Source: Thermoflexus hugenholtzii JAD2 (GTDB lineage Bacteria > Chloroflexota > UBA11872 > UBA12225). From it: 64,000 nucleotides of DNA. This document shows positions 1-64,000 of the stretch, piece by piece (positions within the stretch are counted from its first letter, which is position 1; each line of letters opens with the position of its first letter). Under the pieces are notes generated by a model. The model did not search any database and was not told where the DNA came from. It saw only the letters and a program-made list of their open reading frames with translations. The stretch spans positions 3,455 to 67,454 of the forward strand of contig CAMDTO010000002.1 in NCBI GenBank assembly GCA_945907765.1, written 5' to 3'. The position numbers and the translations under genes were made by a program.

Positions 1-370
1 AGAAGCCACAGAAGATGCAACGGATCATGTTCACGATGTAGGTCTTGGCGTAACGTTCCCCGATTGACACTGGTGCGTCTGGCGGATTCTCGGCACCTTC
101 GACAAAGATTGCCTTCGAGGGGCAGGCGAGTGCACACAATTCGCACCCGACACACTTCTCCAAGCCGTTGTCATGGCGCTCAAGCTCGTGGCGTCCCCGA
201 TGGCGTGCCGAGATTCGGGGCCGTTCCTCCGGATACTGGATCGTTACGGGCTTCTGGAACATATATCCCAGCGTCACACCTAGGCCGCGCGCGAGTGCTG
301 TGACATCAGCCATCGCCCCGGACAGCGCGTTCGCCGGCGGGGGCGGAGACTTCACTTCCACAAACGCCAC
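1..370 (-). CDS. nuoI: NADH-quinone oxidoreductase subunit I, partial (3' end runs off the window start)
   Basis: Not in the ORF track because there is no stop in the window. My reverse-complement translation from GTG at 370 (GAGGAGAG Shine-Dalgarno 5 nt upstream; alternative ATG at 313) reads ..[63 protein letters not shown]. These are 4Fe-4S ferredoxin CxxCxxCxxxCP motifs. It lies directly downstream of nuoH. Confidence 0.85.
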
Positions 371-475
371 GGTTTCTCTCCTCTCGAATCACGACACTCC
401 CATCAGCAACCTCGATTAACCATCCGGTCAAGGAACGAGGTGCGTCCCCACCGACCTGCTTTCAGTCCATTCCCA

Positions 476-1579
476 CTATTGCGCGAATGGCCAAACCCCC
501 AACGGCCAAAGTGCCACTACAGCCGAAGTCAGCAGGAGGTTCACCAGCGCAATCGGCAACAGGACCTTCCAACCGAGTGCCATCAGCCGGTCGAAACGCA
601 GACGCGGAAACGTCGCACGCAACCAGATGAACATGAACATGAAAGCGCCGATCTTGATGAGAAAGACGATCGGTCCGAGGCCTTGGATCAAACCTGGGGC
701 ATCCGTCGGGATTGGCCACCAACCACCAAGGAAGAGGACCGTGGCCAATGCCGAGATGTTGATCATGTTCACGTACTCGGCCATGAAGAACATCGACCAC
801 TTGAACCCCGAGTACTCTGTATGGAACCCGGCACCCAACTCCCCTTCGGCCTCAGCCATGTCGAATGGTGAACGGTTCGTCTCGGCAACACCGGCAATCA
901 CGTAGATCACGAATGCGATCAGCCCGAACGGCAGGTATAGGGCATACGGCAAACCGCTGGAAACTTGCTGGTTCACGATCTCGTACAGGTTCAATGAACC
1001 TGCGAGCACCAAGGCAGTCATTGCCGCCAGACCCTGGGCAAGTTCGTAGCTGATCACCTGAGCGGAAGCCCGGAGCCCACCCAGAAGGGCGTACTTACTG
1101 TTCGACGCCCAACCGGCAAGAACCAAGCCATATACGCCAACCGAAGCAATCGCGGTCGCGTAAAGGTAGCCGACGTTGATTTTCGCAACGTACCAGGTCC
1201 ACGGCTGTCCGAGGATCCGCATCTCCGGGCCAAGCGGAATGACCGCAAAAATGATCAGAGCCGGAATGAGCGCCATCATCGGCGCAAGCATATGGACCCA
1301 GAAGTTCGCCTGTCTCGGCGTGACGTCTTCCTTGAACGCAAGCTTGATCCCATCCGCAATTGGTTGCAGCAACCCGAAAGGGCCGACCCGGTTCGGGCCG
1401 AACCGCGCCTGCATCCGGCCGAGAACCTTGCGTTCAGTCAAGGTCATGTACGCGAACGCAAGTAGGAGTCCGTTCACGATGACGAACGCTTTGATCAGTG
1501 CGGTAATGACGGCCAGGATGATGTCCCAGGTTGCGACGTCGAGGCCAAATAATCCGTCCATTATCGTTTCATCGGGCAT
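476..1579 (-). CDS. nuoH: NADH-quinone oxidoreductase subunit H
   Basis: 367-aa polytopic membrane protein. Contains TLTERKVLGRMQARFGPNRVGPFGLLQPIADGIKL and AETNRSPFDMAEAEGELGAGFHTEYSG, both hallmark NuoH/ND1 motifs. Confidence 0.95.
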   Translation of the reverse strand: MPDETIMDGLFGLDVATWDIILAVITALIKAFVIVNGLLLAFAYMTLTERKVLGRMQARFGPNRVGPFGLLQPIADGIKLAFKEDVTPRQANFWVHMLAPMMALIPALIIFAVIPLGPEMRILGQPWTWYVAKINVGYLYATAIASVGVYGLVLAGWASNSKYALLGGLRASAQVISYELAQGLAAMTALVLAGSLNLYEIVNQQVSSGLPYALYLPFGLIAFVIYVIAGVAETNRSPFDMAEAEGELGAGFHTEYSGFKWSMFFMAEYVNMINISALATVLFLGGWWPIPTDAPGLIQGLGPIVFLIKIGAFMFMFIWLRATFPRLRFDRLMALGWKVLLPIALVNLLLTSAVVALWPLGVWPFAQ

Positions 1580-1733
1580 GTGAGAGGGTGGCGTTGCCAG
1601 CGAGGATGCCCCAGCGTACCGGCAAAAACCGGCCGCACCACTGCACCGGTCGACGGCCTGCTGCGTCGGTCAGGATACCCCGCCTCGACGGACGTGCCGC
1701 TCTTCAAATCGTTCCGAGGGTCGGTCTGCGCCA

Positions 1734-4298
1734 TCAACGTCCGCCTATCAAGGCAGTCTCCTGAACCGGAGCTAGTGACACGACCGTGAATGCAACACCG
1801 TGGCGTACCACCGCATTGATCCGCGGCGATCCCAAGTTGTCGGGGGCGAAGCACACACCAGCAGGAACACGGCCATTGACCCGCAATACTCGCTCGACCG
1901 CGCCACCCGGACCTTGCACCTCGACATTCGTCCCATCCACAAGTCCGAGCCGGGACGCATCATCGCGGTTGATTTCCACGTATGCGTCGGGGACGGTGGT
2001 GAGCAGTTCGGGGGTTTCGGCAACGATGGTCTCATTACCGACGAGTTCGCTCCAAGTAACCAATGTAAGGCCATCACCCGGCTCAAACACCGGTACCAGG
2101 GCTACCGTCGGCCAAGTGTCCGGGTGAACCGCGTCGATGGGTTCGCGGGTAATCGCCCCTTCGCTTCCGGGCAGCTTGCCGCCCAGACTTGCGTACGCGG
2201 GGATATCGGCAAGCAAGTCACGCGTCACCTCTGACGTGGCAACGTAGCCGAGGCCGAGCCCCATCTCCCCTGAAAGGTCGCTCAGGATCCTCCAGTCAGG
2301 GAGCCGGTCCTGTGACGGTCGCACTGCCTGGTAAAGGCGTTGGATACGTCCCTCGATATTCGTCATGGACCCGTCCTTCTCCGCGATGCTGACCGCGGGA
2401 AAGACCACGTCCGCATGGGCCGCCGTCTCGGTCGCAAAGAGTTCGTGAACGACGACGACGTCAGCGGCCTCAAGCGCCTGAAGCGCCTGCGCACGGTCCG
2501 GATGTGTGGCAAGGATGTTCTCACCAACCAGATACAGCGCCTTGATCTCGCCCGATGCGGCGCGCGCGATGATCTCCCCGGCCGGCACTCCGCCAACCCC
2601 AGGGACAAGACCGGCGAACTCGGCGCCACGGCCATTTGCACCTTCAACAAAGAAGTTCACACACTCGGGATGCCCCAGTGCCCGTCCCAGGTTCCCCAGC
2701 GCGGTGCCAAGGGATGGGGCATCCCGACGGATGGCCAACCGTGCACCCGCGTACACCACGGGGTTCTTCGCAGCAGTGAGGGTCGCCGCGACCGCACGTA
2801 TCGTCTCAGGGGACACCCCGGCGTGCCGTGCCGCCACCTCCACCGTGGTTCCACCGATCGCCGCTGACAGTCCTGAAAGGTCGCGTACAGCCCCCTCACT
2901 ATCTACCGGAGGGTTCTCGACAAGCGAGGCGAGGATGCCAGTGACAAGAGCAACCTCGCTCCCTGGCCGATGACGCAGACGCTGGAAGGCAATCCGGTCG
3001 GCCTCTGTTGCCCGTGGGTTTGCAACGATGAGTTTGGCGCCGGCCTTTGCCCCCTTGCGGATACGCAGCCACTGCACGGGAACTTCCTCGTAGACATCAG
3101 TGCCGATCAGGAAAATCGCACCGGCCCGCTCGGCCTGCTCGAGGGTCGTGTTGAAGGCATTCAAGCCAAACGGGGCAAGCGGATTCGCAACTGCCGTTTC
3201 GGCACCGACACGGAAATCGACATTCGGCGTCTCGAGAACTTCTGCAGCAAACCTCGCCAAGGCATACGCGTCCTCATTGGTCAGGTTGCGACCTCCGATG
3301 ACACCGATTGCCGCACCACCGTGCTTCGCCTTGACCGCCTGGAGCAGCACCGCAGCATTCCCATGTGCCTCGGCCCACGTGGAGGCCCGCAAATCACCCC
3401 CATCACCTGCAACCCAAGGTCCAGAAAGCCGGTTTGGCGATGACGTGTAGTGATGGGCGAACCGGCCCTTGTCGCAAATCCAGATTTCGTTGACTGCCTC
3501 GTTCTGGCGGGGCCGCACGCGAGCGACCTCGTTCGAACGCGTATCCAGCATGACATTGCACCCCACCGGGCACTGTCCACACACACTGTCGGCATGGTCT
3601 AGATCCTGCGGGCGCGCCTTAAACCGGTACGTCTCGCTCGTGAGCGCCCCGCACGGACACAGATCAATGATGTTTCCCTGGAAACGCGACTTCATCGGCT
3701 CGTCGCCAATTGTGCGCAACTGCGAGGTGTACCCACGATTGAAGAAGGCCAGTTCACCCTCGCCTGGAACCTCGTCCATGAACCGAGTGCAGCGGTAGCA
3801 GACGATGCAGCGTTCCTGATCAAGCACCACCAAGGGCGAAAGCGCTGCACCCTTTCGCGCCAGACGCTTCTGTTCCTCGAAACGGCTTTCCTTCGGTCCC
3901 CACGCGTGAGAGTTGTCTTGGAGCGGGCATTCACCGCCCGCGTCACACACCGGACAGTCAAGCGGATGATTGATGAGGAGGAACTCAATGACTCCCTCAC
4001 GTGCCTTCAATGCACCAGAGGCCATCGTGTTGATCGTCATCCCGTTTGAAACGCGGGTCGTGCAACTCGTCATCATTGCGGGCGGGCGGGGCGGTTGGCC
4101 GGGAGGTGACGCCATTCCAATCTCACACATGCACATTCTGCATGCGCCCGCGAGCGACAATTTCGGATGGTAACAGAAGACCGGCACGTCCACGCCCGCC
4201 GCCCGGGCGGCTTCCACCGCGAGCGTTCCCGCGGGCACGGTCACTTCGTGGCCGTCAACGGTCAGGGTCACGGTTGCAGGTGGCGGACTTGCGGTCAT
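1734..4298 (-). CDS. nuoG: NADH-quinone oxidoreductase subunit G (854 aa, molybdopterin-oxidoreductase-like)
   Basis: N-terminal 2Fe-2S and 4Fe-4S cysteine clusters (CYHPKLSLAGACRMC, HPLDCPVCDAGGECPLQD, CIVCYRCTRF, CPCGALT), followed by a long molybdopterin-like domain. Lies between nuoF and nuoH. Confidence 0.9.
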   Translation of the reverse strand: MTASPPPATVTLTVDGHEVTVPAGTLAVEAARAAGVDVPVFCYHPKLSLAGACRMCMCEIGMASPPGQPPRPPAMMTSCTTRVSNGMTINTMASGALKAREGVIEFLLINHPLDCPVCDAGGECPLQDNSHAWGPKESRFEEQKRLARKGAALSPLVVLDQERCIVCYRCTRFMDEVPGEGELAFFNRGYTSQLRTIGDEPMKSRFQGNIIDLCPCGALTSETYRFKARPQDLDHADSVCGQCPVGCNVMLDTRSNEVARVRPRQNEAVNEIWICDKGRFAHHYTSSPNRLSGPWVAGDGGDLRASTWAEAHGNAAVLLQAVKAKHGGAAIGVIGGRNLTNEDAYALARFAAEVLETPNVDFRVGAETAVANPLAPFGLNAFNTTLEQAERAGAIFLIGTDVYEEVPVQWLRIRKGAKAGAKLIVANPRATEADRIAFQRLRHRPGSEVALVTGILASLVENPPVDSEGAVRDLSGLSAAIGGTTVEVAARHAGVSPETIRAVAATLTAAKNPVVYAGARLAIRRDAPSLGTALGNLGRALGHPECVNFFVEGANGRGAEFAGLVPGVGGVPAGEIIARAASGEIKALYLVGENILATHPDRAQALQALEAADVVVVHELFATETAAHADVVFPAVSIAEKDGSMTNIEGRIQRLYQAVRPSQDRLPDWRILSDLSGEMGLGLGYVATSEVTRDLLADIPAYASLGGKLPGSEGAITREPIDAVHPDTWPTVALVPVFEPGDGLTLVTWSELVGNETIVAETPELLTTVPDAYVEINRDDASRLGLVDGTNVEVQGPGGAVERVLRVNGRVPAGVCFAPDNLGSPRINAVVRHGVAFTVVSLAPVQETALIGGR

Positions 4299-4416
4299 CG
4301 TTCACGCACTCTCTGTCACATGATGGTCCGGGTGGTCCTCCCGGTCACCGGCAAGCTGAAAAACGAGGTTGCCAAACGTCCAGGATGAAATCGGGTCAGG
4401 AACGCAGTATTCTCGA

Positions 4417-5805
4417 CTAACCAGCTGCAAGCGGGACCCCAGACCCGGCCGCATTTGATCTCGCATGCCCGTTGCAGTACGCCTCGAACTCGGGCCGGAA
4501 AAGCCGCAAAGCCGACGCAACCGAATTGACCGAGAAGTCACCGAGGGCGCACAGGGTCTTGCGTCCACCGATATTTCTCGTCACATCCTCTAGGATGCCT
4601 AGATCGCGCGGACGACCGTGCCCATGCGCAATCCGGCTCAGGACATCCTGCATCCAATGGGTGCCCTCACGGCATGGCACGCACTTTCCGCAACTCTCGC
4701 GGGCAAAGAACCCGGCCGCCCGCGCAACAACCTGCACGATGTCGGTCTCCTCACCATAGACAATGATTCCCCCGGCACCAAAACCCACTGGCCCGAAAGG
4801 CGGATGCCAGTGAGGAGGCCTCGTCAGGGTCGCGGTATCCATCTGGACGTTGAGGTCGGTTCCGGGTAGTAGTTGGCAGGCAAGCGCCCCGGGGCTTACC
4901 GCCTTCACTGTCTGGTTCCGCTTCATGCCACCGGCGTACTTGTAGATGAGGTCGTACAGCGTGGTGCCCATCGGCAGTTCATACACGCCAGGACGATTGA
5001 CATGGCCGGAGATCGTATATAATTTTGGCCCCGGACAAGCCGGGGCACCAATACTTGCGAACCACGCCGCTCCACGAACGAGGATGTGGGGGACACACAT
5101 CAAGGTCTCGACGTTATTGACCACCGTCGGACGTCCAAACAGGCCACCACCAACCTCGATCGGAAAGGGCGGCCGGATTCGCGGTTGCGCGCGACGGCCT
5201 TCAAGGCTCTCCATCAGCGCGGTTTCCTCACCGCACACATACGCCCCAGCCCCACGCGTGACCGAGATATCAACATCGAACCCCTCCTTGCCGAGGATGT
5301 TCCTGCCGATGTACCCAGCTGCGTAGGCTTCCTTGATGGCGTGCTCAAGCACCTCAGCGCCGTATAGGTTCTCGCCCCGGATATAGATGTACGCCTGCTG
5401 TATGCCTACCGCGAAGCAGCAGACAAGCATGCCCTCGATCAGTCCATGCGGGTCCGCGTCGATCGCGTAGCGGTTGCCGTACGTGCCCGGTTCAGACTCG
5501 TCAGCATTGACGACAAGGTGCCGAGGCCCGGGATTTCGCTTCGTGCCACCCCACTTCACCCCGGTCGGAAACCCCGCGCCACCACGTCCCAGTAGCTTGC
5601 TATCACTAATTTCCTTGATGACCGAGACAGGATCCATCTCCTGCACGGCCTTGGCAAGACCCTGATACCCGCCTCGCAACAGATAGTCTGGAAGGAAACG
5701 TCCCCCTTTGCGACCGACAGCGGTCATGAGAACCGGTTCCCACGGCAACGGCTGACCAGCACCATGCTGGATGGGCGCATCAGCGGCGGGTGGCGTCTGG
5801 GTCAT
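4417..5805 (-). CDS. nuoF: NADH-quinone oxidoreductase subunit F (NADH/FMN-binding)
   Basis: GRGGAGFPTGVKW, NADESEPGT, and the ESCGKCVPCREG 4Fe-4S motif. Confidence 0.95.
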   Translation of the reverse strand: MTQTPPAADAPIQHGAGQPLPWEPVLMTAVGRKGGRFLPDYLLRGGYQGLAKAVQEMDPVSVIKEISDSKLLGRGGAGFPTGVKWGGTKRNPGPRHLVVNADESEPGTYGNRYAIDADPHGLIEGMLVCCFAVGIQQAYIYIRGENLYGAEVLEHAIKEAYAAGYIGRNILGKEGFDVDISVTRGAGAYVCGEETALMESLEGRRAQPRIRPPFPIEVGGGLFGRPTVVNNVETLMCVPHILVRGAAWFASIGAPACPGPKLYTISGHVNRPGVYELPMGTTLYDLIYKYAGGMKRNQTVKAVSPGALACQLLPGTDLNVQMDTATLTRPPHWHPPFGPVGFGAGGIIVYGEETDIVQVVARAAGFFARESCGKCVPCREGTHWMQDVLSRIAHGHGRPRDLGILEDVTRNIGGRKTLCALGDFSVNSVASALRLFRPEFEAYCNGHARSNAAGSGVPLAAG

Positions 5806-5926
5806 CGTTCACGCACTCCTTCGATCAGTTGACGGCGGGCACATCCGCGCATCCCCGTGGGCCGGACGTGTGAGATGGAAACCTCGGATCTGCACAACAG
5901 CTCCGTTTGAATGAAACGTCCGCTGC

Positions 5927-6523
5927 TCATGCAGCGGATCCCGGGGCCGGAGGCGCGTGGGCCTCCCAGCCATCAACCGGAACAGCCTGTGGGCCATTCG
6001 CCATCGAAACCGATGCCTTGCCCTGGATCGAGAACGCTTCCATGTTTGCAAGGAAGGCGTCCACATCTGCCTCATGCACCGGGCCGTAGAACCGCAGGTC
6101 CACTTGCACGACTGGAGCGTAGTCGCACGCCGCCAAGCACTCGGTAGCCCTCACACTTACCTTGCCGTCGGACGTCGTCTGCATTCCATGCCCACCGTGA
6201 CCGGAATCAAGTCCAAGTCGGTCGCAAATCCGGGCGTACGTCTGGTCACTGCCATTCAGGAAGCAGGACGGATTCTCGCAAACCTCGATCAACCGGTCAC
6301 CGATTTTCCGGCGGTGAAACATCACGTAGAAACTGGCAACGGACGCCACATCGGTGGCATGAAGGTCGAGCAGTTCACCGACCTCCTCAAAGACCGCCGG
6401 CCCAAGCCATCCGGCCTCCTCCTGCGCGAGCCAGAGCGACGGCATGAGCGCCGCCCGCTTGCTCGGATACCGGGGGATGAACTCGTTGACGATGCGGGCA
6501 CGTGCGGCCTGACTGAGGGACAT
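5927..6523 (-). CDS. nuoE: NADH-quinone oxidoreductase subunit E (2Fe-2S)
   Basis: Thioredoxin-like 2Fe-2S pattern (VCENPSCFLNG ... ECLAACDYAPVVQV). Its start overlaps the nuoD stop by 1 nt (TGATG). Confidence 0.9.
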   Translation of the reverse strand: MSLSQAARARIVNEFIPRYPSKRAALMPSLWLAQEEAGWLGPAVFEEVGELLDLHATDVASVASFYVMFHRRKIGDRLIEVCENPSCFLNGSDQTYARICDRLGLDSGHGGHGMQTTSDGKVSVRATECLAACDYAPVVQVDLRFYGPVHEADVDAFLANMEAFSIQGKASVSMANGPQAVPVDGWEAHAPPAPGSAA

Positions 6524-7731
6524 CAGCGGTCAATCTCCCCGAGGACGATGTCAATGCTCCCGATGCATGCCACAACATCGGCAATGAGGCCACCCGAAAT
6601 TGTATGTTGCAACACCTGTAGGTTGTAGAACGACGGCCCGCGGAATCGCACCCGATGAGGCATGTTGCTGCCGTCACTCATGATGTAGGTCGCCTGCTCA
6701 CCACGCGGGGATTCCACGGCGGCATATGCTTCGCCGGGCAATGGCACCGGCCCTTCCGAAACAAGCTTGAAGTGATGGATCAGGCTCTCCATGCTCGAAT
6801 GGATCTTCTCGCGCTTCGGGAACGTGATCCTTGGGTCATCGAGCCGGATCGCTGCGCCTTTCAGGGCCAATAATCGCTTTGTGCCTTGGTCGATGATGCG
6901 CACCGATTCGCGCATCTCCCGCATCCGGACCATGTACCGGGCGTAGACGTCGCCTTCCTTGCTCCAGGCAACATCGAAGTCATACGTCTCATAGCCGCAG
7001 TAGGGGAGGTTCACCCGCACGTCGAACTCGACACCCGATGCTCGCAGGCACGAGCCACTGAACCCATACTCGAGGGCCCCATCGCGGGTGATGACACCAA
7101 CACCTCGCGTCCGGTCAATGAAAATCGGATTGCGACTGAGCAGGGTCTCATACTCGTCGATCTTGCGTGGCATGACGCGGACGAAGTCCACGACCAGTCC
7201 CGCAAAGTCATCGGGGACATCAGCGACAAGGCCACCAATCCGCATGAAACTGGTCATCATCCGAACACCCGAAATGTTCTCCATGATGTCCAGAACCTGT
7301 TCGCGTTCGCGCCAGCAGTACATGAAGACGGTCATGGCGCCAAGGTCGAGCGCATGGGTACCGAGCCAGATCAGATGGCTGGCAATCCTCGTCAATTCGG
7401 ACAGGATCACCCGCACCACCTGTGCCCGTTCCGGAACCTTGTCGCCGACATCGAACAGTTTCTCGCAAGCCATGATGTACGACAGGTTGTTCGTGATCGG
7501 CGCAAGGTAGTCAATTCGATCTGTCAGGACAAGAGCCTGATGGTAATTGCGCGCCTCGGACATCTTTTCGATGCCCGTATGCAGGTATCCCATATCCGGA
7601 ATGCACTGGGTAACGTTCTCACCCTCAAGTTCCAGCATCAGGCGCAACACCCCGTGGGTCGACGGGTGCTGAGGCCCCATGTTTAGCACCATCCGGCCAG
7701 ATTCAGTACGAGTGTCCTCAAGCATCACCAT
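6523..7731 (-). CDS. nuoD: NADH-quinone oxidoreductase subunit D
   Basis: LNMGPQHPSTHGVLRL, YLHTGIEK, and the C-terminal IGSIDIVLGEIDR motif. Classic NuoD/49-kDa subunit. Confidence 0.95.
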   Translation of the reverse strand: MVMLEDTRTESGRMVLNMGPQHPSTHGVLRLMLELEGENVTQCIPDMGYLHTGIEKMSEARNYHQALVLTDRIDYLAPITNNLSYIMACEKLFDVGDKVPERAQVVRVILSELTRIASHLIWLGTHALDLGAMTVFMYCWREREQVLDIMENISGVRMMTSFMRIGGLVADVPDDFAGLVVDFVRVMPRKIDEYETLLSRNPIFIDRTRGVGVITRDGALEYGFSGSCLRASGVEFDVRVNLPYCGYETYDFDVAWSKEGDVYARYMVRMREMRESVRIIDQGTKRLLALKGAAIRLDDPRITFPKREKIHSSMESLIHHFKLVSEGPVPLPGEAYAAVESPRGEQATYIMSDGSNMPHRVRFRGPSFYNLQVLQHTISGGLIADVVACIGSIDIVLGEIDR

Positions 7732-7761
7732 CGTCGTTGCTCCATGATCGCTCTTGGATTG

Positions 7762-8406
7762 TCAGGCGCCGGCCGACGCCGTACGGTAGAACTCGACCGG
7801 TTCCTCGCCGAGCGGGAAGTCCTTGCGGAGGGGATGACCTTCCCAGTCATTCGGCGTGAGAATGCGTCGCAAGTCAGGATGGTCTGTGAATTCAACGCCG
7901 AACATGTCGTAGATTTCTCGCTCCGGCCAGTTCGCCGCTGACCAGATCAGGGCAATCGACGGAATGACAGGCAACTCGTCCCCGTGAGACGCAACCGCGC
8001 ACTTGACCCGGATGCGCGCATTCGTGGTCATGGAATGCAGGATATACGTGACCTCAAATGGTTCGACGCGGTCGGGCCAATGGCTCCCTCCCACATCAAC
8101 TAACATGTCAAAGCGCGTCGGACACTCGTGACGTAGCCATGAGATTGCCTGTCGGATGTGTTCCGGCAAGACCCGGACCGTCGGCATCTGGTCCGCATAC
8201 CGCCACGACGGAACGAATGAACCCGGAAATCGTTCGATCACCAGGTCTATGTCCGTCGGCGGCGGTGGCGGCGTCTCATCGGAAGCCTCTGTAGCGCCTT
8301 CGGAAGGTGGTTGCTGAACCATCGGTCTGCCTTCTTGCGTAAGCGAAGCGTCTGTCGATTCAAAGAACGTTGAGGTGTCGGGCACGGAGGGCAACAGTGC
8401 AAGCAA
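7762..8406 (-). CDS. nuoC: NADH-quinone oxidoreductase subunit C (start uncertain; an internal ATG at about 8322 is possible)
   Basis: ANWPEREIYDMFGVEFTDHPDLRRILTPNDWEGHPLRKDFPL is the NuoC/30-kDa signature. Confidence 0.9.
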   Translation of the reverse strand: MLALLPSVPDTSTFFESTDASLTQEGRPMVQQPPSEGATEASDETPPPPPTDIDLVIERFPGSFVPSWRYADQMPTVRVLPEHIRQAISWLRHECPTRFDMLVDVGGSHWPDRVEPFEVTYILHSMTTNARIRVKCAVASHGDELPVIPSIALIWSAANWPEREIYDMFGVEFTDHPDLRRILTPNDWEGHPLRKDFPLGEEPVEFYRTASAGA

Positions 8407-8451
8407 AGGCGTATCACGAAGGCGGGTGCAAGCCTACCGTCCGCATTCTCG

Positions 8452-9039
8452 CTACGCCTTCAACGTCACCGGAGCCCGTTCGAATTGCTTGCCGAACTGC
8501 TTGTCGTATTCGATCTTTGCTTGGAGCTTGATAAGTCCGTCGATGACAGCCTCGGGCCTCGGAGGGCACCCAGGGACGTACACATCGACCGGAACGATTC
8601 GGTCAACCCCCTGCACCAGTGCGTAGTTGTTGTACACACCACTACACGACGCACAGGCGCCCATGGACAGCACCCACTTCGGCTCCGGCATCTGGTCGTA
8701 GAGCCGACGCAGCACCGGAGCCATCTTCTTGGAAAGCCGCCCGGCGACGATCATGAGATCCGATTGACGAGGCGAGGAACGGAATACCTCCGCACCAAAC
8801 CGGGACACGTCATGCTTTGCGGCACTCATGGCCATCATCTCAATGGCACAGCATGCGAGGCCGAAGAGCATAGGCCAGATTGAATTGGCACGAGCCCAGC
8901 CAACCGCCCGATCGACCGTGGTGAGGGCCACGCCCGACGCACCACTGAACCCACCGGCATCCAGTGCCTGAGGACGAACGGCCCCGGGCTGTTCAAGAGA
9001 ATCCGACGCACGCATCCAGCGACTGAACGGAACCGTCAT
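8452..9039 (-). CDS. nuoB: NADH-quinone oxidoreductase subunit B
   Basis: [29 protein letters not shown] and [13 protein letters not shown] motifs. I trimmed the track ORF (8452..9180) to the ATG at 9039, which overlaps the nuoA stop as ATGA. Confidence 0.9.
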
Positions 9040-9416
9040 GCTTCCCACTCCAACGCGCGCTTCTTCCAGATATAGACGTAGCCAAGCATCAGGAATCCGG
9101 CGAACACCGCCATCTCCCCGAGGGCAAACAGAACGTAATCGGTGCCTCCAACCCGGAGGTGGCGCAGAATGACCATCCACGGCACGAAGAAGATCACTTC
9201 AACGTCGAACAGGACGAACAGCATCGCCGTGAGGAAGAACTTGATAGGGAACCGTCGCCACGCCTGGCCGACTGGCGTCATCCCACACTCGTAGGGAGCG
9301 AGTTTCGCTGCCGTCGGACGCTTGGATCCGACAAAGTTCGAAATAACGATTACCCCAATCGCGATCGCGAACGCCACCAAGATCTGAATCAGGATTGGCA
9401 CATAATCGAAGGCCAC
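9036..9416 (-). CDS. nuoA: NADH-quinone oxidoreductase subunit A
   Basis: Three-TM protein with the KLAPYECGM motif. I prefer the GTG at 9416, preceded by GGAGGGAG, over the track start at 9473. Confidence 0.85.
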
Positions 9417-9575
9417 CCTGGTGTTCTCCCTCCGGACTTCAGCCAGGACCTGGCAGGGAACTTCCCACCACATCGCGCCGCCGTCATGTCAACGCCCCGG
9501 ACCTGCAGTGCAGCCGATTGCGTGAGAGCGATGCTAGCGACGCGGTTGGTCACCCGTCAACCCGGACCGTTGACC

Positions 9576-9597
9576 CTTTGTGCAGTTCTTCACAAAG
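9576..9597. promoter_or_regulatory. Rex-operator-like inverted repeat in the nuoA upstream region
   Basis: CTTTGTG-N8-CACAAAG is a perfect inverted repeat. Its core, TTGTGCA-GTTC-TTCACAA (9578-9595), compares with the Rex consensus TTGTGAA-N4-TTCACAA. It lies about 160 bp upstream of both divergent genes. Confidence 0.45.
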
Positions 9598-9759
9598 TCT
9601 ACCGCTTCCAACCCCGGCGAGTCTTACTCACCTGTCCCGTCGCAACTCCACTCGGCGGAGGCGCAGTCTCGCGCAACTCCCGAAACGTGACCACAGCCAG
9701 TTGCACGCGTGAGGAGGTTACACTCGGATCAGGTTCGTCAAGATAGAGGATTGCCCCCG

Positions 9760-10938
9760 ATGCCTGCCGTGTATCTCGATCACGCCGCGACCACCCCTGC
9801 TCGTGCCGAGGTCATCGAGGCAATGGCGCCGTACTGGACGGATATCTCCGGCAATCCTTCCAGCATCTACGACGCCGGCCGAAATGCCCGTCACGCAATT
9901 GACGCCGCCCGTGACTCGGTCGCAGCCGACCTCAAGGCGCGTTCGTCAGAGGTCATCTTCACCAGTGGTGGAACCGAGAGTGACAATGCGGCCATCAAGG
10001 GCGTCGCATTCGCGTCGATGCACCGAGGCAAGCACCTCATCACGACAGCCATCGAGCATCACGCAGTACTGCACACATGCGAATGGCTTGAGCAATTCGG
10101 GTTCGAGACAACCTACCTACCCGTAGATGGGTACGGCATGGTCAGCCCCGACGATGTCCGCAAGGCAATCAGGCCCGATACCGTCCTGATCTCCGTGATG
10201 TACGCGAACAACGAAGTCGGGACGGTGCAGCCACTCGCCGAGATTGGACGGATTGCCCGCGCCTCCCGAATACCGTTCCATACCGACGCAGTTCAGGCAC
10301 CAGGACTACTGTCCATCGACGTCAGCTCTCTCGGAGTTGACCTCCTGTCTCTGTCCGCGCACAAATTCTACGGACCGAAAGGCACTGGGGTGCTGTACGT
10401 CCGGAGCGGAACCCGTTGGCAACCGCAACAGAGCGGTGGCGCTCAGGAACGCAACCGCCGTGGAGGCACTGAGAACACGCCCGGGATTGTCGGGCTAGCC
10501 ACCGCACTGCGTCTCGCCGTGAATGAACGCCCTGCGACCATTGCCCATGTCAAACCGCTACGGGACGATCTCATCCACCGCATGCTCGACACCGTCGGAG
10601 ATTCCCGCCTGACTGGCCACCCGACCGAACGGCTTCAGAACAACGCCAGCTTTGTGTTCAGGCAAGTCGAAGGCGAGAGCATCCTGCTGAGCCTCGACAT
10701 GGCGCAGATTGGCGCATCCAGCGGATCTGCTTGTACATCCGGCGCCACCGAGCCGTCGCACGTGATCACCGCACTGGGATTGCCATCAGACTGGGTGCGC
10801 GGTTCTCTTCGCCTCACATTGGGACGAACGTCATCTCCCGAAGCCATAGATGCCGTGATGAGGGTGCTCCCTCCAGCACTCAGCCGTCTCCGCGCGCTTT
10901 CACCGGGGCGAGTGTCCGTCCCCACCGCGACATCGTGA
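9760..10938 (+). CDS. Cysteine desulfurase (IscS/NifS-like, class V aminotransferase)
   Basis: VYLDHAATTP, the PLP lysine in SAHKFYGPKGTGVLYV, RRGGTENTPGIVG, and the active-site SSGSACTSG. Start taken at the ATG giving MPAVYLDH; the track ORF starts at 9709. Confidence 0.9.
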   Translation: MPAVYLDHAATTPARAEVIEAMAPYWTDISGNPSSIYDAGRNARHAIDAARDSVAADLKARSSEVIFTSGGTESDNAAIKGVAFASMHRGKHLITTAIEHHAVLHTCEWLEQFGFETTYLPVDGYGMVSPDDVRKAIRPDTVLISVMYANNEVGTVQPLAEIGRIARASRIPFHTDAVQAPGLLSIDVSSLGVDLLSLSAHKFYGPKGTGVLYVRSGTRWQPQQSGGAQERNRRGGTENTPGIVGLATALRLAVNERPATIAHVKPLRDDLIHRMLDTVGDSRLTGHPTERLQNNASFVFRQVEGESILLSLDMAQIGASSGSACTSGATEPSHVITALGLPSDWVRGSLRLTLGRTSSPEAIDAVMRVLPPALSRLRALSPGRVSVPTATS

Positions 10939-11068
10939 GCGTTCAACGCGACAATGGTCACGTCTCGCCTTGATCCCCACCGGATTGCGGTCGAATGCAG
11001 CGCATACCGTTTGAACCACCCTGCCGCCCCTTGAAGCACATGACCGCGACCGAACGGCGCCGACGCGC

Positions 11069-11764
11069 ATGACCGACGATTTCCCGCCACTCCCGAAGGC
11101 AAGCGGTGACACTCCCTTAGGGCGGAATGCTCGCACACTGGTTCGCACACCGGGGCCTCAGCAGCGCCTGCGGGACGCGAAGCATGACCGGCGTTTGGAA
11201 CTCACTTCGGCAAGCATTGGTCTCGGGTTGGCATTCGTATGTACTGCCATTGGCTTCTCTGCCATCGTGATGGGTTTCGAGTTCCCGGAGACCCGCATAG
11301 TGGCCATCCTCGGGGCCATCACCACCATCGGCGGTACGGGCCTCGCGTACAGGTTCACGCACGGAATCATCGTTGTGTTCCGCACATCCGGTGACGCACC
11401 AAACCGAACCGCGTCCATCCAACACCCGACACGTACCCAACACAAATCATCCACACAAGTCGAATTGCGAGTGGCCTCGGGTGTGATCGGGATCGGATGC
11501 GGGATTGCCACTGGCCTCGACCTAGGAATCTTGATCCTCCTCGTCGCCGGGCGCACCCCCTGGGATATCCCACCGTCGACCGATCTCGTCCTCCTTGTCA
11601 TCTTGCCGATGGTCGGCATGTTGCCAATTGCCGTGATCATCATCACGAGCGATCGTCGACGGTGGTTGCGGCCCCATGTCTTGATGACCACCATCGCGTG
11701 GGTCGTTGGAACAGCAATCGGATTTATCGGTAGCGGTGTCGTCCCACACCTCGGCATCATTTAG
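11069..11764 (+). CDS. Hypothetical polytopic membrane protein
   Basis: 231-aa ORF with about 5 hydrophobic segments and a polar linker. No motif recognised. A long antisense ORF exists, but the hydrophobicity pattern favours the plus strand. Confidence 0.5.
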   Translation: MTDDFPPLPKASGDTPLGRNARTLVRTPGPQQRLRDAKHDRRLELTSASIGLGLAFVCTAIGFSAIVMGFEFPETRIVAILGAITTIGGTGLAYRFTHGIIVVFRTSGDAPNRTASIQHPTRTQHKSSTQVELRVASGVIGIGCGIATGLDLGILILLVAGRTPWDIPPSTDLVLLVILPMVGMLPIAVIIITSDRRRWLRPHVLMTTIAWVVGTAIGFIGSGVVPHLGII

Positions 11765-11889
11765 AGATAAGCGGTGCCCCATGGTGAATGCGACGGATGA
11801 CGCCACGAGGTGCGCCAGGACTGCCTGAGGCGTTTGTGGTGCAACGCGCACCTACCACTTCATAAGCGTCAGTAACCGCGGGGATCACA

Positions 11890-12261
11890 ATGCCTTCGAC
11901 ACCAGACATCGTCGACGCAACCGGCATGACCGGTTCTGTGGGTTGGATGCAGGATGCGTTGTACACATGGATTTCTCCCGCTTGGCTCATGGCGATCGTC
12001 ATGATCGCGGTCGGCCTCTTCGCTTTTCACGGTGCGGTTGGATCCCCACCACGACGATGGTTGGAAAACTTCCCGATCGCATTCTTTGGCTTTGCCCTCG
12101 GTAACCTGATCGGTTATCAGACGAACTCAAAGTTAATTGCCGTTGGAGACATCCATTTCGTCGAAGCGTACGTCTGCATGACCGCAATCCTCGCGGGATC
12201 AAACTGGTTAAACCGTGTGGCCCCGCAGTCGACACAGCGGCGGTTCTTTGGCAGGGGTTGA
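11890..12261 (+). CDS. Hypothetical small membrane protein
   Basis: 123 aa with 3 predicted TM segments. No recognisable family. Confidence 0.45.
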   Translation: MPSTPDIVDATGMTGSVGWMQDALYTWISPAWLMAIVMIAVGLFAFHGAVGSPPRRWLENFPIAFFGFALGNLIGYQTNSKLIAVGDIHFVEAYVCMTAILAGSNWLNRVAPQSTQRRFFGRG

Positions 12262-12440
12262 CACTGCAAATCAACACTGAAGCAAAGTGATTGGCACCAT
12301 TCCGTCAAGTCATTCGTTGTGATGCGTGCCGCTATTGCCCGTCGCCAGAGTTCATCTGGCCAGCCTTCGACCGCACAACTGGGCCCCAGAACGGGCATAC
12401 CGCGATCACCCGTTCCACCTCTCCAACAGGATCCACAATC

Positions 12441-12761
12441 ATGGCAGCGCCGAGACCCGTGAACCCTGAATGGTCAAACGCGGCCGAAGCGGTCCGCATC
12501 GCCGGTGAACAACTCGGCATCTATCGGCGAAGAACCGGGATCGAGGACGCCATCGCGTTTGCCATCGGCCTGCTTGCCGGCGCCGTCACCGGCGCAGTTG
12601 CTGGGATACTGACCGCACCGGCAGACGGGGCAACCATGCGCTCGCGCGTTCGTGGATCGTTGATGAACCTGCGAAACGGCGGCACGCCGCCTGATGCGCC
12701 TCTTGCATCCACCTTGCCGGCAACCATAACCCTGACGACTGTTCGGCCAACCGCACTATAG
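12441..12761 (+). CDS. YtxH-like small protein
   Basis: GLLAGAVTGAVAGILTAPADGATMRSRV resembles the YtxH glycine-zipper helix followed by 'APxSGxETR'. Start set at the internal ATG (MAAPRPV); the track ORF starts at 12291. Confidence 0.5.
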   Translation: MAAPRPVNPEWSNAAEAVRIAGEQLGIYRRRTGIEDAIAFAIGLLAGAVTGAVAGILTAPADGATMRSRVRGSLMNLRNGGTPPDAPLASTLPATITLTTVRPTAL

Positions 12762-12925
12762 GGGTGCAGTCGACCCAACGACACCGGCCCAAATCGGGGG
12801 CAATCAAGTCAACGACCTGAGCATTCGCCCGGACTGCCAACCCTCCCGGACATCTGGCTACGGCGAATGGGTGCACCCCAACCCGGAGGTCATCACACTT
12901 TCGTACGACGCGAAGATCCCTGCCG

Positions 12926-15325
12926 TCACGTCCTCGATTTGACAGTCGTCGGTGTCTCAGGTAGCGATGCGGGTGCCACTGGCGGACTTGAAGCGGCCGG
13001 GGCAATCGCTGGAACGCCATTCACGGCGACCGGGGCGGGATTCGGTGCAAGCGGTGCGGGTTCAGAAGCCGGTGTAACCGGGCTGAGGAAGGTCTTGAGG
13101 GAGGCAAACAAGCCGGGAGATCCTGGTACCAGAAGACCTTGGGCAACGGCCGTGCGAACAGCCGCCGGCGTCCCTTGACCGACCGCGCCGACACCAATGG
13201 CCCACTTCTCCTGCCACGGCGCGTACCGGCTCGAGAAACTGTCAGACAGGCTTTGTTTGCCGTTCACCGTGACAACCCGGCGCACAACCGCGTCAACCCC
13301 ATCGGCTTTCCATTCGGCCTGCTTTCGTTGTCCAAGTGGGAGTTTCGGATCCGGCACGTCTGGTGAGGCATCGGGCGCGGGACGTTCATTTGCCCGTGAA
13401 CTCGTCTGCTTGATCTCACGCCCGGTCACTTCACCGAATAGCCGGAACGTAACCACCTTTGTTTGCTCGTCGACCGTCACGTGCACGAGGAGAGGCGCTC
13501 CAGTGTCGTTCTTGAACCGGAAGTCAACCCCCGGATCGTAGACCGCAGCATCGAAGCCGACCGGGCTTCCATCCTGTTCGTAATACGTGACGCGGTATGC
13601 ATGCTGATGGCGCTCGACGATTGGCAACCCACCCCAGAACGCCGCTCGGAACATCGTGGTGGATATCTGGCAGACCCCACCACCGATCCCCGGGACTGTG
13701 GCATCACCCTGGATGGTTAGCCCCTCCAGGTAGCCGTTCTCCGGTGTGATCGGACCCAAACTTTCGAGAAATGAGAAGACCGTGCCCGGCTGAATCAAGG
13801 TGTGATGAAGCTTTCCAGCAGCTACCTTGACATTGTTTGCCCGTTCGGGCGAAGACCCGGTGTACTTCGATGAACCTACACCGACGAGATCCTTGATACC
13901 CATCGATGCGAGGCGTGAACTCGAGACGGTCGGCCTCGCGATGGTGACCGGGATCACAACATCGCGACTGTCCTCGGCCGCGGCCTGGATGATGGTGCGA
14001 ACCGCCACCGCCTGATCGACATGGAGTCCATCCTGCCCATCCCGGGTAAATACGATGGCCTTGCCGTCCCAGCGAAATTGCCCATCCTGTGGTGCGCGCT
14101 CAACCTGTTGGGCAATTGTCTTGACGAATGTTGCGACATCCGTCTCATTCAACCCAGCCAGCAGACGGTCGTAGCCCCCATCGACCCCAGCTTCGCGCCG
14201 GAACTCGAGCATTGACTCAAGTTGGGCAAGGGAAAGGGACCACGACATCTCACCGATACGGATGAAGAGTGGGCCTGCCAGAATCTTCTGGGCAACCCTT
14301 TGAGCCTCGGCGATGCTCGTCTGGGAGGTGCGGGGCTGTGCAACGACGACCGGAAGAGGCACGACCTGACGGTCATTCAAGGTCGCAGGAAGCCGCACGG
14401 CACGCATGGCTGCCTCGACATCGATCCGCTCACCATTTACCGCGGGGGCCAGGATCACCTGGCCACCCTTGATCGACAACGTGGCCTCGACTGGGGAACG
14501 GTTGACCGCCGATGCAAGCTTTTCCAGATACGCCGAAAGTTGCGTTCGGTCAACCTCAACTCGGAACGTAACGTCCGGTCGCCACAACGGGACCGCCACG
14601 ACTTGGACCCATCGCAGTGGCCAGATCCACGTCCTGCCAGTAGTCATGGCACGCGCCTGCATCTCATCGGTGCCGACGCGCATCCCAATCTCGCGCGCCG
14701 CTGGACGCCACTCCCGGTTCATGTACTTAAAGGTGACCGGTGCGGTTACAAGCGGCACCGCTGCGGCGTTTACCGCCCGTGACACCTCAGCCGCCCCGAG
14801 ACCACCAAGGGCCACATCGCCGAGACGTACTCCCGGCAAGGCCATCTCGGCGTAGCGAACGTCTAGCACCCCGCCAACAATGAACGCCAACAGAATGGCC
14901 ACGAACGGGATATGGCGCACTGACACCAGATAACCCGGGGGCCCATTCGCGCTTCGTGGACGTCCACTCTGGTCACCGCGGTCAGTGACCCCATTTCGCC
15001 CGCGACCCGAGATCCGGGTTACCTTCCCGGTCGGGAATAGCGGTGCCGGTTCAACCAGACTGGCGTCGTCGTCGTCCGGCGCGACCCGTGAAGCGGAATG
15101 CGGAAGCCGACGCGGTGCTCGAGGCTGGCCCTCACGCCCTCCTGAAATATCGCTACCGTTCGGCCTTCGCGTAACCGTCGAGGAGGACCGACCTACTGCT
15201 GGAGGGGATTGCACACTCTCCGAATCAGGAATGCGCCGCGCGGCAACGCGGCGTCCAACCGGGTTCTCGGTAGGACGGTCATCGGGCATCGCACCCGATC
15301 GCATCTGGGCCTGACCGGTCGGCAT
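12926..15325 (-). CDS. VanW-domain protein (799 aa) with a disordered N-terminus, one TM segment and a Pro/Ala-rich C-terminal tail
   Basis: GGGVCQISTTMFRAAFWGGLPIVERHQHAYRVTYYE is the VanW core. A TM segment (FVAILLAFIVGGVL) follows about 150 polar residues. Confidence 0.8.
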   Translation of the reverse strand: MPTGQAQMRSGAMPDDRPTENPVGRRVAARRIPDSESVQSPPAVGRSSSTVTRRPNGSDISGGREGQPRAPRRLPHSASRVAPDDDDASLVEPAPLFPTGKVTRISGRGRNGVTDRGDQSGRPRSANGPPGYLVSVRHIPFVAILLAFIVGGVLDVRYAEMALPGVRLGDVALGGLGAAEVSRAVNAAAVPLVTAPVTFKYMNREWRPAAREIGMRVGTDEMQARAMTTGRTWIWPLRWVQVVAVPLWRPDVTFRVEVDRTQLSAYLEKLASAVNRSPVEATLSIKGGQVILAPAVNGERIDVEAAMRAVRLPATLNDRQVVPLPVVVAQPRTSQTSIAEAQRVAQKILAGPLFIRIGEMSWSLSLAQLESMLEFRREAGVDGGYDRLLAGLNETDVATFVKTIAQQVERAPQDGQFRWDGKAIVFTRDGQDGLHVDQAVAVRTIIQAAAEDSRDVVIPVTIARPTVSSSRLASMGIKDLVGVGSSKYTGSSPERANNVKVAAGKLHHTLIQPGTVFSFLESLGPITPENGYLEGLTIQGDATVPGIGGGVCQISTTMFRAAFWGGLPIVERHQHAYRVTYYEQDGSPVGFDAAVYDPGVDFRFKNDTGAPLLVHVTVDEQTKVVTFRLFGEVTGREIKQTSSRANERPAPDASPDVPDPKLPLGQRKQAEWKADGVDAVVRRVVTVNGKQSLSDSFSSRYAPWQEKWAIGVGAVGQGTPAAVRTAVAQGLLVPGSPGLFASLKTFLSPVTPASEPAPLAPNPAPVAVNGVPAIAPAASSPPVAPASLPETPTTVKSRT

Positions 15326-15545
15326 TGCAGTGACCCTATCGTATCGCCGGTGACCATTCCGCGCGCTGCAATATGCTTCGCAACCACCGGGATGGTTGCC
15401 TTACGCCATGGGAACTTTAACCAACATAACCAAGTAATCACTGGCCATGCAAGACAGCACCTGACTATGGATGCAACGCGGCCCGCTCAGGGGTGGTCGC
15501 ACCCGCGGCCACACAGTTCTCACCGGGAGCGGAAGTCTCGCAAAG

Positions 15546-16730
15546 CTACCCGTGCGATACCTGCGGACGATCTCGCGACGAGACGAGAACGAGATTATTC
15601 CGATGGATTACTTCCTCCCCAAATGCATAGCCAAGTGCATCGGAAATTGCCGCCGAGTGCATGCCCTTGATCCGCGCAACGTCAGCCGAAGCGTAATTCG
15701 CGAGGCCGCACGCAATCCGGTCGCCATCAGGGTCAATGACGGAGAGTGGGTCACCGCGCCCGAACCGGCCGTCAATGCTGAGTACACCGGCCGCGAGCAG
15801 ACTGCGTCCCCGTCGACGCAACGCATCGGCCGCACCATGATCAACATGAACCGCGGCACGACGAGTAAGTGCGGAAAGGATCCATCGTTGGCGCGACTCC
15901 CGATGCGAACTCGAAGCACGAAACCGGGTGCCGATTGCCTCGCCCGCAACAAGCCGAACCAAGACGTCCGGTTCCAGTCCCGGGGCAATCACCACATCCA
16001 CACCGGATGCAGTTGCAAGGCGCGCCGATTCGATTTTGGTGCGCATGCCGCCGGTTCCCTGATCGGTCCCCGCACCTCCCGCAAGGGCCTCGATTGACCG
16101 GGTGATCCGCAGGACTTCCGGAACCAGGCGTGCGTCGGGATCTGTCCGGGGATCCGCCGTGTAAAGGCCACCGGTGTTGGTGAGGTTGATCAGCAATTGT
16201 GCATCGGCAAGGTTCGCCACCATCGCCGCAAGGTTGTCGTTGTCGCCAAACAGGCTGTTGTCCCCATCGACCCGGATTTCGTCGCTGGCAACGACATCGT
16301 TCTCATTGATGATCGGGAGTACCCCGACCTCCACAAGCCCGAGAAGAGTATTCCTGGTATTCAGGTATCCCGGCCGACTTCGGAGGTCTCCCTTGGTCAG
16401 GAGGGTCTGTGCCACCGTCACGCCAAGGTCCGCAAAGATGCGGTCCCACACGTTCATCAACCGGTGCTGACCGATCGCCGCAAGCATCTGCTTGGCGGGA
16501 ATGTCTCGCCTCGAACCATCAAGAGCGAGATGCGCGCGCCCCGCAGCGATTGCCCCGGATGAGACGAGCAGGACCTCTACACCGGACCGTCCGACCTCGT
16601 CGATTTGACGGGCCACATCCGCCATCCGGGCGTGATCAAGCGTGCGCGCCCCGCCTGTCAGGATTCCCGTGCCGATCTTGACAACAATCCGCGCCAATCG
16701 TTGTTGCGTGCTTCCGGTCATTCCGGGCAA
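15546..16730 (-). CDS. proB: Glutamate 5-kinase with a C-terminal PUA domain
   Basis: RIVVKIGTGILT, LVSSGAIAAGR, GDNDNLAAMVA, GTGGMRTKI, followed by a PUA-like C-terminus. Confidence 0.95.
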   Translation of the reverse strand: MPGMTGSTQQRLARIVVKIGTGILTGGARTLDHARMADVARQIDEVGRSGVEVLLVSSGAIAAGRAHLALDGSRRDIPAKQMLAAIGQHRLMNVWDRIFADLGVTVAQTLLTKGDLRSRPGYLNTRNTLLGLVEVGVLPIINENDVVASDEIRVDGDNSLFGDNDNLAAMVANLADAQLLINLTNTGGLYTADPRTDPDARLVPEVLRITRSIEALAGGAGTDQGTGGMRTKIESARLATASGVDVVIAPGLEPDVLVRLVAGEAIGTRFRASSSHRESRQRWILSALTRRAAVHVDHGAADALRRRGRSLLAAGVLSIDGRFGRGDPLSVIDPDGDRIACGLANYASADVARIKGMHSAAISDALGYAFGEEVIHRNNLVLVSSRDRPQVSHG

Positions 16731-16762
16731 CAGTATAGGGACGGGACCAACTCAACCCTCCC

Positions 16763-17762
16763 GTGACTAGGTGTCGTCTCTCACGACGGTGTTTACCGGG
16801 GCTGGGGGGAACGGGATGAAGGCCTCGCCCGGAACGGTGCTGGTTACTCACACCACACCCGCCTGGGAGGCCTTCGGAAGCAACACGATCACCCGCACGC
16901 CAGATTGACCACGCACGGGCGCGCACGGCGGCTGCACTTGGTCGCGTCGGGGACGCCGGTGGCCGATGCGTGCGCCGATGCCGGCGTCTCGCGGACGACG
17001 TACTACCGTTGCAGGCAGCGGTTCGCCAGTGAGGGACTGCCCGGCCTGGCGGACCGCTCCAGCCGGCCCCGGTGCCCCCGGATGGCGATCACCCCGGCGC
17101 AGGAGAAGGCGATCACCGGCATCCGGACCGCCCAGGGATGGGGTCCCGACCGGATCGCCCTCGTGCTGCGACTGCCCTGTGCCACCGTCCACCGGGCGAT
17201 CGTGCACCCTGGTCCACATCGACACGAAGAAATTCGGACGCATCGTCGGCGGGCCGGGACACCGGGTGACCGGCGATCGCCGGTCGCGCTCCCGCGGGGC
17301 GGGATGGACGGTGATCCACGCCGCCATCGACGACGCGTGGCGCGTGGCGTACGTGGAACTGCTCCCCGACGAGTGCGGGGTGACGGCCTCCGGTTTCCTG
17401 CGCCGGATGGTGGCGCACTTGCGTGGACAACGGGGTGCCGGTGCAGCGGGAGCTCACGGACAACGGGAGCCATTACGTCTCTGGAGTATCGAACGTGGCG
17501 TGCGCGGGCCTGGGCGTGGGTGCCCGCCGGAGTCGGCCGGACCGGCCACAGACGAACGGGAAGGTCGAGCGCTGGTTCCAGACCGTCCTGCGCGAATGCC
17601 TCTCCCTCCACCCGCTGGCGAGCGAGGACGCGCGCCAACTTGCATCGGACGCCTTCGTGAAGTACGACAACCATCACCGACCGCACCTCGGCATCAAGGG
17701 CCTCACCCCCCTCTCCCACCTCGCTTCCCTGTCAACAACCTTGCGAGAGACAACGACATCAC
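16763..17762 (+). mobile_element. IS481-family insertion sequence, degraded (about 1 kb)
   Basis: Imperfect terminal inverted repeats: GTGACTAGGTGTCGTCTCTCACGACGGTGTTTAC (16763-) against the reverse complement of 17731-17762, GTGATGTCGTTGTCTCTCGCAAGGTTGTTGAC. They enclose a DDE transposase split over three frames. The region is visibly richer in G+C than its flanks. I found no clear target-site duplication. Confidence 0.65.
16905..17760 (+). pseudogene. IS481-family DDE transposase, frameshifted and internally deleted
   Basis: The HTH part (GVSRTTYYRCRQRFASEGLPGLADRSSRP) is in the frame of ORF 16905. LVHIDTKKFGRIVGGPGHRVTG...IDDAWRVAYVELLPDE is in the frame of ORF 16966. RELTDNGSHY...RPDRPQTNGKVERWFQTVLRE...YDNHHRPHLGIKGLTP is in the frame of ORF 17423. 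About 35 codons normally present between the HTH and LVHID appear to be missing. Confidence 0.7.
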
Positions 17763-20002
17763 CAGACGCGCAAGACCATCGCGCCAAACGCGGGCAACGC
17801 CACCTGCACCGTCGTTCCAGAAATCGCAGCCGACGCACCCGAGGTCGCGAATTCGATCCGCAATGACGGAATATCCACTGCACTGATCGCGGCTGGATCG
17901 GCAATGGTCAGCCCACCCGCGGTGGGTGAAGGCGCTGGATTGGTCACGAACACGAGCGATCCGCCAGACGGAATGAGCCTGATTGATGTCAATACTGCCA
18001 ATTCTTCGGATGGATGTACGCGGCGAGGAACCGACTCCATCAGGCTTGTAACCCATCGCCTGATCGCCATGTGATCGGCCTGATCACCCGCACCGGGATC
18101 GTGACCGATCCTCGAAAACCCGACCACGGTCGAAGTGCCGTCGTGGACTTGTGCCCGATACGCCGCTACGGTGTCCCCCACGTCCGTACCAGGTTGAGCC
18201 GACAGTAGCTGGAGGATCGGTTCCACGTCGTTCGGCAATGGCGCGGGGTACACAACGCCGTACCCCGCGCCGTCGAAACTTCCGAGATCCGCACCCCCCA
18301 CGCGCACCGGGATCGCAGCTAGAACTTCCCGACCCAGTGCAACCGGCCACAGAAACGTCGAGCGGAATGCCATTCCATCGCGTTGTCGTCGCGGAGGCGC
18401 TGGAAAGGTAATCAAGTTGCCCCCGCGCAATGTATGGACAACGAGACGACCATAGCGTTCCAAATCAATCCATCGACGTGCCGGAAAGATCGCGGCGACC
18501 GTCTCCTCACCATCTGGCCCGGAACCGAACCGGTCAACATCACTCACTGTGACTTGGAAACCCGCCAGACGCACTGCCATGAAAAGCGACGCCCGGTCCT
18601 CACGCCATCGCAGGGATGTGCCAGACACTCCGACCGTGGCGATGTCATCGGGGTCAGCGCCCGCGTACGCCGGATCATCGATCCAGACGACCGGATCTGC
18701 AAGGTGTGTTGACGCAACCAACTCGTCTTCATGAGCCGCCACGAATGCAATGAAGGCCTTGATTTCCGGGTCGGCCATCCATGTCTCGGAGATCATCAGT
18801 GAGACCATTCCCTCACCAACCGCGGTGGCGAGCGATGCAACCCGCCCTCCATTCGCTCCGCCCCGATCTGCCACAGAAATCATCGGAGGATGGTCATCAT
18901 CCGATCGTCCAACTAGTGAGGACGCAACCCACGCCACATCGGGAACCTGCGCCTCGGTGCAGGCGATGCCTTGCAGGAACTCCTTGTCACTCCCCTTGAC
19001 TGCCGAATTGACGACCCCCACCCCCGGAAGTCCCGCCCACCCACTTTCCAACATTACGCACGGGACGCCTGGCAAGGCGAGTGAAACAGTCTTCCTCAAG
19101 TCTCGGGAGTAGGTCGAACGGACGTGCCCGACAAACTCATGCCAATCAGCAAATTGCCCGGGCGAAAGTTCCCGCGCTGTCCGTCCGCCAGGTGCTTCCG
19201 TGCCTCGCCGGCCCTTTCCGGGCTCCGGCCAGAATGATCCTGCCGATAACTCAACCTCGCGCCGACCAAACCAATTCGAAACGCGGGACACGAACCGTGC
19301 CATGGGCGACGGCCCCTCTGTGCCCCGAGCCGATGTGTCTAAAGCCCTTAGGTCCGGGGGACTTGCGCCATCGCAGGTCAGTCCCGGCCGGGCCCACTCG
19401 CGCGCAATCGCGATGTCACTGTCGTACCGACGACGCAACCATGATCGCCACTCGAAGAGCAGTGCGTTGTCCGCTCCATCACGCAACCATGAGTGCGAAC
19501 TCGTTGGCTTGACCCCAGTATCGATTATGAAACCGGCAATGTGTGCCCGGTCGCCCTGCGCGACCGAAGACGCAAGTGTTTCCAACCACCGGTTCGCCCG
19601 GCCGCGCACATCCGAATTGGGAAACGCCGGTCCATCACCCGTGCTTTGGGATGCGGAACGACCGCGCGGTGTCTCGACCGGACCGGGAGGGAGATCCGTC
19701 ACATCAGCCATGACCCAGACATCGAGGCCCGCCTGTGCAGCTAGGCCTATTGCCTCTGCGACGATGTGGGCGGATTCGTCATCCTGATCCTGAACGCCAG
19801 ACGCGTGCCAGGACCACCCAACCTCTAGGCATACCCCGGAAACCCCAGAGGCAGACCATTCACTGACCCGGTGACGCAAGGCCTCGGCCCGGACACCATC
19901 CAGTCGCACGCCAACCAGAACCGGAATGTACGGCCGGTCACCACGGTAGAAAAGGCCGTACGCGACGAGATGGCGGGGATCGTTCACAAGGTCTTCCGGC
20001 AA
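17759..20002 (-). CDS. Hypothetical protein, possibly a divergent GH42-like (beta-galactosidase-like) TIM-barrel protein
   Basis: 747 aa. LLFEWRSWLRRRYDSDIAIAREWA resembles the GH42 'F..WL+.RYGSL..LN.AW' segment. The N-terminal LEVGWSWH...AGLDVWVMAD looks like TIM-barrel strands. This is weak, motif-level recognition only. Confidence 0.5.
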   Translation of the reverse strand: MPEDLVNDPRHLVAYGLFYRGDRPYIPVLVGVRLDGVRAEALRHRVSEWSASGVSGVCLEVGWSWHASGVQDQDDESAHIVAEAIGLAAQAGLDVWVMADVTDLPPGPVETPRGRSASQSTGDGPAFPNSDVRGRANRWLETLASSVAQGDRAHIAGFIIDTGVKPTSSHSWLRDGADNALLFEWRSWLRRRYDSDIAIAREWARPGLTCDGASPPDLRALDTSARGTEGPSPMARFVSRVSNWFGRREVELSAGSFWPEPGKGRRGTEAPGGRTARELSPGQFADWHEFVGHVRSTYSRDLRKTVSLALPGVPCVMLESGWAGLPGVGVVNSAVKGSDKEFLQGIACTEAQVPDVAWVASSLVGRSDDDHPPMISVADRGGANGGRVASLATAVGEGMVSLMISETWMADPEIKAFIAFVAAHEDELVASTHLADPVVWIDDPAYAGADPDDIATVGVSGTSLRWREDRASLFMAVRLAGFQVTVSDVDRFGSGPDGEETVAAIFPARRWIDLERYGRLVVHTLRGGNLITFPAPPRRQRDGMAFRSTFLWPVALGREVLAAIPVRVGGADLGSFDGAGYGVVYPAPLPNDVEPILQLLSAQPGTDVGDTVAAYRAQVHDGTSTVVGFSRIGHDPGAGDQADHMAIRRWVTSLMESVPRRVHPSEELAVLTSIRLIPSGGSLVFVTNPAPSPTAGGLTIADPAAISAVDIPSLRIEFATSGASAAISGTTVQVALPAFGAMVLRVW

Positions 20003-20495
20003 AGAGTCAACGTGAATATTGGCAAGGGCATGAGTTGGCTGTGTCGCTACAACGTCCAGCCCTCATTGTTTGTACCCGTAGGTCGAAGTTCAATCGATGC
20101 GCCAAACCAAACCCGATGTGAACGGAGTTTGTCACACAATCACCCTAGGGGAGAAGATTCAGAACAATGCGCGCAACGTGCAAGCGCAACCCGTTCGGAC
20201 CAGTTCTCCCCCGAAACGGTCTGGGTGTCGGTGGCCACGTCGATCAGCGGATGATGCGCGATGAAAATCATTGCTCCCAGGGCGATCCGAAATGTCGACT
20301 GAAGTGCTAGTTGGCGAGATGGTGCCGTATGCGACGGGCTTGCGATGTCACGCAGGGCCGACGCACACCTTCACAACAACGTTTGACCACTACGAAAAAG
20401 TGCCCGGCATTGTCTCCAACAAGGAGACCGAAGACGCCAAGTAGCGCATGGCCAGACGTGGGTGACAAGTGCGTCGCATTCGCTGACCGCCACGC

Positions 20496-20525
20496 TTGAC
20501 GGCCTAAGAATGTCGGGCGTATAGT
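20496..20525 (+). promoter_or_regulatory. Putative sigma-70-type promoter of the tyrS leader
   Basis: TTGACG (20496-20501), 18-nt spacer, TATAGT (20520-20525). It lies about 200 nt upstream of the tyrS ATG. Confidence 0.4.
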
Positions 20526-20536
20526 CGGTTACGAAT

Positions 20537-20700
20537 GATGCGGTCAAGCGCGCAGGCACCCATGTGTACGAACACGAATTTGTACGGACTGTCGGTGTGC
20601 GCGGGCTTGTATTCGTACCGCATCCCGGTGTAAGCAACGGCCCTTAGCGCCATTGCGAGCACCGGGTCAGGCAGGGACTTGTTCCTCTGCCTTTTTTCTT
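20537..20700 (+). promoter_or_regulatory. Structured tyrS 5' leader (attenuator; T-box-like layout but no canonical T-box core)
   Basis: Long irregular helix: GATGCGGT (20537-44) pairs with ACCGCATC (20617-24), and CAAGCGCGCA pairs with TGCGCGGGCTTG. Second helix: CCGGTG (20625-30) pairs with CACCGG (20660-65). An intrinsic terminator follows. Confidence 0.5.
20670..20700 (+). terminator. Intrinsic terminator 28 nt upstream of the tyrS start codon
   Basis: GGCAGGGA-cttgt-TCC(T)CTGCC stem (8 bp, one bulge) followed by TTTTTTCTT. Confidence 0.6.
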
Positions 20701-20727
20701 GCCCGATTGGGAAATCCTGCAGGGGGA

Positions 20728-22047
20728 ATGCCAACGATGACTACGCCGACAACATCCGTCTCACCCCTCGACACGTCCGCCACAGGTGCACACGCATCAG
20801 TTCTGGACACCTTGCGCGAACGGGGGTTCCTCTACCAGTGTTCAGATGAAGAAGGGCTTGGCCGTGCCCTGTCCACCGGCCCAGTCACTTACTACGTCGG
20901 CTTCGACCCAACCGCGACGTCCCTCCATATCGGCAACCTGATCCAAGTCATGGCGATGACCCACTTGCAAAGGGCAGGGCACCGGCCTATTGCCCTCATT
21001 GGAGGTGGCACGACAATGGTCGGCGACCCGACCGGTCGCACCAGTGCCCGGCCAATTATGACCCGGGAAGAGATTGAGTCGAACGCCACCCACTTTCGAG
21101 GGCAAATCGCCCACTTCCTCGACCTGTCCCAGGGTCAAGGGTTCCTGGTGGACAATGCCGACTGGCTTCTCGACCTGAACTACATCGCGTTCCTGCGCGA
21201 CTACGGACGCCACTTTTCGGTGAATGACATGCTTCGCACCGAGGCATACCGTTCGCGGCTCGAGACGGGACTGACATTCCTCGAGTTCAACTACATGCTG
21301 TTGCAGGCCTATGACTTCCTTGAAGCGTTCCGTCGGCATGGGTGCAGGTTGCAACTTGGGGGAAGCGACCAATGGGCGAACATCCTCGCCGGTGCAGACC
21401 TCATCCGTCGCGTCGAGAACGGTCCTGCCTACGCGCTGACGACGCCGCTTCTACTGACATCGACCGGCGAGAAGATGGGAAAGACTGCCTCGGGGGAACG
21501 CGTTTGGCTTGACCGCGAGCAGACGTCGCCATTCGAGTACTACCAATTCTGGGTCAACTGCGACGACCGGGACGTCGCCCGCCTCCTAGCCTACTTCACC
21601 TATCTCCCAATGGACGAGATCCGGGACCTGACGGCTGCCGAGGGCGCGAGCCTGCGGGCAGCCAAGCAGCGACTGGCTTATGAGGCGACCGTCCTTGCCC
21701 ATGGCACCACCGACGCCGACGCCGCACGCTCGGCCTCGTCTGCCCTATTTGGGGGCACCGATGGTGACCGTGCGACCCTCGATGACCTCGCTGACGCACC
21801 ATCGATTCCTTCGATTCCGATCGACGCGTCTCGGCTTCACGAAGGCATTTCGATCGTCGACCTCTTCGTCCATGCCGGCCTCGCCGACTCACGTGGAGCG
21901 GCACGGCGCTTGATCGACGGCGGGGGTGCAACCCTCAACGAGAGTCGAGTCGACAGTCAGCGCATGGTTGGCACAGACGCGCTGCACCGAGGCATGTTGA
22001 TCCTCCGTGCAGGCAAGAAGCGCTATGTCCGCATCACCGTCTCCTGA
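20728..22047 (+). CDS. tyrS: Tyrosine--tRNA ligase
   Basis: YVGFDPTATSLHIGNL (HIGH region), KMGKT (KMSKS), and a C-terminal S4 domain. Start set at the ATG at 20728, preceded by AGGGGGA; the track ORF starts at 20653, inside the terminator. Confidence 0.95.
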   Translation: MPTMTTPTTSVSPLDTSATGAHASVLDTLRERGFLYQCSDEEGLGRALSTGPVTYYVGFDPTATSLHIGNLIQVMAMTHLQRAGHRPIALIGGGTTMVGDPTGRTSARPIMTREEIESNATHFRGQIAHFLDLSQGQGFLVDNADWLLDLNYIAFLRDYGRHFSVNDMLRTEAYRSRLETGLTFLEFNYMLLQAYDFLEAFRRHGCRLQLGGSDQWANILAGADLIRRVENGPAYALTTPLLLTSTGEKMGKTASGERVWLDREQTSPFEYYQFWVNCDDRDVARLLAYFTYLPMDEIRDLTAAEGASLRAAKQRLAYEATVLAHGTTDADAARSASSALFGGTDGDRATLDDLADAPSIPSIPIDASRLHEGISIVDLFVHAGLADSRGAARRLIDGGGATLNESRVDSQRMVGTDALHRGMLILRAGKKRYVRITVS

Positions 22048-22243
22048 GCGCGCCCTTACACGTTCCCGTCGCAACACAGTTTGGCCAGGGGCGGGGTATC
22101 GCGCACATAGGCATTCACAGGTGGTGCGCTGTGCGTGCGCTTCTGCCGGGCTACTGGCGTGGTGCAGCTGAACCCTGACCTATTCCGGGCAGGCGGCACC
22201 CAATTGCCTATACTGCACCGCCCGGAGGCCATCGACACCCACC

Positions 22244-23239
22244 ATGGACGCGATCTTCGCTGTCGACAAGCCAGTCGGCCCGACCTCCCACGACGTCGTC
22301 GCACGCATTCGACGGGCATCAGGCCAACGACGCGTTGGCCACGCTGGAACACTTGATCCTTTGGCCTCTGGCGTGCTTGTCATCGCACTGGGCACGGCCA
22401 CTCGCCTCCTCGAATACCTGACCAGCGACGACAAGACCTATGTCGCCGACGTCACGTTTGGGGTCACCACGCGCACCTACGACCGCGAAGGCGATGTGGT
22501 AGCGCGAACGGATCCAGTCGGAATCGATGCCATGGTCGTCGAAGCCCAACTCGACCGGTTCCGGGGCACCATTCAGCAGCGTCCCCCGGCATTTTCAGCC
22601 GTAAGTGTGAACGGCAAGCGGATGTACGACTTGGCACGACGCGGGATTGAAGTGGAAATCCCTGTCAGGACGGTCACCATCAGTTCGCTGAGCCTCGACA
22701 ACTGGACGCCCCCGACCGCACGACTTTCCGTGACCTGCACCAAGGGCACCTATATCCGAAGTCTTGCCCACGACATTGGTAACGCCACCGGGGTCGGGGC
22801 GCATTTGAGTGGATTGCGACGGACCCGATCCGGACGGTTCGGGATTGACGAGGCCCCTGCCTTGGAAGACCTGCTTGAGGCACTGCGCCAACGCGCCTGG
22901 CATCGGTTTGAAACGTCTCCCGAAACCGCAGTCGACCACTTGCCGACCATTCACCTGTCCCCCGTCCAGGCACGTGACATCGACCAGGGACGCCCGGTTC
23001 TCGCCTCAGTATCAAGTCTCGTGAATGCCACAAACCTAGACGGCCGCCCAATTCGTGCGCGTGCCCTGGATCCCGAAGGACGACTCGCCGCCATCCTGAT
23101 CGCAGTCCCTGCACGGCCAGATTTCTGGCGACCGGAAAAAGTCTTCCACGCGGCACAAACGTCCCAAATCCCGCCTCATACGACAATCGTTGCCCCTCAC
23201 GAAACCGACGGTTCGGACACCGGCGACGGTTATTCTTAG
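22244..23239 (+). CDS. truB: tRNA pseudouridine(55) synthase
   Basis: AVDKPVGPTSHDVV, VGHAGTLDPLASGVLVIALG, KGTYIRSLAHD. Confidence 0.95.
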   Translation: MDAIFAVDKPVGPTSHDVVARIRRASGQRRVGHAGTLDPLASGVLVIALGTATRLLEYLTSDDKTYVADVTFGVTTRTYDREGDVVARTDPVGIDAMVVEAQLDRFRGTIQQRPPAFSAVSVNGKRMYDLARRGIEVEIPVRTVTISSLSLDNWTPPTARLSVTCTKGTYIRSLAHDIGNATGVGAHLSGLRRTRSGRFGIDEAPALEDLLEALRQRAWHRFETSPETAVDHLPTIHLSPVQARDIDQGRPVLASVSSLVNATNLDGRPIRARALDPEGRLAAILIAVPARPDFWRPEKVFHAAQTSQIPPHTTIVAPHETDGSDTGDGYS

Positions 23240-23266
23240 CCGAGTGGGTAACCCCTGCGCCCACTT

Positions 23267-24361
23267 GTGGGCAGCGAGATGAACCCGCCACTTCGACGAC
23301 ACAAGTCAGGCTACGCCCGTATGCATGATCCTGCCCCAGATCCCGCCCACGTCGCGGGGTCACCAGATAGGCATTTTGTCGACACGAGCCGCATCACGTT
23401 TGTACGGGGTGCACTGCCGCCCTTGGTCGCCCGCGATGCGGTAGTAGCTATCGGCAACTTCGACGGCGTGCATCGGGGCCATGCGGAACTGATTGCGCAC
23501 GCGCGTCGTGAAGCAACCAGACGCAGCATCGAATGCGTTGTCCTGACCTTCGACCCGCACCCCGCACATGTTCTGCGCCCGAATGACCCGACGCCCCTTG
23601 TCAGCACACCGGTGGAACGAGCGGCCTGGATGCACGCGCTGGGCGTCGACCATGTATTCGTCTGGCCCTTCGACGCTGATGTGCAAGGCCAAACCCCGGA
23701 GGCATTCGTTCGATCCGTCTCACGCTTCGTACGACCGCGCGCGATCATCCACGGACCTGGATTCGCCATCGGCCGTGGAAGGGCCGGAACCTCGGCGGTG
23801 CTTTCTGTCGTCGGACGCACTCACGGGTTCGAGATGATTGAAGTTGTGCCCGTGACGGACGCACCTGACGCCACCGACACCTCCCCACGCATCAGCAGCA
23901 GTGCCATTCGCCGACTGGTCGAGTCAGGGTCGATTGCCGAAGCAACCGCGCATCTTGGGCGTCTCCCGACGTATCTCGGCACGGTGAAGCACGGGAACAA
24001 GATGGGCCGGACAATCGGGTTCCCAACGGCAAACGTGCATCCTGACGCACCCCGTGCAACGCCTCTCGATGGCGTTTACGCTGCGTGGGTTGAACGGCAT
24101 CCACTGTCAGCGAATGCCGTGTTCCATGCGGGAGCGATCAGCATTGGTGACCGGCCAACTTTCAACGGCACAATCCGTCTCGTCGAGGCATTTCTCCCCG
24201 GGTTCGACGGTGACCTCTATGACGAGGAACTCCGCCTGCACTTCGTGGCCCGACTTCGCGGACAGGTGCGGTTTGAAAGCATTGACGCACTCGTCACGCA
24301 GATGCAGGCCGACGTGACGACATGCCTGCACCTGCTTGGGGAACCAGCGAAACAGCAGTAA
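23267..24361 (+). CDS. ribF: Bifunctional riboflavin kinase / FMN adenylyltransferase (start uncertain; possibly the ATG near 23321)
   Basis: AIGNFDGVHRGH, ISSSAIRRLV, GFPTANV, FLPGFDGDLYDEELRLHFVARLRGQVRFES. Confidence 0.9.
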   Translation: MGSEMNPPLRRHKSGYARMHDPAPDPAHVAGSPDRHFVDTSRITFVRGALPPLVARDAVVAIGNFDGVHRGHAELIAHARREATRRSIECVVLTFDPHPAHVLRPNDPTPLVSTPVERAAWMHALGVDHVFVWPFDADVQGQTPEAFVRSVSRFVRPRAIIHGPGFAIGRGRAGTSAVLSVVGRTHGFEMIEVVPVTDAPDATDTSPRISSSAIRRLVESGSIAEATAHLGRLPTYLGTVKHGNKMGRTIGFPTANVHPDAPRATPLDGVYAAWVERHPLSANAVFHAGAISIGDRPTFNGTIRLVEAFLPGFDGDLYDEELRLHFVARLRGQVRFESIDALVTQMQADVTTCLHLLGEPAKQQ

Positions 24362-24463
24362 TTCCCGGTAGATGTAGCATGCCCTTGCCACTCCCGTTGT
24401 CACGGGCATGTGGCCGGAACGCAATTCAGGAAGTTGCGTGCGAACGCACTTACGATACTCTCG

Positions 24464-24985
24464 TCAGGGCTTGCGTCGCGGACGGGGAGTTGGCGCCGCA
24501 CCACCGGGCCGCGCCACCCGTATCACCCGCCGACGCACTACGGGGCGCCCGTCATCAGCGTCGTTAGCCTCGATGGCCGGCGCGCGGACGTGCGCAGGCG
24601 GTCCATCAGAGTCTGCCGGCGGTTCTGGCGGTATCGTCAGCGTACTCAGCAGTGCCAGCACCCGGTCACCACGTTCGATGCTTCGGTCGAGGACCCAGAT
24701 CACCTCGGGTGTCTGCCGGATGGTCAACTCCTCGGCGAGACGCCTCCGGACAAAGCCAGACGCGCGTTCAAGTGCCCGCATCGTTGACTGACGCTTCACC
24801 TCGTCTCCCATGATGGAGACGTGCAACTTGGTCACGCTCAAGTCCGCGGCAACATCGACTTTCGTAATCGACGTGATGCCCTCAAGACCGGGATCACGCA
24901 ATTCACGCGCCAAGACCTGACTGACAATCTGTTCAATCACCGAAGCGAGGCGTTCGCGGCGACGCGGATCGGGCATCTCGAACAC
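24464..24985 (-). CDS. rbfA: Ribosome-binding factor A with a Pro/Arg-rich C-terminal extension
   Basis: RLASVIEQIVSQVLARELRDPGLEGITSITKVDVAADLSVTKLHVS is an RbfA KH-like core. Confidence 0.9.
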   Translation of the reverse strand: MFEMPDPRRRERLASVIEQIVSQVLARELRDPGLEGITSITKVDVAADLSVTKLHVSIMGDEVKRQSTMRALERASGFVRRRLAEELTIRQTPEVIWVLDRSIERGDRVLALLSTLTIPPEPPADSDGPPAHVRAPAIEANDADDGRPVVRRRVIRVARPGGAAPTPRPRRKP

Positions 24986-25083
24986 CTTCCGGCGGGCCGG
25001 CCACCCCCACGGCGTGTGACCGGACTTTGACTTAGGTAGGTCACGAAGGCCCGTGACCGTTGAGGATCAACCTACCCTACCAA

Positions 25084-25110
25084 GGTCCCCGGTACGGATA
25101 TCCGGGGACC
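25084..25110 (-). other. Strong stem-loop between infB and rbfA
   Basis: GGTCCCCGG-N9-CCGGGGACC, a perfect 9-bp stem, 13 nt downstream of the infB stop. No U-tract follows it on the transcribed (minus) strand. Confidence 0.4.
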
Positions 25111-25122
25111 AAAAGGGCTGAA

Positions 25123-27081
25123 CTAAACCCGTTCGCGGCCGAAGATCTCGACCACGTCCCCAACCCGCGGGTCGGGGCAGTTCTCAAGCCCGAGACCACA
25201 TTCATACCCGGCCGCCACTTCTCGGACGTCATCCTTGAAGCGTCTCAGGGATCCGATGCGCCCGTTGTAAACCACTTCGCCACCACGGATGACCCGTGCC
25301 GCCGTCCCGCGCCGGATGAGACCGTCGCGCACGAACGCGCCAACAATCGCTTCGCCCTTGCCAGCACGGAACACCGCACGCACTTCGGCATGTCCGAAGA
25401 CCACCTCGCGGAAGGTCGGTTCCACCAGTCCCCGGAGGGCGGTCTCGAGATCGTCGAGGAGGTTGTAGATGATCTGGTATTCGCGGATTTCGACACCCTG
25501 AGATTCAGCAAAGGTCTTGACATTCGACGTTGTGCGCACGTTGAACGCCACAATCACGGCACGTGAAGCGACCGCGAGGTTGATGTCAGTATCCGTCGGC
25601 GCGCCCACGGCGTCATACAAGACACGCAAGGTGGTTCCTGTCACGCTTCCGCCGACCTTTTCCAAGGCGCCGCGAATCGCCTCGACCGACCCCTGTACGT
25701 CGGCCTTGAGGATGACGTTGAGTTCCTTGACTTCGCCAAGCGAAATCCCCGCGAGGATTTCGTCAAGGCTAAGCCGACGGCTTCCCGGATCGATTTCGCG
25801 GTCCTTGCGTTCCTTGAGAACGACACGCAGGGCATGCTCGTCAGGCATCACGGTGAATCGGTCGCCAGCAGCTGGAACTTCTTCCAGTCCAGTGATCTCA
25901 ACCGGTGTTGATGGTCCGGCCTCGCGCAAGCGTTCACCACGGAAGTCAGCCATCGCCCGGATACGCCCGCCGGTCTTGTCAACACAGACCCAGTCGCCAA
26001 CGCGCAGGGTCCCATTTTGTACAAGGATCGTCGCGACCGGACCTCGGCTGCGGTCAACCCGTGCCTCAATGATCGAACCGGACGCCGAAGTCTCAGGGTC
26101 GGCCGTAGGTTCGGCAATATCGGTGACCAGGAGGATCATCTCCAGCAGGTCATCAAGTCCGAGTTTCTGTAGGGCCGAAACTTCAACGGTCTCGACCTCT
26201 CCACCCCATCCGGTGACGAGGACGCCGTGATCGGCTAGCTGCTGCTTCACACGCTCGGGCCGCGCGTTGGCACGGTCAATCTTGTTGATTGCGATGATGA
26301 ACGGAACCTGGGCTGCCCGGGCATGCTGGATAGATTCCACGGTCTGGGGCATGACACCGTCATCAGCCGCAACCACGATGACCGCCAGGTCAGTGACCTG
26401 GGCGCCTCGTGCGCGCATCGCCGTGAAGGCCGCATGCCCCGGGGTGTCAATGAAGGTGATCTTCCGACCCTGCTGCTCAACCTGATATGCACCGATATGC
26501 TGGGTGATACCCCCGGCCTCGGCCTCGGCCACATGTGCCTCGCGCAGGGCGTCCAGTAGGGACGTCTTGCCATGGTCGACGTGTCCCATGATGGTTACCA
26601 CCGGCGGACGCGCCACGAGTTCGCCGTCGTCGCCGAAGTGATCAACATGCTCCACAACCGGTGCGGGTGCGACGATTGCCGGAACTGGCATGGACCGGAT
26701 AGGGGTGACCGGCGTGCCAGTTGCCTCACCCTCAGCAACCTGCGAGGCACGTTCCTCTGCGGTAATCACAGTAAACCCAAGGGCCTCCGCAATTGCCTGG
26801 CTTGCATCGTGTTCAAGCAGGTTGTTGATCGTCGAGGAAATGCCCTTCTGGAGCAATGCCTTGATGATCTGCGCGGGTGGCGTGTTGAGCGTGGTGGCAA
26901 GATCGACCACACTGATCGACGGTGGCAGCGTTACCACCTTGGAGGCGAGAGCAAGGTTGCTTTCGCGAGACCCATACGAACCGGGACCGCCCGGACGCGA
27001 ACCGCTACCGGGACGCCCGCCACGTGCCCCGCCGCCGGGGCGTCCGCGCCCGCGTGAACCACCGCCTCGGAACCTGCTCAT
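25123..27081 (-). CDS. infB: Translation initiation factor IF-2
   Basis: Gly/Arg-rich N-terminus. GTPase motifs [17 protein letters not shown] and NKID. C-terminal IF-2 domains. Confidence 0.95.
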
Positions 27082-27181
27082 ATTCGCCGTTTCCTAACTT
27101 TCAGTACCGTCGGCCGGTCATGCCGACGATGATCCCCGTGAGCTTCCAGATCAGCCTCATCCTAGACAGAATGGCGGACCG

Positions 27182-27781
27182 CTATGCCCGACCTCCGCTC
27201 ACCGGACCAGACTTGGCCGTCGCCGGTTTCACCCCACCACCCCGTCCCTGCCGACGTGATCCCCGCGGCGCCGACGCCCCGCTGGCTACCCGGGCAGCAA
27301 CCGCTGCCAAGGGAACCGCCGCGACCCCGGCATCGCCTGCAACCAATAGGTCGCGGAACTCCTGAAGCGCGGCGAGGTCGTCGCCACCCACCACCGTCTT
27401 CAGCGCACCATTGAGTGTCTGCCGCTTGAATGCCATGTCCCAACACGCGGGGTCCGCGTGCAGGTACGCACCACGCCCGTTTTTCCGACCAGTCAGATCC
27501 ACCTCGACCGGTCCGGCTACCGTTCGCACTACCCGGACCAATTCGCGCTTGCCTGCCGTCTCACGACAGGCAACGCAAGTCCTCTCCGGAACGCGACGAG
27601 TACCAGCACCCGTCGACGGTCGTGACCGCGGGAGAGGACCGGACACACGCAATGTCGGCTCCCCCGAGGCCGGTGGCTCCCCACCGTCCGCAGCAGCACT
27701 CGCGGCGTGTTCCTCAACTGGCACTCCAGTAATGGTACCGCCCTTCCATGCACGACAGGAACCTTGACGGCTCTTCCGCAA
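27182..27781 (-). CDS. ylxR: YlxR/RnpM-family (DUF448) protein with long low-complexity N- and C-terminal extensions
   Basis: ERTCVACRETAGKRELVRVVRT...GRKNGRGAYLH is the DUF448 core. Canonical position between nusA and infB. The true start may be internal. Confidence 0.8.
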   Translation of the reverse strand: MRKSRQGSCRAWKGGTITGVPVEEHAASAAADGGEPPASGEPTLRVSGPLPRSRPSTGAGTRRVPERTCVACRETAGKRELVRVVRTVAGPVEVDLTGRKNGRGAYLHADPACWDMAFKRQTLNGALKTVVGGDDLAALQEFRDLLVAGDAGVAAVPLAAVAARVASGASAPRGSRRQGRGGGVKPATAKSGPVSGGRA

Positions 27782-27801
27782 AGCGCGTGTCCAGGCGTGG
27801 C

Positions 27802-28902
27802 CTATGCGTCTGTCAAGTCCGGGTCGCCGTGGATCTCACTCGCGTGTGCCTCGGCAGCAATCGATCCGTCGCCACGGATATCCACCCGCCACCCTGTCAG
27901 CTTTGCCGCCAACCGCGCGTTCAGGCCTTCTTTGCCGATGGCAAGTGACAGCTGTCCGTCAGGCACGATCACCGTCGCCGTCCGGGTCGCCTCGTCCACC
28001 TGCACATCAGTCACGCGCGCCGGACTTAGGGAACTCGCCACGAAACGGGTCGGATCCTCATCCCAACGGATGATGTCAATCCGCTCTCCCGCAAGTTCGT
28101 TCACGATGTTCTGGATGCGCTGCCCGCGTTGACCGACGCACGCGCCAACCGGATCCATCGCCGGGTTCCGGGAAGAAACCGCGACCTTCGATCGCACCCC
28201 TTCTTCACGGGCGATTGACTTGATCTCGACACGTCCGTCGAATATTTCCGGAATTTCCAGCTCCATCAGGCGTCGCACGAAGTTTCGGTTCGCCCGGCTT
28301 ACGATCAGCATCGGACCCTTGAGGCTCCGATCGACCTGGGTCAGGTAGACCTTGATCCGCTGTCCCATCCGGTGGTGTTCAGTGCGCACTTGTTCGGAGA
28401 CCGGCAAAAGCCCCTCTGCCTTGCCCCCGGCACCCATTTCCAAGATCGAACCACGCATGTCGGATCGGCGGATTACTCCAGTGACAATGTCGCCAACGCG
28501 GTCGATGAACTCGGCGTAGACCTTGTCACGTTCGGCATCCTTGATCCGCTGGAGGATGACTTGCTTCGCAGTCTGTGCACCGATGCGTCCGAAGTTGGGA
28601 GGAGTAACTTCCTTTTCAACCGTGGCACCTTGCCTCGCACTCTGCTTGAGGGCTTGGGCGTCCGCGACGCTGATCTGCGTCAACGGGTTCTCGACAATGT
28701 CTACGACCTCGTACACCTCATACACCCGGGCGTGGCCCGACTGCGGCTCCATGCGGACCGCGATGTTCCGTTCTTCGGTTACCCCGAAGTCCTTCTTGTA
28801 CGCCGAGGCAATCGCGACCTCCACCATGTTCAGGAGGTCGTCCTTGTTCAAACCCCGTTCGGCAGTCAGTTGTGCGAGGGACGCGGCAAAGTCGCTACGC
28901 AT
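27802..28902 (-). CDS. nusA: Transcription termination/antitermination factor NusA
   Basis: N-terminal domain, S1 (GDIVTGVIRR), and two KH domains (RSKVAVSSRNPAMDPVGACVGQRGQRIQ; LSLAIGKEGLNARLAAKLTGW). Confidence 0.95.
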   Translation of the reverse strand: MRSDFAASLAQLTAERGLNKDDLLNMVEVAIASAYKKDFGVTEERNIAVRMEPQSGHARVYEVYEVVDIVENPLTQISVADAQALKQSARQGATVEKEVTPPNFGRIGAQTAKQVILQRIKDAERDKVYAEFIDRVGDIVTGVIRRSDMRGSILEMGAGGKAEGLLPVSEQVRTEHHRMGQRIKVYLTQVDRSLKGPMLIVSRANRNFVRRLMELEIPEIFDGRVEIKSIAREEGVRSKVAVSSRNPAMDPVGACVGQRGQRIQNIVNELAGERIDIIRWDEDPTRFVASSLSPARVTDVQVDEATRTATVIVPDGQLSLAIGKEGLNARLAAKLTGWRVDIRGDGSIAAEAHASEIHGDPDLTDA

Positions 28903-28986
28903 GTTGCCCCTCCGACATCATGTGGCACCGCGCCAATCAACCGCTATCCGCCCGACCAAATTGGTCTCGGCTATCGAATCGCTTGT

Positions 28987-29012
28987 AAAACACGAAAGGC
29001 GGGTCTCCCCGC
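28987..29012 (-). terminator. Weak intrinsic terminator after the ABC ATPase gene
   Basis: On the minus strand, GCGGG-GAGA-CCCGC followed by CTTTCGTGTTTT. It lies 38 nt downstream of the stop at 29050. Confidence 0.35.
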
Positions 29013-29049
29013 TCACGTCCGGTCGTGGCTTGCGGCGCCAGAGTACTGG

Positions 29050-30264
29050 CTATTCGCTCGAGTATACCACCGCGGTCCTCCGAGTTCCGTCGCTGTCGAA
29101 GACATGGGCCTCGTCAGGATCGAACCCCAGATGGACCTGATCACCCCGGTTGAGGTCAGCCGTCGCCGTCGCTCGCGCGCGTACGACCACCGATACGTCT
29201 GATCCAACCTCATTCGTCATCGCCAACGCGCAGGTGACCAGGATCTGTCGGTCGGCAACCACCGGCTCTGTCGCCACGACCCACGCCTGCACCGTCCCGT
29301 CACCAGCGGGCATCAGCCGGACGGCCTCAGGTCGCCACCCCAGGATGATCCCGGTACCCACCTGAAGTTCCGGACGGACCCCCATCTGGACACGGACGAT
29401 CCCTGCTGGGGCCGACGTCCTGCCCGCCTCTCGCCACGGCGCGTCCTCGATCGGTGCCGGCGCGGTTGGATCAGGTTCGCTTCCCGGACCGGTCAACCGG
29501 ATGAACCCATCCTCGATCACCCCACGGATCAGGCTCATCGGTGGCGTGCCCAGGAATGTCGCCACGAACGTGTTCAACGGGTGTGCGTGCAGATCCCGGT
29601 AGCGCCCGATCTGCTCGATCTTCCCATCACGCATGACCGCGATCCGATCACCAATCGCCGTCGCCTCGGTTTGATCGTGGCTCACGTAGACTGCCGTCAC
29701 ACCGAACCGGCGCAGGAGACGCTTGATCTCCACACGTGTCTGGGCACGCAACCGGGCATCCAGATTGGAAAGGGGCTCATCAAACAGGAAGACGCGCGGT
29801 TCCCGGATGATGCAGCGCCCGATTGCCACCCGCTGCTGCTGGCCTCCAGACAGCTCACCCGGCTTCCGCTTCAGTAACCCCTCGAAATCCGCCCCCATCA
29901 CATCGCAAACCCCCTGAACCCGGTCACCCACCTCGGCATCCAGTCCCCTCAGCTTGTAGTAGAAGCCAAGGATTCCCTGAGATTGCATATGAGGATACAA
30001 GGCATAGTTCTGGAACACCATCCCCACGCCGCGTTCAGCGGGTTCCGTCTGGGTCACGTCAACGCCGTCATAGGCGATCGATCCGCCATGCAGGGGTTGA
30101 AGACCGGCAATGGCCCGGAGCAACGTGGTCTTGCCACACCCGGACGGTCCGAGAATTGCCACCGCTTCCCCATCAGCGATGTTCAAGGAGAGTCCGGCAA
30201 GGGCGGTATGCCCCTCAAGAAATACTTCCGCGCCGATGACATCAATCGAGGCCATTGCCTCCAC
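29050..30264 (-). CDS. Sugar-type ABC transporter ATP-binding protein (MalK/UgpC/MsiK-like) with a C-terminal regulatory domain
   Basis: Walker A GPSGCGKTT, Q-loop, signature LSGGQQQRVAI, Walker B FLFDEPLSNLD, H-loop, plus a TOBE-like C-terminus. Confidence 0.9.
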   Translation of the reverse strand: MEAMASIDVIGAEVFLEGHTALAGLSLNIADGEAVAILGPSGCGKTTLLRAIAGLQPLHGGSIAYDGVDVTQTEPAERGVGMVFQNYALYPHMQSQGILGFYYKLRGLDAEVGDRVQGVCDVMGADFEGLLKRKPGELSGGQQQRVAIGRCIIREPRVFLFDEPLSNLDARLRAQTRVEIKRLLRRFGVTAVYVSHDQTEATAIGDRIAVMRDGKIEQIGRYRDLHAHPLNTFVATFLGTPPMSLIRGVIEDGFIRLTGPGSEPDPTAPAPIEDAPWREAGRTSAPAGIVRVQMGVRPELQVGTGIILGWRPEAVRLMPAGDGTVQAWVVATEPVVADRQILVTCALAMTNEVGSDVSVVVRARATATADLNRGDQVHLGFDPDEAHVFDSDGTRRTAVVYSSE

Positions 30265-30308
30265 CTTCCCGCCCGCGACGCGACCACCCGGACAATTCCG
30301 GTAGGCGT

Positions 30309-31178
30309 CTATCCATTCAACCGGCGGGGGCGACCTCCAAGGCCACGCGCGTCATCCTCGTTGCGCTCATGTCGGGCCGGTGCTTCGCTATCCGGAACTG
30401 TCGGGCGGTAGCCCTCACCGACACTCCCACCGTCTTTGGGGAGGATCCGACCAGTCTCCCGGTAGCGTTCAATCACCGCAACTACCGCCCGTAAGTGCAT
30501 GTTTGCGAGGATGGCAGGCAGGGCGAAAGGCACCAGGATGGCGCCGAGTGGAGCCGCAATCGAGATCAGCACCGCGTTGATCACGAACATCCCGAGCGTC
30601 AACCCGAGGTTATCCATCGCTACAAAGACCGCATTCCGCAAGACAAGCGTCACTTTCTGATCAAGTTCGACCAGCAGCGGAAACAGGTACGGCTGGATGC
30701 ACCCCCACGCAAAGAGCCCGTAAGCAAAGAGGATCGCAAGCAGCCAGATTCCAGGCACTTCCGATGTCCAGTAGAACCAGACGTTGAGAACAAGCACGAC
30801 GCCGATGAACACATCGACGGTTGCAAGGATCCAAGCCCTCCGGAAGTGGGTGCGCACACCACGCCAGAACCGGGACATCTCAAAGAGGTCACCCCGCGCA
30901 AGTGGAGCGATTGCCGCATGCAGTCCCGCCAATGCCGGACCTGCGGCGACAAGTGAGAGAAATCCGAAAAACGTGGCCTGGATTGCAAATGCGACCATCG
31001 GGATCATCGCATCGCCATCCGAACCGGCGTCCTCTCCGATATATGTCACCACCCGGAAAGCCACCCACAGCGCCGGAATTGTCGGGATGAACCAGATCAG
31101 GCTTACGGCGATCATCCGTGGCAGTTCAAAGTAGAACTCCCCGACCGCCGCCCGGAAATGACGCCATGCGTCCCGCAC
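30309..31178 (-). CDS. Polytopic membrane protein, YesL/DUF624-like
   Basis: 289 aa with about 6 TM segments. The N-terminal FELPRMIAVSLIWFIPTIPAL pattern resembles DUF624 proteins found next to sugar ABC systems. Family call is tentative. Confidence 0.55.
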   Translation of the reverse strand: MRDAWRHFRAAVGEFYFELPRMIAVSLIWFIPTIPALWVAFRVVTYIGEDAGSDGDAMIPMVAFAIQATFFGFLSLVAAGPALAGLHAAIAPLARGDLFEMSRFWRGVRTHFRRAWILATVDVFIGVVLVLNVWFYWTSEVPGIWLLAILFAYGLFAWGCIQPYLFPLLVELDQKVTLVLRNAVFVAMDNLGLTLGMFVINAVLISIAAPLGAILVPFALPAILANMHLRAVVAVIERYRETGRILPKDGGSVGEGYRPTVPDSEAPARHERNEDDARGLGGRPRRLNG

Positions 31179-31343
31179 CGACGATGCCCCCTTGCGACCC
31201 GGATGGCGTCATATGCGGCCACCCGGAATGTCGTTCGTGTCAGAGAGGGCCTCGCATAAGACCCACCCGGACACACTCGACCCGGAACCCAAGGATACGC
31301 CCCCAACCTAGCACGCACCCCGGTGATCCTGGTCCCACGGTGG

Positions 31344-31357
31344 CTGACGCGCGTCAG
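31344..31357. repeat. Perfect 14-bp palindrome just downstream of the GHMP kinase stop
   Basis: CTGACGCGCGTCAG, 6 nt from the stop at 31363. Confidence 0.5.
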
Positions 31358-31362
31358 GTGGA

Positions 31363-32487
31363 TCAGGCGAGGTCCGGTTCGAGACGGACGCCTGACACCG
31401 GGGTCGGCGTAAACAGCCGCTTTGCCCCAGCCGCCAAAAGCGCCTCCCCCAAGCGTTCGGGGTCTGGATGCAGCGCAATGATCGTCCCACCATGGCCCGC
31501 ACCCGCCAACTTCGCGCCGTAGGCACCGGCATCAAGGGCGACGCCGATCAGGTGTTCGTTCGAGGGGCCTGAACCGCCAAGTGCCCTTTGGATTGCGTGG
31601 TTCTCATTCATGAGCGCCCCAAGTCGCGCCCACGATTCCTCGATCAATGCCCGCTTGCCTTCACGAGCGATTTCACCGATCCGGAGGTAGGCCTGCCGAA
31701 CTTCCGGATCGCCTTCAAGCCAGCGCTCACGGATGGGGCGGTGTACCGCACCCGAATGGTGGACGACACCCGTGTTCGCGAGAACCAGCGGGAGCCGGGG
31801 CAGATGCCCCATCCGCGAGGCCAACGGCTCGACTGTCGCGTAGACCATCGCTTCAGTCGACCGGTCGAACGCCTTGTCTCGGAAGTCCATGGAGTTCAGG
31901 CCACCGAACGTAGCCATGTAGTGGTCCTGAAATCCGCAGGTCACTCCCAGCGACCGCAACTCGATTTCGCGGGCAAGTTCAGCCGTCTCATAGGCGCCAA
32001 GGGTCTGTCCGAGATAGGTCGTGATCGCCTTGACCGTGGCGACGACCATTGCGGTCGAACCTGACATTCCGGCACCGAACGGTAGTTCACTCCAGCACTT
32101 CATGTGAACGTGCAGTGGCCAGATGCCAAGATGGCGTATCGCCGCCCGGAAGATGTCCGTGTGGGTCGAGGCAGGCGCAAGGTCTGCCACTTCATGGATC
32201 ACGACTGCTCCGTCGTCAGCCTCGAGAATGAGGTCTGACGCCGGTTCAATACTTGCGAAGGCTCGCATCGGGACAGTACATGACACCACGGTGCCCCCAT
32301 ACATGTCGGTCGGATTCCCGACGATGCCGCACCTGCCGGGGGCCGAGGCCACTACCCGCGACTGAGGCTTAACCTCTGCCGGCGCAGACCTGAGTGCGCG
32401 AAGCACACCCTCGGCCGCGTCAAGCCCCCGAACGGCAGTTTCGCCATCCACTCGCCCGACCGCTTCGCGTTGCCGAACCTGACCCAT
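31363..32487 (-). CDS. GHMP-family sugar kinase (glucuronokinase-like N-terminal motif)
   Basis: GRCGIVGNPTDMYGGTVVS (motif I-like) and LPFGAGMSGSTAMVVA (GHMP motif II, PxGxGxxSS). Confidence 0.8.
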   Translation of the reverse strand: MGQVRQREAVGRVDGETAVRGLDAAEGVLRALRSAPAEVKPQSRVVASAPGRCGIVGNPTDMYGGTVVSCTVPMRAFASIEPASDLILEADDGAVVIHEVADLAPASTHTDIFRAAIRHLGIWPLHVHMKCWSELPFGAGMSGSTAMVVATVKAITTYLGQTLGAYETAELAREIELRSLGVTCGFQDHYMATFGGLNSMDFRDKAFDRSTEAMVYATVEPLASRMGHLPRLPLVLANTGVVHHSGAVHRPIRERWLEGDPEVRQAYLRIGEIAREGKRALIEESWARLGALMNENHAIQRALGGSGPSNEHLIGVALDAGAYGAKLAGAGHGGTIIALHPDPERLGEALLAAGAKRLFTPTPVSGVRLEPDLA

Positions 32488-32591
32488 CTGTCTTCAACCC
32501 GTTCCTCGCGGGCGATGGTATCGCCTGCGAATGATGCCGTGGTGCAAGAACGGTCCGGACACGCCGGGGGGCGCGCCTATAATCCTCTGAG

Positions 32592-33677
32592 GTGACCATG
32601 CGTAATCCGGGAAGCAACGCACGCCCAGGCTCTTCCCGTCCCGGATCAGGCATCCCGACGACGGGGAAGCGAGGCGATTTGCCATTTGGGGCAATTGGGT
32701 CAGAAGACCGGCGGGCACGAACGCCAGCGTCGCCTACTTCCCCGCAGGTAAGACCCTCAGTCGGCTCAGCTACGCGTGAACCCGGTGGACGCACGGCCCC
32801 CAGGCCCGGAAATACTCCCCGCAGGAATCCATTTGCGGACAAAGGCACTCCCCCACCGCGTCTTCAGCAGGTCCTTGCGCGCGCAGGCGTCTCATCGCGC
32901 CGTGATGCCGAGGACTTGATCACTGCAGGTCGGGTTCAGGTCGACGGGGTTACCATCCGGGAACTCGGCACACGGGCTGATCCGGTACGCCACCAGATCA
33001 CCGTGGACGGACGGCCGATCAGCGTCGCGCCAGTCGCCAGATACTTTGCACTGAACAAACCTCGTGGTTACCTGTCCACAGTCGACGACCCGTTCGGACG
33101 GCCAACCGTGATGGAACTCGTGCCACCGGCGCCGGGTCTCTTCCCTGTCGGTCGTCTCGATGAGGAGAGTGAGGGTCTGCTTCTATTCACCACCGACGGC
33201 GAGTGGGCGCAACGCGTCACCCACCCCAAGTTCGGGTGTACGAAGGAATACGACGTCGAGGTGTACGGAACACCATCCCGCGAAACAATGGAGACCCTGC
33301 GTTCACCACTCGAGATCGGTCCGGATGACCGGTCAACCGGTGCCGAAGTTGATGTGATCGCCAGTACGGGACGCAACACTCGTTTGCGCATCATCCTCCA
33401 TGAGGGAAGAAACCGTCAGATCCGTCGCATGTTCGAGGCCGTCGGCCTGAGTGTGGTCAGCCTGGTCCGTGTGCGCGTCGGCGGTGTGCGCATCGGGACG
33501 CTGCCTGTCGGACAATGGCGCACGCTCACGTCAAATGAGGTTGAATCGGTTGCGACCACCCCCGTGCCCCGGCGTGGGAAGGCAACGACGTCGCGACGCC
33601 GTCCTCCCGGTGCACTACGAACCATCGCCGCACCTCCGGATCGCCGACCGGCGTGGGGTGAACGAAGGCCATCGTGA
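32592..33677 (+). CDS. rluB: Pseudouridine synthase, RsuA/RluB family, with Arg/Pro-rich disordered termini
   Basis: S4 domain RLQQVLARAGVSSRRDAEDLITAGRV. Catalytic GRLDEESEGLLLFTTDG. HEGRNRQIRRMFE. Confidence 0.85.
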   Translation: MTMRNPGSNARPGSSRPGSGIPTTGKRGDLPFGAIGSEDRRARTPASPTSPQVRPSVGSATREPGGRTAPRPGNTPRRNPFADKGTPPPRLQQVLARAGVSSRRDAEDLITAGRVQVDGVTIRELGTRADPVRHQITVDGRPISVAPVARYFALNKPRGYLSTVDDPFGRPTVMELVPPAPGLFPVGRLDEESEGLLLFTTDGEWAQRVTHPKFGCTKEYDVEVYGTPSRETMETLRSPLEIGPDDRSTGAEVDVIASTGRNTRLRIILHEGRNRQIRRMFEAVGLSVVSLVRVRVGGVRIGTLPVGQWRTLTSNEVESVATTPVPRRGKATTSRRRPPGALRTIAAPPDRRPAWGERRPS

Positions 33678-34390
33678 ACGCCCATCTTGTAATCGCCATC
33701 GACGGCCCGGCTGGTGCCGGGAAATCGGTTTTCGGAGCCGCTTTGGCACGTGCGCTTCAGTCTCTGTGCATCGATAGCGGCATCGTATACCGAGCGGTGA
33801 CATGGATTGCCCTTGCGCACGGCCTCGACCCGGAGGACGACGCCACACTCAGTCCAGTGGCCTCGTCGATGAACCTCCAGATCGTCCCACCGACGGTCCA
33901 GGATGGCAGGCAGTTCACCATCCTCATTGACAGTCAGGACGTCACGTGGGGACTCCGCACGCCGGAAATCGACCGGACGGTGTCGCGCCCCTCCGCACTG
34001 CCAGGCGTGCGACGTGCCGTCACCGAACAACTGCGTCACCTTGCGCGGGACACCCGGGTCGTCATGGTCGGACGCGACATCGGAACCGTGGTTCTGCCGG
34101 ATGCTGACGTCAAGTTCTACGTCACTGCCAATCCTGAAACGCGCGCGCGCCGACGCGCCGACGAACTCCAAGCCCGAGGCCAGGAGGCCGACGTCGCAGA
34201 TATCCTGCGAAGCATCATTGAACGCGATACGCGGGACTCCGGGCGGGCAACCGCACCACTTCGCCCCGCGCACGATGCCGTCCATTTAGAAACTGACAAC
34301 CTGACGATCGATGCCGAGGTTGCCTTCGCCCTTGATGTAGTGCAACGCTCCCTACGTTCCACGACTACGCTGGAGACCAAAGATGTCTAG
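33674..34390 (+). CDS. cmk: Cytidylate kinase
   Basis: P-loop IAIDGPAGAGKS, GRDIGTVVLPDA, RD..D..R motifs. GTG start overlaps the rluB stop (GTGA). Confidence 0.9.
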   Translation: MNAHLVIAIDGPAGAGKSVFGAALARALQSLCIDSGIVYRAVTWIALAHGLDPEDDATLSPVASSMNLQIVPPTVQDGRQFTILIDSQDVTWGLRTPEIDRTVSRPSALPGVRRAVTEQLRHLARDTRVVMVGRDIGTVVLPDADVKFYVTANPETRARRRADELQARGQEADVADILRSIIERDTRDSGRATAPLRPAHDAVHLETDNLTIDAEVAFALDVVQRSLRSTTTLETKDV

Positions 34391-35120
34391 ATCCGAACCT
34401 AGATCCATGGGCTCCGAACCAGACAGTCCACCACCCCAATCCGGGAACGTCCCGGCAGGCATCGTTCCCAAAGCCCGAGGCTTCCGCGACGGCGACCCAT
34501 TCTTCGTCTTTTCGCAGTACGCCGTCGGTGGGATTCTCCGCGCCGCGTCACAGATTGTCCTGGAAGACCTCAATCGATGTCCCACGCCTGACAAGGGCCC
34601 ATTGATCCTGGCAAGCAGCCACCTCGCCTACGCCGACATCCCGCTACTCGGTGCCTTCATGCCTCGGCCCCCAATCTTCTTCTCGAAGTCTGAAGTGGAA
34701 AGCTGGCCGGTCCTTGGTGCCGTTGGCGCGCGCTACGGAACGATTTACGTCCGTCGGGGAGAAGCCGACCGGCAGGCAATCCGGGACGCACTCGCTTGCC
34801 TGGCAGCGCGTCAGATGGTCACGATTTTTCCTGAAGGTCATCGCAACAAGGGACGCGGGTTGCTTCAGGCGCAACCGGGAATCAGCTTGATGGCCCTGCG
34901 TGGTGGCGCGTCGGTGTGGCCAGTCGCCATCGACGGCAGTCACCTGATCTTCAGTCGGCTGCGCCCCACGGTCTCGATCCGCGGTGGTGAACCGTTCAAC
35001 CCACGCGATCTGCTTGGGTCAGACGGCAAGACCCTCCGCGACCATCAGGAACTCGCCAACATCATCATGCGCCACATCCGGGATTTGCTGCCGGCAAGTG
35101 CACACGGCGCGTATGCCTGA
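34383..35120 (+). CDS. 1-acyl-sn-glycerol-3-phosphate acyltransferase-like (PlsC family)
   Basis: HX4D motif in ASSHLAYADIPLLG, and the FPEGHR motif. Confidence 0.85.
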   Translation: MSRSEPRSMGSEPDSPPPQSGNVPAGIVPKARGFRDGDPFFVFSQYAVGGILRAASQIVLEDLNRCPTPDKGPLILASSHLAYADIPLLGAFMPRPPIFFSKSEVESWPVLGAVGARYGTIYVRRGEADRQAIRDALACLAARQMVTIFPEGHRNKGRGLLQAQPGISLMALRGGASVWPVAIDGSHLIFSRLRPTVSIRGGEPFNPRDLLGSDGKTLRDHQELANIIMRHIRDLLPASAHGAYA

Positions 35121-35171
35121 CGGGCAGATCGATTCCGAACCTCAACGGGCGATGCTTGGCGTCACACGAGA

Positions 35172-35200
35172 ATGCCCGGCAACGGAACGTTACCGGGCAT
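35172..35200. terminator. Hairpin between convergent plsC-like and luxR-like genes (possible bidirectional terminator)
   Basis: ATGCCCGG-C-AACG-gaa-CGTT-A-CCGGGCAT. The outer stem is a perfect 8 bp and the inner stem is 4 bp. There is no U-tract on either side. Confidence 0.45.
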
Positions 35201-35275
35201 CATGAGTGCGATTGTCAACGTGTCCGGCGAACCGTGCCCACTTGGGCTACACACGCCGAATTGGAAAAATTGGGC

Positions 35276-35539
35276 TTAGAGCCAACCCTTGCGAAGCGCG
35301 CTGGCGAGGGCCTGTTCGGTGGTGCGCGCTGCCAACTTTGCGTGGATCACGCGAATGTGGTTGTGAATCGTCCCAACGCTGATGCCCCACTCAACCGCCA
35401 GTTCGGCGCGGGTGGAACCCTCGGCGAGGGCGGAAAGCAACTGACGTTCGCGGGGGCTAAGCGGTGATGGCTGGGTAACGGTTGCTGCTGCTGACTTTCC
35501 CACGTGCTTCTTCTCCTCAGAAGGAGCGTTCGCAGACAT
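35276..35539 (-). CDS. GerE/LuxR-type HTH solo (87 aa, DNA-binding domain only)
   Basis: LSPRERQLLSALAEGSTRAELAVEWGISVGTIHNHIRVIHAKL is a canonical LuxR C-terminal HTH. Confidence 0.8.
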   Translation of the reverse strand: MSANAPSEEKKHVGKSAAATVTQPSPLSPRERQLLSALAEGSTRAELAVEWGISVGTIHNHIRVIHAKLAARTTEQALASALRKGWL

Positions 35540-35767
35540 TCTCCTGCGCCACGCTTTTTAAGTGTAGCATGATCTGCGCATGCTTGCCCAACATTTTTTC
35601 GCCCGCTGAACCAATTGGTAGTCAATCTGTAACCGGTTCGGCACATAATACCTGCCACACGCGTGCAACTCCGCCATCATCGCGGCTACCGGTACTGCGT
35701 AGTGGAGAATCTGCAACCGACGCGCAACCCATGAGTGCCGCACATCGCGGCCACGCAACGCATCAAC

Positions 35768-35796
35768 TTGCGGACCTGAAACATATGTTCTATTCT
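35768..35796 (+). promoter_or_regulatory. Putative promoter for the 35816 ORF
   Basis: TTGCGG, 17-nt spacer, TATTCT. An AGGGGGA Shine-Dalgarno lies 7 nt before the ATG at 35816. Confidence 0.35.
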
Positions 35797-35815
35797 TGGG
35801 CAAGGGGGAAACACA

Positions 35816-36625
35816 ATGCAGCGAGAGTTCATCATCACGCGCCTTGGCAAGGAGTACGTCCTGTACGCCGGGCTGCTCGATGCGGCTCACCAGGCCGGTC
35901 TCCGCCAGATCCGAACCCAGTTGGTCCAGGCACCTGGGCCGCAAAACGGGTTCGTAGCCATCTGCCACGCCGAAGTCGTGACCGAACGGGGAACCTACAC
36001 GGGACTGGGTGACGCCGACCCCGAAAACACCACCCGCGCCATGGCATCGGCATTAATCCGACTTGCCGAGATACGGGCCAAGGCGCGTGCCCTCGGCGAC
36101 GCCATAAACGTGGCGATGACCGCCTTTGATGAACTCGGTGACACAGTCCCCGATGCGTTGCCACCCGTCACCCAACTCACCGCCCCACCTCGCTCACCAG
36201 CATCTGCCCCCCTTGGCCCATTGCGTACCGACACAATTTCAGTGCCAGAACCGCAACCGCGCAGCTACCAGACCGATCCCGCCCATCCATTCCCGCCGGT
36301 GCCTCTGGCCTCGATGCCGACCCAAGCCGAAGGGCGACCCTCCGGAAGGCCTCGGCCACCCGGAACAGGCCGACCGAGTGGGACGTCCACATCCAACCCC
36401 GATCCATCAACCGCTTCGTCCCGCCCGGCAAACCGAGGGACCGAAGTCGCACCGCCACCGACCCAGAACCAACTCGATGCAATTGACCGCATGGCGCGCG
36501 CCCTTGGACGACAGGTCAACACCGAAGGATTGACCCGTGCAATGGCGTCCGAATTGATCACACGTTTCAGTGAGGAACGTTATCCGGCGCGCCGCGGGAC
36601 GACACCTCCCGACGACGAAGTGTGA
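35816..36625 (+). CDS. Hypothetical two-domain protein: about 110-aa N-terminal globular domain, about 110-aa Pro-rich linker, about 45-aa C-terminal helical domain
   Basis: Good Shine-Dalgarno and promoter, and coding-like codon usage. N-terminus KEYVLYAGLLDAAHQAGL...TGLGDADPENT...IRLAEIRAKARALGDAINV. C-terminus NQLDAIDRMARALGRQVNTEGLTRAMASELITRF. Confidence 0.6.
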   Translation: MQREFIITRLGKEYVLYAGLLDAAHQAGLRQIRTQLVQAPGPQNGFVAICHAEVVTERGTYTGLGDADPENTTRAMASALIRLAEIRAKARALGDAINVAMTAFDELGDTVPDALPPVTQLTAPPRSPASAPLGPLRTDTISVPEPQPRSYQTDPAHPFPPVPLASMPTQAEGRPSGRPRPPGTGRPSGTSTSNPDPSTASSRPANRGTEVAPPPTQNQLDAIDRMARALGRQVNTEGLTRAMASELITRFSEERYPARRGTTPPDDEV

Positions 36626-36681
36626 AGCCTGCACCACGTTCCGGCTCAATGGCGATCGATTGGGAAAGCCCGGAACCCTCG

Positions 36682-37617
36682 TCAAGGCTTGACCGGAAAG
36701 TGGACACCCTGGTCGAGGTCGGCAGTCCGCACGCGCACGTCACCGTCATGGACTACGTGGAGCGTCCCGGAATGATCAAGAACCGTCAGCGCACCAGACC
36801 CGTCGATCCCGACTAACTCTCCGGCAATTGGTCGTCGGACTGCGCTCGATCCTTCGACAGGAAACGCCACGACGACCGGCCGTTTTCGCCATGCAAGACG
36901 GGCCTCATACCGTCGCGTCGTCTCGATCCACCCCGTATCTGAACACATCGGACCGACAGAATCCAACGCCCACAACAAGTCGACAATCAGGGCCTCCATA
37001 GACACTGGTCCGCCAAGTTCACCCGAGAGCGATGCCGGCGCCAGAGTTGCCCTATCCATCATCTCTAATCGGGATACCGGTACATTCGCGTTGATACCGA
37101 TACCTACAATTGCGTGTCGCATCACTGGCGTCCCGTCGGGGTCGTTCCCCAATGCGGGTTCAATCAGGATTCCACCGAGTTTCCGCACGGTTCCGAAATC
37201 ACCAATGGCGCAAGTGACGATGTCGTTCGGCCACTTGACTGCCGTCACAAGTCCAGTAGCCGAGGTGATGGCGTTGCCGACCGCAACGGCGACCGCAATC
37301 GCAATTCGCCCTATCCGTTCAGGCGCCACCAACTGCAGTCGCAGGATGACGGACATTGCGATCGATCCACCCGGCGGAGACTGCCATCGCGCTTTGCCTC
37401 GGCGGCCACGCCCCGCCGTCTGCGCATCTGCAACCACGGTCGTGCCATGGGACGCACCTGTGCGCGCCATTTCCGAGGCCACATCATTCGTAGATCCAGC
37501 GACCGGCAGGTAGACCAGAGGCACGCCCACCGACCCGCCAGCCTGTGAAAGGCGAGCCCGGATCAGTGCGTGATCCAGCGGTTCACCGGTCATGGTCGCG
37601 GAATCTGCCACGTCCAT
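36682..37617 (-). CDS. birA: Biotin--[acetyl-CoA-carboxylase] ligase (no N-terminal HTH)
   Basis: GRGRRGKARWQSPPGGSIAMS is the BirA biotin-binding loop (GRGRxGRxW). KWPNDIV is also present. Confidence 0.9.
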   Translation of the reverse strand: MDVADSATMTGEPLDHALIRARLSQAGGSVGVPLVYLPVAGSTNDVASEMARTGASHGTTVVADAQTAGRGRRGKARWQSPPGGSIAMSVILRLQLVAPERIGRIAIAVAVAVGNAITSATGLVTAVKWPNDIVTCAIGDFGTVRKLGGILIEPALGNDPDGTPVMRHAIVGIGINANVPVSRLEMMDRATLAPASLSGELGGPVSMEALIVDLLWALDSVGPMCSDTGWIETTRRYEARLAWRKRPVVVAFPVEGSSAVRRPIAGELVGIDGSGALTVLDHSGTLHVVHDGDVRVRTADLDQGVHFPVKP

Positions 37618-39285
37618 TCAGGACCCCCGTGTGGCAATCTCGCGCCGTGTCTTTGCAAACCAATCGGTCACGTTTCGGAATCGGTCGGGCGGATTGGCAA
37701 CTATGCCAGTCCGAACGCCCCGGATCTTCGTGCTGATCGCGTACTCATACGTCGGCAAGTAGAGGGGCAGCGCGGGCACCTCCTCAGCGAAGATGGCCTG
37801 GAACTCGGCGTACGCCTTGAGCCGTTCCATGCGATCCAGCGACCGACGGCCTCGTTCGAGGGCCTCGTCTGACTTGCGGTTGGAGAAACCGCTGATGTTC
37901 AATCCCGCCGGCGCCACCTGCGTGGAATGCCACAACGAGTAGGGATCTGGGTCGAAACCGTTGAAGTCCCAACTGTAGACCGCGAGTTCGAACTTTCGGG
38001 GCAGGAGGAAATCCTGCACCAGACCGCCCGCACCGGTCGCCTGGACCTCAACATCGATCCCGATGGTCACGAGTTGTCTCTGCACTTCACCGGCGACTGC
38101 CAGCCGTTCGGGCCGATCATTGGTTAGCACCACCAGCCGTAAGGGATTCCCCTCCTTCTGGCGTCCCGGTCCGCCCGCAGGATCGGCCGTCCACCCAGCC
38201 TCATCAAGCAGGGCACGCGCACGCAGAAGGTTGTATTCGAGACGTCTGACGTTCGGGTCATATGCCCACGACGACGGCAGAATGGGACCGTCGGCACGGC
38301 GCGCGTGTCCATTGCGAGCCAGTTCGATCACGCGCCCTCGGTCGATCGCACTCGTGATTGCCTGACGGACAAGCCGGTCGGACAAGACCGGGTTTGCCGT
38401 ATTCATGAACAGCATCGTGACCGTGTTCTCGGGTGCGTCGTAGATTGTCACATCCTTGCGACGTTGCAACCGCACCACGTCGCCCGGTTCGACCAGTGGT
38501 GCCCCCTCGACCTCGTCACGTTCGAGTGCGGTGAGGATTGTCTTGTAGTTCGGATAGATCCTGAAAATGATGCGCGAAAGCCACGGTGATGGCGTGTGCG
38601 ATGTGTTCGCCTCAAGCGTGATCCGGTCTGGAGTCAATTCCTTCAACTTGTAGGGACCGGTCCCCACTGGTTGGATATTGAACCGGTGCGCCGGCAGGTC
38701 CCTGACCCCGACCGTCCCAAGGATGTGAGATGGAAGGATTCCAACCGTGGTGAACTCGAGAAACGGCGCAAAACTGTCCTTGGGCAAGGAAAGTCTGACC
38801 GTCAAGCGGTCCAGTTTCTCGACGTTGACATCTCGCCATTGCGCACCGTAAGGCCCGGAGTAGGCCGGGTCGCGAAGGACACCGTAGGTAAAAATGACAT
38901 CATCAGCGGAAAACAGTGTGCCATCATGCCAACGTACACCGTCACGCAGATGGAAGGTGTACTGCCGAGCATCAGGCGCAATGTCCCATGTCTCGGCAAG
39001 GTTCGGGATCACTTGCCCTTGAGGGTCTGTCCGGGTTAGCCCATCGAACAGAAGTGAGACAAGCGTGTTACTCGCGTCATCACTCGCCAGGACCGGGTTG
39101 ATCGACTGAGGGAAACCGGCCAGGCCCTCGACGTACGCTCCCCCGAAATCCGGAGCCTCGGTGATCTCGGCAGACTGGGCGAAACTGCCAAGAAGGAAGG
39201 CGACGACCAGAATGCCGCCGAGGGCGATCACCAGCTGAGTCGCAAGGCGCCTTCCCGATGATGACGCCATTCGCGATGGCGGCAC
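37618..39285 (-). CDS. ABC transporter substrate-binding protein, family 5 (peptide/nickel-type), membrane-anchored
   Basis: N-terminal TM anchor. LFDGLTRTDPQGQVIPNLAETWDIAPDARQYTFHLRDGVRWHDG is typical of SBP family 5. No permease or ATPase genes are adjacent. Confidence 0.85.
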   Translation of the reverse strand: MPPSRMASSSGRRLATQLVIALGGILVVAFLLGSFAQSAEITEAPDFGGAYVEGLAGFPQSINPVLASDDASNTLVSLLFDGLTRTDPQGQVIPNLAETWDIAPDARQYTFHLRDGVRWHDGTLFSADDVIFTYGVLRDPAYSGPYGAQWRDVNVEKLDRLTVRLSLPKDSFAPFLEFTTVGILPSHILGTVGVRDLPAHRFNIQPVGTGPYKLKELTPDRITLEANTSHTPSPWLSRIIFRIYPNYKTILTALERDEVEGAPLVEPGDVVRLQRRKDVTIYDAPENTVTMLFMNTANPVLSDRLVRQAITSAIDRGRVIELARNGHARRADGPILPSSWAYDPNVRRLEYNLLRARALLDEAGWTADPAGGPGRQKEGNPLRLVVLTNDRPERLAVAGEVQRQLVTIGIDVEVQATGAGGLVQDFLLPRKFELAVYSWDFNGFDPDPYSLWHSTQVAPAGLNISGFSNRKSDEALERGRRSLDRMERLKAYAEFQAIFAEEVPALPLYLPTYEYAISTKIRGVRTGIVANPPDRFRNVTDWFAKTRREIATRGS

Positions 39286-39287
39286 GC

Positions 39288-39512
39288 CTACCCCGTCACT
39301 CGAAGCACGATCAGTGACGTGATCAGAAACACAACGGACAGGATGATGGTGAACTGGAACAGGACCTGATCAAGGCCTCTCCGGGTGGTGTAGATCGATG
39401 CATCGCTACCGCCAAAGGCGCTGCCTAGTCCGGCACTCTTGACCTGCAGCAGAATCACACCGATCAGTGTGATGGCAAGGACAATCTGTACTACGTAGAA
39501 GAGTGTTTCCAT
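39288..39512 (-). CDS. secG: Preprotein translocase subunit SecG
   Basis: 74 aa with two TM segments. LLQVKSAGLGSAFGG is the SecG signature. Confidence 0.9.
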   Translation of the reverse strand: METLFYVVQIVLAITLIGVILLQVKSAGLGSAFGGSDASIYTTRRGLDQVLFQFTIILSVVFLITSLIVLRVTG

Positions 39513-39572
39513 GGCTAGTCCTCAAGTATACGTGCGTGAATGCAGGGGATCCGAAGACGAAGGTTCCTGTCC

Positions 39573-40355
39573 TCAGGCCACACGAACAGCCGCGGCGTCA
39601 ACGATACTCGCAAACCCCTCCGCCAAAAGGGACGCGCCACCAACAAGCGCTCCGTCGATATGCGGTTGGGCGAATAGCGATGCAGCATTGGTCGCCGTCA
39701 CGCTCCCACCGTACTGCATCCGCATCCCATCAGCAATTTCGTGACCGTAGAGATCAGCCACCACGCCGCGAATGACGCCAACCGTCGCGTTCGCGCCTTC
39801 TGGCGTGGCCGGCCGACCAGTCCCGATTGCCCATATTGGCTCATATGCAATGACAATGCCACCCACCTCGACTGCGGGAATTCCATCCAGTGCCGCTCGG
39901 ACCTGACGCGTCACAACGGTCGCGGTTGCGCCCCCGTCGTACTCCTCAAGGGTCTCACCAACGCACACGATCGGTGTCAACCCACCAGTAAGTACGGCAC
40001 GCACCTTACGAGACACAACCTCATCGGTATCCCCAAATCGTGCCCGTCGTTCCGAGTGCCCCACGATCACGTAGGACGCTCCGGCACTTCCAACCATCCC
40101 GACCGAAACCTCGCCAGTATGCGCCCCGTGGGTTCCACAGTGGACGTTCTGGGCACCTAGGCCGAGATGGGTCCCATGGATGACCCCATGAACCGACACG
40201 AGCGACACGGTTGGCGGACAAAGAACGACCTCGGTTGGCCCACCATCGCGCAGGACCGTTCGGAGTGAGGTTGCCAGCGCGACAGCCTCGGCCACGGTCG
40301 TGTTCATCTTCCAGTTGCCTGCAACGATTGGGCGTCGAATTGTCATGATCATCAC
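39573..40355 (-). CDS. tpiA: Triosephosphate isomerase
   Basis: IVAGNWKMN, VGHSERR, AYEPIWAIGTG, YGGSV. Confidence 0.95.
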   Translation of the reverse strand: MMIMTIRRPIVAGNWKMNTTVAEAVALATSLRTVLRDGGPTEVVLCPPTVSLVSVHGVIHGTHLGLGAQNVHCGTHGAHTGEVSVGMVGSAGASYVIVGHSERRARFGDTDEVVSRKVRAVLTGGLTPIVCVGETLEEYDGGATATVVTRQVRAALDGIPAVEVGGIVIAYEPIWAIGTGRPATPEGANATVGVIRGVVADLYGHEIADGMRMQYGGSVTATNAASLFAQPHIDGALVGGASLLAEGFASIVDAAAVRVA

Positions 40356-40398
40356 TCCTTATGCGACGACTGTTGGGGCAACGCGTGCCAGAAAGAAA

Positions 40399-41607
40399 TC
40401 AGTGAGTGGTTGTGCCGGCACGGTCACGAAGGACGGCAACGCCGGGTAGTTCAACTCCCTCAAGGAACTCCAACGCGGCACCACCGCCAGTACTGACATG
40501 GGTCACCGATTCGGCGTGTCCACATGCTTCCAGTGCCGCCACCGAATCGCCCCCTCCGACAATCGTCGTGCCGTTCACCTGGACAAGCGCTTGCGCAATC
40601 CCGATTGTTCCAGCGGCAAACGGTTCCATCTCGAATACGCCCATCGGACCGTTCCAGATCACGGTCGTTGCCGAACGGATGACGTCCGCGTACCGTTCGG
40701 TCGTGGCCGGACCGATGTCAAAGACCATAGTGTTGTCTGGCACCATTCCAACCCCGACGATGAAGGTTTCCACCGAGGATGAAAGGTGTGAGGCGACAAC
40801 CAGGTCGACGGGCAGGTGGATCACGGTACCGGCATGGGACGCCTCGCTCAGGATTGCACGAGCGGTGGACGCCGATGTGGCCTCCACGAACGACAACCCC
40901 ATTTTGTACCCCTGTGCCCGGAGGAACGTGTTGGCCATTGCGCCACCGATGAGCAGGTGATCGGCCTTCCCAATCAGGTTCTTGAGAACCCCGATTTTGT
41001 CGGAAACCTTCTTGCCCCCGACTACTGCGACGAACGGGTGTTCCGGGTCACTCAGTGCCCTGCCCATGATGGAGATTTCGCGCTCCATCAGCAATCCAGC
41101 AACGGCCGGGAGCAGGTGCGCCACACCTTCGGTAGAGGCATGGGCACGATGTGCCGTCCCGAAAGCATCGTTCACGTACACGTCGCCAAGTTTGGCAAGT
41201 GACGCAGCGAAGTCCGGGTCGTTCGCCTCTTCCGCGCTATGAAAGCGAAGATTTTCAAGGAGCAGTACATCTCCCGGCTCAAGCGCAGCAACTGCACTCT
41301 CTGTCTCCGACCCGATGCAGTCGCGCACCGTGGTCACCGGCACCCCAATTAACTCGGACAGATGTACCGCAACCGGGGCAAGTCGCAGACCCTCCACAAC
41401 GGCCCCGTCGGGACGCCCAAGGTGAGACATGAGCACGACACGAGCGCCCTGGGCCCGCAGAGCCTCGATGGTCGGGACGGCAGCACGAATGCGCGTGTCG
41501 TCGCTAATCTCACCGTCGTGCATCGGCACATTGAAGTCAACCCGCACGAGTACCCGCTTGCCGTGCGCGTCAATGTCTCGAATGGTCTGCTTGTCGAGCC
41601 CGGTCAT
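40399..41607 (-). CDS. pgk: Phosphoglycerate kinase
   Basis: RVDFNVP, SHLGRP, NDAFGTAHRAHAS, GGGDS. Confidence 0.95.
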   Translation of the reverse strand: MTGLDKQTIRDIDAHGKRVLVRVDFNVPMHDGEISDDTRIRAAVPTIEALRAQGARVVLMSHLGRPDGAVVEGLRLAPVAVHLSELIGVPVTTVRDCIGSETESAVAALEPGDVLLLENLRFHSAEEANDPDFAASLAKLGDVYVNDAFGTAHRAHASTEGVAHLLPAVAGLLMEREISIMGRALSDPEHPFVAVVGGKKVSDKIGVLKNLIGKADHLLIGGAMANTFLRAQGYKMGLSFVEATSASTARAILSEASHAGTVIHLPVDLVVASHLSSSVETFIVGVGMVPDNTMVFDIGPATTERYADVIRSATTVIWNGPMGVFEMEPFAAGTIGIAQALVQVNGTTIVGGGDSVAALEACGHAESVTHVSTGGGAALEFLEGVELPGVAVLRDRAGTTTH

Positions 41608-41782
41608 CGGAAACCTCTGGATTGGGTGGCGACTTCAACATCGCCAAATGCATGTAATGCCGATCACCCGGTGCCTCTTACAGGCGCCGTATCATCGGTG
41701 TCAAGACCTACGTGGCCAAGTCACACCAACCACGTAGACATGATTCTCCCGCGTGAAGCGGTGGAACTGCGAGGGATGGCGG

Positions 41783-42796
41783 TCAGTGGGCAAACCCGCG
41801 CGAGGCGATCAGGCTAGCCAAATCAGATACTCGGCACGCGTATCCCCACTCGTTGTCGTACCACGCCGCTACCTTGACCATGTCCCCGCCAACGACCATC
41901 GTCAGCTGCGAGTCGACGATGGACGAATGCGTGTTGCCCTTGAGGTCCATCGAGACCAACGGTTCGTCGGTCACGTCCAGGATGCCGTGTAGTGGTCCCG
42001 AAGCAGCGGCTGCGCGGAGGGCGTCGTTGACTTCGCCAACCGTGGTCATCCGCTTTATGTTCGCGATGAACTCCACTATGGACACCGTCGGGGTTGGGAC
42101 CCGGTACGCCACGCCATCGACAATGCCCCTCACTTCGGGAATTACCAGTGAGACTGCACGCGCGGCCCCCGTGGACGTCGGCACGATGTTCATCGCCCCG
42201 GCCCGCGCCTCGCGAAGGTCCTTCGACGCAAGGTCAAGAATACGCTGGGAATTCGTGTAGGAATGGACCGTCGTCATCATCCCCTTGACGATGCCAAAAT
42301 TGTCCAGAATGACTTTTACGACCGGTGAAAGGCCGTTGGTGGTGCAACTTGCATTCGAGATGACGTGATGGTGCGCGGGGTCGTATTTGGCGTCGTTTAC
42401 CCCAAGCACCACAGTGATGTCCTCACCCTTGGCCGGTGCGGAAATGATCACCTTCTTGGCACCTGCGTGAAGATGCTTCTCCGCATCCGGGCGGTTCGTG
42501 CCTACGCCAGTCGCTTCGATGACGAGATGAATCCCTCGTCCACCCCAGTCGAGTTTTGACCAGTCGCGTTCGGCAGTGATCGCGACGCGATGCCCATTCA
42601 CGACGAGAACATCGGGCTCGACCTTCACCGTGCCCGGAAAGTTCCCGTAATTACTGTCGTGACGAAGCAAGTGGGCATTGGTCGCCGTGTCCACCAAATC
42701 GTTAATCGCTACGAGCTCAAGCGAAGGATGTCGTTCGAGAATTGCCTTGAACGCCTGCCGCCCAATCCTTCCAAATCCATTGATCCCAATCCGCAT
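41783..42796 (-). CDS. gap: Glyceraldehyde-3-phosphate dehydrogenase
   Basis: [13 protein letters not shown], active-site [16 protein letters not shown]. Trimmed from the track start (42907) to the ATG giving MRIGINGFG. Confidence 0.95.
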
Positions 42797-43210
42797 GACA
42801 TCGTCCTTACGCCCGGCACCCCGCCGGTCACCTGTTTTTTTCAAATCACCATTCCGGGCTCCATCTGACGGACGGAGACGGAACGCTTCGACATCGGGAA
42901 CTCGCAAGTATCGACCGACCGTCGCCCGAGCCGAGCGAAATCAGTGACTGGCCGTCTCGACTGCCCCCGTCGCCTTCTTGCTGCGCTTCATTTGTTGCGC
43001 GAAGTGGGAGGATGCCGCGAGTGGCGAGGCGTTGGTCCGTACTTAAAGGATACAACGGAACCCCACGATACCCCCGCCTGGGGGCGCGGTCGCACACCGC
43101 TCCGAAGAAGGAGTTGGAGCCAGGGTCACCACGGGAGCACAAGTGACCCATCGATGCCATATGGCCGGGACTGCGATCAAGTCCAGGAACGGCGCGTTCC
43201 ATGTCATGAA

Positions 43211-43369
43211 ATGTTCATGCAACCCGGCCAACAACCGCGAAATGCCCGAGGGAACAAGTCCGGCCGCGGGCGAGGTCGCCCAACCCGGTACTACGTCTGG
43301 GTCTCAATCAGCATCGTCGTCGCCCTGTCGATGGCCATGCCGTTCTGCAACACCGCCATCACCCCATAA
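43211..43369 (+). CDS. Candidate small membrane protein (about 52 aa; basic N-terminus plus one TM segment)
   Basis: MFMQPGQQPRNARGNKSGRGRGRPTRYYVWVSISIVVALSMAMPFCNTAITP. The TM part uses strongly G/C-ending codons like real genes here. There is no convincing Shine-Dalgarno. This is the only plausible coding feature in a 625-bp gap. Confidence 0.25.
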   Translation: MFMQPGQQPRNARGNKSGRGRGRPTRYYVWVSISIVVALSMAMPFCNTAITP

Positions 43370-43421
43370 TCGCCCCAGCAAAGCACCGTTCGATGCATGG
43401 AGCGATTCGTAGGCCCATGGG

Positions 43422-44297
43422 TCAAGCCTCGGGGTCAACGGGTGGAGTCACCTTGAGCGCCTCACCCGCGTAGTTCCCGATGTGTTCGGCAAGCGCCAGA
43501 ACATCAACCGGCAGAACCATGCGCGTGGATGGGCTCGCACCGAGTGCCTTCAGGGCCTCAAGGTGCTGCAGTGTCATGGTGCGCGCGTCGATTTGCGACG
43601 CCGCTTGCATCACCAGTTCGAGCGCCCGGGCTGTTCCCTCGGCCTGCAACCTGACGGCCGCCCGTTCGCCTTCGGCCTTGAGCACCGCCGACTGGCGATC
43701 ACCTTGGGCAACCAGAACGACTGCCTCTCGACGCCCTTCGGCCTCCGAAACCCGGGCCCGGCGATCACGCTCGGCCGACATCTGGCGGTTCATCGCTTCC
43801 TGAACAAGCGGTGGTGGCACGATTTCGCGGATCTCGACATTCGTGATCTTGATTCCCCACCGTTCGGTGACCGCATCGAGCTTCACGCGCAGGACATCAT
43901 TGATCGTCTCGCGCTTTGACAGCACGTCGTCAAGTGACAGGTCTCCGATGACTGCACGAACGGTCGTGGTGGCGATTCCCTGGGTCGCCCCTTCGGGATT
44001 TGACACCTCGACGACCGACAACGCCGGGTCGACAACCTTGCGGTAGATCAGGAAGTCAACAGCAATTGAGGCATTGTCCTTGGTAATGCACTTCTGTTGC
44101 GGGATCTGAAGGAAGGACTCCCGGAGATCGACACTGACCGCGCGTTCAAGGAACGGGACAACGATCTGCACGCCAGGCCCCCTGGCACCGACACACCGCC
44201 CCAGTCGGAAGACCACGAGTCTCTGGTACTCAGGGATGATCCGGACACCCCGGATGATGATCCCGAGGAACACCACTGCTGCGGCGAGCCATCCCAT
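43422..44297 (-). CDS. SPFH/band-7 (stomatin-like) protein
   Basis: One TM segment, then VPEYQRLVVFRLGR..., the SPFH core and a coiled-coil tail. Start trimmed to the ATG giving MGWLAAAVVF, just after the nfeD stop. Confidence 0.9.
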   Translation of the reverse strand: MGWLAAAVVFLGIIIRGVRIIPEYQRLVVFRLGRCVGARGPGVQIVVPFLERAVSVDLRESFLQIPQQKCITKDNASIAVDFLIYRKVVDPALSVVEVSNPEGATQGIATTTVRAVIGDLSLDDVLSKRETINDVLRVKLDAVTERWGIKITNVEIREIVPPPLVQEAMNRQMSAERDRRARVSEAEGRREAVVLVAQGDRQSAVLKAEGERAAVRLQAEGTARALELVMQAASQIDARTMTLQHLEALKALGASPSTRMVLPVDVLALAEHIGNYAGEALKVTPPVDPEA

Positions 44298-44302
44298 GTT
44301 GC

Positions 44303-45751
44303 TTACTCCGACCGAGGGACCGCGCCAACGAGTTCCGTTCCGGCTGCTACCGGCTCGACAATCAGTGTCAGTCCCCACCGATCCGTCACCCGGATCGCTT
44401 GCCCACTCTTCATCGTACCCGCAATCGCACGTCCACTCCATACCTCGCCCCGGACGCTCACCGTTCCACCCGGTACAAGCGCGGTGATGGCAACACCCGT
44501 TTCACCGGGAAGAGGCATCGCCGTCCGCGCAGGGCGCCCGACCGTCCCGATCGCTTTCCCGACGACAAGACCGGTGGAAACCGCCAGGAAACCGACAGAT
44601 CCGATCATGATCAGCGGGTTCAGGCGTGCCGGCACACCGCCCACCGTCGGGCCGGAATCCGGGAAGAGCCACCAACTCCCAAGCGCGATCGCCATGACCC
44701 CACCGACGGCCAGCATCCCGTGTCCTCCGGCCTTCAGTTCCGCAACCAGGAGGCTCACCCCCAGTCCGAGCACTGCAACCGCACCTTTCTCAACCGGGAG
44801 GCTGTTAAATCCCATCAACGCCAGGACAAGGCAGATCGTGCCGACCAGACCGGCCGCCCCGCCTGTCGCTGCAAAGACCTCCGACCCGATCAAGACAAGG
44901 CCGATGAGGCAGAGCAGGTAGGCCACCACCGGTTGGGCGACAATCGCCAAGGTCAACTCGGCTAGCGACGGTGAAATCTCGACAATGACCGCATCGCGCG
45001 TGCGTAACGGCCGGTCGCCCCAGGGGCCGGCAACACGACGCCCATCTAGCTGAACAAGAGCGTCTTCCAGGTCCGAAGCGACAAGTTCAACAACCCCAGC
45101 CCGCAACGCGTCGGATGAACCAAGAACCACACTCTCTCGCACCGCACGTTCGGCCCATTCGGCGTTGCGTCCGCGCTGAATGGCCAACCCACGGATGTAA
45201 CCAACCGCGTCGTTGGTGACCTTCTCCATAATGACAGGGTCGATTGGGATCACCATTCCGCCCTCGACTGCAACCGGGTGAGCCGCACCCATGGTCGTTC
45301 CCGGTGCCATCACCGCCACGTCGGACGCAAGAACGATGAAGGTGCCAGCCGAAGCCGCCCTCGCACCGGAAGGTCCAACCATGACGATCACCGGAAGCGG
45401 CGCACCGAGGAGGCGTTGGACAATCTCACGCATTGAGACGTCGAGCCCCCCGGGAGTGTCCAGCAAAATGACTAGGGCCTCTGCATCACGACGTTCCGAC
45501 GACGTAACAACCCGTTCGACGTATTGGGAGACGGCCGGGTCAATCTCGCCGACCACCCGGGCGACGACAACCTCGCGAACCGAGGCCGACTGTGCACTCA
45601 CAGGCAGACCTGACCAACCGAGGAGAGTGACCACGGCCACAGCGATGATCGCAACGCCGGCTAACGACCGCACAATGGGCGTCACGAACCCAATCAAGGC
45701 GCGTGTGCGAACAGAAACGGTGTCACACGGTGTCACTTCGCACCCTTCCAT
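44303..45751 (-). CDS. NfeD-like membrane-bound ClpP-class serine protease (long form)
   Basis: ClpP-like domain (LLDTPGGLDVSMREIV...ARAASAGTFIVLASDVAVMAPGTTMGAAHPV), a TM bundle and a C-terminal OB domain. The upstream part of the track ORF (to 46138) overlaps the divergent epimerase and was trimmed, so the start is uncertain. Confidence 0.8.
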   Translation of the reverse strand: MEGCEVTPCDTVSVRTRALIGFVTPIVRSLAGVAIIAVAVVTLLGWSGLPVSAQSASVREVVVARVVGEIDPAVSQYVERVVTSSERRDAEALVILLDTPGGLDVSMREIVQRLLGAPLPVIVMVGPSGARAASAGTFIVLASDVAVMAPGTTMGAAHPVAVEGGMVIPIDPVIMEKVTNDAVGYIRGLAIQRGRNAEWAERAVRESVVLGSSDALRAGVVELVASDLEDALVQLDGRRVAGPWGDRPLRTRDAVIVEISPSLAELTLAIVAQPVVAYLLCLIGLVLIGSEVFAATGGAAGLVGTICLVLALMGFNSLPVEKGAVAVLGLGVSLLVAELKAGGHGMLAVGGVMAIALGSWWLFPDSGPTVGGVPARLNPLIMIGSVGFLAVSTGLVVGKAIGTVGRPARTAMPLPGETGVAITALVPGGTVSVRGEVWSGRAIAGTMKSGQAIRVTDRWGLTLIVEPVAAGTELVGAVPRSE

Positions 45752-45979
45752 CCGTTTCCATCCTGGTACGAGTATGGGCGCACCACGGTGGCCGGTCAAC
45801 TGCTCACACGTACGAGCGCATCCATGTGCTGCGTCCACCCCGCCTGGGGGGGGTGAGGCACGGCGGGCAGGGACCAGCATGGAACGCGGTCGCGCATCGG
45901 CCGTGTCCTCTTGCCAGTTTCTGGTTACGCGGAACATGAAGTCCCTATTTGAACCGGCCCACGTCGCCGGGCAAGGTTT

Positions 45980-47161
45980 ATGGTGATGACCGAAGGCCAA
46001 CTCAACGCCATGACCCGACCTGCGACCGGCCAGACGGTCATCGTTACCGGCGCTGCCGGATTCATCGGCAGCCACACAAGTGAGGCACTGCTCCGGCGTG
46101 GTGACAATGTCGTGGCAATCGACTCCTTCACGCCCCACTACAACCCCGTACGCAAGCAGGCCAATCTGGCATCGGTCCAGGCAACCGCCGACGCAATCCG
46201 TCGTGCCCTCGGCCCGTCATCACCCCAGTACACATTTCTGGAGGCCGATTGCTGCCGCGCAGACGACCTTGACCGGGCATTCCAGATTGGCGCCACGTTC
46301 AGTGCAGGCTGGCCGGTCCGGCGGATGATCCATCTGGCGGGACGTGCCGGCGTCCGTGCGCCAGCCAGTGAAGCACCCAACTACGTCGCGATGAACGTAG
46401 TGGCCACAACCGAGATCCTGGAAGCCTGCCGGAGACACGGCTTCGGCGACACGGCCGGTTCTGGTTTGCCTGGGGATCAGGTAGTGGAAGGGCAGGGCCA
46501 ACCGCTCGTCGGGCACCTTGCGATGGCTTCAAGCAGTTCGGTCTACGGCGGGGGGCCACCAGGGTGGGACGGACCTTTCCATGAGAATATGGCCGCCGAC
46601 CGTCCACTTTCGGTCTACGCCGCTACAAAGCGTGCAACCGAAGTGATCGCCCACGCATACACCCGAGTCTCAAACGTGCGTGTCACCTGCCTGCGCTTTT
46701 TCACCGTTGTCGGCCCGCGTGCCCGCCCTGATCTCACCCCATCAATTTTCGGACGTGCCATCTGGGAAGGACGCCCGATCACGCAGTTCGGTGACGGTTC
46801 AATGGCTCGCGACTACACATTTGTCGGTGATACGGTCACCGGCCTCCTCGCATCACTTGACCGTTTCGAGCGAGCGAACGCGGGCATCGTGGCACACGGT
46901 GACGACTACGAGGTCATCAATCTGGGAAACGACCGTCCAATAACGCTCTCCTATTACCTTGAAACCCTTGCCGGACTCCTCGATCGCACACCTGTGATCA
47001 ACGAAGTCCCGGTTCCGCCATCCGAACCCATGCGTACCTGGGCCGATCTCTCAAAGGCGCGACGCCTCCTCGCGTATGCCCCGACAACACCCTTCGAGGA
47101 AGCGCTTGCGTCGTTCATTGATTGGTATCGCGCCACAATCCTTGAACCACCGGTGGCCTGA
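45980..47161 (+). CDS. NAD-dependent epimerase/dehydratase (extended SDR, UDP-sugar 4-epimerase-like)
   Basis: Rossmann motif VTGAAGFIGSH, SSSSVYG, and the catalytic YAATKRATE (YxxxK). Confidence 0.85.
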   Translation: MVMTEGQLNAMTRPATGQTVIVTGAAGFIGSHTSEALLRRGDNVVAIDSFTPHYNPVRKQANLASVQATADAIRRALGPSSPQYTFLEADCCRADDLDRAFQIGATFSAGWPVRRMIHLAGRAGVRAPASEAPNYVAMNVVATTEILEACRRHGFGDTAGSGLPGDQVVEGQGQPLVGHLAMASSSSVYGGGPPGWDGPFHENMAADRPLSVYAATKRATEVIAHAYTRVSNVRVTCLRFFTVVGPRARPDLTPSIFGRAIWEGRPITQFGDGSMARDYTFVGDTVTGLLASLDRFERANAGIVAHGDDYEVINLGNDRPITLSYYLETLAGLLDRTPVINEVPVPPSEPMRTWADLSKARRLLAYAPTTPFEEALASFIDWYRATILEPPVA

Positions 47162-47276
47162 TCTCACCAGACCCACTTGGACTGGTACATCGGTACAGTC
47201 TGTGCGATATCCCATCCTCCTGCCGCTTCAGGGACATTGGCAAACCATCGGTGCCAGTGCGACGATATCGGTACGC

Positions 47277-47738
47277 ATGACGGACCGAACTGCCAGACGT
47301 AACCCACAATCGACCCCCCCGGCACGGCCAATGACCTTGAGACCGCACGCGATTCTCATTGGTGTGGCCATCAGCTATCTCTTGCAAGTAGGTGGGGGAT
47401 ACCTCGCGGCCACACAGGGCATCGTCCGTGACCCCGGAGCGGAACTCGGCGGTGACTTCAGCGCCCTCCCAATCCTGCAGTTCGGCACGATCTTCATCGG
47501 CGGATACCTGTCAGGTCGAATCGCGGGCGTGGCAGGGTTCATCAATGGCATTGCCGTCAGTGTTGCGTTCATCCTCATCTGGGCCGGTCTGAACGCGTAC
47601 AACGAATCCAAGCTCGTTGAAGAGTTCGGCCCCCTTGTTCTCCCCCCGATGAACATGGGCGGGATTGTTCTGGGCGATATCCTCAACCTGTCAGCTGGCG
47701 CCTTCGGTGGATGGCTTGCCGACCGTTGGGGTCGGTGA
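47277..47738 (+). CDS. Small glycine-rich membrane protein
   Basis: About 153 aa with 4 hydrophobic Gly-rich segments. Trimmed from the track ORF (47076), which overlaps the epimerase 3' end. Confidence 0.55.
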   Translation: MTDRTARRNPQSTPPARPMTLRPHAILIGVAISYLLQVGGGYLAATQGIVRDPGAELGGDFSALPILQFGTIFIGGYLSGRIAGVAGFINGIAVSVAFILIWAGLNAYNESKLVEEFGPLVLPPMNMGGIVLGDILNLSAGAFGGWLADRWGR

Positions 47739-47963
47739 TCGCGCACGGCGCCCAGCCGAATCCGGGACGACGTCGCGGGCAAAGGGAACCATTCGTGCTT
47801 CGGCAGTCGTGTTCCCATTGACCCAACCGAACGGCAAGGCTAAGGGTGCCGTGGCATCAAAGCGAAGCGGATACACATCAGGTGGGGTGGGGCTGAGTAA
47901 TCGGAAACCAGAAGACGGGGCTGTGAAGCGTCACCGCCGCACCCCAAGGAGAGGTACAGCACA

Positions 47964-49250
47964 ATGACCACACAGACCCCTTCACCCCTGCCGGGAAGCC
48001 TTGCCGACGTTGATCCTGAGGTCCTGGCGATGATTGACGGCGAGACACGCCGCCTCCGCGAGACCATCCAGCTGATCCCGTCGGAAAACTACCCCAGTCA
48101 AGCGGTCATGGAAGCAACGGGTTCGGTCTTTACCACCAAATATGCCGAGGGGTACCCGAAGCGACGCTATTACCAAGGGTGTCAGTGGGTCGATGCCGTC
48201 GAAGACTTGGCACGCAAGCGAGCGTGCACCCTTTTTGGCGCCGACCATGCCAATGTCCAGCCCCACTCCGGCAGTTCGGCGAACATGGGCGTCTATCTCG
48301 CTTCGCTCAACTACGGCGACACCGTCATGGGACTTGACCTGATCGCAGGCGGTCACCTGACGCACGGTTCCCCCGTAAACTTCAGTGCCAAGCTATACAA
48401 GTTCGTCGCCTACGGGGTCGATCCGAAGACCGAACTCATCGACTTCGACCAGGTGCGTGATGTTGCCCGTGCCAACCGTCCAAAGATGATCGTCGTCGGT
48501 GCGACCGCATATCCGCGGATCTTCGACTGGGCAACCTTCAAGGAAATCGCCGACGAAGTCGGTGCGCTGCTCCTCGCGGACATCGCCCATATCTCGGGCC
48601 TGATTGCCGGCGGGGCCCACCCATCCCCGGTGCCATTCGCTGACTTCTGTTCCACCAGCACGCACAAGGCCCTGCGTGGTCCTCGAGGTGGAATGATCCT
48701 GTGCAAGTCCGAATGGGCCGAACGAATCGACAAGGCAATCATGCCCGGACTTCAGGGCGGACCCTTGGAACACGTCATCGCGGCAAAGGCGGTGATGCTT
48801 CACGAAGCCCTGCAGCCCGCCTTCCGCGACTACGCGCATGCCGTCGTTTTCAACGCAAAGGCGCTCGCACAGTCGCTACTTGATGAGGGTCTGACCCTTG
48901 TCACTGGAGGCACAGAGAACCACCTGCTCATTGTTCGCCTCGGTGATACCGGACCGACCGGTAAGGAAATTGCACGCGCCCTCGAGCGCGCCGGCCTCAT
49001 CGCAAACGCGAACACGGTGCCCGGGGAGACCCGTGGGGCCTTCCAGACCAGCGGCGTACGTTTCGGGACACCGGCAGCGACCACCTTCGGTTTCGGCGCC
49101 GACCAGTTCCGCACAATCGGGAAACTGATCGCGCGCGTCATCAAGGATCCCGCAGACACCACCATGCTGAAGTCGACCGCCAACGAAGTCCGCGACCTGT
49201 GCCATGCGGTCGAGACCCGTCGGCTTGACCTCTCCCACTCGGCGGCCTAG
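47964..49250 (+). CDS. glyA: Serine hydroxymethyltransferase
   Basis: IQLIPSENY, GYPKRRYYQGC, and the PLP site STSTHKALRGPRGG. Confidence 0.95.
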   Translation: MTTQTPSPLPGSLADVDPEVLAMIDGETRRLRETIQLIPSENYPSQAVMEATGSVFTTKYAEGYPKRRYYQGCQWVDAVEDLARKRACTLFGADHANVQPHSGSSANMGVYLASLNYGDTVMGLDLIAGGHLTHGSPVNFSAKLYKFVAYGVDPKTELIDFDQVRDVARANRPKMIVVGATAYPRIFDWATFKEIADEVGALLLADIAHISGLIAGGAHPSPVPFADFCSTSTHKALRGPRGGMILCKSEWAERIDKAIMPGLQGGPLEHVIAAKAVMLHEALQPAFRDYAHAVVFNAKALAQSLLDEGLTLVTGGTENHLLIVRLGDTGPTGKEIARALERAGLIANANTVPGETRGAFQTSGVRFGTPAATTFGFGADQFRTIGKLIARVIKDPADTTMLKSTANEVRDLCHAVETRRLDLSHSAA

Positions 49251-49298
49251 GTCCGTCAGTCCGTCAGTCCGTCAGTCCGTCAGTCCGTCAGTCCGGCA
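49251..49298. repeat. 8-bp tandem repeat array (GTCCGTCA x5 perfect, plus 1 degenerate GTCCGGCA)
   Basis: Read directly from the sequence. The array starts at the base after the glyA stop codon. Confidence 0.95.
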
Positions 49299-49319
49299 CA
49301 CCGTCCCAAAACCGTCCGT

Positions 49320-49348
49320 CGCCCCGGGTTCTCAAGAGCCTGGGGGCG
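49320..49348 (+). other. GC-rich hairpin downstream of glyA and upstream of the GNAT-fusion gene
   Basis: CGCCCC-G-GGTTC-tcaa-GAGCC-T-GGGGGCG, about 11 bp with a bulge. No U-tract follows. Confidence 0.4.
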
Positions 49349-49361
49349 ATGCAGGTACGAG

Positions 49362-52300
49362 TTGGTCGGGCATCCGTGTCCTGTACGTTGCGTCGACCGG
49401 GTGCCGAGCGCGTCCCGGCGATTCGGTGGGAATGTGACCTACACTACCGATGTGGTTTCACTATTGGGCATGAAAGCCAGCGGATCGCTCCCACGCCGTC
49501 GTGAGGCGATGGATGACGATGCGACCGTTACCCAATCAGTCACGACCATTACCGAATACACTGAAGAAGCTGCACCCGCTGTCGCCACCCTCTGGCGCGA
49601 GAGTGCGGTTGAGTGGCCCGGTGGAGGTCCATTCGGGGGGCGGCACGCCACAACTGAAGGCGTGCGACACGAATTGCGTGGCAATCGACCGCTAACCACC
49701 TTTATCGCTTGGAGACCTGACCGGGTCTCAGGGGAACCTCGTGCCGTCGGGTTTCTGTCGCTCATTGCCCAGCCAGAGGATCCGACCGCGACCTACGTTG
49801 GTCTCCTGACGGCCCATCCCGAATGGCACGGGTTCGGTGTCGGGCGTGAACTCCTCACCGCGGCACTTGATAGAACCGTGTCACTCGGGTTCGACCGCAT
49901 CGACTTGCACACCTGGTCGGGCAACCTCAAGGCGATGCCCCTCTACAAGAAGACCGGGTTCTTCTGGGTGCCAGACACGTCCGTGCGCATGGCGAACTTC
50001 CTGCCATTGCTGCTGAAGATCGGTCCGGTACGCGACTACTTCGATCAGACCGGAGCGGATTGGTACCGCGACGCGGTCCGTGAACTCGACGTCACGCCTG
50101 ATCGGGAGAAGTTTGGCAGCGCCGAGGTCTACACCTACGAATGGGTCCGTGAAGGCCACACCCTTCGCACCCGCATCGACCGTCACGCGAATGCCCTGCT
50201 CACGCTTGAGACACCGAATCTATCGATTGATGTGAGCCTTGACGATACGAGGCTGCCAATCGGCACCACACGTCACTTGGGCGTACACATTTCAGTGCCA
50301 ATCGGCGCGATGGACGTCTCCGCAACGATCGTTGCCACCGGCGAAGGCGCCGTCCGGGCAAGCCACCAAGCCAATCGCACCATAACCGCCGGCGACAACG
50401 GCTCCTGGACATGGCCGGTCAGTGGCACAATCGGCAGCCAGTCGAAACCTCGGCCCGGCACCACATCTCCCGACGTGATGCGCGTCCTTGCGATAGTCAA
50501 CGAGACGCCAATCAACTTCGCAGCTGCGGTTCGGGTAGTGCCTCCAGTGAGCCTAAGCGTCGAGGATGTCAACCCGCTCACCCCGGGCACCTCTCGCACC
50601 ATCTGGGTGACCGCACAAAATGAACTCGACATTCCTGTGGAGGCAACGACCCGGGTAACTGTCTCCGGGCCGTTCGCCGTGGATGTCGCCACTCGAACCA
50701 CGACGATCATCGCCCGAGGGCGCTATTCATTCCCCGTAAGCCTCACCGCGAACGGCAGCGGCGATGGATCGTTGCAACTGGTCGGCGAAGTCGCCGGAGC
50801 GGAGCAAGGCACGCCGACCAGCAATGCGGATGCTGGGGTTACCACGTCTTCAGCCGAGTTCGCCCCTCCGGTCTTCATCCCGTTGCATGCGGGTCCGACC
50901 GGATCACGCTTTGTTGAACAGACCGAGGCACACGTCCGTGTCATCACAGATGACCTGATCGTCACGGCACCGCTCCCAAGCTCCGGTTGGCAGCCATCGT
51001 TCACCGTCGTCGACCGACATACCGGAAACGAACTATTACGTCATTCCTGCGGCCTTGGTCCGCCATTCGCCCCATCGGCAATCAGCAATTGTTCATGGAC
51101 ACCCCACATCACGCGGGATGAAACCGGCCTGACCGTCGCACTTCGCTCGCAACCCGAACGCATCGCCGGCGTGACCTTCGAGCGCCTAATCCGGCTCGCG
51201 GGCAGTTCGATGCTTGAAGTCCAGTACCGCCTTGTCAATGGTTCATCGTCGGAGTGCACGCTTGAAGTCAGTGCGGGAACCTCTGCCGAACTGGATGGCG
51301 TCCGGCAGTCTCAGATTGCGTGTGTTGTCGACGGCACGGTCATTGTCGATGAGAGTGACCGCTTCCCGGACTGGGACGACCCGTCAGGTGGAGCGTCACA
51401 TCTTTCCGAACCCTGGATTGCCGAGTTTGGCGATGGAATGGTCGTCGGCGTGATCTGGTCCGATGCACGCGACGTGACCAGTGACAACCGTTTGGCCGAA
51501 CTCATCCTGCCATTCGGGACGGTCGCGCCCGGAGGCTCTGCCACGACCGCACCAATCGGCCTCTATGCCGGGGCCGGGGACTGGCATACCGTCCGCTCCC
51601 GATGGCGCTCACTGTTCTCGAGCCAGTCATCCTCTGCGGACCAAGTTGGCACAAAAAACCACACGTCATCGGCCGCACATCCGTCAATTGAGATTACTCT
51701 CGACCGCGCCTTCGTCGCCGGCAACCACGTCTCCTCCAACGTGACCGTCAGCCACGTAAACGACGACCCGATGACTGGGTACCTCATCCTCGATACACCA
51801 ACTGGCACGGCCGATATTGGCGAGGTCACCACACGAGGTTCCGGAAACCCGGTCATCGTGCCCGTGACACTCGCCTTGCCAGACTGGGGCGCCACTGGTT
51901 GCTCGGCATTCCCGGTATCCGTGAACCTCGCGACCACCGAGACGACCTACCGTTTCCCGGTTCCGCTGGTTCGGGTTGGCGATGGCAGACCAGTTGAGGT
52001 AACCATCGGCGATATCGAGCAGCACGGTGGCGTGACACGCCAGACCGTCACACTCGACACAGGCCGGATGCGGGTTCGTGCCATCCCTACAGAACGTGGC
52101 CGTATCTATGCCTTGGAAACCCCGTCACATCCGTCTTACTTCAGGGCAGGGGACAGTGCCCGCCCGTCGATTGAGCAGGACTGGGTAAACCACCTGTTCA
52201 GCAGCGTTCCCGATCCGAAACCATGGGTATGGTTCAACCCTTGGTACGGCGGGGTGTCCGTGCACCTGAGAGACGGCGGATGGCACTCCGGTACAACGTG

Positions 52301-52898
52301 CCTTGACCACGCAATGTGGGAATGGCATCCCGTGGCATCCCGCCGGGGTGGTGTCTTGTGGAATGGATTCACGACGACCGCGACGGTTGATGCGTCAAAG
52401 GTTCCACCGGATCAAGCCCGCCTTGTTGGCCTGTCCGTTACCACAACCTATCTGGTTGCCGGTGGCGGGACGACGCTTGCCATCGAAACCACGGTCACCA
52501 ACGGGACCCAATCCCGCCTTCATTCCAACTTGACGCTTGGCACCTACCTGCAACCGGGCGGAAGTGTCAACGATGTTGTTGTGCACTACCTGCGCCACGG
52601 GGAGCGGAGCCGCGCACGTGCCCACGGGACCCTCTGGTCCACGACCGAAGGGTGGATTGCCGTTGCATCAGGAAATGCCGGACCAGCATTGACCATCGTC
52701 AGCAGTGATACCCGCGCGCGGATGATGTGCGGAGACATGGGTCTCCTCGGCGTACATCCATTCATTGCGTCCGACATCGATCTGGTACCGGGTGCCTCGC
52801 AAATGTCTACCACCTACATTGCCGTGGCACGCGACCTCGACGAAGCGCGCGCATACCGGCCCCTGGTTGGAACCGCGCTTCCTTTGGCGAATGCCTGA
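49362..52898 (+). CDS. Giant GNAT-family acetyltransferase fusion protein (GNAT domain plus about 950 aa of unassigned beta-rich sequence). Start uncertain (ATG at 49470 or 49509 likely)
   Basis: GNAT core FIAWRPD..AVGFLSLIAQ..VGLLTAHPEWHGFGVGRELLTAALDR...MPLYKKTGF (acetyl-CoA motif A). The rest has no motif I recognise. It is a single uninterrupted ORF. Confidence 0.8.
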   Translation: MVGHPCPVRCVDRVPSASRRFGGNVTYTTDVVSLLGMKASGSLPRRREAMDDDATVTQSVTTITEYTEEAAPAVATLWRESAVEWPGGGPFGGRHATTEGVRHELRGNRPLTTFIAWRPDRVSGEPRAVGFLSLIAQPEDPTATYVGLLTAHPEWHGFGVGRELLTAALDRTVSLGFDRIDLHTWSGNLKAMPLYKKTGFFWVPDTSVRMANFLPLLLKIGPVRDYFDQTGADWYRDAVRELDVTPDREKFGSAEVYTYEWVREGHTLRTRIDRHANALLTLETPNLSIDVSLDDTRLPIGTTRHLGVHISVPIGAMDVSATIVATGEGAVRASHQANRTITAGDNGSWTWPVSGTIGSQSKPRPGTTSPDVMRVLAIVNETPINFAAAVRVVPPVSLSVEDVNPLTPGTSRTIWVTAQNELDIPVEATTRVTVSGPFAVDVATRTTTIIARGRYSFPVSLTANGSGDGSLQLVGEVAGAEQGTPTSNADAGVTTSSAEFAPPVFIPLHAGPTGSRFVEQTEAHVRVITDDLIVTAPLPSSGWQPSFTVVDRHTGNELLRHSCGLGPPFAPSAISNCSWTPHITRDETGLTVALRSQPERIAGVTFERLIRLAGSSMLEVQYRLVNGSSSECTLEVSAGTSAELDGVRQSQIACVVDGTVIVDESDRFPDWDDPSGGASHLSEPWIAEFGDGMVVGVIWSDARDVTSDNRLAELILPFGTVAPGGSATTAPIGLYAGAGDWHTVRSRWRSLFSSQSSSADQVGTKNHTSSAAHPSIEITLDRAFVAGNHVSSNVTVSHVNDDPMTGYLILDTPTGTADIGEVTTRGSGNPVIVPVTLALPDWGATGCSAFPVSVNLATTETTYRFPVPLVRVGDGRPVEVTIGDIEQHGGVTRQTVTLDTGRMRVRAIPTERGRIYALETPSHPSYFRAGDSARPSIEQDWVNHLFSSVPDPKPWVWFNPWYGGVSVHLRDGGWHSGTTCLDHAMWEWHPVASRRGGVLWNGFTTTATVDASKVPPDQARLVGLSVTTTYLVAGGGTTLAIETTVTNGTQSRLHSNLTLGTYLQPGGSVNDVVVHYLRHGERSRARAHGTLWSTTEGWIAVASGNAGPALTIVSSDTRARMMCGDMGLLGVHPFIASDIDLVPGASQMSTTYIAVARDLDEARAYRPLVGTALPLANA

Positions 52899-52901
52899 AC
52901 G

Positions 52902-53909
52902 ATGCCCGAGACCACCGCGATCATCTACAGTCCACGCCACCGCGAACACCAACCGCGTATCGAAGTCCTGTATGGCCGCCACACGCCACACCCCGAGCGA
53001 CCCGAGCGGGTCGAGGCGATCAGATTGGCCATCGCGGGTTCTCGCTGGGAACACACGGTTCGAGGCCCGTCATCATTCCCGATCGTGATCGCGACATCGG
53101 TGCATGAACCCGCCTACGTGGCGTTCCTGCATGAACACGCTGACCTTGCCGCCGAGGAGGGTCTGGATGGCGAGTGGTTCCCTTACACGTGGCCTCGCGA
53201 CCGTGGGCTCGATCTGGGCACGCCCATCTCCAAACACACGGTTGATCTGGCGTGGCACTCCGCCGAATGTGCCCTGACCGCAGCAAAGGTCGTCCGCGAC
53301 GGCGCGCCGTGGTCGTTCTCCATCGGCCGTCCACCCGGTCACCACGCGTCCGTCGGGGCGCACGGAGGCTATTGCTACTTCAACCATGCTGCCCTAGTCG
53401 CCCAGTCGTTCCTTGATGCGCCCTCAATGACGGGACGCACGGCCGACCGCGTTGCGATCCTCGACCTCGATATCCACCACGGCAACGGCACCCAGGACAT
53501 CTTCTACGCCAGTGACCGGGTCTTCTACGCCAGCATTCATGGCGAACCGGACTGGGCATACCCGCCTCACTCAGGCTTTGCGGGCGAGACGGGAACGCGC
53601 GCCGGTAGCGGTGCAAACTACAACCAACCGTTGCCCATCGGGACCGGATGGCGCGAATATTCCCATGCACTTGACCGCGCGTTCGATCGCATGGCGCAGT
53701 TCGATCCGTCGCACCTGGTGGTCTCGCAGGGGTTCGATACCTTTTCCGGCGACCGTTGGGGAGGCTTCGAACTCCACGCACCCGACTACGCCCGCATTGG
53801 CGAACGCCTGCGCACCTTCGGCCGGCCAATCGTCATCATCCTTGAAGGGGGCTACGAACCGGCGAACATCGCCGCCGGCACTATGTCCCTTCTGGACGGC
53901 CTCGCCTGA
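52902..53909 (+). CDS. Histone-deacetylase-family (arginase-fold, Zn-dependent) deacetylase, AcuC/acetylpolyamine-amidohydrolase-like
   Basis: GRPPGHHA, YCYFNHAA, LDLDIHHGNGTQDIFY, ILEGGYE. The ATG lies 3 nt after the upstream stop. Confidence 0.9.
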   Translation: MPETTAIIYSPRHREHQPRIEVLYGRHTPHPERPERVEAIRLAIAGSRWEHTVRGPSSFPIVIATSVHEPAYVAFLHEHADLAAEEGLDGEWFPYTWPRDRGLDLGTPISKHTVDLAWHSAECALTAAKVVRDGAPWSFSIGRPPGHHASVGAHGGYCYFNHAALVAQSFLDAPSMTGRTADRVAILDLDIHHGNGTQDIFYASDRVFYASIHGEPDWAYPPHSGFAGETGTRAGSGANYNQPLPIGTGWREYSHALDRAFDRMAQFDPSHLVVSQGFDTFSGDRWGGFELHAPDYARIGERLRTFGRPIVIILEGGYEPANIAAGTMSLLDGLA

Positions 53910-54005
53910 CCCCCCACCGGCAATCCCTGAGCAAATCGTCTTGAAGTCCGGGGCGATGGGGGCGGGGTTCCATGGTGAACATCACGCTGGTCCACCTTGG
54001 TAACG

Positions 54006-55064
54006 CTACGCCGCTACCGTTACCAAGCCCAGTGCGCGTTCAGCTGCCTTGAGGACCACAGGGATCTGTGCAGCCTCGAACTGGTAATGCGTCACCATTC
54101 TGAGGGTGTCCCCATACGGGCTGCCCACCTTCACTCCCTGTGACGCGAGACCGGCCACAAAATCCTCTGAAGAGGCCGTGGGGCTATCCACCGTCACCAT
54201 AATGATGTTGGTCTGCACGCGATCGACATCCACACGCAGTCCGGGCACGTTTGCCAAGCCACTGGCAAGCGCCTTCGCGTTGGCGTGATCGATAGCCATC
54301 CGGTCGATCATCTCGTCAAGCGCGACCACACCAGCCGCCGCGAAGATGCCACTCTGGCGCAGGCCACCACCAACCATCTTGCGCCACCGACGTGCCTCGG
54401 CAATGAAATCTGCATCGCCGGCCAGGATACTTCCCATCGGGCATCCAAGACCCTTGGACATGCAGAACGTCACTGAGTCAATCTCGCGGACCAGCCGTGC
54501 CGGGGTGACGCCCTGTGAGACCGCTGCGTTGAAGATCCGCGCACCATCAACGTGGACCCGCAAACCATGAACGTGAGCGGCGCCGCACATTGCATCGGTA
54601 TCGGCGACCGAGACCGACGCGCCACCTTCTCGATTGACGGTGTTCTCTAGGCAAAGGAGGCTTGAACGCGCGAAGTGGAGATTGTGAGGGTCGCGTATCG
54701 AATGGGCAATATCCTCAATATCGAACACCCCTCGGTTCCACGCCAAGGCACGCATCTGTACCCCACCGAGGACACTCACACCACCGGCCTCATAGTTCAG
54801 GAGATGCGAGTTGGGCCCCGCCAGTACCTCGTCACCGCGCCTCGTCTGGGCCAGGACACCAACAAGGTTCCCCATCGTCCCCGACAGCAGCAGCAGAGCA
54901 GCCTCCTTGCCCAAGATGGCAGCCGCCTTCTCCTCGAGGAGGTTCACTGTCGGATCCTCGCCGAACACATCATCTCCAACCTCTGCCGAAGCCATCGCCT
55001 CCCGCATCGACGCTGTCGGGTGCGTCACCGTGTCGCTTCGAAGATCAATCCCTGCGCTTGTCAT
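54006..55064 (-). CDS. ltaE: Low-specificity L-threonine aldolase
   Basis: DLRSDTVTHPT..MREAM..AEVGDDVFGEDPTVN, and FCMSKGLGCPMGS with the PLP lysine. Confidence 0.85.
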   Translation of the reverse strand: MTSAGIDLRSDTVTHPTASMREAMASAEVGDDVFGEDPTVNLLEEKAAAILGKEAALLLLSGTMGNLVGVLAQTRRGDEVLAGPNSHLLNYEAGGVSVLGGVQMRALAWNRGVFDIEDIAHSIRDPHNLHFARSSLLCLENTVNREGGASVSVADTDAMCGAAHVHGLRVHVDGARIFNAAVSQGVTPARLVREIDSVTFCMSKGLGCPMGSILAGDADFIAEARRWRKMVGGGLRQSGIFAAAGVVALDEMIDRMAIDHANAKALASGLANVPGLRVDVDRVQTNIIMVTVDSPTASSEDFVAGLASQGVKVGSPYGDTLRMVTHYQFEAAQIPVVLKAAERALGLVTVAA

Positions 55065-55076
55065 ATTGAATGCAAC

Positions 55077-55718
55077 CTACCCTTGAGATGTTGTTGGAAC
55101 ACGATCGCCAAGTTTCGCTTCACGGCCGGCGCGGATCCGCCCGATGTTGTCACGGTGAGTCGCGATCACGAAGAATCCGGCAACAAGACCGAACGCCAGA
55201 TACGGTAGCGGGTAATCCGGGTTCTCGAAAAGCCTCAAGGCGAACATCGTCGGCACATCAATCGCCGAAACAAGGCTCGCCAGAGACACGTACTTGCTCC
55301 ACCACGCGACCGTGATGAAGATCGTCAGAGCGACCACGAACACTTCCGGATCCATGACCAGGATGGAGAACGCGGCCACGAGGACCCCCCGCCCACCGCG
55401 GAATCGCGCGAAGACTGGCCACGTATGCCCAACCACTGCACTCAGCGCAGCCACGACATGAACCCACGCGTCATCCGGAAGGATGTACCGCGCGAGACCG
55501 ACCGAGATGATTGCCTTGGAAGCATCAAGGGCGATGACCGAAAAAGCCGCCGCCTTGCCAAACACGCGCAGGACGTTCGTTGCCCCGGTCTTGCGGCTAC
55601 CGAAATCCCGGACATCCTTGCCATGGATGATGAGCCCGTACCAGAGGCCGGATGGCACCGACCCGCACAGGTACGCAACAACGGTCAATCCGATCGCCGT
55701 TATGAGTACGTACGTCAT
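55077..55718 (-). CDS. plsY: Glycerol-3-phosphate acyltransferase PlsY
   Basis: GSVPSGLWYG, GSRKTGATNVLR, HTWPVFARFRGGRGV. Confidence 0.95.
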   Translation of the reverse strand: MTYVLITAIGLTVVAYLCGSVPSGLWYGLIIHGKDVRDFGSRKTGATNVLRVFGKAAAFSVIALDASKAIISVGLARYILPDDAWVHVVAALSAVVGHTWPVFARFRGGRGVLVAAFSILVMDPEVFVVALTIFITVAWWSKYVSLASLVSAIDVPTMFALRLFENPDYPLPYLAFGLVAGFFVIATHRDNIGRIRAGREAKLGDRVPTTSQG

Positions 55719-55877
55719 CAGTCACCCCGTCATGGAACGCGCACGGAAGCACGTAATCGCCATTCGGTCCACGTCGGCGCCACAGTACCGCATGGCACCA
55801 CTGCCCGCCACGTCGGTCTCATTCTCCCCACCCCGCCGCAACGGGAGACGGTTGGGGGTTCGCCTGTCGAATCCCCT

Positions 55878-57362
55878 TCAGCGACGCGGACGTGACCGAG
55901 GCTTTGGCGTGTCCTTCTCCGGATTCCGTGGCCGGAACCGCAAACGGATCGGCGTTCCCCGGAACGGATACGTCTCCCGCAACGTGTTTTCCAGATACCG
56001 CTGATAGGTGAAATGCACCGCTGCCGGATCGTTTACGAAGAAGACGAATGTCGGCGGGATCACCTCGGCCTGGGTCACGAAACTGAACCGGGCCAATTTG
56101 CCTCGGAAACCGCGGGGCGGGTTGTTCTCGATCGCACGGGATAGGAACTCATTCAGCTTGCTTGTGGAGATCCGTTCCTGACGAACGGCATGCACAAGCT
56201 TCGCCTCATCAAGGACCTTGCGCGCGCGTTGGCCTGTCAGCGCCGAAATAAAGACAACCGGAGCCCACCGCATGAAGTTCAGGTCGCGGCCCAGTTCCTC
56301 CAGATAGCGCGCCGCGGTATACGTGTCCTTCTCGGGGACCGCATCCCACTTGTTCACCACCACCACCACGCCACGACCCTGCGCCTCAATCTCGCCGGCA
56401 ATATGGACATCCTGCGCGGTCACGCCTTCAATGGCATCGATCATGATGATCGACACATCAGACCTGCCAATCGCACGAAACGACCGCAGGACACTGTATT
56501 TCTCAATCCCGGGCTCCACCCGTCCCCGGCGGCGGATTCCTGCCGTGTCGATCAACACCATCTCTTGGTCGTCATGCATGACCACGCTATCGATCGCATC
56601 CCGGGTTGTGCCGGGAATGTCGCTGACAACTGCCCGCTGTTCGCCAAGCAAGCGATTGAGCAGACTCGACTTGCCAACGTTTGGCCGACCGACAATCGCG
56701 ATCTTCAGGCGGGTGTCCTCGACAACCTCATCGCGTGGCGTCGGAGGAAGGCGTTCGATGATCGCGTCCAGCAGGTCGCCAACGTTCGCCGCGTGGTACG
56801 CCGATACCGGGATCACTTCATCAAAGCCAAGCACCCAGAATTCGGCAGAGGACGTACGCCGCCCATCGTTGTCAGCCTTGCCGGGGACGACAACAACTGG
56901 CCGTGCCTCGCGGTCGGCCTTGAGCCCGGCGCGTCCGAGACCGCTTCGCAACATCTGGCCAATCTCATGGTCGGCAGCCGTCACACCGTCGACCGAGTCG
57001 GTTGCGAACAGGATGACGTCAGCCTCCTCGATGGCCACCCGCACCTGGGCGGCGACACCGGTGAGGATCGCGTCGGTTGGGCGCAACTCAAGTCCACCAG
57101 TGTCGATCAGGGTGAAGACACGGCCACCCCACTCGACTTCACCATAAAGGCGGTCCCGGGTTGTCCCCGGCAGGTCTTCCACAATCGCCCGACGCTGTCC
57201 CGTCAATCGGTTGAAGAGCGTGGATTTCCCCACATTCGGTCGCCCGACAATCGCGACCACTGGCCTGGGGTGTGCCCCGGGAGGCAGGGCCAGGCTCCCG
57301 AGTTCCATGCCCTCGGCTGACATGCCAGCCGCCACTGCTTCAGGGGTCATGGACACGTCCAT
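55878..57362 (-). CDS. der: Ribosome-associated GTPase Der/EngA (two G domains plus KH-like domain, basic tail)
   Basis: GRPNVGKSTLFN and GRPNVGKSSLLN P-loops, DTGG/DTAG, NKWD. Confidence 0.95.
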   Translation of the reverse strand: MDVSMTPEAVAAGMSAEGMELGSLALPPGAHPRPVVAIVGRPNVGKSTLFNRLTGQRRAIVEDLPGTTRDRLYGEVEWGGRVFTLIDTGGLELRPTDAILTGVAAQVRVAIEEADVILFATDSVDGVTAADHEIGQMLRSGLGRAGLKADREARPVVVVPGKADNDGRRTSSAEFWVLGFDEVIPVSAYHAANVGDLLDAIIERLPPTPRDEVVEDTRLKIAIVGRPNVGKSSLLNRLLGEQRAVVSDIPGTTRDAIDSVVMHDDQEMVLIDTAGIRRRGRVEPGIEKYSVLRSFRAIGRSDVSIIMIDAIEGVTAQDVHIAGEIEAQGRGVVVVVNKWDAVPEKDTYTAARYLEELGRDLNFMRWAPVVFISALTGQRARKVLDEAKLVHAVRQERISTSKLNEFLSRAIENNPPRGFRGKLARFSFVTQAEVIPPTFVFFVNDPAAVHFTYQRYLENTLRETYPFRGTPIRLRFRPRNPEKDTPKPRSRPRR

Positions 57363-57464
57363 GCGATGGTCTCCATTCCGTCGACCAGGACCAGCCGTGT
57401 TCCGGCCGGTCGTCGATCACGTGGGGAACACACCAGGACGTTTCGTCATGGCGGTTCCGGCCAG

Positions 57465-58937
57465 TTACACAATTGCGAGCGCGCGACCGATCACCTGCCG
57501 TGATGATCGCGCACGCAGTTCGGCCCCGGCCGCTTCAAGGAGTGCGTTCACGACATCCGGAATCGTGCGCACCGGAATCACCGTTGCCAACGTGGAGGCC
57601 CGCAACTCCGCCAGCGTGGTCCCATCCAGGAAGGCATGCCCGGCATCATCAAGAGCGACCCGCGGAATGAAATACAGGTCTCCTGCACCGACCCCTGCCG
57701 TGACTGCCGCCGACACCAGATCACGGCCTCCAAGCAATCCCGAAACTGTCACCACCGGCCCGAACAGCGAGTTCGTGATCACCTCGGTGCGCATCGCAAG
57801 GTTCGGCACCCCGGACATCTCTGTCGCAATCTGGTGCAACGTCGGTCCAATCAGGGTGGCGCACGCCAGTACTCCCGAAACCGGTCTAGGCAAGCCTTCG
57901 GCCAATGTGGTCCGACGCAGGCGTCGCCAGTCATCAAGGAGGGCCCGGACCATCCCGATGCCATTCTCGTACTGGACATACCCGTCGTACTTGACTGAAC
58001 CGGGCACCGGCTTCCCTGCAAGCAGATACACCTCATCCGACAGGAACAGCCACGTGTGGTTCCGCTCCTTCTCGAACTTCCGTTGCAGGGGTCTCGCCCA
58101 CGCGATCAGCCTCTTCGCCTCATCCGCGGTGATCAGCCTGAGCATGGGAGCCGATGCGGTTCGCTGCTCAAGGCCCTGGCGGTGCACCGGGTCAAGGTCC
58201 GGACGGGCCAACTGTTCGTCGAGGCGCCGCCGGAGCCCATCCTGCCGATCAAAACGCTGTTGCGTCAATCCGACAGGGACAACAGCCAGCGACAAGACAT
58301 TCGGCCACCGCGACGCCAGGTCAGCGACGGTCTTTTCCAAGTGGACGCCATCGTTCCACTCCGGTGTCAGAACGACCTGTGTGTGGACCTTGATCCCCCA
58401 ACTTGCCAGACGGTCCAACTGTTCCAGGATGTCTGGCGAAGTCGGGTTCCCAAGCAATCGACGGCGCACTTCAAGATCAGTGGCGTGGACCGAAACGTAG
58501 AGGGGCGAAAGATGCTGGTCATGGATCTTCCGCCAGTCTTCATCAGAAAGGTTCGTGAGGGTGACGAAGTTTGCCGCGAGGAACGAATAGCGGAAGTCAT
58601 CATCCTTCAGGTAGATGGCGCGCCGCATCTTCGCTGGAGACTGGTCTACAAAGCAGAATACGCACCGGTTGTTGCAGATCCTGATCCCGTCCTCGGTGGG
58701 GTCAACGAACTCAAGACCTAGTCCGTCCCCGGTCTCCAGACCCGCAGCGAGGCGCGACTGCCCAGGCGTCGCGGCCGGTTCCCACTGGATCGAAACCTCA
58801 TCGGCAGACGCGAAGACATGCACGTCGATCACATCATGGACGGCCTGACCGTCAATTGCGATCAAGCGATCGCCCGGCCGGATCCCGTGTGCCTCGGCAT
58901 CACTGCCGATTGCGACTGCTTTTACCGTAAGCATCAA
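57465..58937 (-). CDS. PDZ plus DUF512 protein (radical-SAM-like Cys motif)
   Basis: N-terminal PDZ (GIRPGDRLIAIDG), CNNRCVFCFVDQ, and a long DUF512-type C-terminus. Typical position upstream of der. Confidence 0.8.
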   Translation of the reverse strand: MMLTVKAVAIGSDAEAHGIRPGDRLIAIDGQAVHDVIDVHVFASADEVSIQWEPAATPGQSRLAAGLETGDGLGLEFVDPTEDGIRICNNRCVFCFVDQSPAKMRRAIYLKDDDFRYSFLAANFVTLTNLSDEDWRKIHDQHLSPLYVSVHATDLEVRRRLLGNPTSPDILEQLDRLASWGIKVHTQVVLTPEWNDGVHLEKTVADLASRWPNVLSLAVVPVGLTQQRFDRQDGLRRRLDEQLARPDLDPVHRQGLEQRTASAPMLRLITADEAKRLIAWARPLQRKFEKERNHTWLFLSDEVYLLAGKPVPGSVKYDGYVQYENGIGMVRALLDDWRRLRRTTLAEGLPRPVSGVLACATLIGPTLHQIATEMSGVPNLAMRTEVITNSLFGPVVTVSGLLGGRDLVSAAVTAGVGAGDLYFIPRVALDDAGHAFLDGTTLAELRASTLATVIPVRTIPDVVNALLEAAGAELRARSSRQVIGRALAIV

Positions 58938-59039
58938 AAAACAAGTCTATCAGGTAGCCCCAGCGTTGATGGGACGCCCTACGCCTACCCCCATCTGGAA
59001 ACCTGCCCCAAACGTCGCCACCCGACCGACCGGATCACT

Positions 59040-60371
59040 TCACCGGAACCTGAGTGCGACAACCGACAATCCCGCCAGCACAAGCGCAGGCCGGATGAAT
59101 ATTGGCCCTGATGGATCGACGAACTCGACCACTACTGCGACAGTTGCCAGCACAATGCCGGCAAGCAAGACGGCACCAACTCGCATTGACCTCGCACGGA
59201 ACGCCATCACCGCCATGGCGACGATCAATGATGGAAACATCGCGCGTGGCGTGGACGCGGACACAACCGCCGTGGCAATAACGGCTAATGCGACTGCCAC
59301 CTCAACCGCCATCCGACGCAACACCGGGTACAGGCACCAGCCAACGGCGAAGACCACACCAACCCAGATTGCCATGACAGACACGAACGTTCCCTCAGCG
59401 AGCATCCCTTTCGGAATGACGGACCCACTCTCATGGGGAAAGAACGTCGCAACCAGCGAGATCAGGGTGATGTTCGATGGGTCCGGCGCGAAGACCACAT
59501 CACCAGCCAAACGGAAGAGTGGCGGCGCCCCGGACAGCATCGCGACACCCCACCCCGCGATCCCGAAAAGACCGAGCGCACCGCGTCGAACGTCGTCAAT
59601 CTCCGAGGGCACAGGACCCTCCCGAGGCACTCCCTGACCCGGGACCACGATGGTCTCCCCCGAGGGCACCCCACTAGTGTCAATTCCGTGGTCCTCATCC
59701 ATGTCTTCGTCATCGAGACCGACCGGATCACCGGGTCGTCGACCTAAGGCGTACCCGATGGCCGATCCGGACAGCGATGGTGCAAGCAACACGATGATCA
59801 AGATCGCTACCGCTGACAAGCGGTCATGCCCGAGGAACACCCCCCACAGGACCGCACCAACGAGTCCGGCAACCGCCGTGGAAACCCATGACCACGGCAT
59901 CACGACGACCCACACGACACAGCCGAAAGTCGCAACCGAAAGGACGACCGCTACCCACCAGCTGGGATGTGAGGGCGCAAGCAACCCAGAAACACCCACC
60001 CCGTCAACGTCGCGCCCCCCCAGGTCAAGGGCCCGGACCACTGCAATTGCAATGACCCCACCCGCGATGAGAGGCCCGGGTGCCGCGCACCCAACTGAGC
60101 ACGTGCCTGACACCGTGGCCCAAGCGGGGTCACTGACATGAATCGAAGCGAGCAATGGCAGGGCTCCGCACAGGGCCGTGCCGAACCCTAGGGCATCAAT
60201 CCGATCCTGTGAGCTTCGTCGAACGATACCCAAGAGCCCGATCGCGACTGGGATCACGACTGCCAGTCCAATCCAGGTGAGCCCGGGTATCCCATCAAGG
60301 CGTCCAGCGAGCAACGAAGCGACAAGCAAGCCAACCGACGCGATCCCTACCGGCCCGGACAGTCGGATCAA
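59040..60371 (-). CDS. Polytopic membrane protein of unknown function with an acidic soluble loop (first gene downstream of the GT pair)
   Basis: About 12 Gly/Ala/Val-rich TM segments, interrupted by DDEDMDEDHGIDTSGVPSGETIVVPGQGVPREGPVPSEIDD. The TTG start overlaps the upstream stop (TTGA). Confidence 0.6.
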   Translation of the reverse strand: MIRLSGPVGIASVGLLVASLLAGRLDGIPGLTWIGLAVVIPVAIGLLGIVRRSSQDRIDALGFGTALCGALPLLASIHVSDPAWATVSGTCSVGCAAPGPLIAGGVIAIAVVRALDLGGRDVDGVGVSGLLAPSHPSWWVAVVLSVATFGCVVWVVVMPWSWVSTAVAGLVGAVLWGVFLGHDRLSAVAILIIVLLAPSLSGSAIGYALGRRPGDPVGLDDEDMDEDHGIDTSGVPSGETIVVPGQGVPREGPVPSEIDDVRRGALGLFGIAGWGVAMLSGAPPLFRLAGDVVFAPDPSNITLISLVATFFPHESGSVIPKGMLAEGTFVSVMAIWVGVVFAVGWCLYPVLRRMAVEVAVALAVIATAVVSASTPRAMFPSLIVAMAVMAFRARSMRVGAVLLAGIVLATVAVVVEFVDPSGPIFIRPALVLAGLSVVALRFR

Positions 60372-61672
60372 CCTGCTCCCCTTTCTGGGGGGAGGTAGAC
60401 ACCAGGGGAAGAATGGCGTCGGTCATCACCGAGGAGCCTCGCATAGGCATCGATCTGTTGACCGAGCGTGAATGCCGACATTCCCCGCCTTCGACCCGCT
60501 TCACCCATGAGGCGTGCCCGAACCGGATCAAGAAGGATGTCCGCCAAGGCGTCGCCAAACGCATCCGCATCCCATGGGTCTGCGATGAGACCGGTCTTCC
60601 CGTGGACGACAAGTTCAGGCGTGGCTCCGTGGCAGGTTCCGACAACAGGTCGGCCGTGCAGCATCGCACGCAAGGTCATCAGGTTGAAGGGATCGGGGTA
60701 AACTGAAGGAATCGCACAGACGGCCGCCGCCCCATGCGCCTCACGAAGCCCCTCGGGATCAAGCCACCCACCGTCATGCAGCGCACCGGCTAGCAAGCCA
60801 GCCTCATCGGCGATTGCCCGCAATGTGACGAAGTACTCAGGCCGATCACCGAGGACAACGAGTTGGGATGGCACTCGCTTGACGGCGCGAACCATTGCCC
60901 GTGCAAGTTGATCCCCGCCCTTGGCGCCCGACGCTCGACCACCAAAGAGCACGATCGGCCGACTATCCAGGCCAAGTCTTCTCCGGAACATCTCGCCGTC
61001 ACTTGGTCTGGTCTCGCACGTCGATGCGTCAAGCCCGTTGTGGACGACGGTGGTCGGAACATCAGCGAATCCGTTGCACGCCATCGCCCGCGCTTGAGCA
61101 TGACTGATGCACGCCAGCGAAGTCACGTGTCGCTTGACCAGGCCGTGGACCATCAGGTTCCGACCTGGAACCCGTCGCATCGTCGTGCAATGCACGCACT
61201 GGGTCGGGATCGCCGCAAAGCTGACGTCACCGCGAGAACACAGGAACTTCGTAAGGCAGAAGAGCAGGTAGTCGTGGGCGGTGAGGATGACCGGAACCGT
61301 CTGGCTTCCGCCACCACGCGCTACCGCAAGTGAAGCAAATGAAAGGCGTTCGTGGACATTGTGGACATGGACGGCATCGGGACGGAACTCGCGCGCAACC
61401 CGCCACACTCCGGCGACCGCAACCGGATTCAAGATGCTCAGATGGCGCCGTGCGATCGCCGGAACCGGTGTTCGGATCCGTCGGACCCCGACACCGGCGT
61501 TGCCGGGACCACCGATTCCACCAGTCGCCTCCCGGTCCGCACCCCGGCCGGACGTAACCACACAAACCTCATGGCCTCGAGCCGCAAGACCATCAGCAAC
61601 AAGCGAGGCAACCTCTCCTGCCCCACCTCGGTTCACCGGCGGATAGGTATCGGAAAGAACAAGTACCTTCAC
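60368..61672 (-). CDS. Glycosyltransferase family 4 (GT-B)
   Basis: VKVLVLSDTYPPVNRGGAGEV N-terminus and a C-terminal E(x7)E-like region (GTCHGATPELVVHGKTGL). Trimmed to the GTG at 61672; the track ORF extends to 61990 through Arg/Trp-rich junk. Confidence 0.8.
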   Translation of the reverse strand: MKVLVLSDTYPPVNRGGAGEVASLVADGLAARGHEVCVVTSGRGADREATGGIGGPGNAGVGVRRIRTPVPAIARRHLSILNPVAVAGVWRVAREFRPDAVHVHNVHERLSFASLAVARGGGSQTVPVILTAHDYLLFCLTKFLCSRGDVSFAAIPTQCVHCTTMRRVPGRNLMVHGLVKRHVTSLACISHAQARAMACNGFADVPTTVVHNGLDASTCETRPSDGEMFRRRLGLDSRPIVLFGGRASGAKGGDQLARAMVRAVKRVPSQLVVLGDRPEYFVTLRAIADEAGLLAGALHDGGWLDPEGLREAHGAAAVCAIPSVYPDPFNLMTLRAMLHGRPVVGTCHGATPELVVHGKTGLIADPWDADAFGDALADILLDPVRARLMGEAGRRRGMSAFTLGQQIDAYARLLGDDRRHSSPGVYLPPERGAG

Positions 61673-61796
61673 GTGGGCGAACCACTCTGACTCGATGGCC
61701 CACGCCTCCAGCCATTCAGCTTGTCTACACCCGCTGACCCTCCACGGACAGACGGGAGATGGGGCATACGGCTGTCGCAGAAACCCAGCAGCATCG

Positions 61797-62996
61797 TCAC
61801 GCGCCCGAGATCGTCTCGCCGAGGTCGCCAGCGTAGGCCGCGACACAGCGTCTCGCCACCGCCGCCCACGTGAAGTTCGCCGCGATGCGTGCACGACCAG
61901 CACGGCCCATCTCACGCGCCAGCTTCTCGTCCCCCAGAAGCCGTTCCACCGCTTCACCAAGGGCTGCACTATCGCCCGGGGGAACCCCAAGACCAGTCTC
62001 GCCGTCTACAACCAGTTCCATCATCCCTCCGATGCGGGATGCAACGACCGGCGTTTCGCACGCCATTGCCTCGAGAAGGACCAGTCCAAGGATCTCGCTC
62101 TTCGGGTACGTCTTGCCGTACATGTCTGTCTCTACCGACGGCAGAACACTGACTGCCGAAGTGTTATATGTCCGCACAAGATCTTCCCCCATCAAGGGCC
62201 CAAGGAAGGTCACGTTTCGCCCCTGCGACACCACATCAAGATGGGTCCGGTATTCGGCGTGATACGACTCCCCCGCGATCATGACCGCAGTTTCGGGATG
62301 GACCCCCTCGATCAGGTGATGGATCCCCTTGTACGGGATCAACCTTCCGGCATACAGAACCTTTTCCATCCGGGCCAAGCCGGGAAGAGGCCGGAAGCGC
62401 GCCGGATCCGCTCCACCATGGATCACCCTGACTTTCGAGGCCCATTTACGGTATCCACGGGCATTGAAGTGGCTCACAAGGAGAAGACCAGTCGCCCGGT
62501 CCACTGTTCCGAGCCGACGGTTGAAGTTCCGGTCACCTCCGGCATGGTCGGTCAGGAACACCTTCTTGCCGAATAGCCGGGCGATCAAGACACACTGGTC
62601 CGCGAGGAACGTCTCAATCTGGTGCACATGCACCACATCCGCCCAAGCGATCGCCATCGCGAGGTATGGCGAAACCGGTCCCAGGCGTTTGCGCCCTACG
62701 TACGCAAGCGGACGAAAGACCTCTATGCGCAACCCGTCCACATTCCGCGTCAAGGGTTCGCCGAATGAGACCAGGCGCGTCCGCGTCTGCATCGCCATGG
62801 CCCGTGCCAATTCATACGCGTACCGTTCACCGCCGCCGACAATGCCACCTTCGCCAAACATGAGCGGCGACACATGGAGTACCCGGGGACGCGTGGTACG
62901 CACGGGACGGAGCAAATTGATATCCGGGGCGATGGGGCGCCCAAACCGAAGCGCCTTCGAATCTGGCGCTATGGGGTCTCCCGGCTGTCGGATCAT
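61797..62996 (-). CDS. Glycosyltransferase family 4 (GT-B)
   Basis: VLHVSPLMFGEGGIVGGGERYAYELA, and LLEAMACETPVVASRIGGMMELVVDGETGL. The ATG at 62996 overlaps the flippase stop (ATGA). Confidence 0.85.
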   Translation of the reverse strand: MIRQPGDPIAPDSKALRFGRPIAPDINLLRPVRTTRPRVLHVSPLMFGEGGIVGGGERYAYELARAMAMQTRTRLVSFGEPLTRNVDGLRIEVFRPLAYVGRKRLGPVSPYLAMAIAWADVVHVHQIETFLADQCVLIARLFGKKVFLTDHAGGDRNFNRRLGTVDRATGLLLVSHFNARGYRKWASKVRVIHGGADPARFRPLPGLARMEKVLYAGRLIPYKGIHHLIEGVHPETAVMIAGESYHAEYRTHLDVVSQGRNVTFLGPLMGEDLVRTYNTSAVSVLPSVETDMYGKTYPKSEILGLVLLEAMACETPVVASRIGGMMELVVDGETGLGVPPGDSAALGEAVERLLGDEKLAREMGRAGRARIAANFTWAAVARRCVAAYAGDLGETISGA

Positions 62997-64000
62997 CGGC
63001 TCATCCCGTCGCTTTCACTGGCAAGTATCCCCACACCTTCTTTCGGAGCGGTTGGGGATTCGGCGTGCGGATCAAGCGTCTCCGAGAAACTGGGCGAACC
63101 AGTCACCGACTGCCAGAACCACGGTGTGAGGATCAGTCCTAGATAGACTACGTCGCCAGCCACGTAGACCGTCAACTGGTACACGGCTGCACCCATAGCG
63201 CCCCATCCCTGAACCAACCACATGCCCCAAGGCACTGCCACCATGATCAGTGGGACCTTTAGTAGCGCATTCGTCGCGACGCGACCGGCGATCAAGTAGA
63301 CCGCTCCGAGGGCGATGGTCAGCCCCTGCTTTGCCTGCAACGCGCCGTGGACCGCCACCAAGGCAACGGACGGAAGGTACTCGACACCGTATGCGATGCG
63401 GAAGACTGGAAGCGCAACCAGCAGTCCTATCGCGCCAATCGCCGACCCGCCTCCCCACGCAAGCGAACCGCGCCAGAACAGACGCCTGGTCGACGCCGGA
63501 CCGCGTTGCCCCATCTCCTGTGAGAGACGGACTGACAGTGCACGGCTTGCGCCTCCGTGCAGGGACGCCAGCAACGTGAAGACCTTCCCGGCAATCCCGA
63601 AGTACGCCGCTTCCTCGGGACCAGCATAGCGACCCAGAAGGAGCATCGGCGTCTGGCCGAAGAGTTGAGCGATGTTCTTGTCCACCGAAGCAAGCGCACT
63701 GAACCGGAAATACGTCCCCATCGGGACTTTCCAACCAGCGCGCACCAGGCCCGCGAGACCGGGGAACTCATCATGGCGCACTGCAATCCGCCAGTACCAC
63801 CAGACCGCGTGGGCAGCCGAGATTGCACCGCCGACCACCGTGCCCCATAGGACGCCAGCCACACCGCCTCCGGCGATGCCCGCAAGTACAAAGAAGACCG
63901 CGCAGCCTCGGCCAACCAACAGGTCGAAAATCTCGATGACCGCGAGGGTCGACATTCTCCGGCCAGCCTGCAGTGAGGTGATCGCCACGTTGTAGGCCAC
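62993..64000 (-). CDS. Polysaccharide biosynthesis/flippase protein (MOP/Wzx-like), partial (5' end beyond the window)
   Basis: All-helical polytopic C-terminal half with the typical Wzx-like Gly/Ala-rich TM pattern. The ORF is open to the window edge. Confidence 0.7.
   Translation of the reverse strand: MAYNVAITSLQAGRRMSTLAVIEIFDLLVGRGCAVFFVLAGIAGGGVAGVLWGTVVGGAISAAHAVWWYWRIAVRHDEFPGLAGLVRAGWKVPMGTYFRFSALASVDKNIAQLFGQTPMLLLGRYAGPEEAAYFGIAGKVFTLLASLHGGASRALSVRLSQEMGQRGPASTRRLFWRGSLAWGGGSAIGAIGLLVALPVFRIAYGVEYLPSVALVAVHGALQAKQGLTIALGAVYLIAGRVATNALLKVPLIMVAVPWGMWLVQGWGAMGAAVYQLTVYVAGDVVYLGLILTPWFWQSVTGSPSFSETLDPHAESPTAPKEGVGILASESDGMSR

Follow-up and report, generated by a model that had tools for sequence, protein, structure and literature searches.

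A widespread long GNAT-family protein paired with an ApaH-related zinc deacetylase in one Chloroflexota lineage

The window analysed here, a 64,000-nucleotide stretch of a Thermoflexus hugenholtzii JAD2 contig, contains two adjacent open reading frames, confirmed in the ORF listing at 49362..52898 and 52902..53909, the first encoding a long protein with an N-terminal GNAT domain (hereafter the long GNAT) and the second a deacetylase. Both lie on the + strand, as do all features described below, and the gene 3' of the deacetylase is convergent. The junction reads TGA ACG ATG, just as the initial annotation had it, placing the deacetylase ATG 3 nt past the long-GNAT stop. The same annotation took the first protein to be 1178 aa; an ORF of that length is present, but its TTG at 49362 is a mechanical ORF start and an unlikely initiation site, given the length of a homologue (P0002, 91% identical and 1142 aa, matching a start at ATG 49470), a GAGG preceding ATG 49509, a family consensus that begins ~9 residues ahead of the first GNAT strand, and the disorder of residues 1–22 of the 1142-aa version in an AF2 model. 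The true start is probably ATG 49509 or ATG 49470, yielding 1129 or 1142 aa, with 49509..52898 (1129 aa plus stop) the most likely coding range; residue numbers for the domains refer to the 1142-aa version. In the intergenic region between an SHMT gene and the long GNAT, TRF identified an octamer tandem repeat, GTCCGTCA x5.6 (49251..49295), which has only 1.6 copies in two MAG contigs (L001 and L011) that are 99% identical and which probably lies within the leader or promoter of the two-gene unit. Neither protein matches a PADLOC defence protein model at E <= 0.01.

The N-terminal domain (49542..50054, residues 25–195) is an acetyltransferase of the GNAT type: Pfam PF00583 (Acetyltransf_1) scores 47.8 bits where the curated cut-off is 20.7 (E 2e-12) and recurs in 41/41 members of the family alignment, AF2 predicts an α/β domain, and profile searches of the PDB return 2ge3 (3.6e-10) followed by PaiA (4.7e-8). 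The acetyl-CoA P-loop, motif A, is defined as R/Q-x-x-G-x-G/A (PMC8556138); here it reads WHGFGVGR (within WHGFGVGRELL), with H in place of R/Q, G-x-G retained, and G121 and G125 nearly invariant. The conserved C-terminal Tyr is Y159, in PLYKK, and the invariant columns of the domain comprise L146, T148, W149, N152, Y159, K160 and G163. The weak NCBIfam matches are divided among WecD (35/41 members, the most frequent), RimI (34/41) and PaiA (16/41), and all fall far under the curated cut-offs (27 bits vs 219–250).

Downstream of this domain the protein is an all-β chain of ~940 residues, across which Pfam detects a single weak match (YidC_periplas, 1.2e-5). An AF2 model built from the 41-sequence alignment (pLDDT 84.6, pTM 0.80) places this scaffold confidently in one compact body, and, together with hhalign, bears out the serial β-sandwich modules suggested by the initial annotation. 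Two β-sandwich/Ig-like domains come first (50082..50804, residues 205–335 and 336–445), related to each other at 87% probability; the first, which adjoins the GNAT domain, has polar and aromatic positions that are conserved in the family (D211, Y223, D237 and R238), and the Ig-like region weakly matches a YfhM macroglobulin MG domain, with FixG_C and NPCBM_assoc matches in some members. There follow a supersandwich of galactose-mutarotase/YidC-P1-like type (50862..51629, residues 465–720), the location of the YidC_periplas match, with conserved GPPF, N590, E647 and W649; a second Ig-like region recognized in the AF2 model (51681..52139, residues 738–890; 84% probability against the first); and a second supersandwich (52146..52895, residues 893–1142) with an invariant WFNPWYGG, homologous to its predecessor (hhalign 93%).

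The supersandwich fold is typical of carbohydrate enzymes. When modelled separately (pLDDT 87.7), the second of these domains is matched by Foldseek to YidC P1 (3blc, 2.8e-7), GalM (4bze, 3.4e-7; TMq 0.53) and GH36 N-domains at TM 0.45–0.55, in agreement with the carbohydrate-type fold anticipated for the Trp/Gly-rich C terminus. The fold is common to the two supersandwich domains of the scaffold, GalM, the periplasmic P1 domain of YidC and the N-domains of GH36/GH2/GH38 enzymes, but the scaffold belongs by sequence to neither the aldose epimerases nor the glycosidases and contains no catalytic glycosidase domain: none of the 41 family members matches Pfam Aldose_epim, and GalM is only ~10% identical to the second supersandwich in structural alignment. 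By Pfam, AF2 and Foldseek, the C-terminal ~940 aa map to no known enzyme family, and in the literature searched we found no description of a GNAT fused to a mutarotase-like supersandwich. The scaffold domains are acidic (pI 4.8–5.7). A signal peptide and transmembrane segments are lacking, as initially noted (maximum KD19 1.48, acidic N terminus), and the long GNAT is predicted to be cytoplasmic in the reading that we propose.

Far from being an unusual giant fusion, as first supposed, the long protein is a member of a widespread, unstudied family with a fixed architecture—GNAT, Ig-like sandwiches and two homologous galactose-mutarotase-like supersandwiches—in which the partner of the scaffold is always a GNAT domain and nothing else. 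At 50% identity the family resolves into no fewer than 900 clusters (911 counted), and its members occur in a minimum of 538 species genomes, which span many bacterial phyla as well as archaea and include cultured Paenibacillus and Fictibacillus. Databases give it no name beyond 'GNAT family N-acetyltransferase', Pfam has no model for the scaffold, and our search found no literature on the family.

The second gene (52902..53909) encodes an HDAC-family, ApaH-related Zn deacetylase of 335 aa (Pfam Hist_deacetyl, 4e-65). An arginase-fold enzyme with apparently intact signature motifs had been noted, and RPPGHH (residues 143–148), DIHHGNG (190–196), GFD (277–279) and EGGY (315–318) are all found; the catalytic set, consisting of H147/H148, the Zn ligands D190/H192/D279 and the catalytic Y318, is invariant in our alignment (A6). 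RPPGHH and EGGY, likewise invariant there, mark acetyl-specific enzymes (PMC11532494). Its closest matches are to ApaH and HDAC6 rather than to class I enzymes, with the cluster-4 APAHs PsApaH (9gkz, 3.2e-62) and Mycoplana ramosa APAH (3q9b, 3e-54) foremost in the PDB; alignment to these shows the His pair, the Asp/His/Asp Zn site, the Tyr and both acetyl-specific motifs in common, and an N-terminal L1 region that aligns gap-free. The two known enzymes, however, have an L2/PSL extension of ~20 residues, which in ApaH forms the head-to-head dimer and shuts peptides out of the site, and a PIS motif at the pocket entrance (PMC11532494), whereas here this polyamine-specificity loop is short, with a gap of ~15–21 residues relative to PsApaH and ApaH-like sequences (P0266–P0296), and PIS is replaced by R285-W286-G287 (GDRWGGF). 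The gap is common to the whole deacetylase orthologue group. By sequence comparison, the enzyme is closest to the cluster-4 ApaH polyamine deacetylases, without their polyamine-specificity loop.

Such a relationship raises the idea that the pair forms a polyamine acetylation/deacetylation module, comparable to SpeG or PaiA plus ApaH, that would control free polyamine pools or permit acetylpolyamine use. We regard this as unlikely. Among proteins of solved structure, those most closely related to the deacetylase are indeed polyamine deacetylases, and polyamine activity among bacterial deacylases is found in cluster 4 only (PMC11532494); the rank of PaiA among the structural matches of the GNAT domain, the weak PaiA-model matches, the acidity of the scaffold, and an APC-family permease upstream of the long GNAT in one locus (L092) point the same way. 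Yet the two features in which the deacetylase departs from ApaH are those that define substrate access in that enzyme, the polyamine acetyltransferases known so far are small and have a single domain, the GNAT family-model scores lie far short of their cut-offs, and polyamine biosynthesis genes are absent among the neighbours of the pair.

Without the L2 loop, peptides should be able to reach the deacetylase site, and PsApaH itself already deacetylates peptides and AcsA (PMC11532494), both of which would suit a protein lysine acetylation switch like AcuA/AcuC or Pat/CobB, with the β-scaffold as a substrate-docking or regulatory module and the long GNAT as one more architectural class among the protein acetyltransferases of bacteria. 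The large multidomain GNATs of bacteria (types I–III) act on proteins, and the type II enzymes, such as Streptomyces lividans PatA, match the long GNAT in overall size and layout, with ~200 aa of N-terminal GNAT and a C-terminal region of ~900 aa (PMC8556138). The type II region consists of an α/β domain resembling an NDP-forming acyl-CoA synthetase but inactive, whereas here it is all-β, Ig-like and mutarotase-like, and no NDP-forming acyl-CoA synthetase-like Pfam family, the trait of Pat-like type I/II enzymes (a fused domain of ~700–900 aa), occurs in any of the 41 long-GNAT members. The frequent weak RimI matches, and the presence of Ig-like and YidC-P1-like domains, which often mediate protein contacts, are consistent with a lysine switch; but no candidate target gene, acsA or other acetyl-CoA synthetase included, adjoins the pair, and the patchy distribution of the family and its stand-alone context single out no regulated pathway. 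A switch of this kind also seems to us improbable.

How often the two genes occur together bears on whether they share any substrate at all. A long GNAT lies directly upstream in 19/19 loci carrying a deacetylase orthologue (a group defined at >=53% identity, the next relatives dropping to 44%), and the orthologue group was never seen without one; no long GNAT adjoins the HDAC relatives of 42–44% identity. Conversely, an HDAC is found near the long GNAT in 0/61 loci outside a single Chloroflexota clade, counting those with enough downstream sequence. The two genes are therefore neighbours elsewhere, as the initial annotation had proposed to survey, but the pairing is confined to one Chloroflexota lineage. 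No neighbour or partner is universal across the family either. From both results it follows that the acetyltransferase can, in general, do without an eraser beside it.

Inside the clade, conservation extends to further neighbours whose connection to acetylation is not apparent (a beta-eliminating lyase, PlsY, and often SHMT and Der), and this synteny makes inherited gene order a live alternative: a long GNAT that stands alone, as it does in most lineages, would sit beside an unrelated housekeeping deacetylase with no substrate in common. We hold this to be a serious possibility, though short of probable. Related short-loop HDACs of Thermotogae, which occupy housekeeping operons (RpiB-HDAC-PrmA) without a long GNAT, accord with it. 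Under inherited order the long GNAT would probably N-acetylate a sugar or glycoconjugate amine held by the mutarotase-like domains, in keeping with their carbohydrate-enzyme fold, with WecD as the commonest weak match and with sugar-related neighbours scattered over other lineages (GH130, GH28, sulfatases, GFO_IDH_MocA, gluconolactonase-like and PfkB, with Amidohydro_2 in Bacillota), although such neighbours are few and vary from one lineage to another. The adjacency has, however, outlived rearrangements on both sides: upstream flanks vary among SHMT, an HTH gene plus small ORF, and the APC permease, and flagellin or Amidase_3 is inserted downstream of the deacetylase in some loci, but never between the pair. 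The 3-nt spacing itself is not conserved, gaps ranging from 2 to ~340 nt (~200–340 nt in L002 and L014), yet the 2–7 nt of several members suggests co-translation.

The initial annotation knew of no characterized system matching an acetyltransferase–deacetylase unit with so large a scaffold. Joining the two activities in one operon has a precedent in Bacillus subtilis acuABC, a bacterial writer/eraser acting on AcsA, which encodes the GNAT acetyltransferase AcuA together with AcuC, a deacetylase of the classical Zn-dependent HDAC type (PMC8556138). The present pair differs in its transferase: AcuA is a small GNAT, whereas the long GNAT has ~1,130 aa with a 940-aa β-scaffold. In addition, AcuC is class I-like and the present deacetylase ApaH-related, and acuABC adjoins its target gene acsA. 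We view the pair as uncharacterized enzymes, not as a new kind of system.

Our preferred reading, put forward tentatively, is that in one Chloroflexota lineage the long GNAT of this widespread family is co-transcribed with a dedicated ApaH-related Zn deacetylase and shares a substrate with it. Uninterrupted adjacency despite differing flanks supports this coupling. The mutarotase-like domains and weak WecD-like similarity count against it, pointing to sugar amines, which HDAC-family enzymes are, to our knowledge, not known to deacetylate; and the adjacency may reflect nothing beyond gene order passed down within a shallow lineage. It is nonetheless plausible that the pair couples acetylation and deacetylation in the clade, because every deacetylase locus adjoins a long GNAT. 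In the mechanism that we infer, the GNAT domain would move acetyl from acetyl-CoA onto a primary amine; the all-β platform of Ig-like sandwiches and duplicated supersandwich would choose the acceptor, whose site is probably completed by acidic and aromatic residues conserved in the first sandwich; and the deacetylase would hydrolyse N-acetyl amines of that class. The substrate would most likely be an aminoalkyl group of lysine-side-chain or polyamine type, with lysine in proteins or peptides no less likely than free polyamine because the deacetylase is missing the loop by which ApaH excludes peptides. Together, the two enzymes would set the acetylation state of their shared substrate.

The long GNAT gene, 49362..52898 (+), and the deacetylase gene, 52902..53909 (+), lie exactly where the initial annotation had placed them, on a chromosomal segment of ~61% GC; their TGA-ACG-ATG junction is confirmed, as is the absence from both products of a hydrophobic segment or signal-like N-terminus. 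The nearest public match among those listed, Chloroflexi MAG CH-Oct18-156, shares 99% protein identity across the long ORF. Relatives of the deacetylase show a sharp break in identity, from at least 53% to 44%, and in every locus of the group above that break (n=19: 9 from the GNAT-side survey, 2 from the HDAC-side survey and 8 from metagenomes, some being near-duplicates) a long GNAT gene stands immediately upstream on the same strand, so the adjacency first noticed here recurs elsewhere. Several further paired loci beyond the 19 are suggested, and a metagenome scan for additional deacetylase orthologues returned 9 loci only, mainly close relatives. HDAC relatives at 42-44% identity lack a long GNAT. 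Seen from the other side, the association is limited to long GNATs that share 35% identity or more with the one in the window: relatives at about 31% identity or less have no HDAC within 6 kb, including 61 loci whose sequence continues for at least 1.5 kb downstream.

Upstream of the pair the flanks differ, comprising SHMT, an HTH gene with a small ORF, or an APC-type permease, and flagellin or Amidase_3 genes are inserted 3' of the deacetylase; no insertion ever falls between the two genes. In the most divergent paired locus, L092 (GNAT 35%, HDAC 53% identity), an APC-superfamily permease gene (AA_permease_2; L092:29-2065) precedes the pair and an Amidase_3 gene of the N-acetylmuramoyl-L-alanine amidase type (L092:7223-8785) follows the deacetylase. 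Translational coupling, as proposed from the window alone, is not a conserved property, since the two genes are separated by anything from 2 to about 340 nt. Nor is a GNAT plus deacetylase unit without parallel, as had been supposed: acuABC is already known as an operon of this kind (PMC8556138). For the single Chloroflexota clade in which the two genes are paired, the best single explanation, which we advance tentatively, is a functionally coupled acetyltransferase and deacetylase acting on one amine class. Second, and slightly less probable in our judgement, the adjacency might simply be inherited, with the two enzymes independent; the clade also conserves neighbours without evident link to acetylation, namely a beta-eliminating lyase and PlsY, often together with SHMT and Der.

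The TTG at 49362 is a mechanical ORF start only. We favour initiation at ATG 49509 or ATG 49470, because the homologue P0002, at 91% identity, spans 1142 aa, GAGG lies upstream of ATG 49509, the family N-terminus is short, and residues 1-22 of the 1142-aa version (to which residue numbers below refer) are disordered in its AlphaFold2 model. Directly 3' of the SHMT stop codon, at 49251-49295, stand 5.6 perfect tandem copies of the octamer GTCCGTCA; in L001 and L011, MAG contigs with 99% identity, the array is 32 bp shorter, at only 1.6 copies, and the copy number in the long-GNAT leader is thus variable. With the repeat shorter, the upstream frame is open in L001, where P0001 (1220 aa, L001:10001-13663), the publicly annotated homologue with 99% identity, begins 47 nt within the SHMT gene and is called ~80-90 residues too long. 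No riboswitch or other RNA was found in the leader or the whole window, no Rfam family reached its gathering score anywhere in the 64 kb (1-64000), promoter and terminator scans gave nothing exceeding shuffled expectation, and neither of the two proteins matched a PADLOC defence model.

Two other regions of the window deserve mention. Between the epimerase and SHMT genes, a 220-aa ORF at 47076-47738 (+) has no Pfam match and has homologous ORFs in 11 related loci; two loci, L004 and L091, carry at that position an HTH_3 (XRE) gene and, after it, an ORF of 152-158 aa, likewise without a Pfam match. At 44303-46138 (-), a mechanical 611-aa NfeD ORF has its first Pfam match only at residue 190 and overlaps a 231-aa ORF at 45291-45986 (+) without a Pfam match; as NfeD homologues are called at 482-522 aa, the true start probably lies further within that ORF, and the plus-strand ORF is probably not genuine.

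The deacetylase is a full-length Hist_deacetyl domain (Pfam, 4e-65) whose signature motifs looked intact in the initial annotation; on inspection its catalytic residues are intact (H147/H148, D190/H192/D279, Y318). Among solved structures it is nearest to the cluster-4 acetylpolyamine amidohydrolases (PsApaH 9GKZ, 3.2e-62; M. ramosa APAH, 3e-54), HDAC6 domains ranking after the ApaH structures, and it carries both RPPGHH and EGGY, the signature motifs of acetyl-specific enzymes (PMC11532494). Polyamine specificity in ApaH enzymes is described as governed by a PIS motif and an extended L2 'polyamine-specificity loop', through which the enzymes dimerise head-to-head and which shuts peptides out of the site (PMC11532494). 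In the deacetylase this loop is shorter by about 15-21 residues and RWG stands in place of PIS; the deletion is common to the whole orthologue group and to related Thermotogae enzymes, and is not seen in ApaH-like sequences at about 40% identity. Judged from its sequence, the enzyme is ApaH-related, but we do not class it as a polyamine deacetylase. Its ApaH ancestry, together with weak PaiA/SpeG similarity of the GNAT, favours polyamines as the substrate, if not decisively. Lysine is favoured, again not decisively, by loss of the occluding L2 loop and by the precedent of large multidomain GNATs acting as protein acetyltransferases (PMC8556138).

The closest relatives outside the orthologue group, Pseudothermotoga-like proteins at 42-44% identity (L094:6001-6966 and L095:6001-6969), also lack the L2 loop and lie in a housekeeping gene string of LexA, STAS, RpiB and HDAC; in L095 a PrmA-type methyltransferase gene comes next, with overlapping starts and stops. 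Separately, the metagenomic protein P0273 (340 aa, from a 1,074-nt contig), which shares 89% identity with a portion of the window deacetylase, combines GNAT-type (PF13480, PF04339) and Hist_deacetyl Pfam matches; its possible origins are read-through, a frameshift artefact and a genuine fusion where the two genes meet.

In the long protein, Pfam detects a GNAT domain above cut-off (PF00583, 2e-12) and, over the remaining ~940 residues, just a weak YidC_periplas match (1.2e-5); no Pfam model spans this scaffold in any of 41 family members. An AlphaFold2 model built with 41 homologues is confident (pLDDT 84.6, pTM 0.80) and resolves an alpha/beta GNAT domain (residues about 25-195), two beta-sandwiches (205-335 and 336-445), a first large sandwich (465-720), a further Ig-like region (738-890) and a second large sandwich (893-1142). 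Profile-profile comparison finds the two large domains homologous (93% probability) and the small sandwiches mutually related (84-87%); the scaffold has thus grown by internal duplication. Whole-chain Foldseek searches of the PDB found no whole-chain relative, the only matches (TM <=0.18) being generic multi-Ig proteins (alpha-2-macroglobulin, complement and ciliary proteins) and beta-galactosidase, and a single domain was therefore modelled and searched instead. Foldseek aligns this C-terminal domain (pLDDT 87.7) with the periplasmic P1 domain of YidC, the galactose mutarotase of B. subtilis and GH36 alpha-galactosidase N-terminal domains (E about 3e-7, TM 0.45-0.55), in agreement with the sequence-level YidC_periplas hint on the middle domain; the 'supersandwich' reading of this Trp/Gly-rich region was right at the level of fold. 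Checked against known enzyme families by Foldseek, Pfam and PDB profile search, the scaffold is identified with none by its fold. The family profile finds only GNAT domains among PDB sequences, plus a weak macroglobulin MG-domain match, and GNAT similarity to WecD, RimI, PaiA and MshD falls well under every curated cut-off. Sugar amines are a third substrate class, favoured, equally without being decisive, by the mutarotase-like domains, by the weak similarity to WecD and by sugar-related genes scattered among the neighbours.

Far from being a one-off giant fusion, the long GNAT belongs to a large family, with 46 full-length relatives of 1,000-1,220 aa in a word-indexed search and at least 538 relatives in a scan that took one genome for each GTDB species. 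Hosts among the relatives listed include bacteria (Chloroflexota, Armatimonadota, Bacillota, Latescibacterota, Planctomycetota, Rubrobacter and several candidate phyla, with cultured Paenibacillus, Fictibacillus and Cytobacillus among the Bacillota) and archaea (Thermoplasmata, Theionarchaea, Hadarchaeota and Bathyarchaeota). RefSeq names them nothing beyond 'GNAT family N-acetyltransferase', and literature searches on the architecture, the family or the GNAT-deacetylase pairing returned nothing specific. A profile of the scaffold alone, with the GNAT left out, run against 1.84 billion representatives, matched 911 clusters at E <= 1e-3 and 488 at E <= 1e-30. The scaffold begins at residue about 175-190 in every full-length match, so that a GNAT-sized N-terminal domain always precedes it; shorter matches are fragments, and this profile found no scaffold without a GNAT or joined to another catalytic domain. 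Type II Pat enzymes likewise join an N-terminal GNAT to a C-terminal region of about 900 aa, but theirs is homologous to NDP-forming acyl-CoA synthetases, and a domain of that kind was looked for in the long GNAT and not found.

A census of first and second neighbours at about 75 long-GNAT loci revealed no family-wide partner, with ABC transporters at about the rate expected by chance; recurrent sets are lineage-specific, namely HDAC (6), Amidohydro_2/TatD (6, Bacillota only) and DUF4097 (3). In Fictibacillus, Paenibacillus and Cytobacillus, a metal hydrolase resembling Amidohydro_2/TatD (about 285 aa) follows the long-GNAT homologue (1,028-1,039 aa) on the same strand after 17-44 nt (L072:9109-9960, L080:9104-9964, L082:9107-9967, L086:9137-9991, L089:9157-10011 and L090:9101-9955), a second lineage-specific pairing with a hydrolase. 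Amidohydro_2 members are mostly lactonases and decarboxylases and counts are small, and we therefore did not adopt the idea of alternative erasers arising by non-orthologous displacement (Amidohydro_2 in Bacillota, the L008 Polysacc_deac_1, and Cyclase and M20 in other loci). In L008, from an Actinomycetota MAG, the long-GNAT homologue lies between two genes (4755-5726 and 9164-10180): one, divergent, encodes a CE4-type deacetylase (Polysacc_deac_1), and the other, downstream, shows a weak M23-peptidase match. These neighbours hint that its context in that lineage is the cell wall or a glycan.

The pair is not a categorically new system; what is new is a widespread all-beta scaffold architecture and, limited to one lineage, its loop-less ApaH-type partner. 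Bacterial GNATs that carry large additional domains have until now been assigned to a handful of architectures, each with a regulatory domain that binds nucleotides, cAMP or amino acids. The fullest reading, which we consider unlikely, is that the family represents an unrecognised acetyltransferase architecture of bacteria and archaea whose duplicated mutarotase-like beta-platform would capture a macromolecular or glycan-bearing substrate, and which in the clade would form a physical writer/eraser complex with the loop-less deacetylase, giving reversible scaffold-directed N-acetylation of a substrate class for which such regulation is not yet known. If the two enzymes share no substrate, the outcome is one more unannotated GNAT family beside an ordinary deacetylase. 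The family adds a conserved architecture, an all-beta, carbohydrate-enzyme-like platform in hundreds of species, and is directly testable because it is present in cultured Paenibacillus and Fictibacillus. The deacetylase, lacking the polyamine-specificity loop, offers a natural test of that loop's role in substrate choice, and its strict, clade-specific co-occurrence provides a substrate handle: whatever it hydrolyses is a candidate product of the long GNAT.
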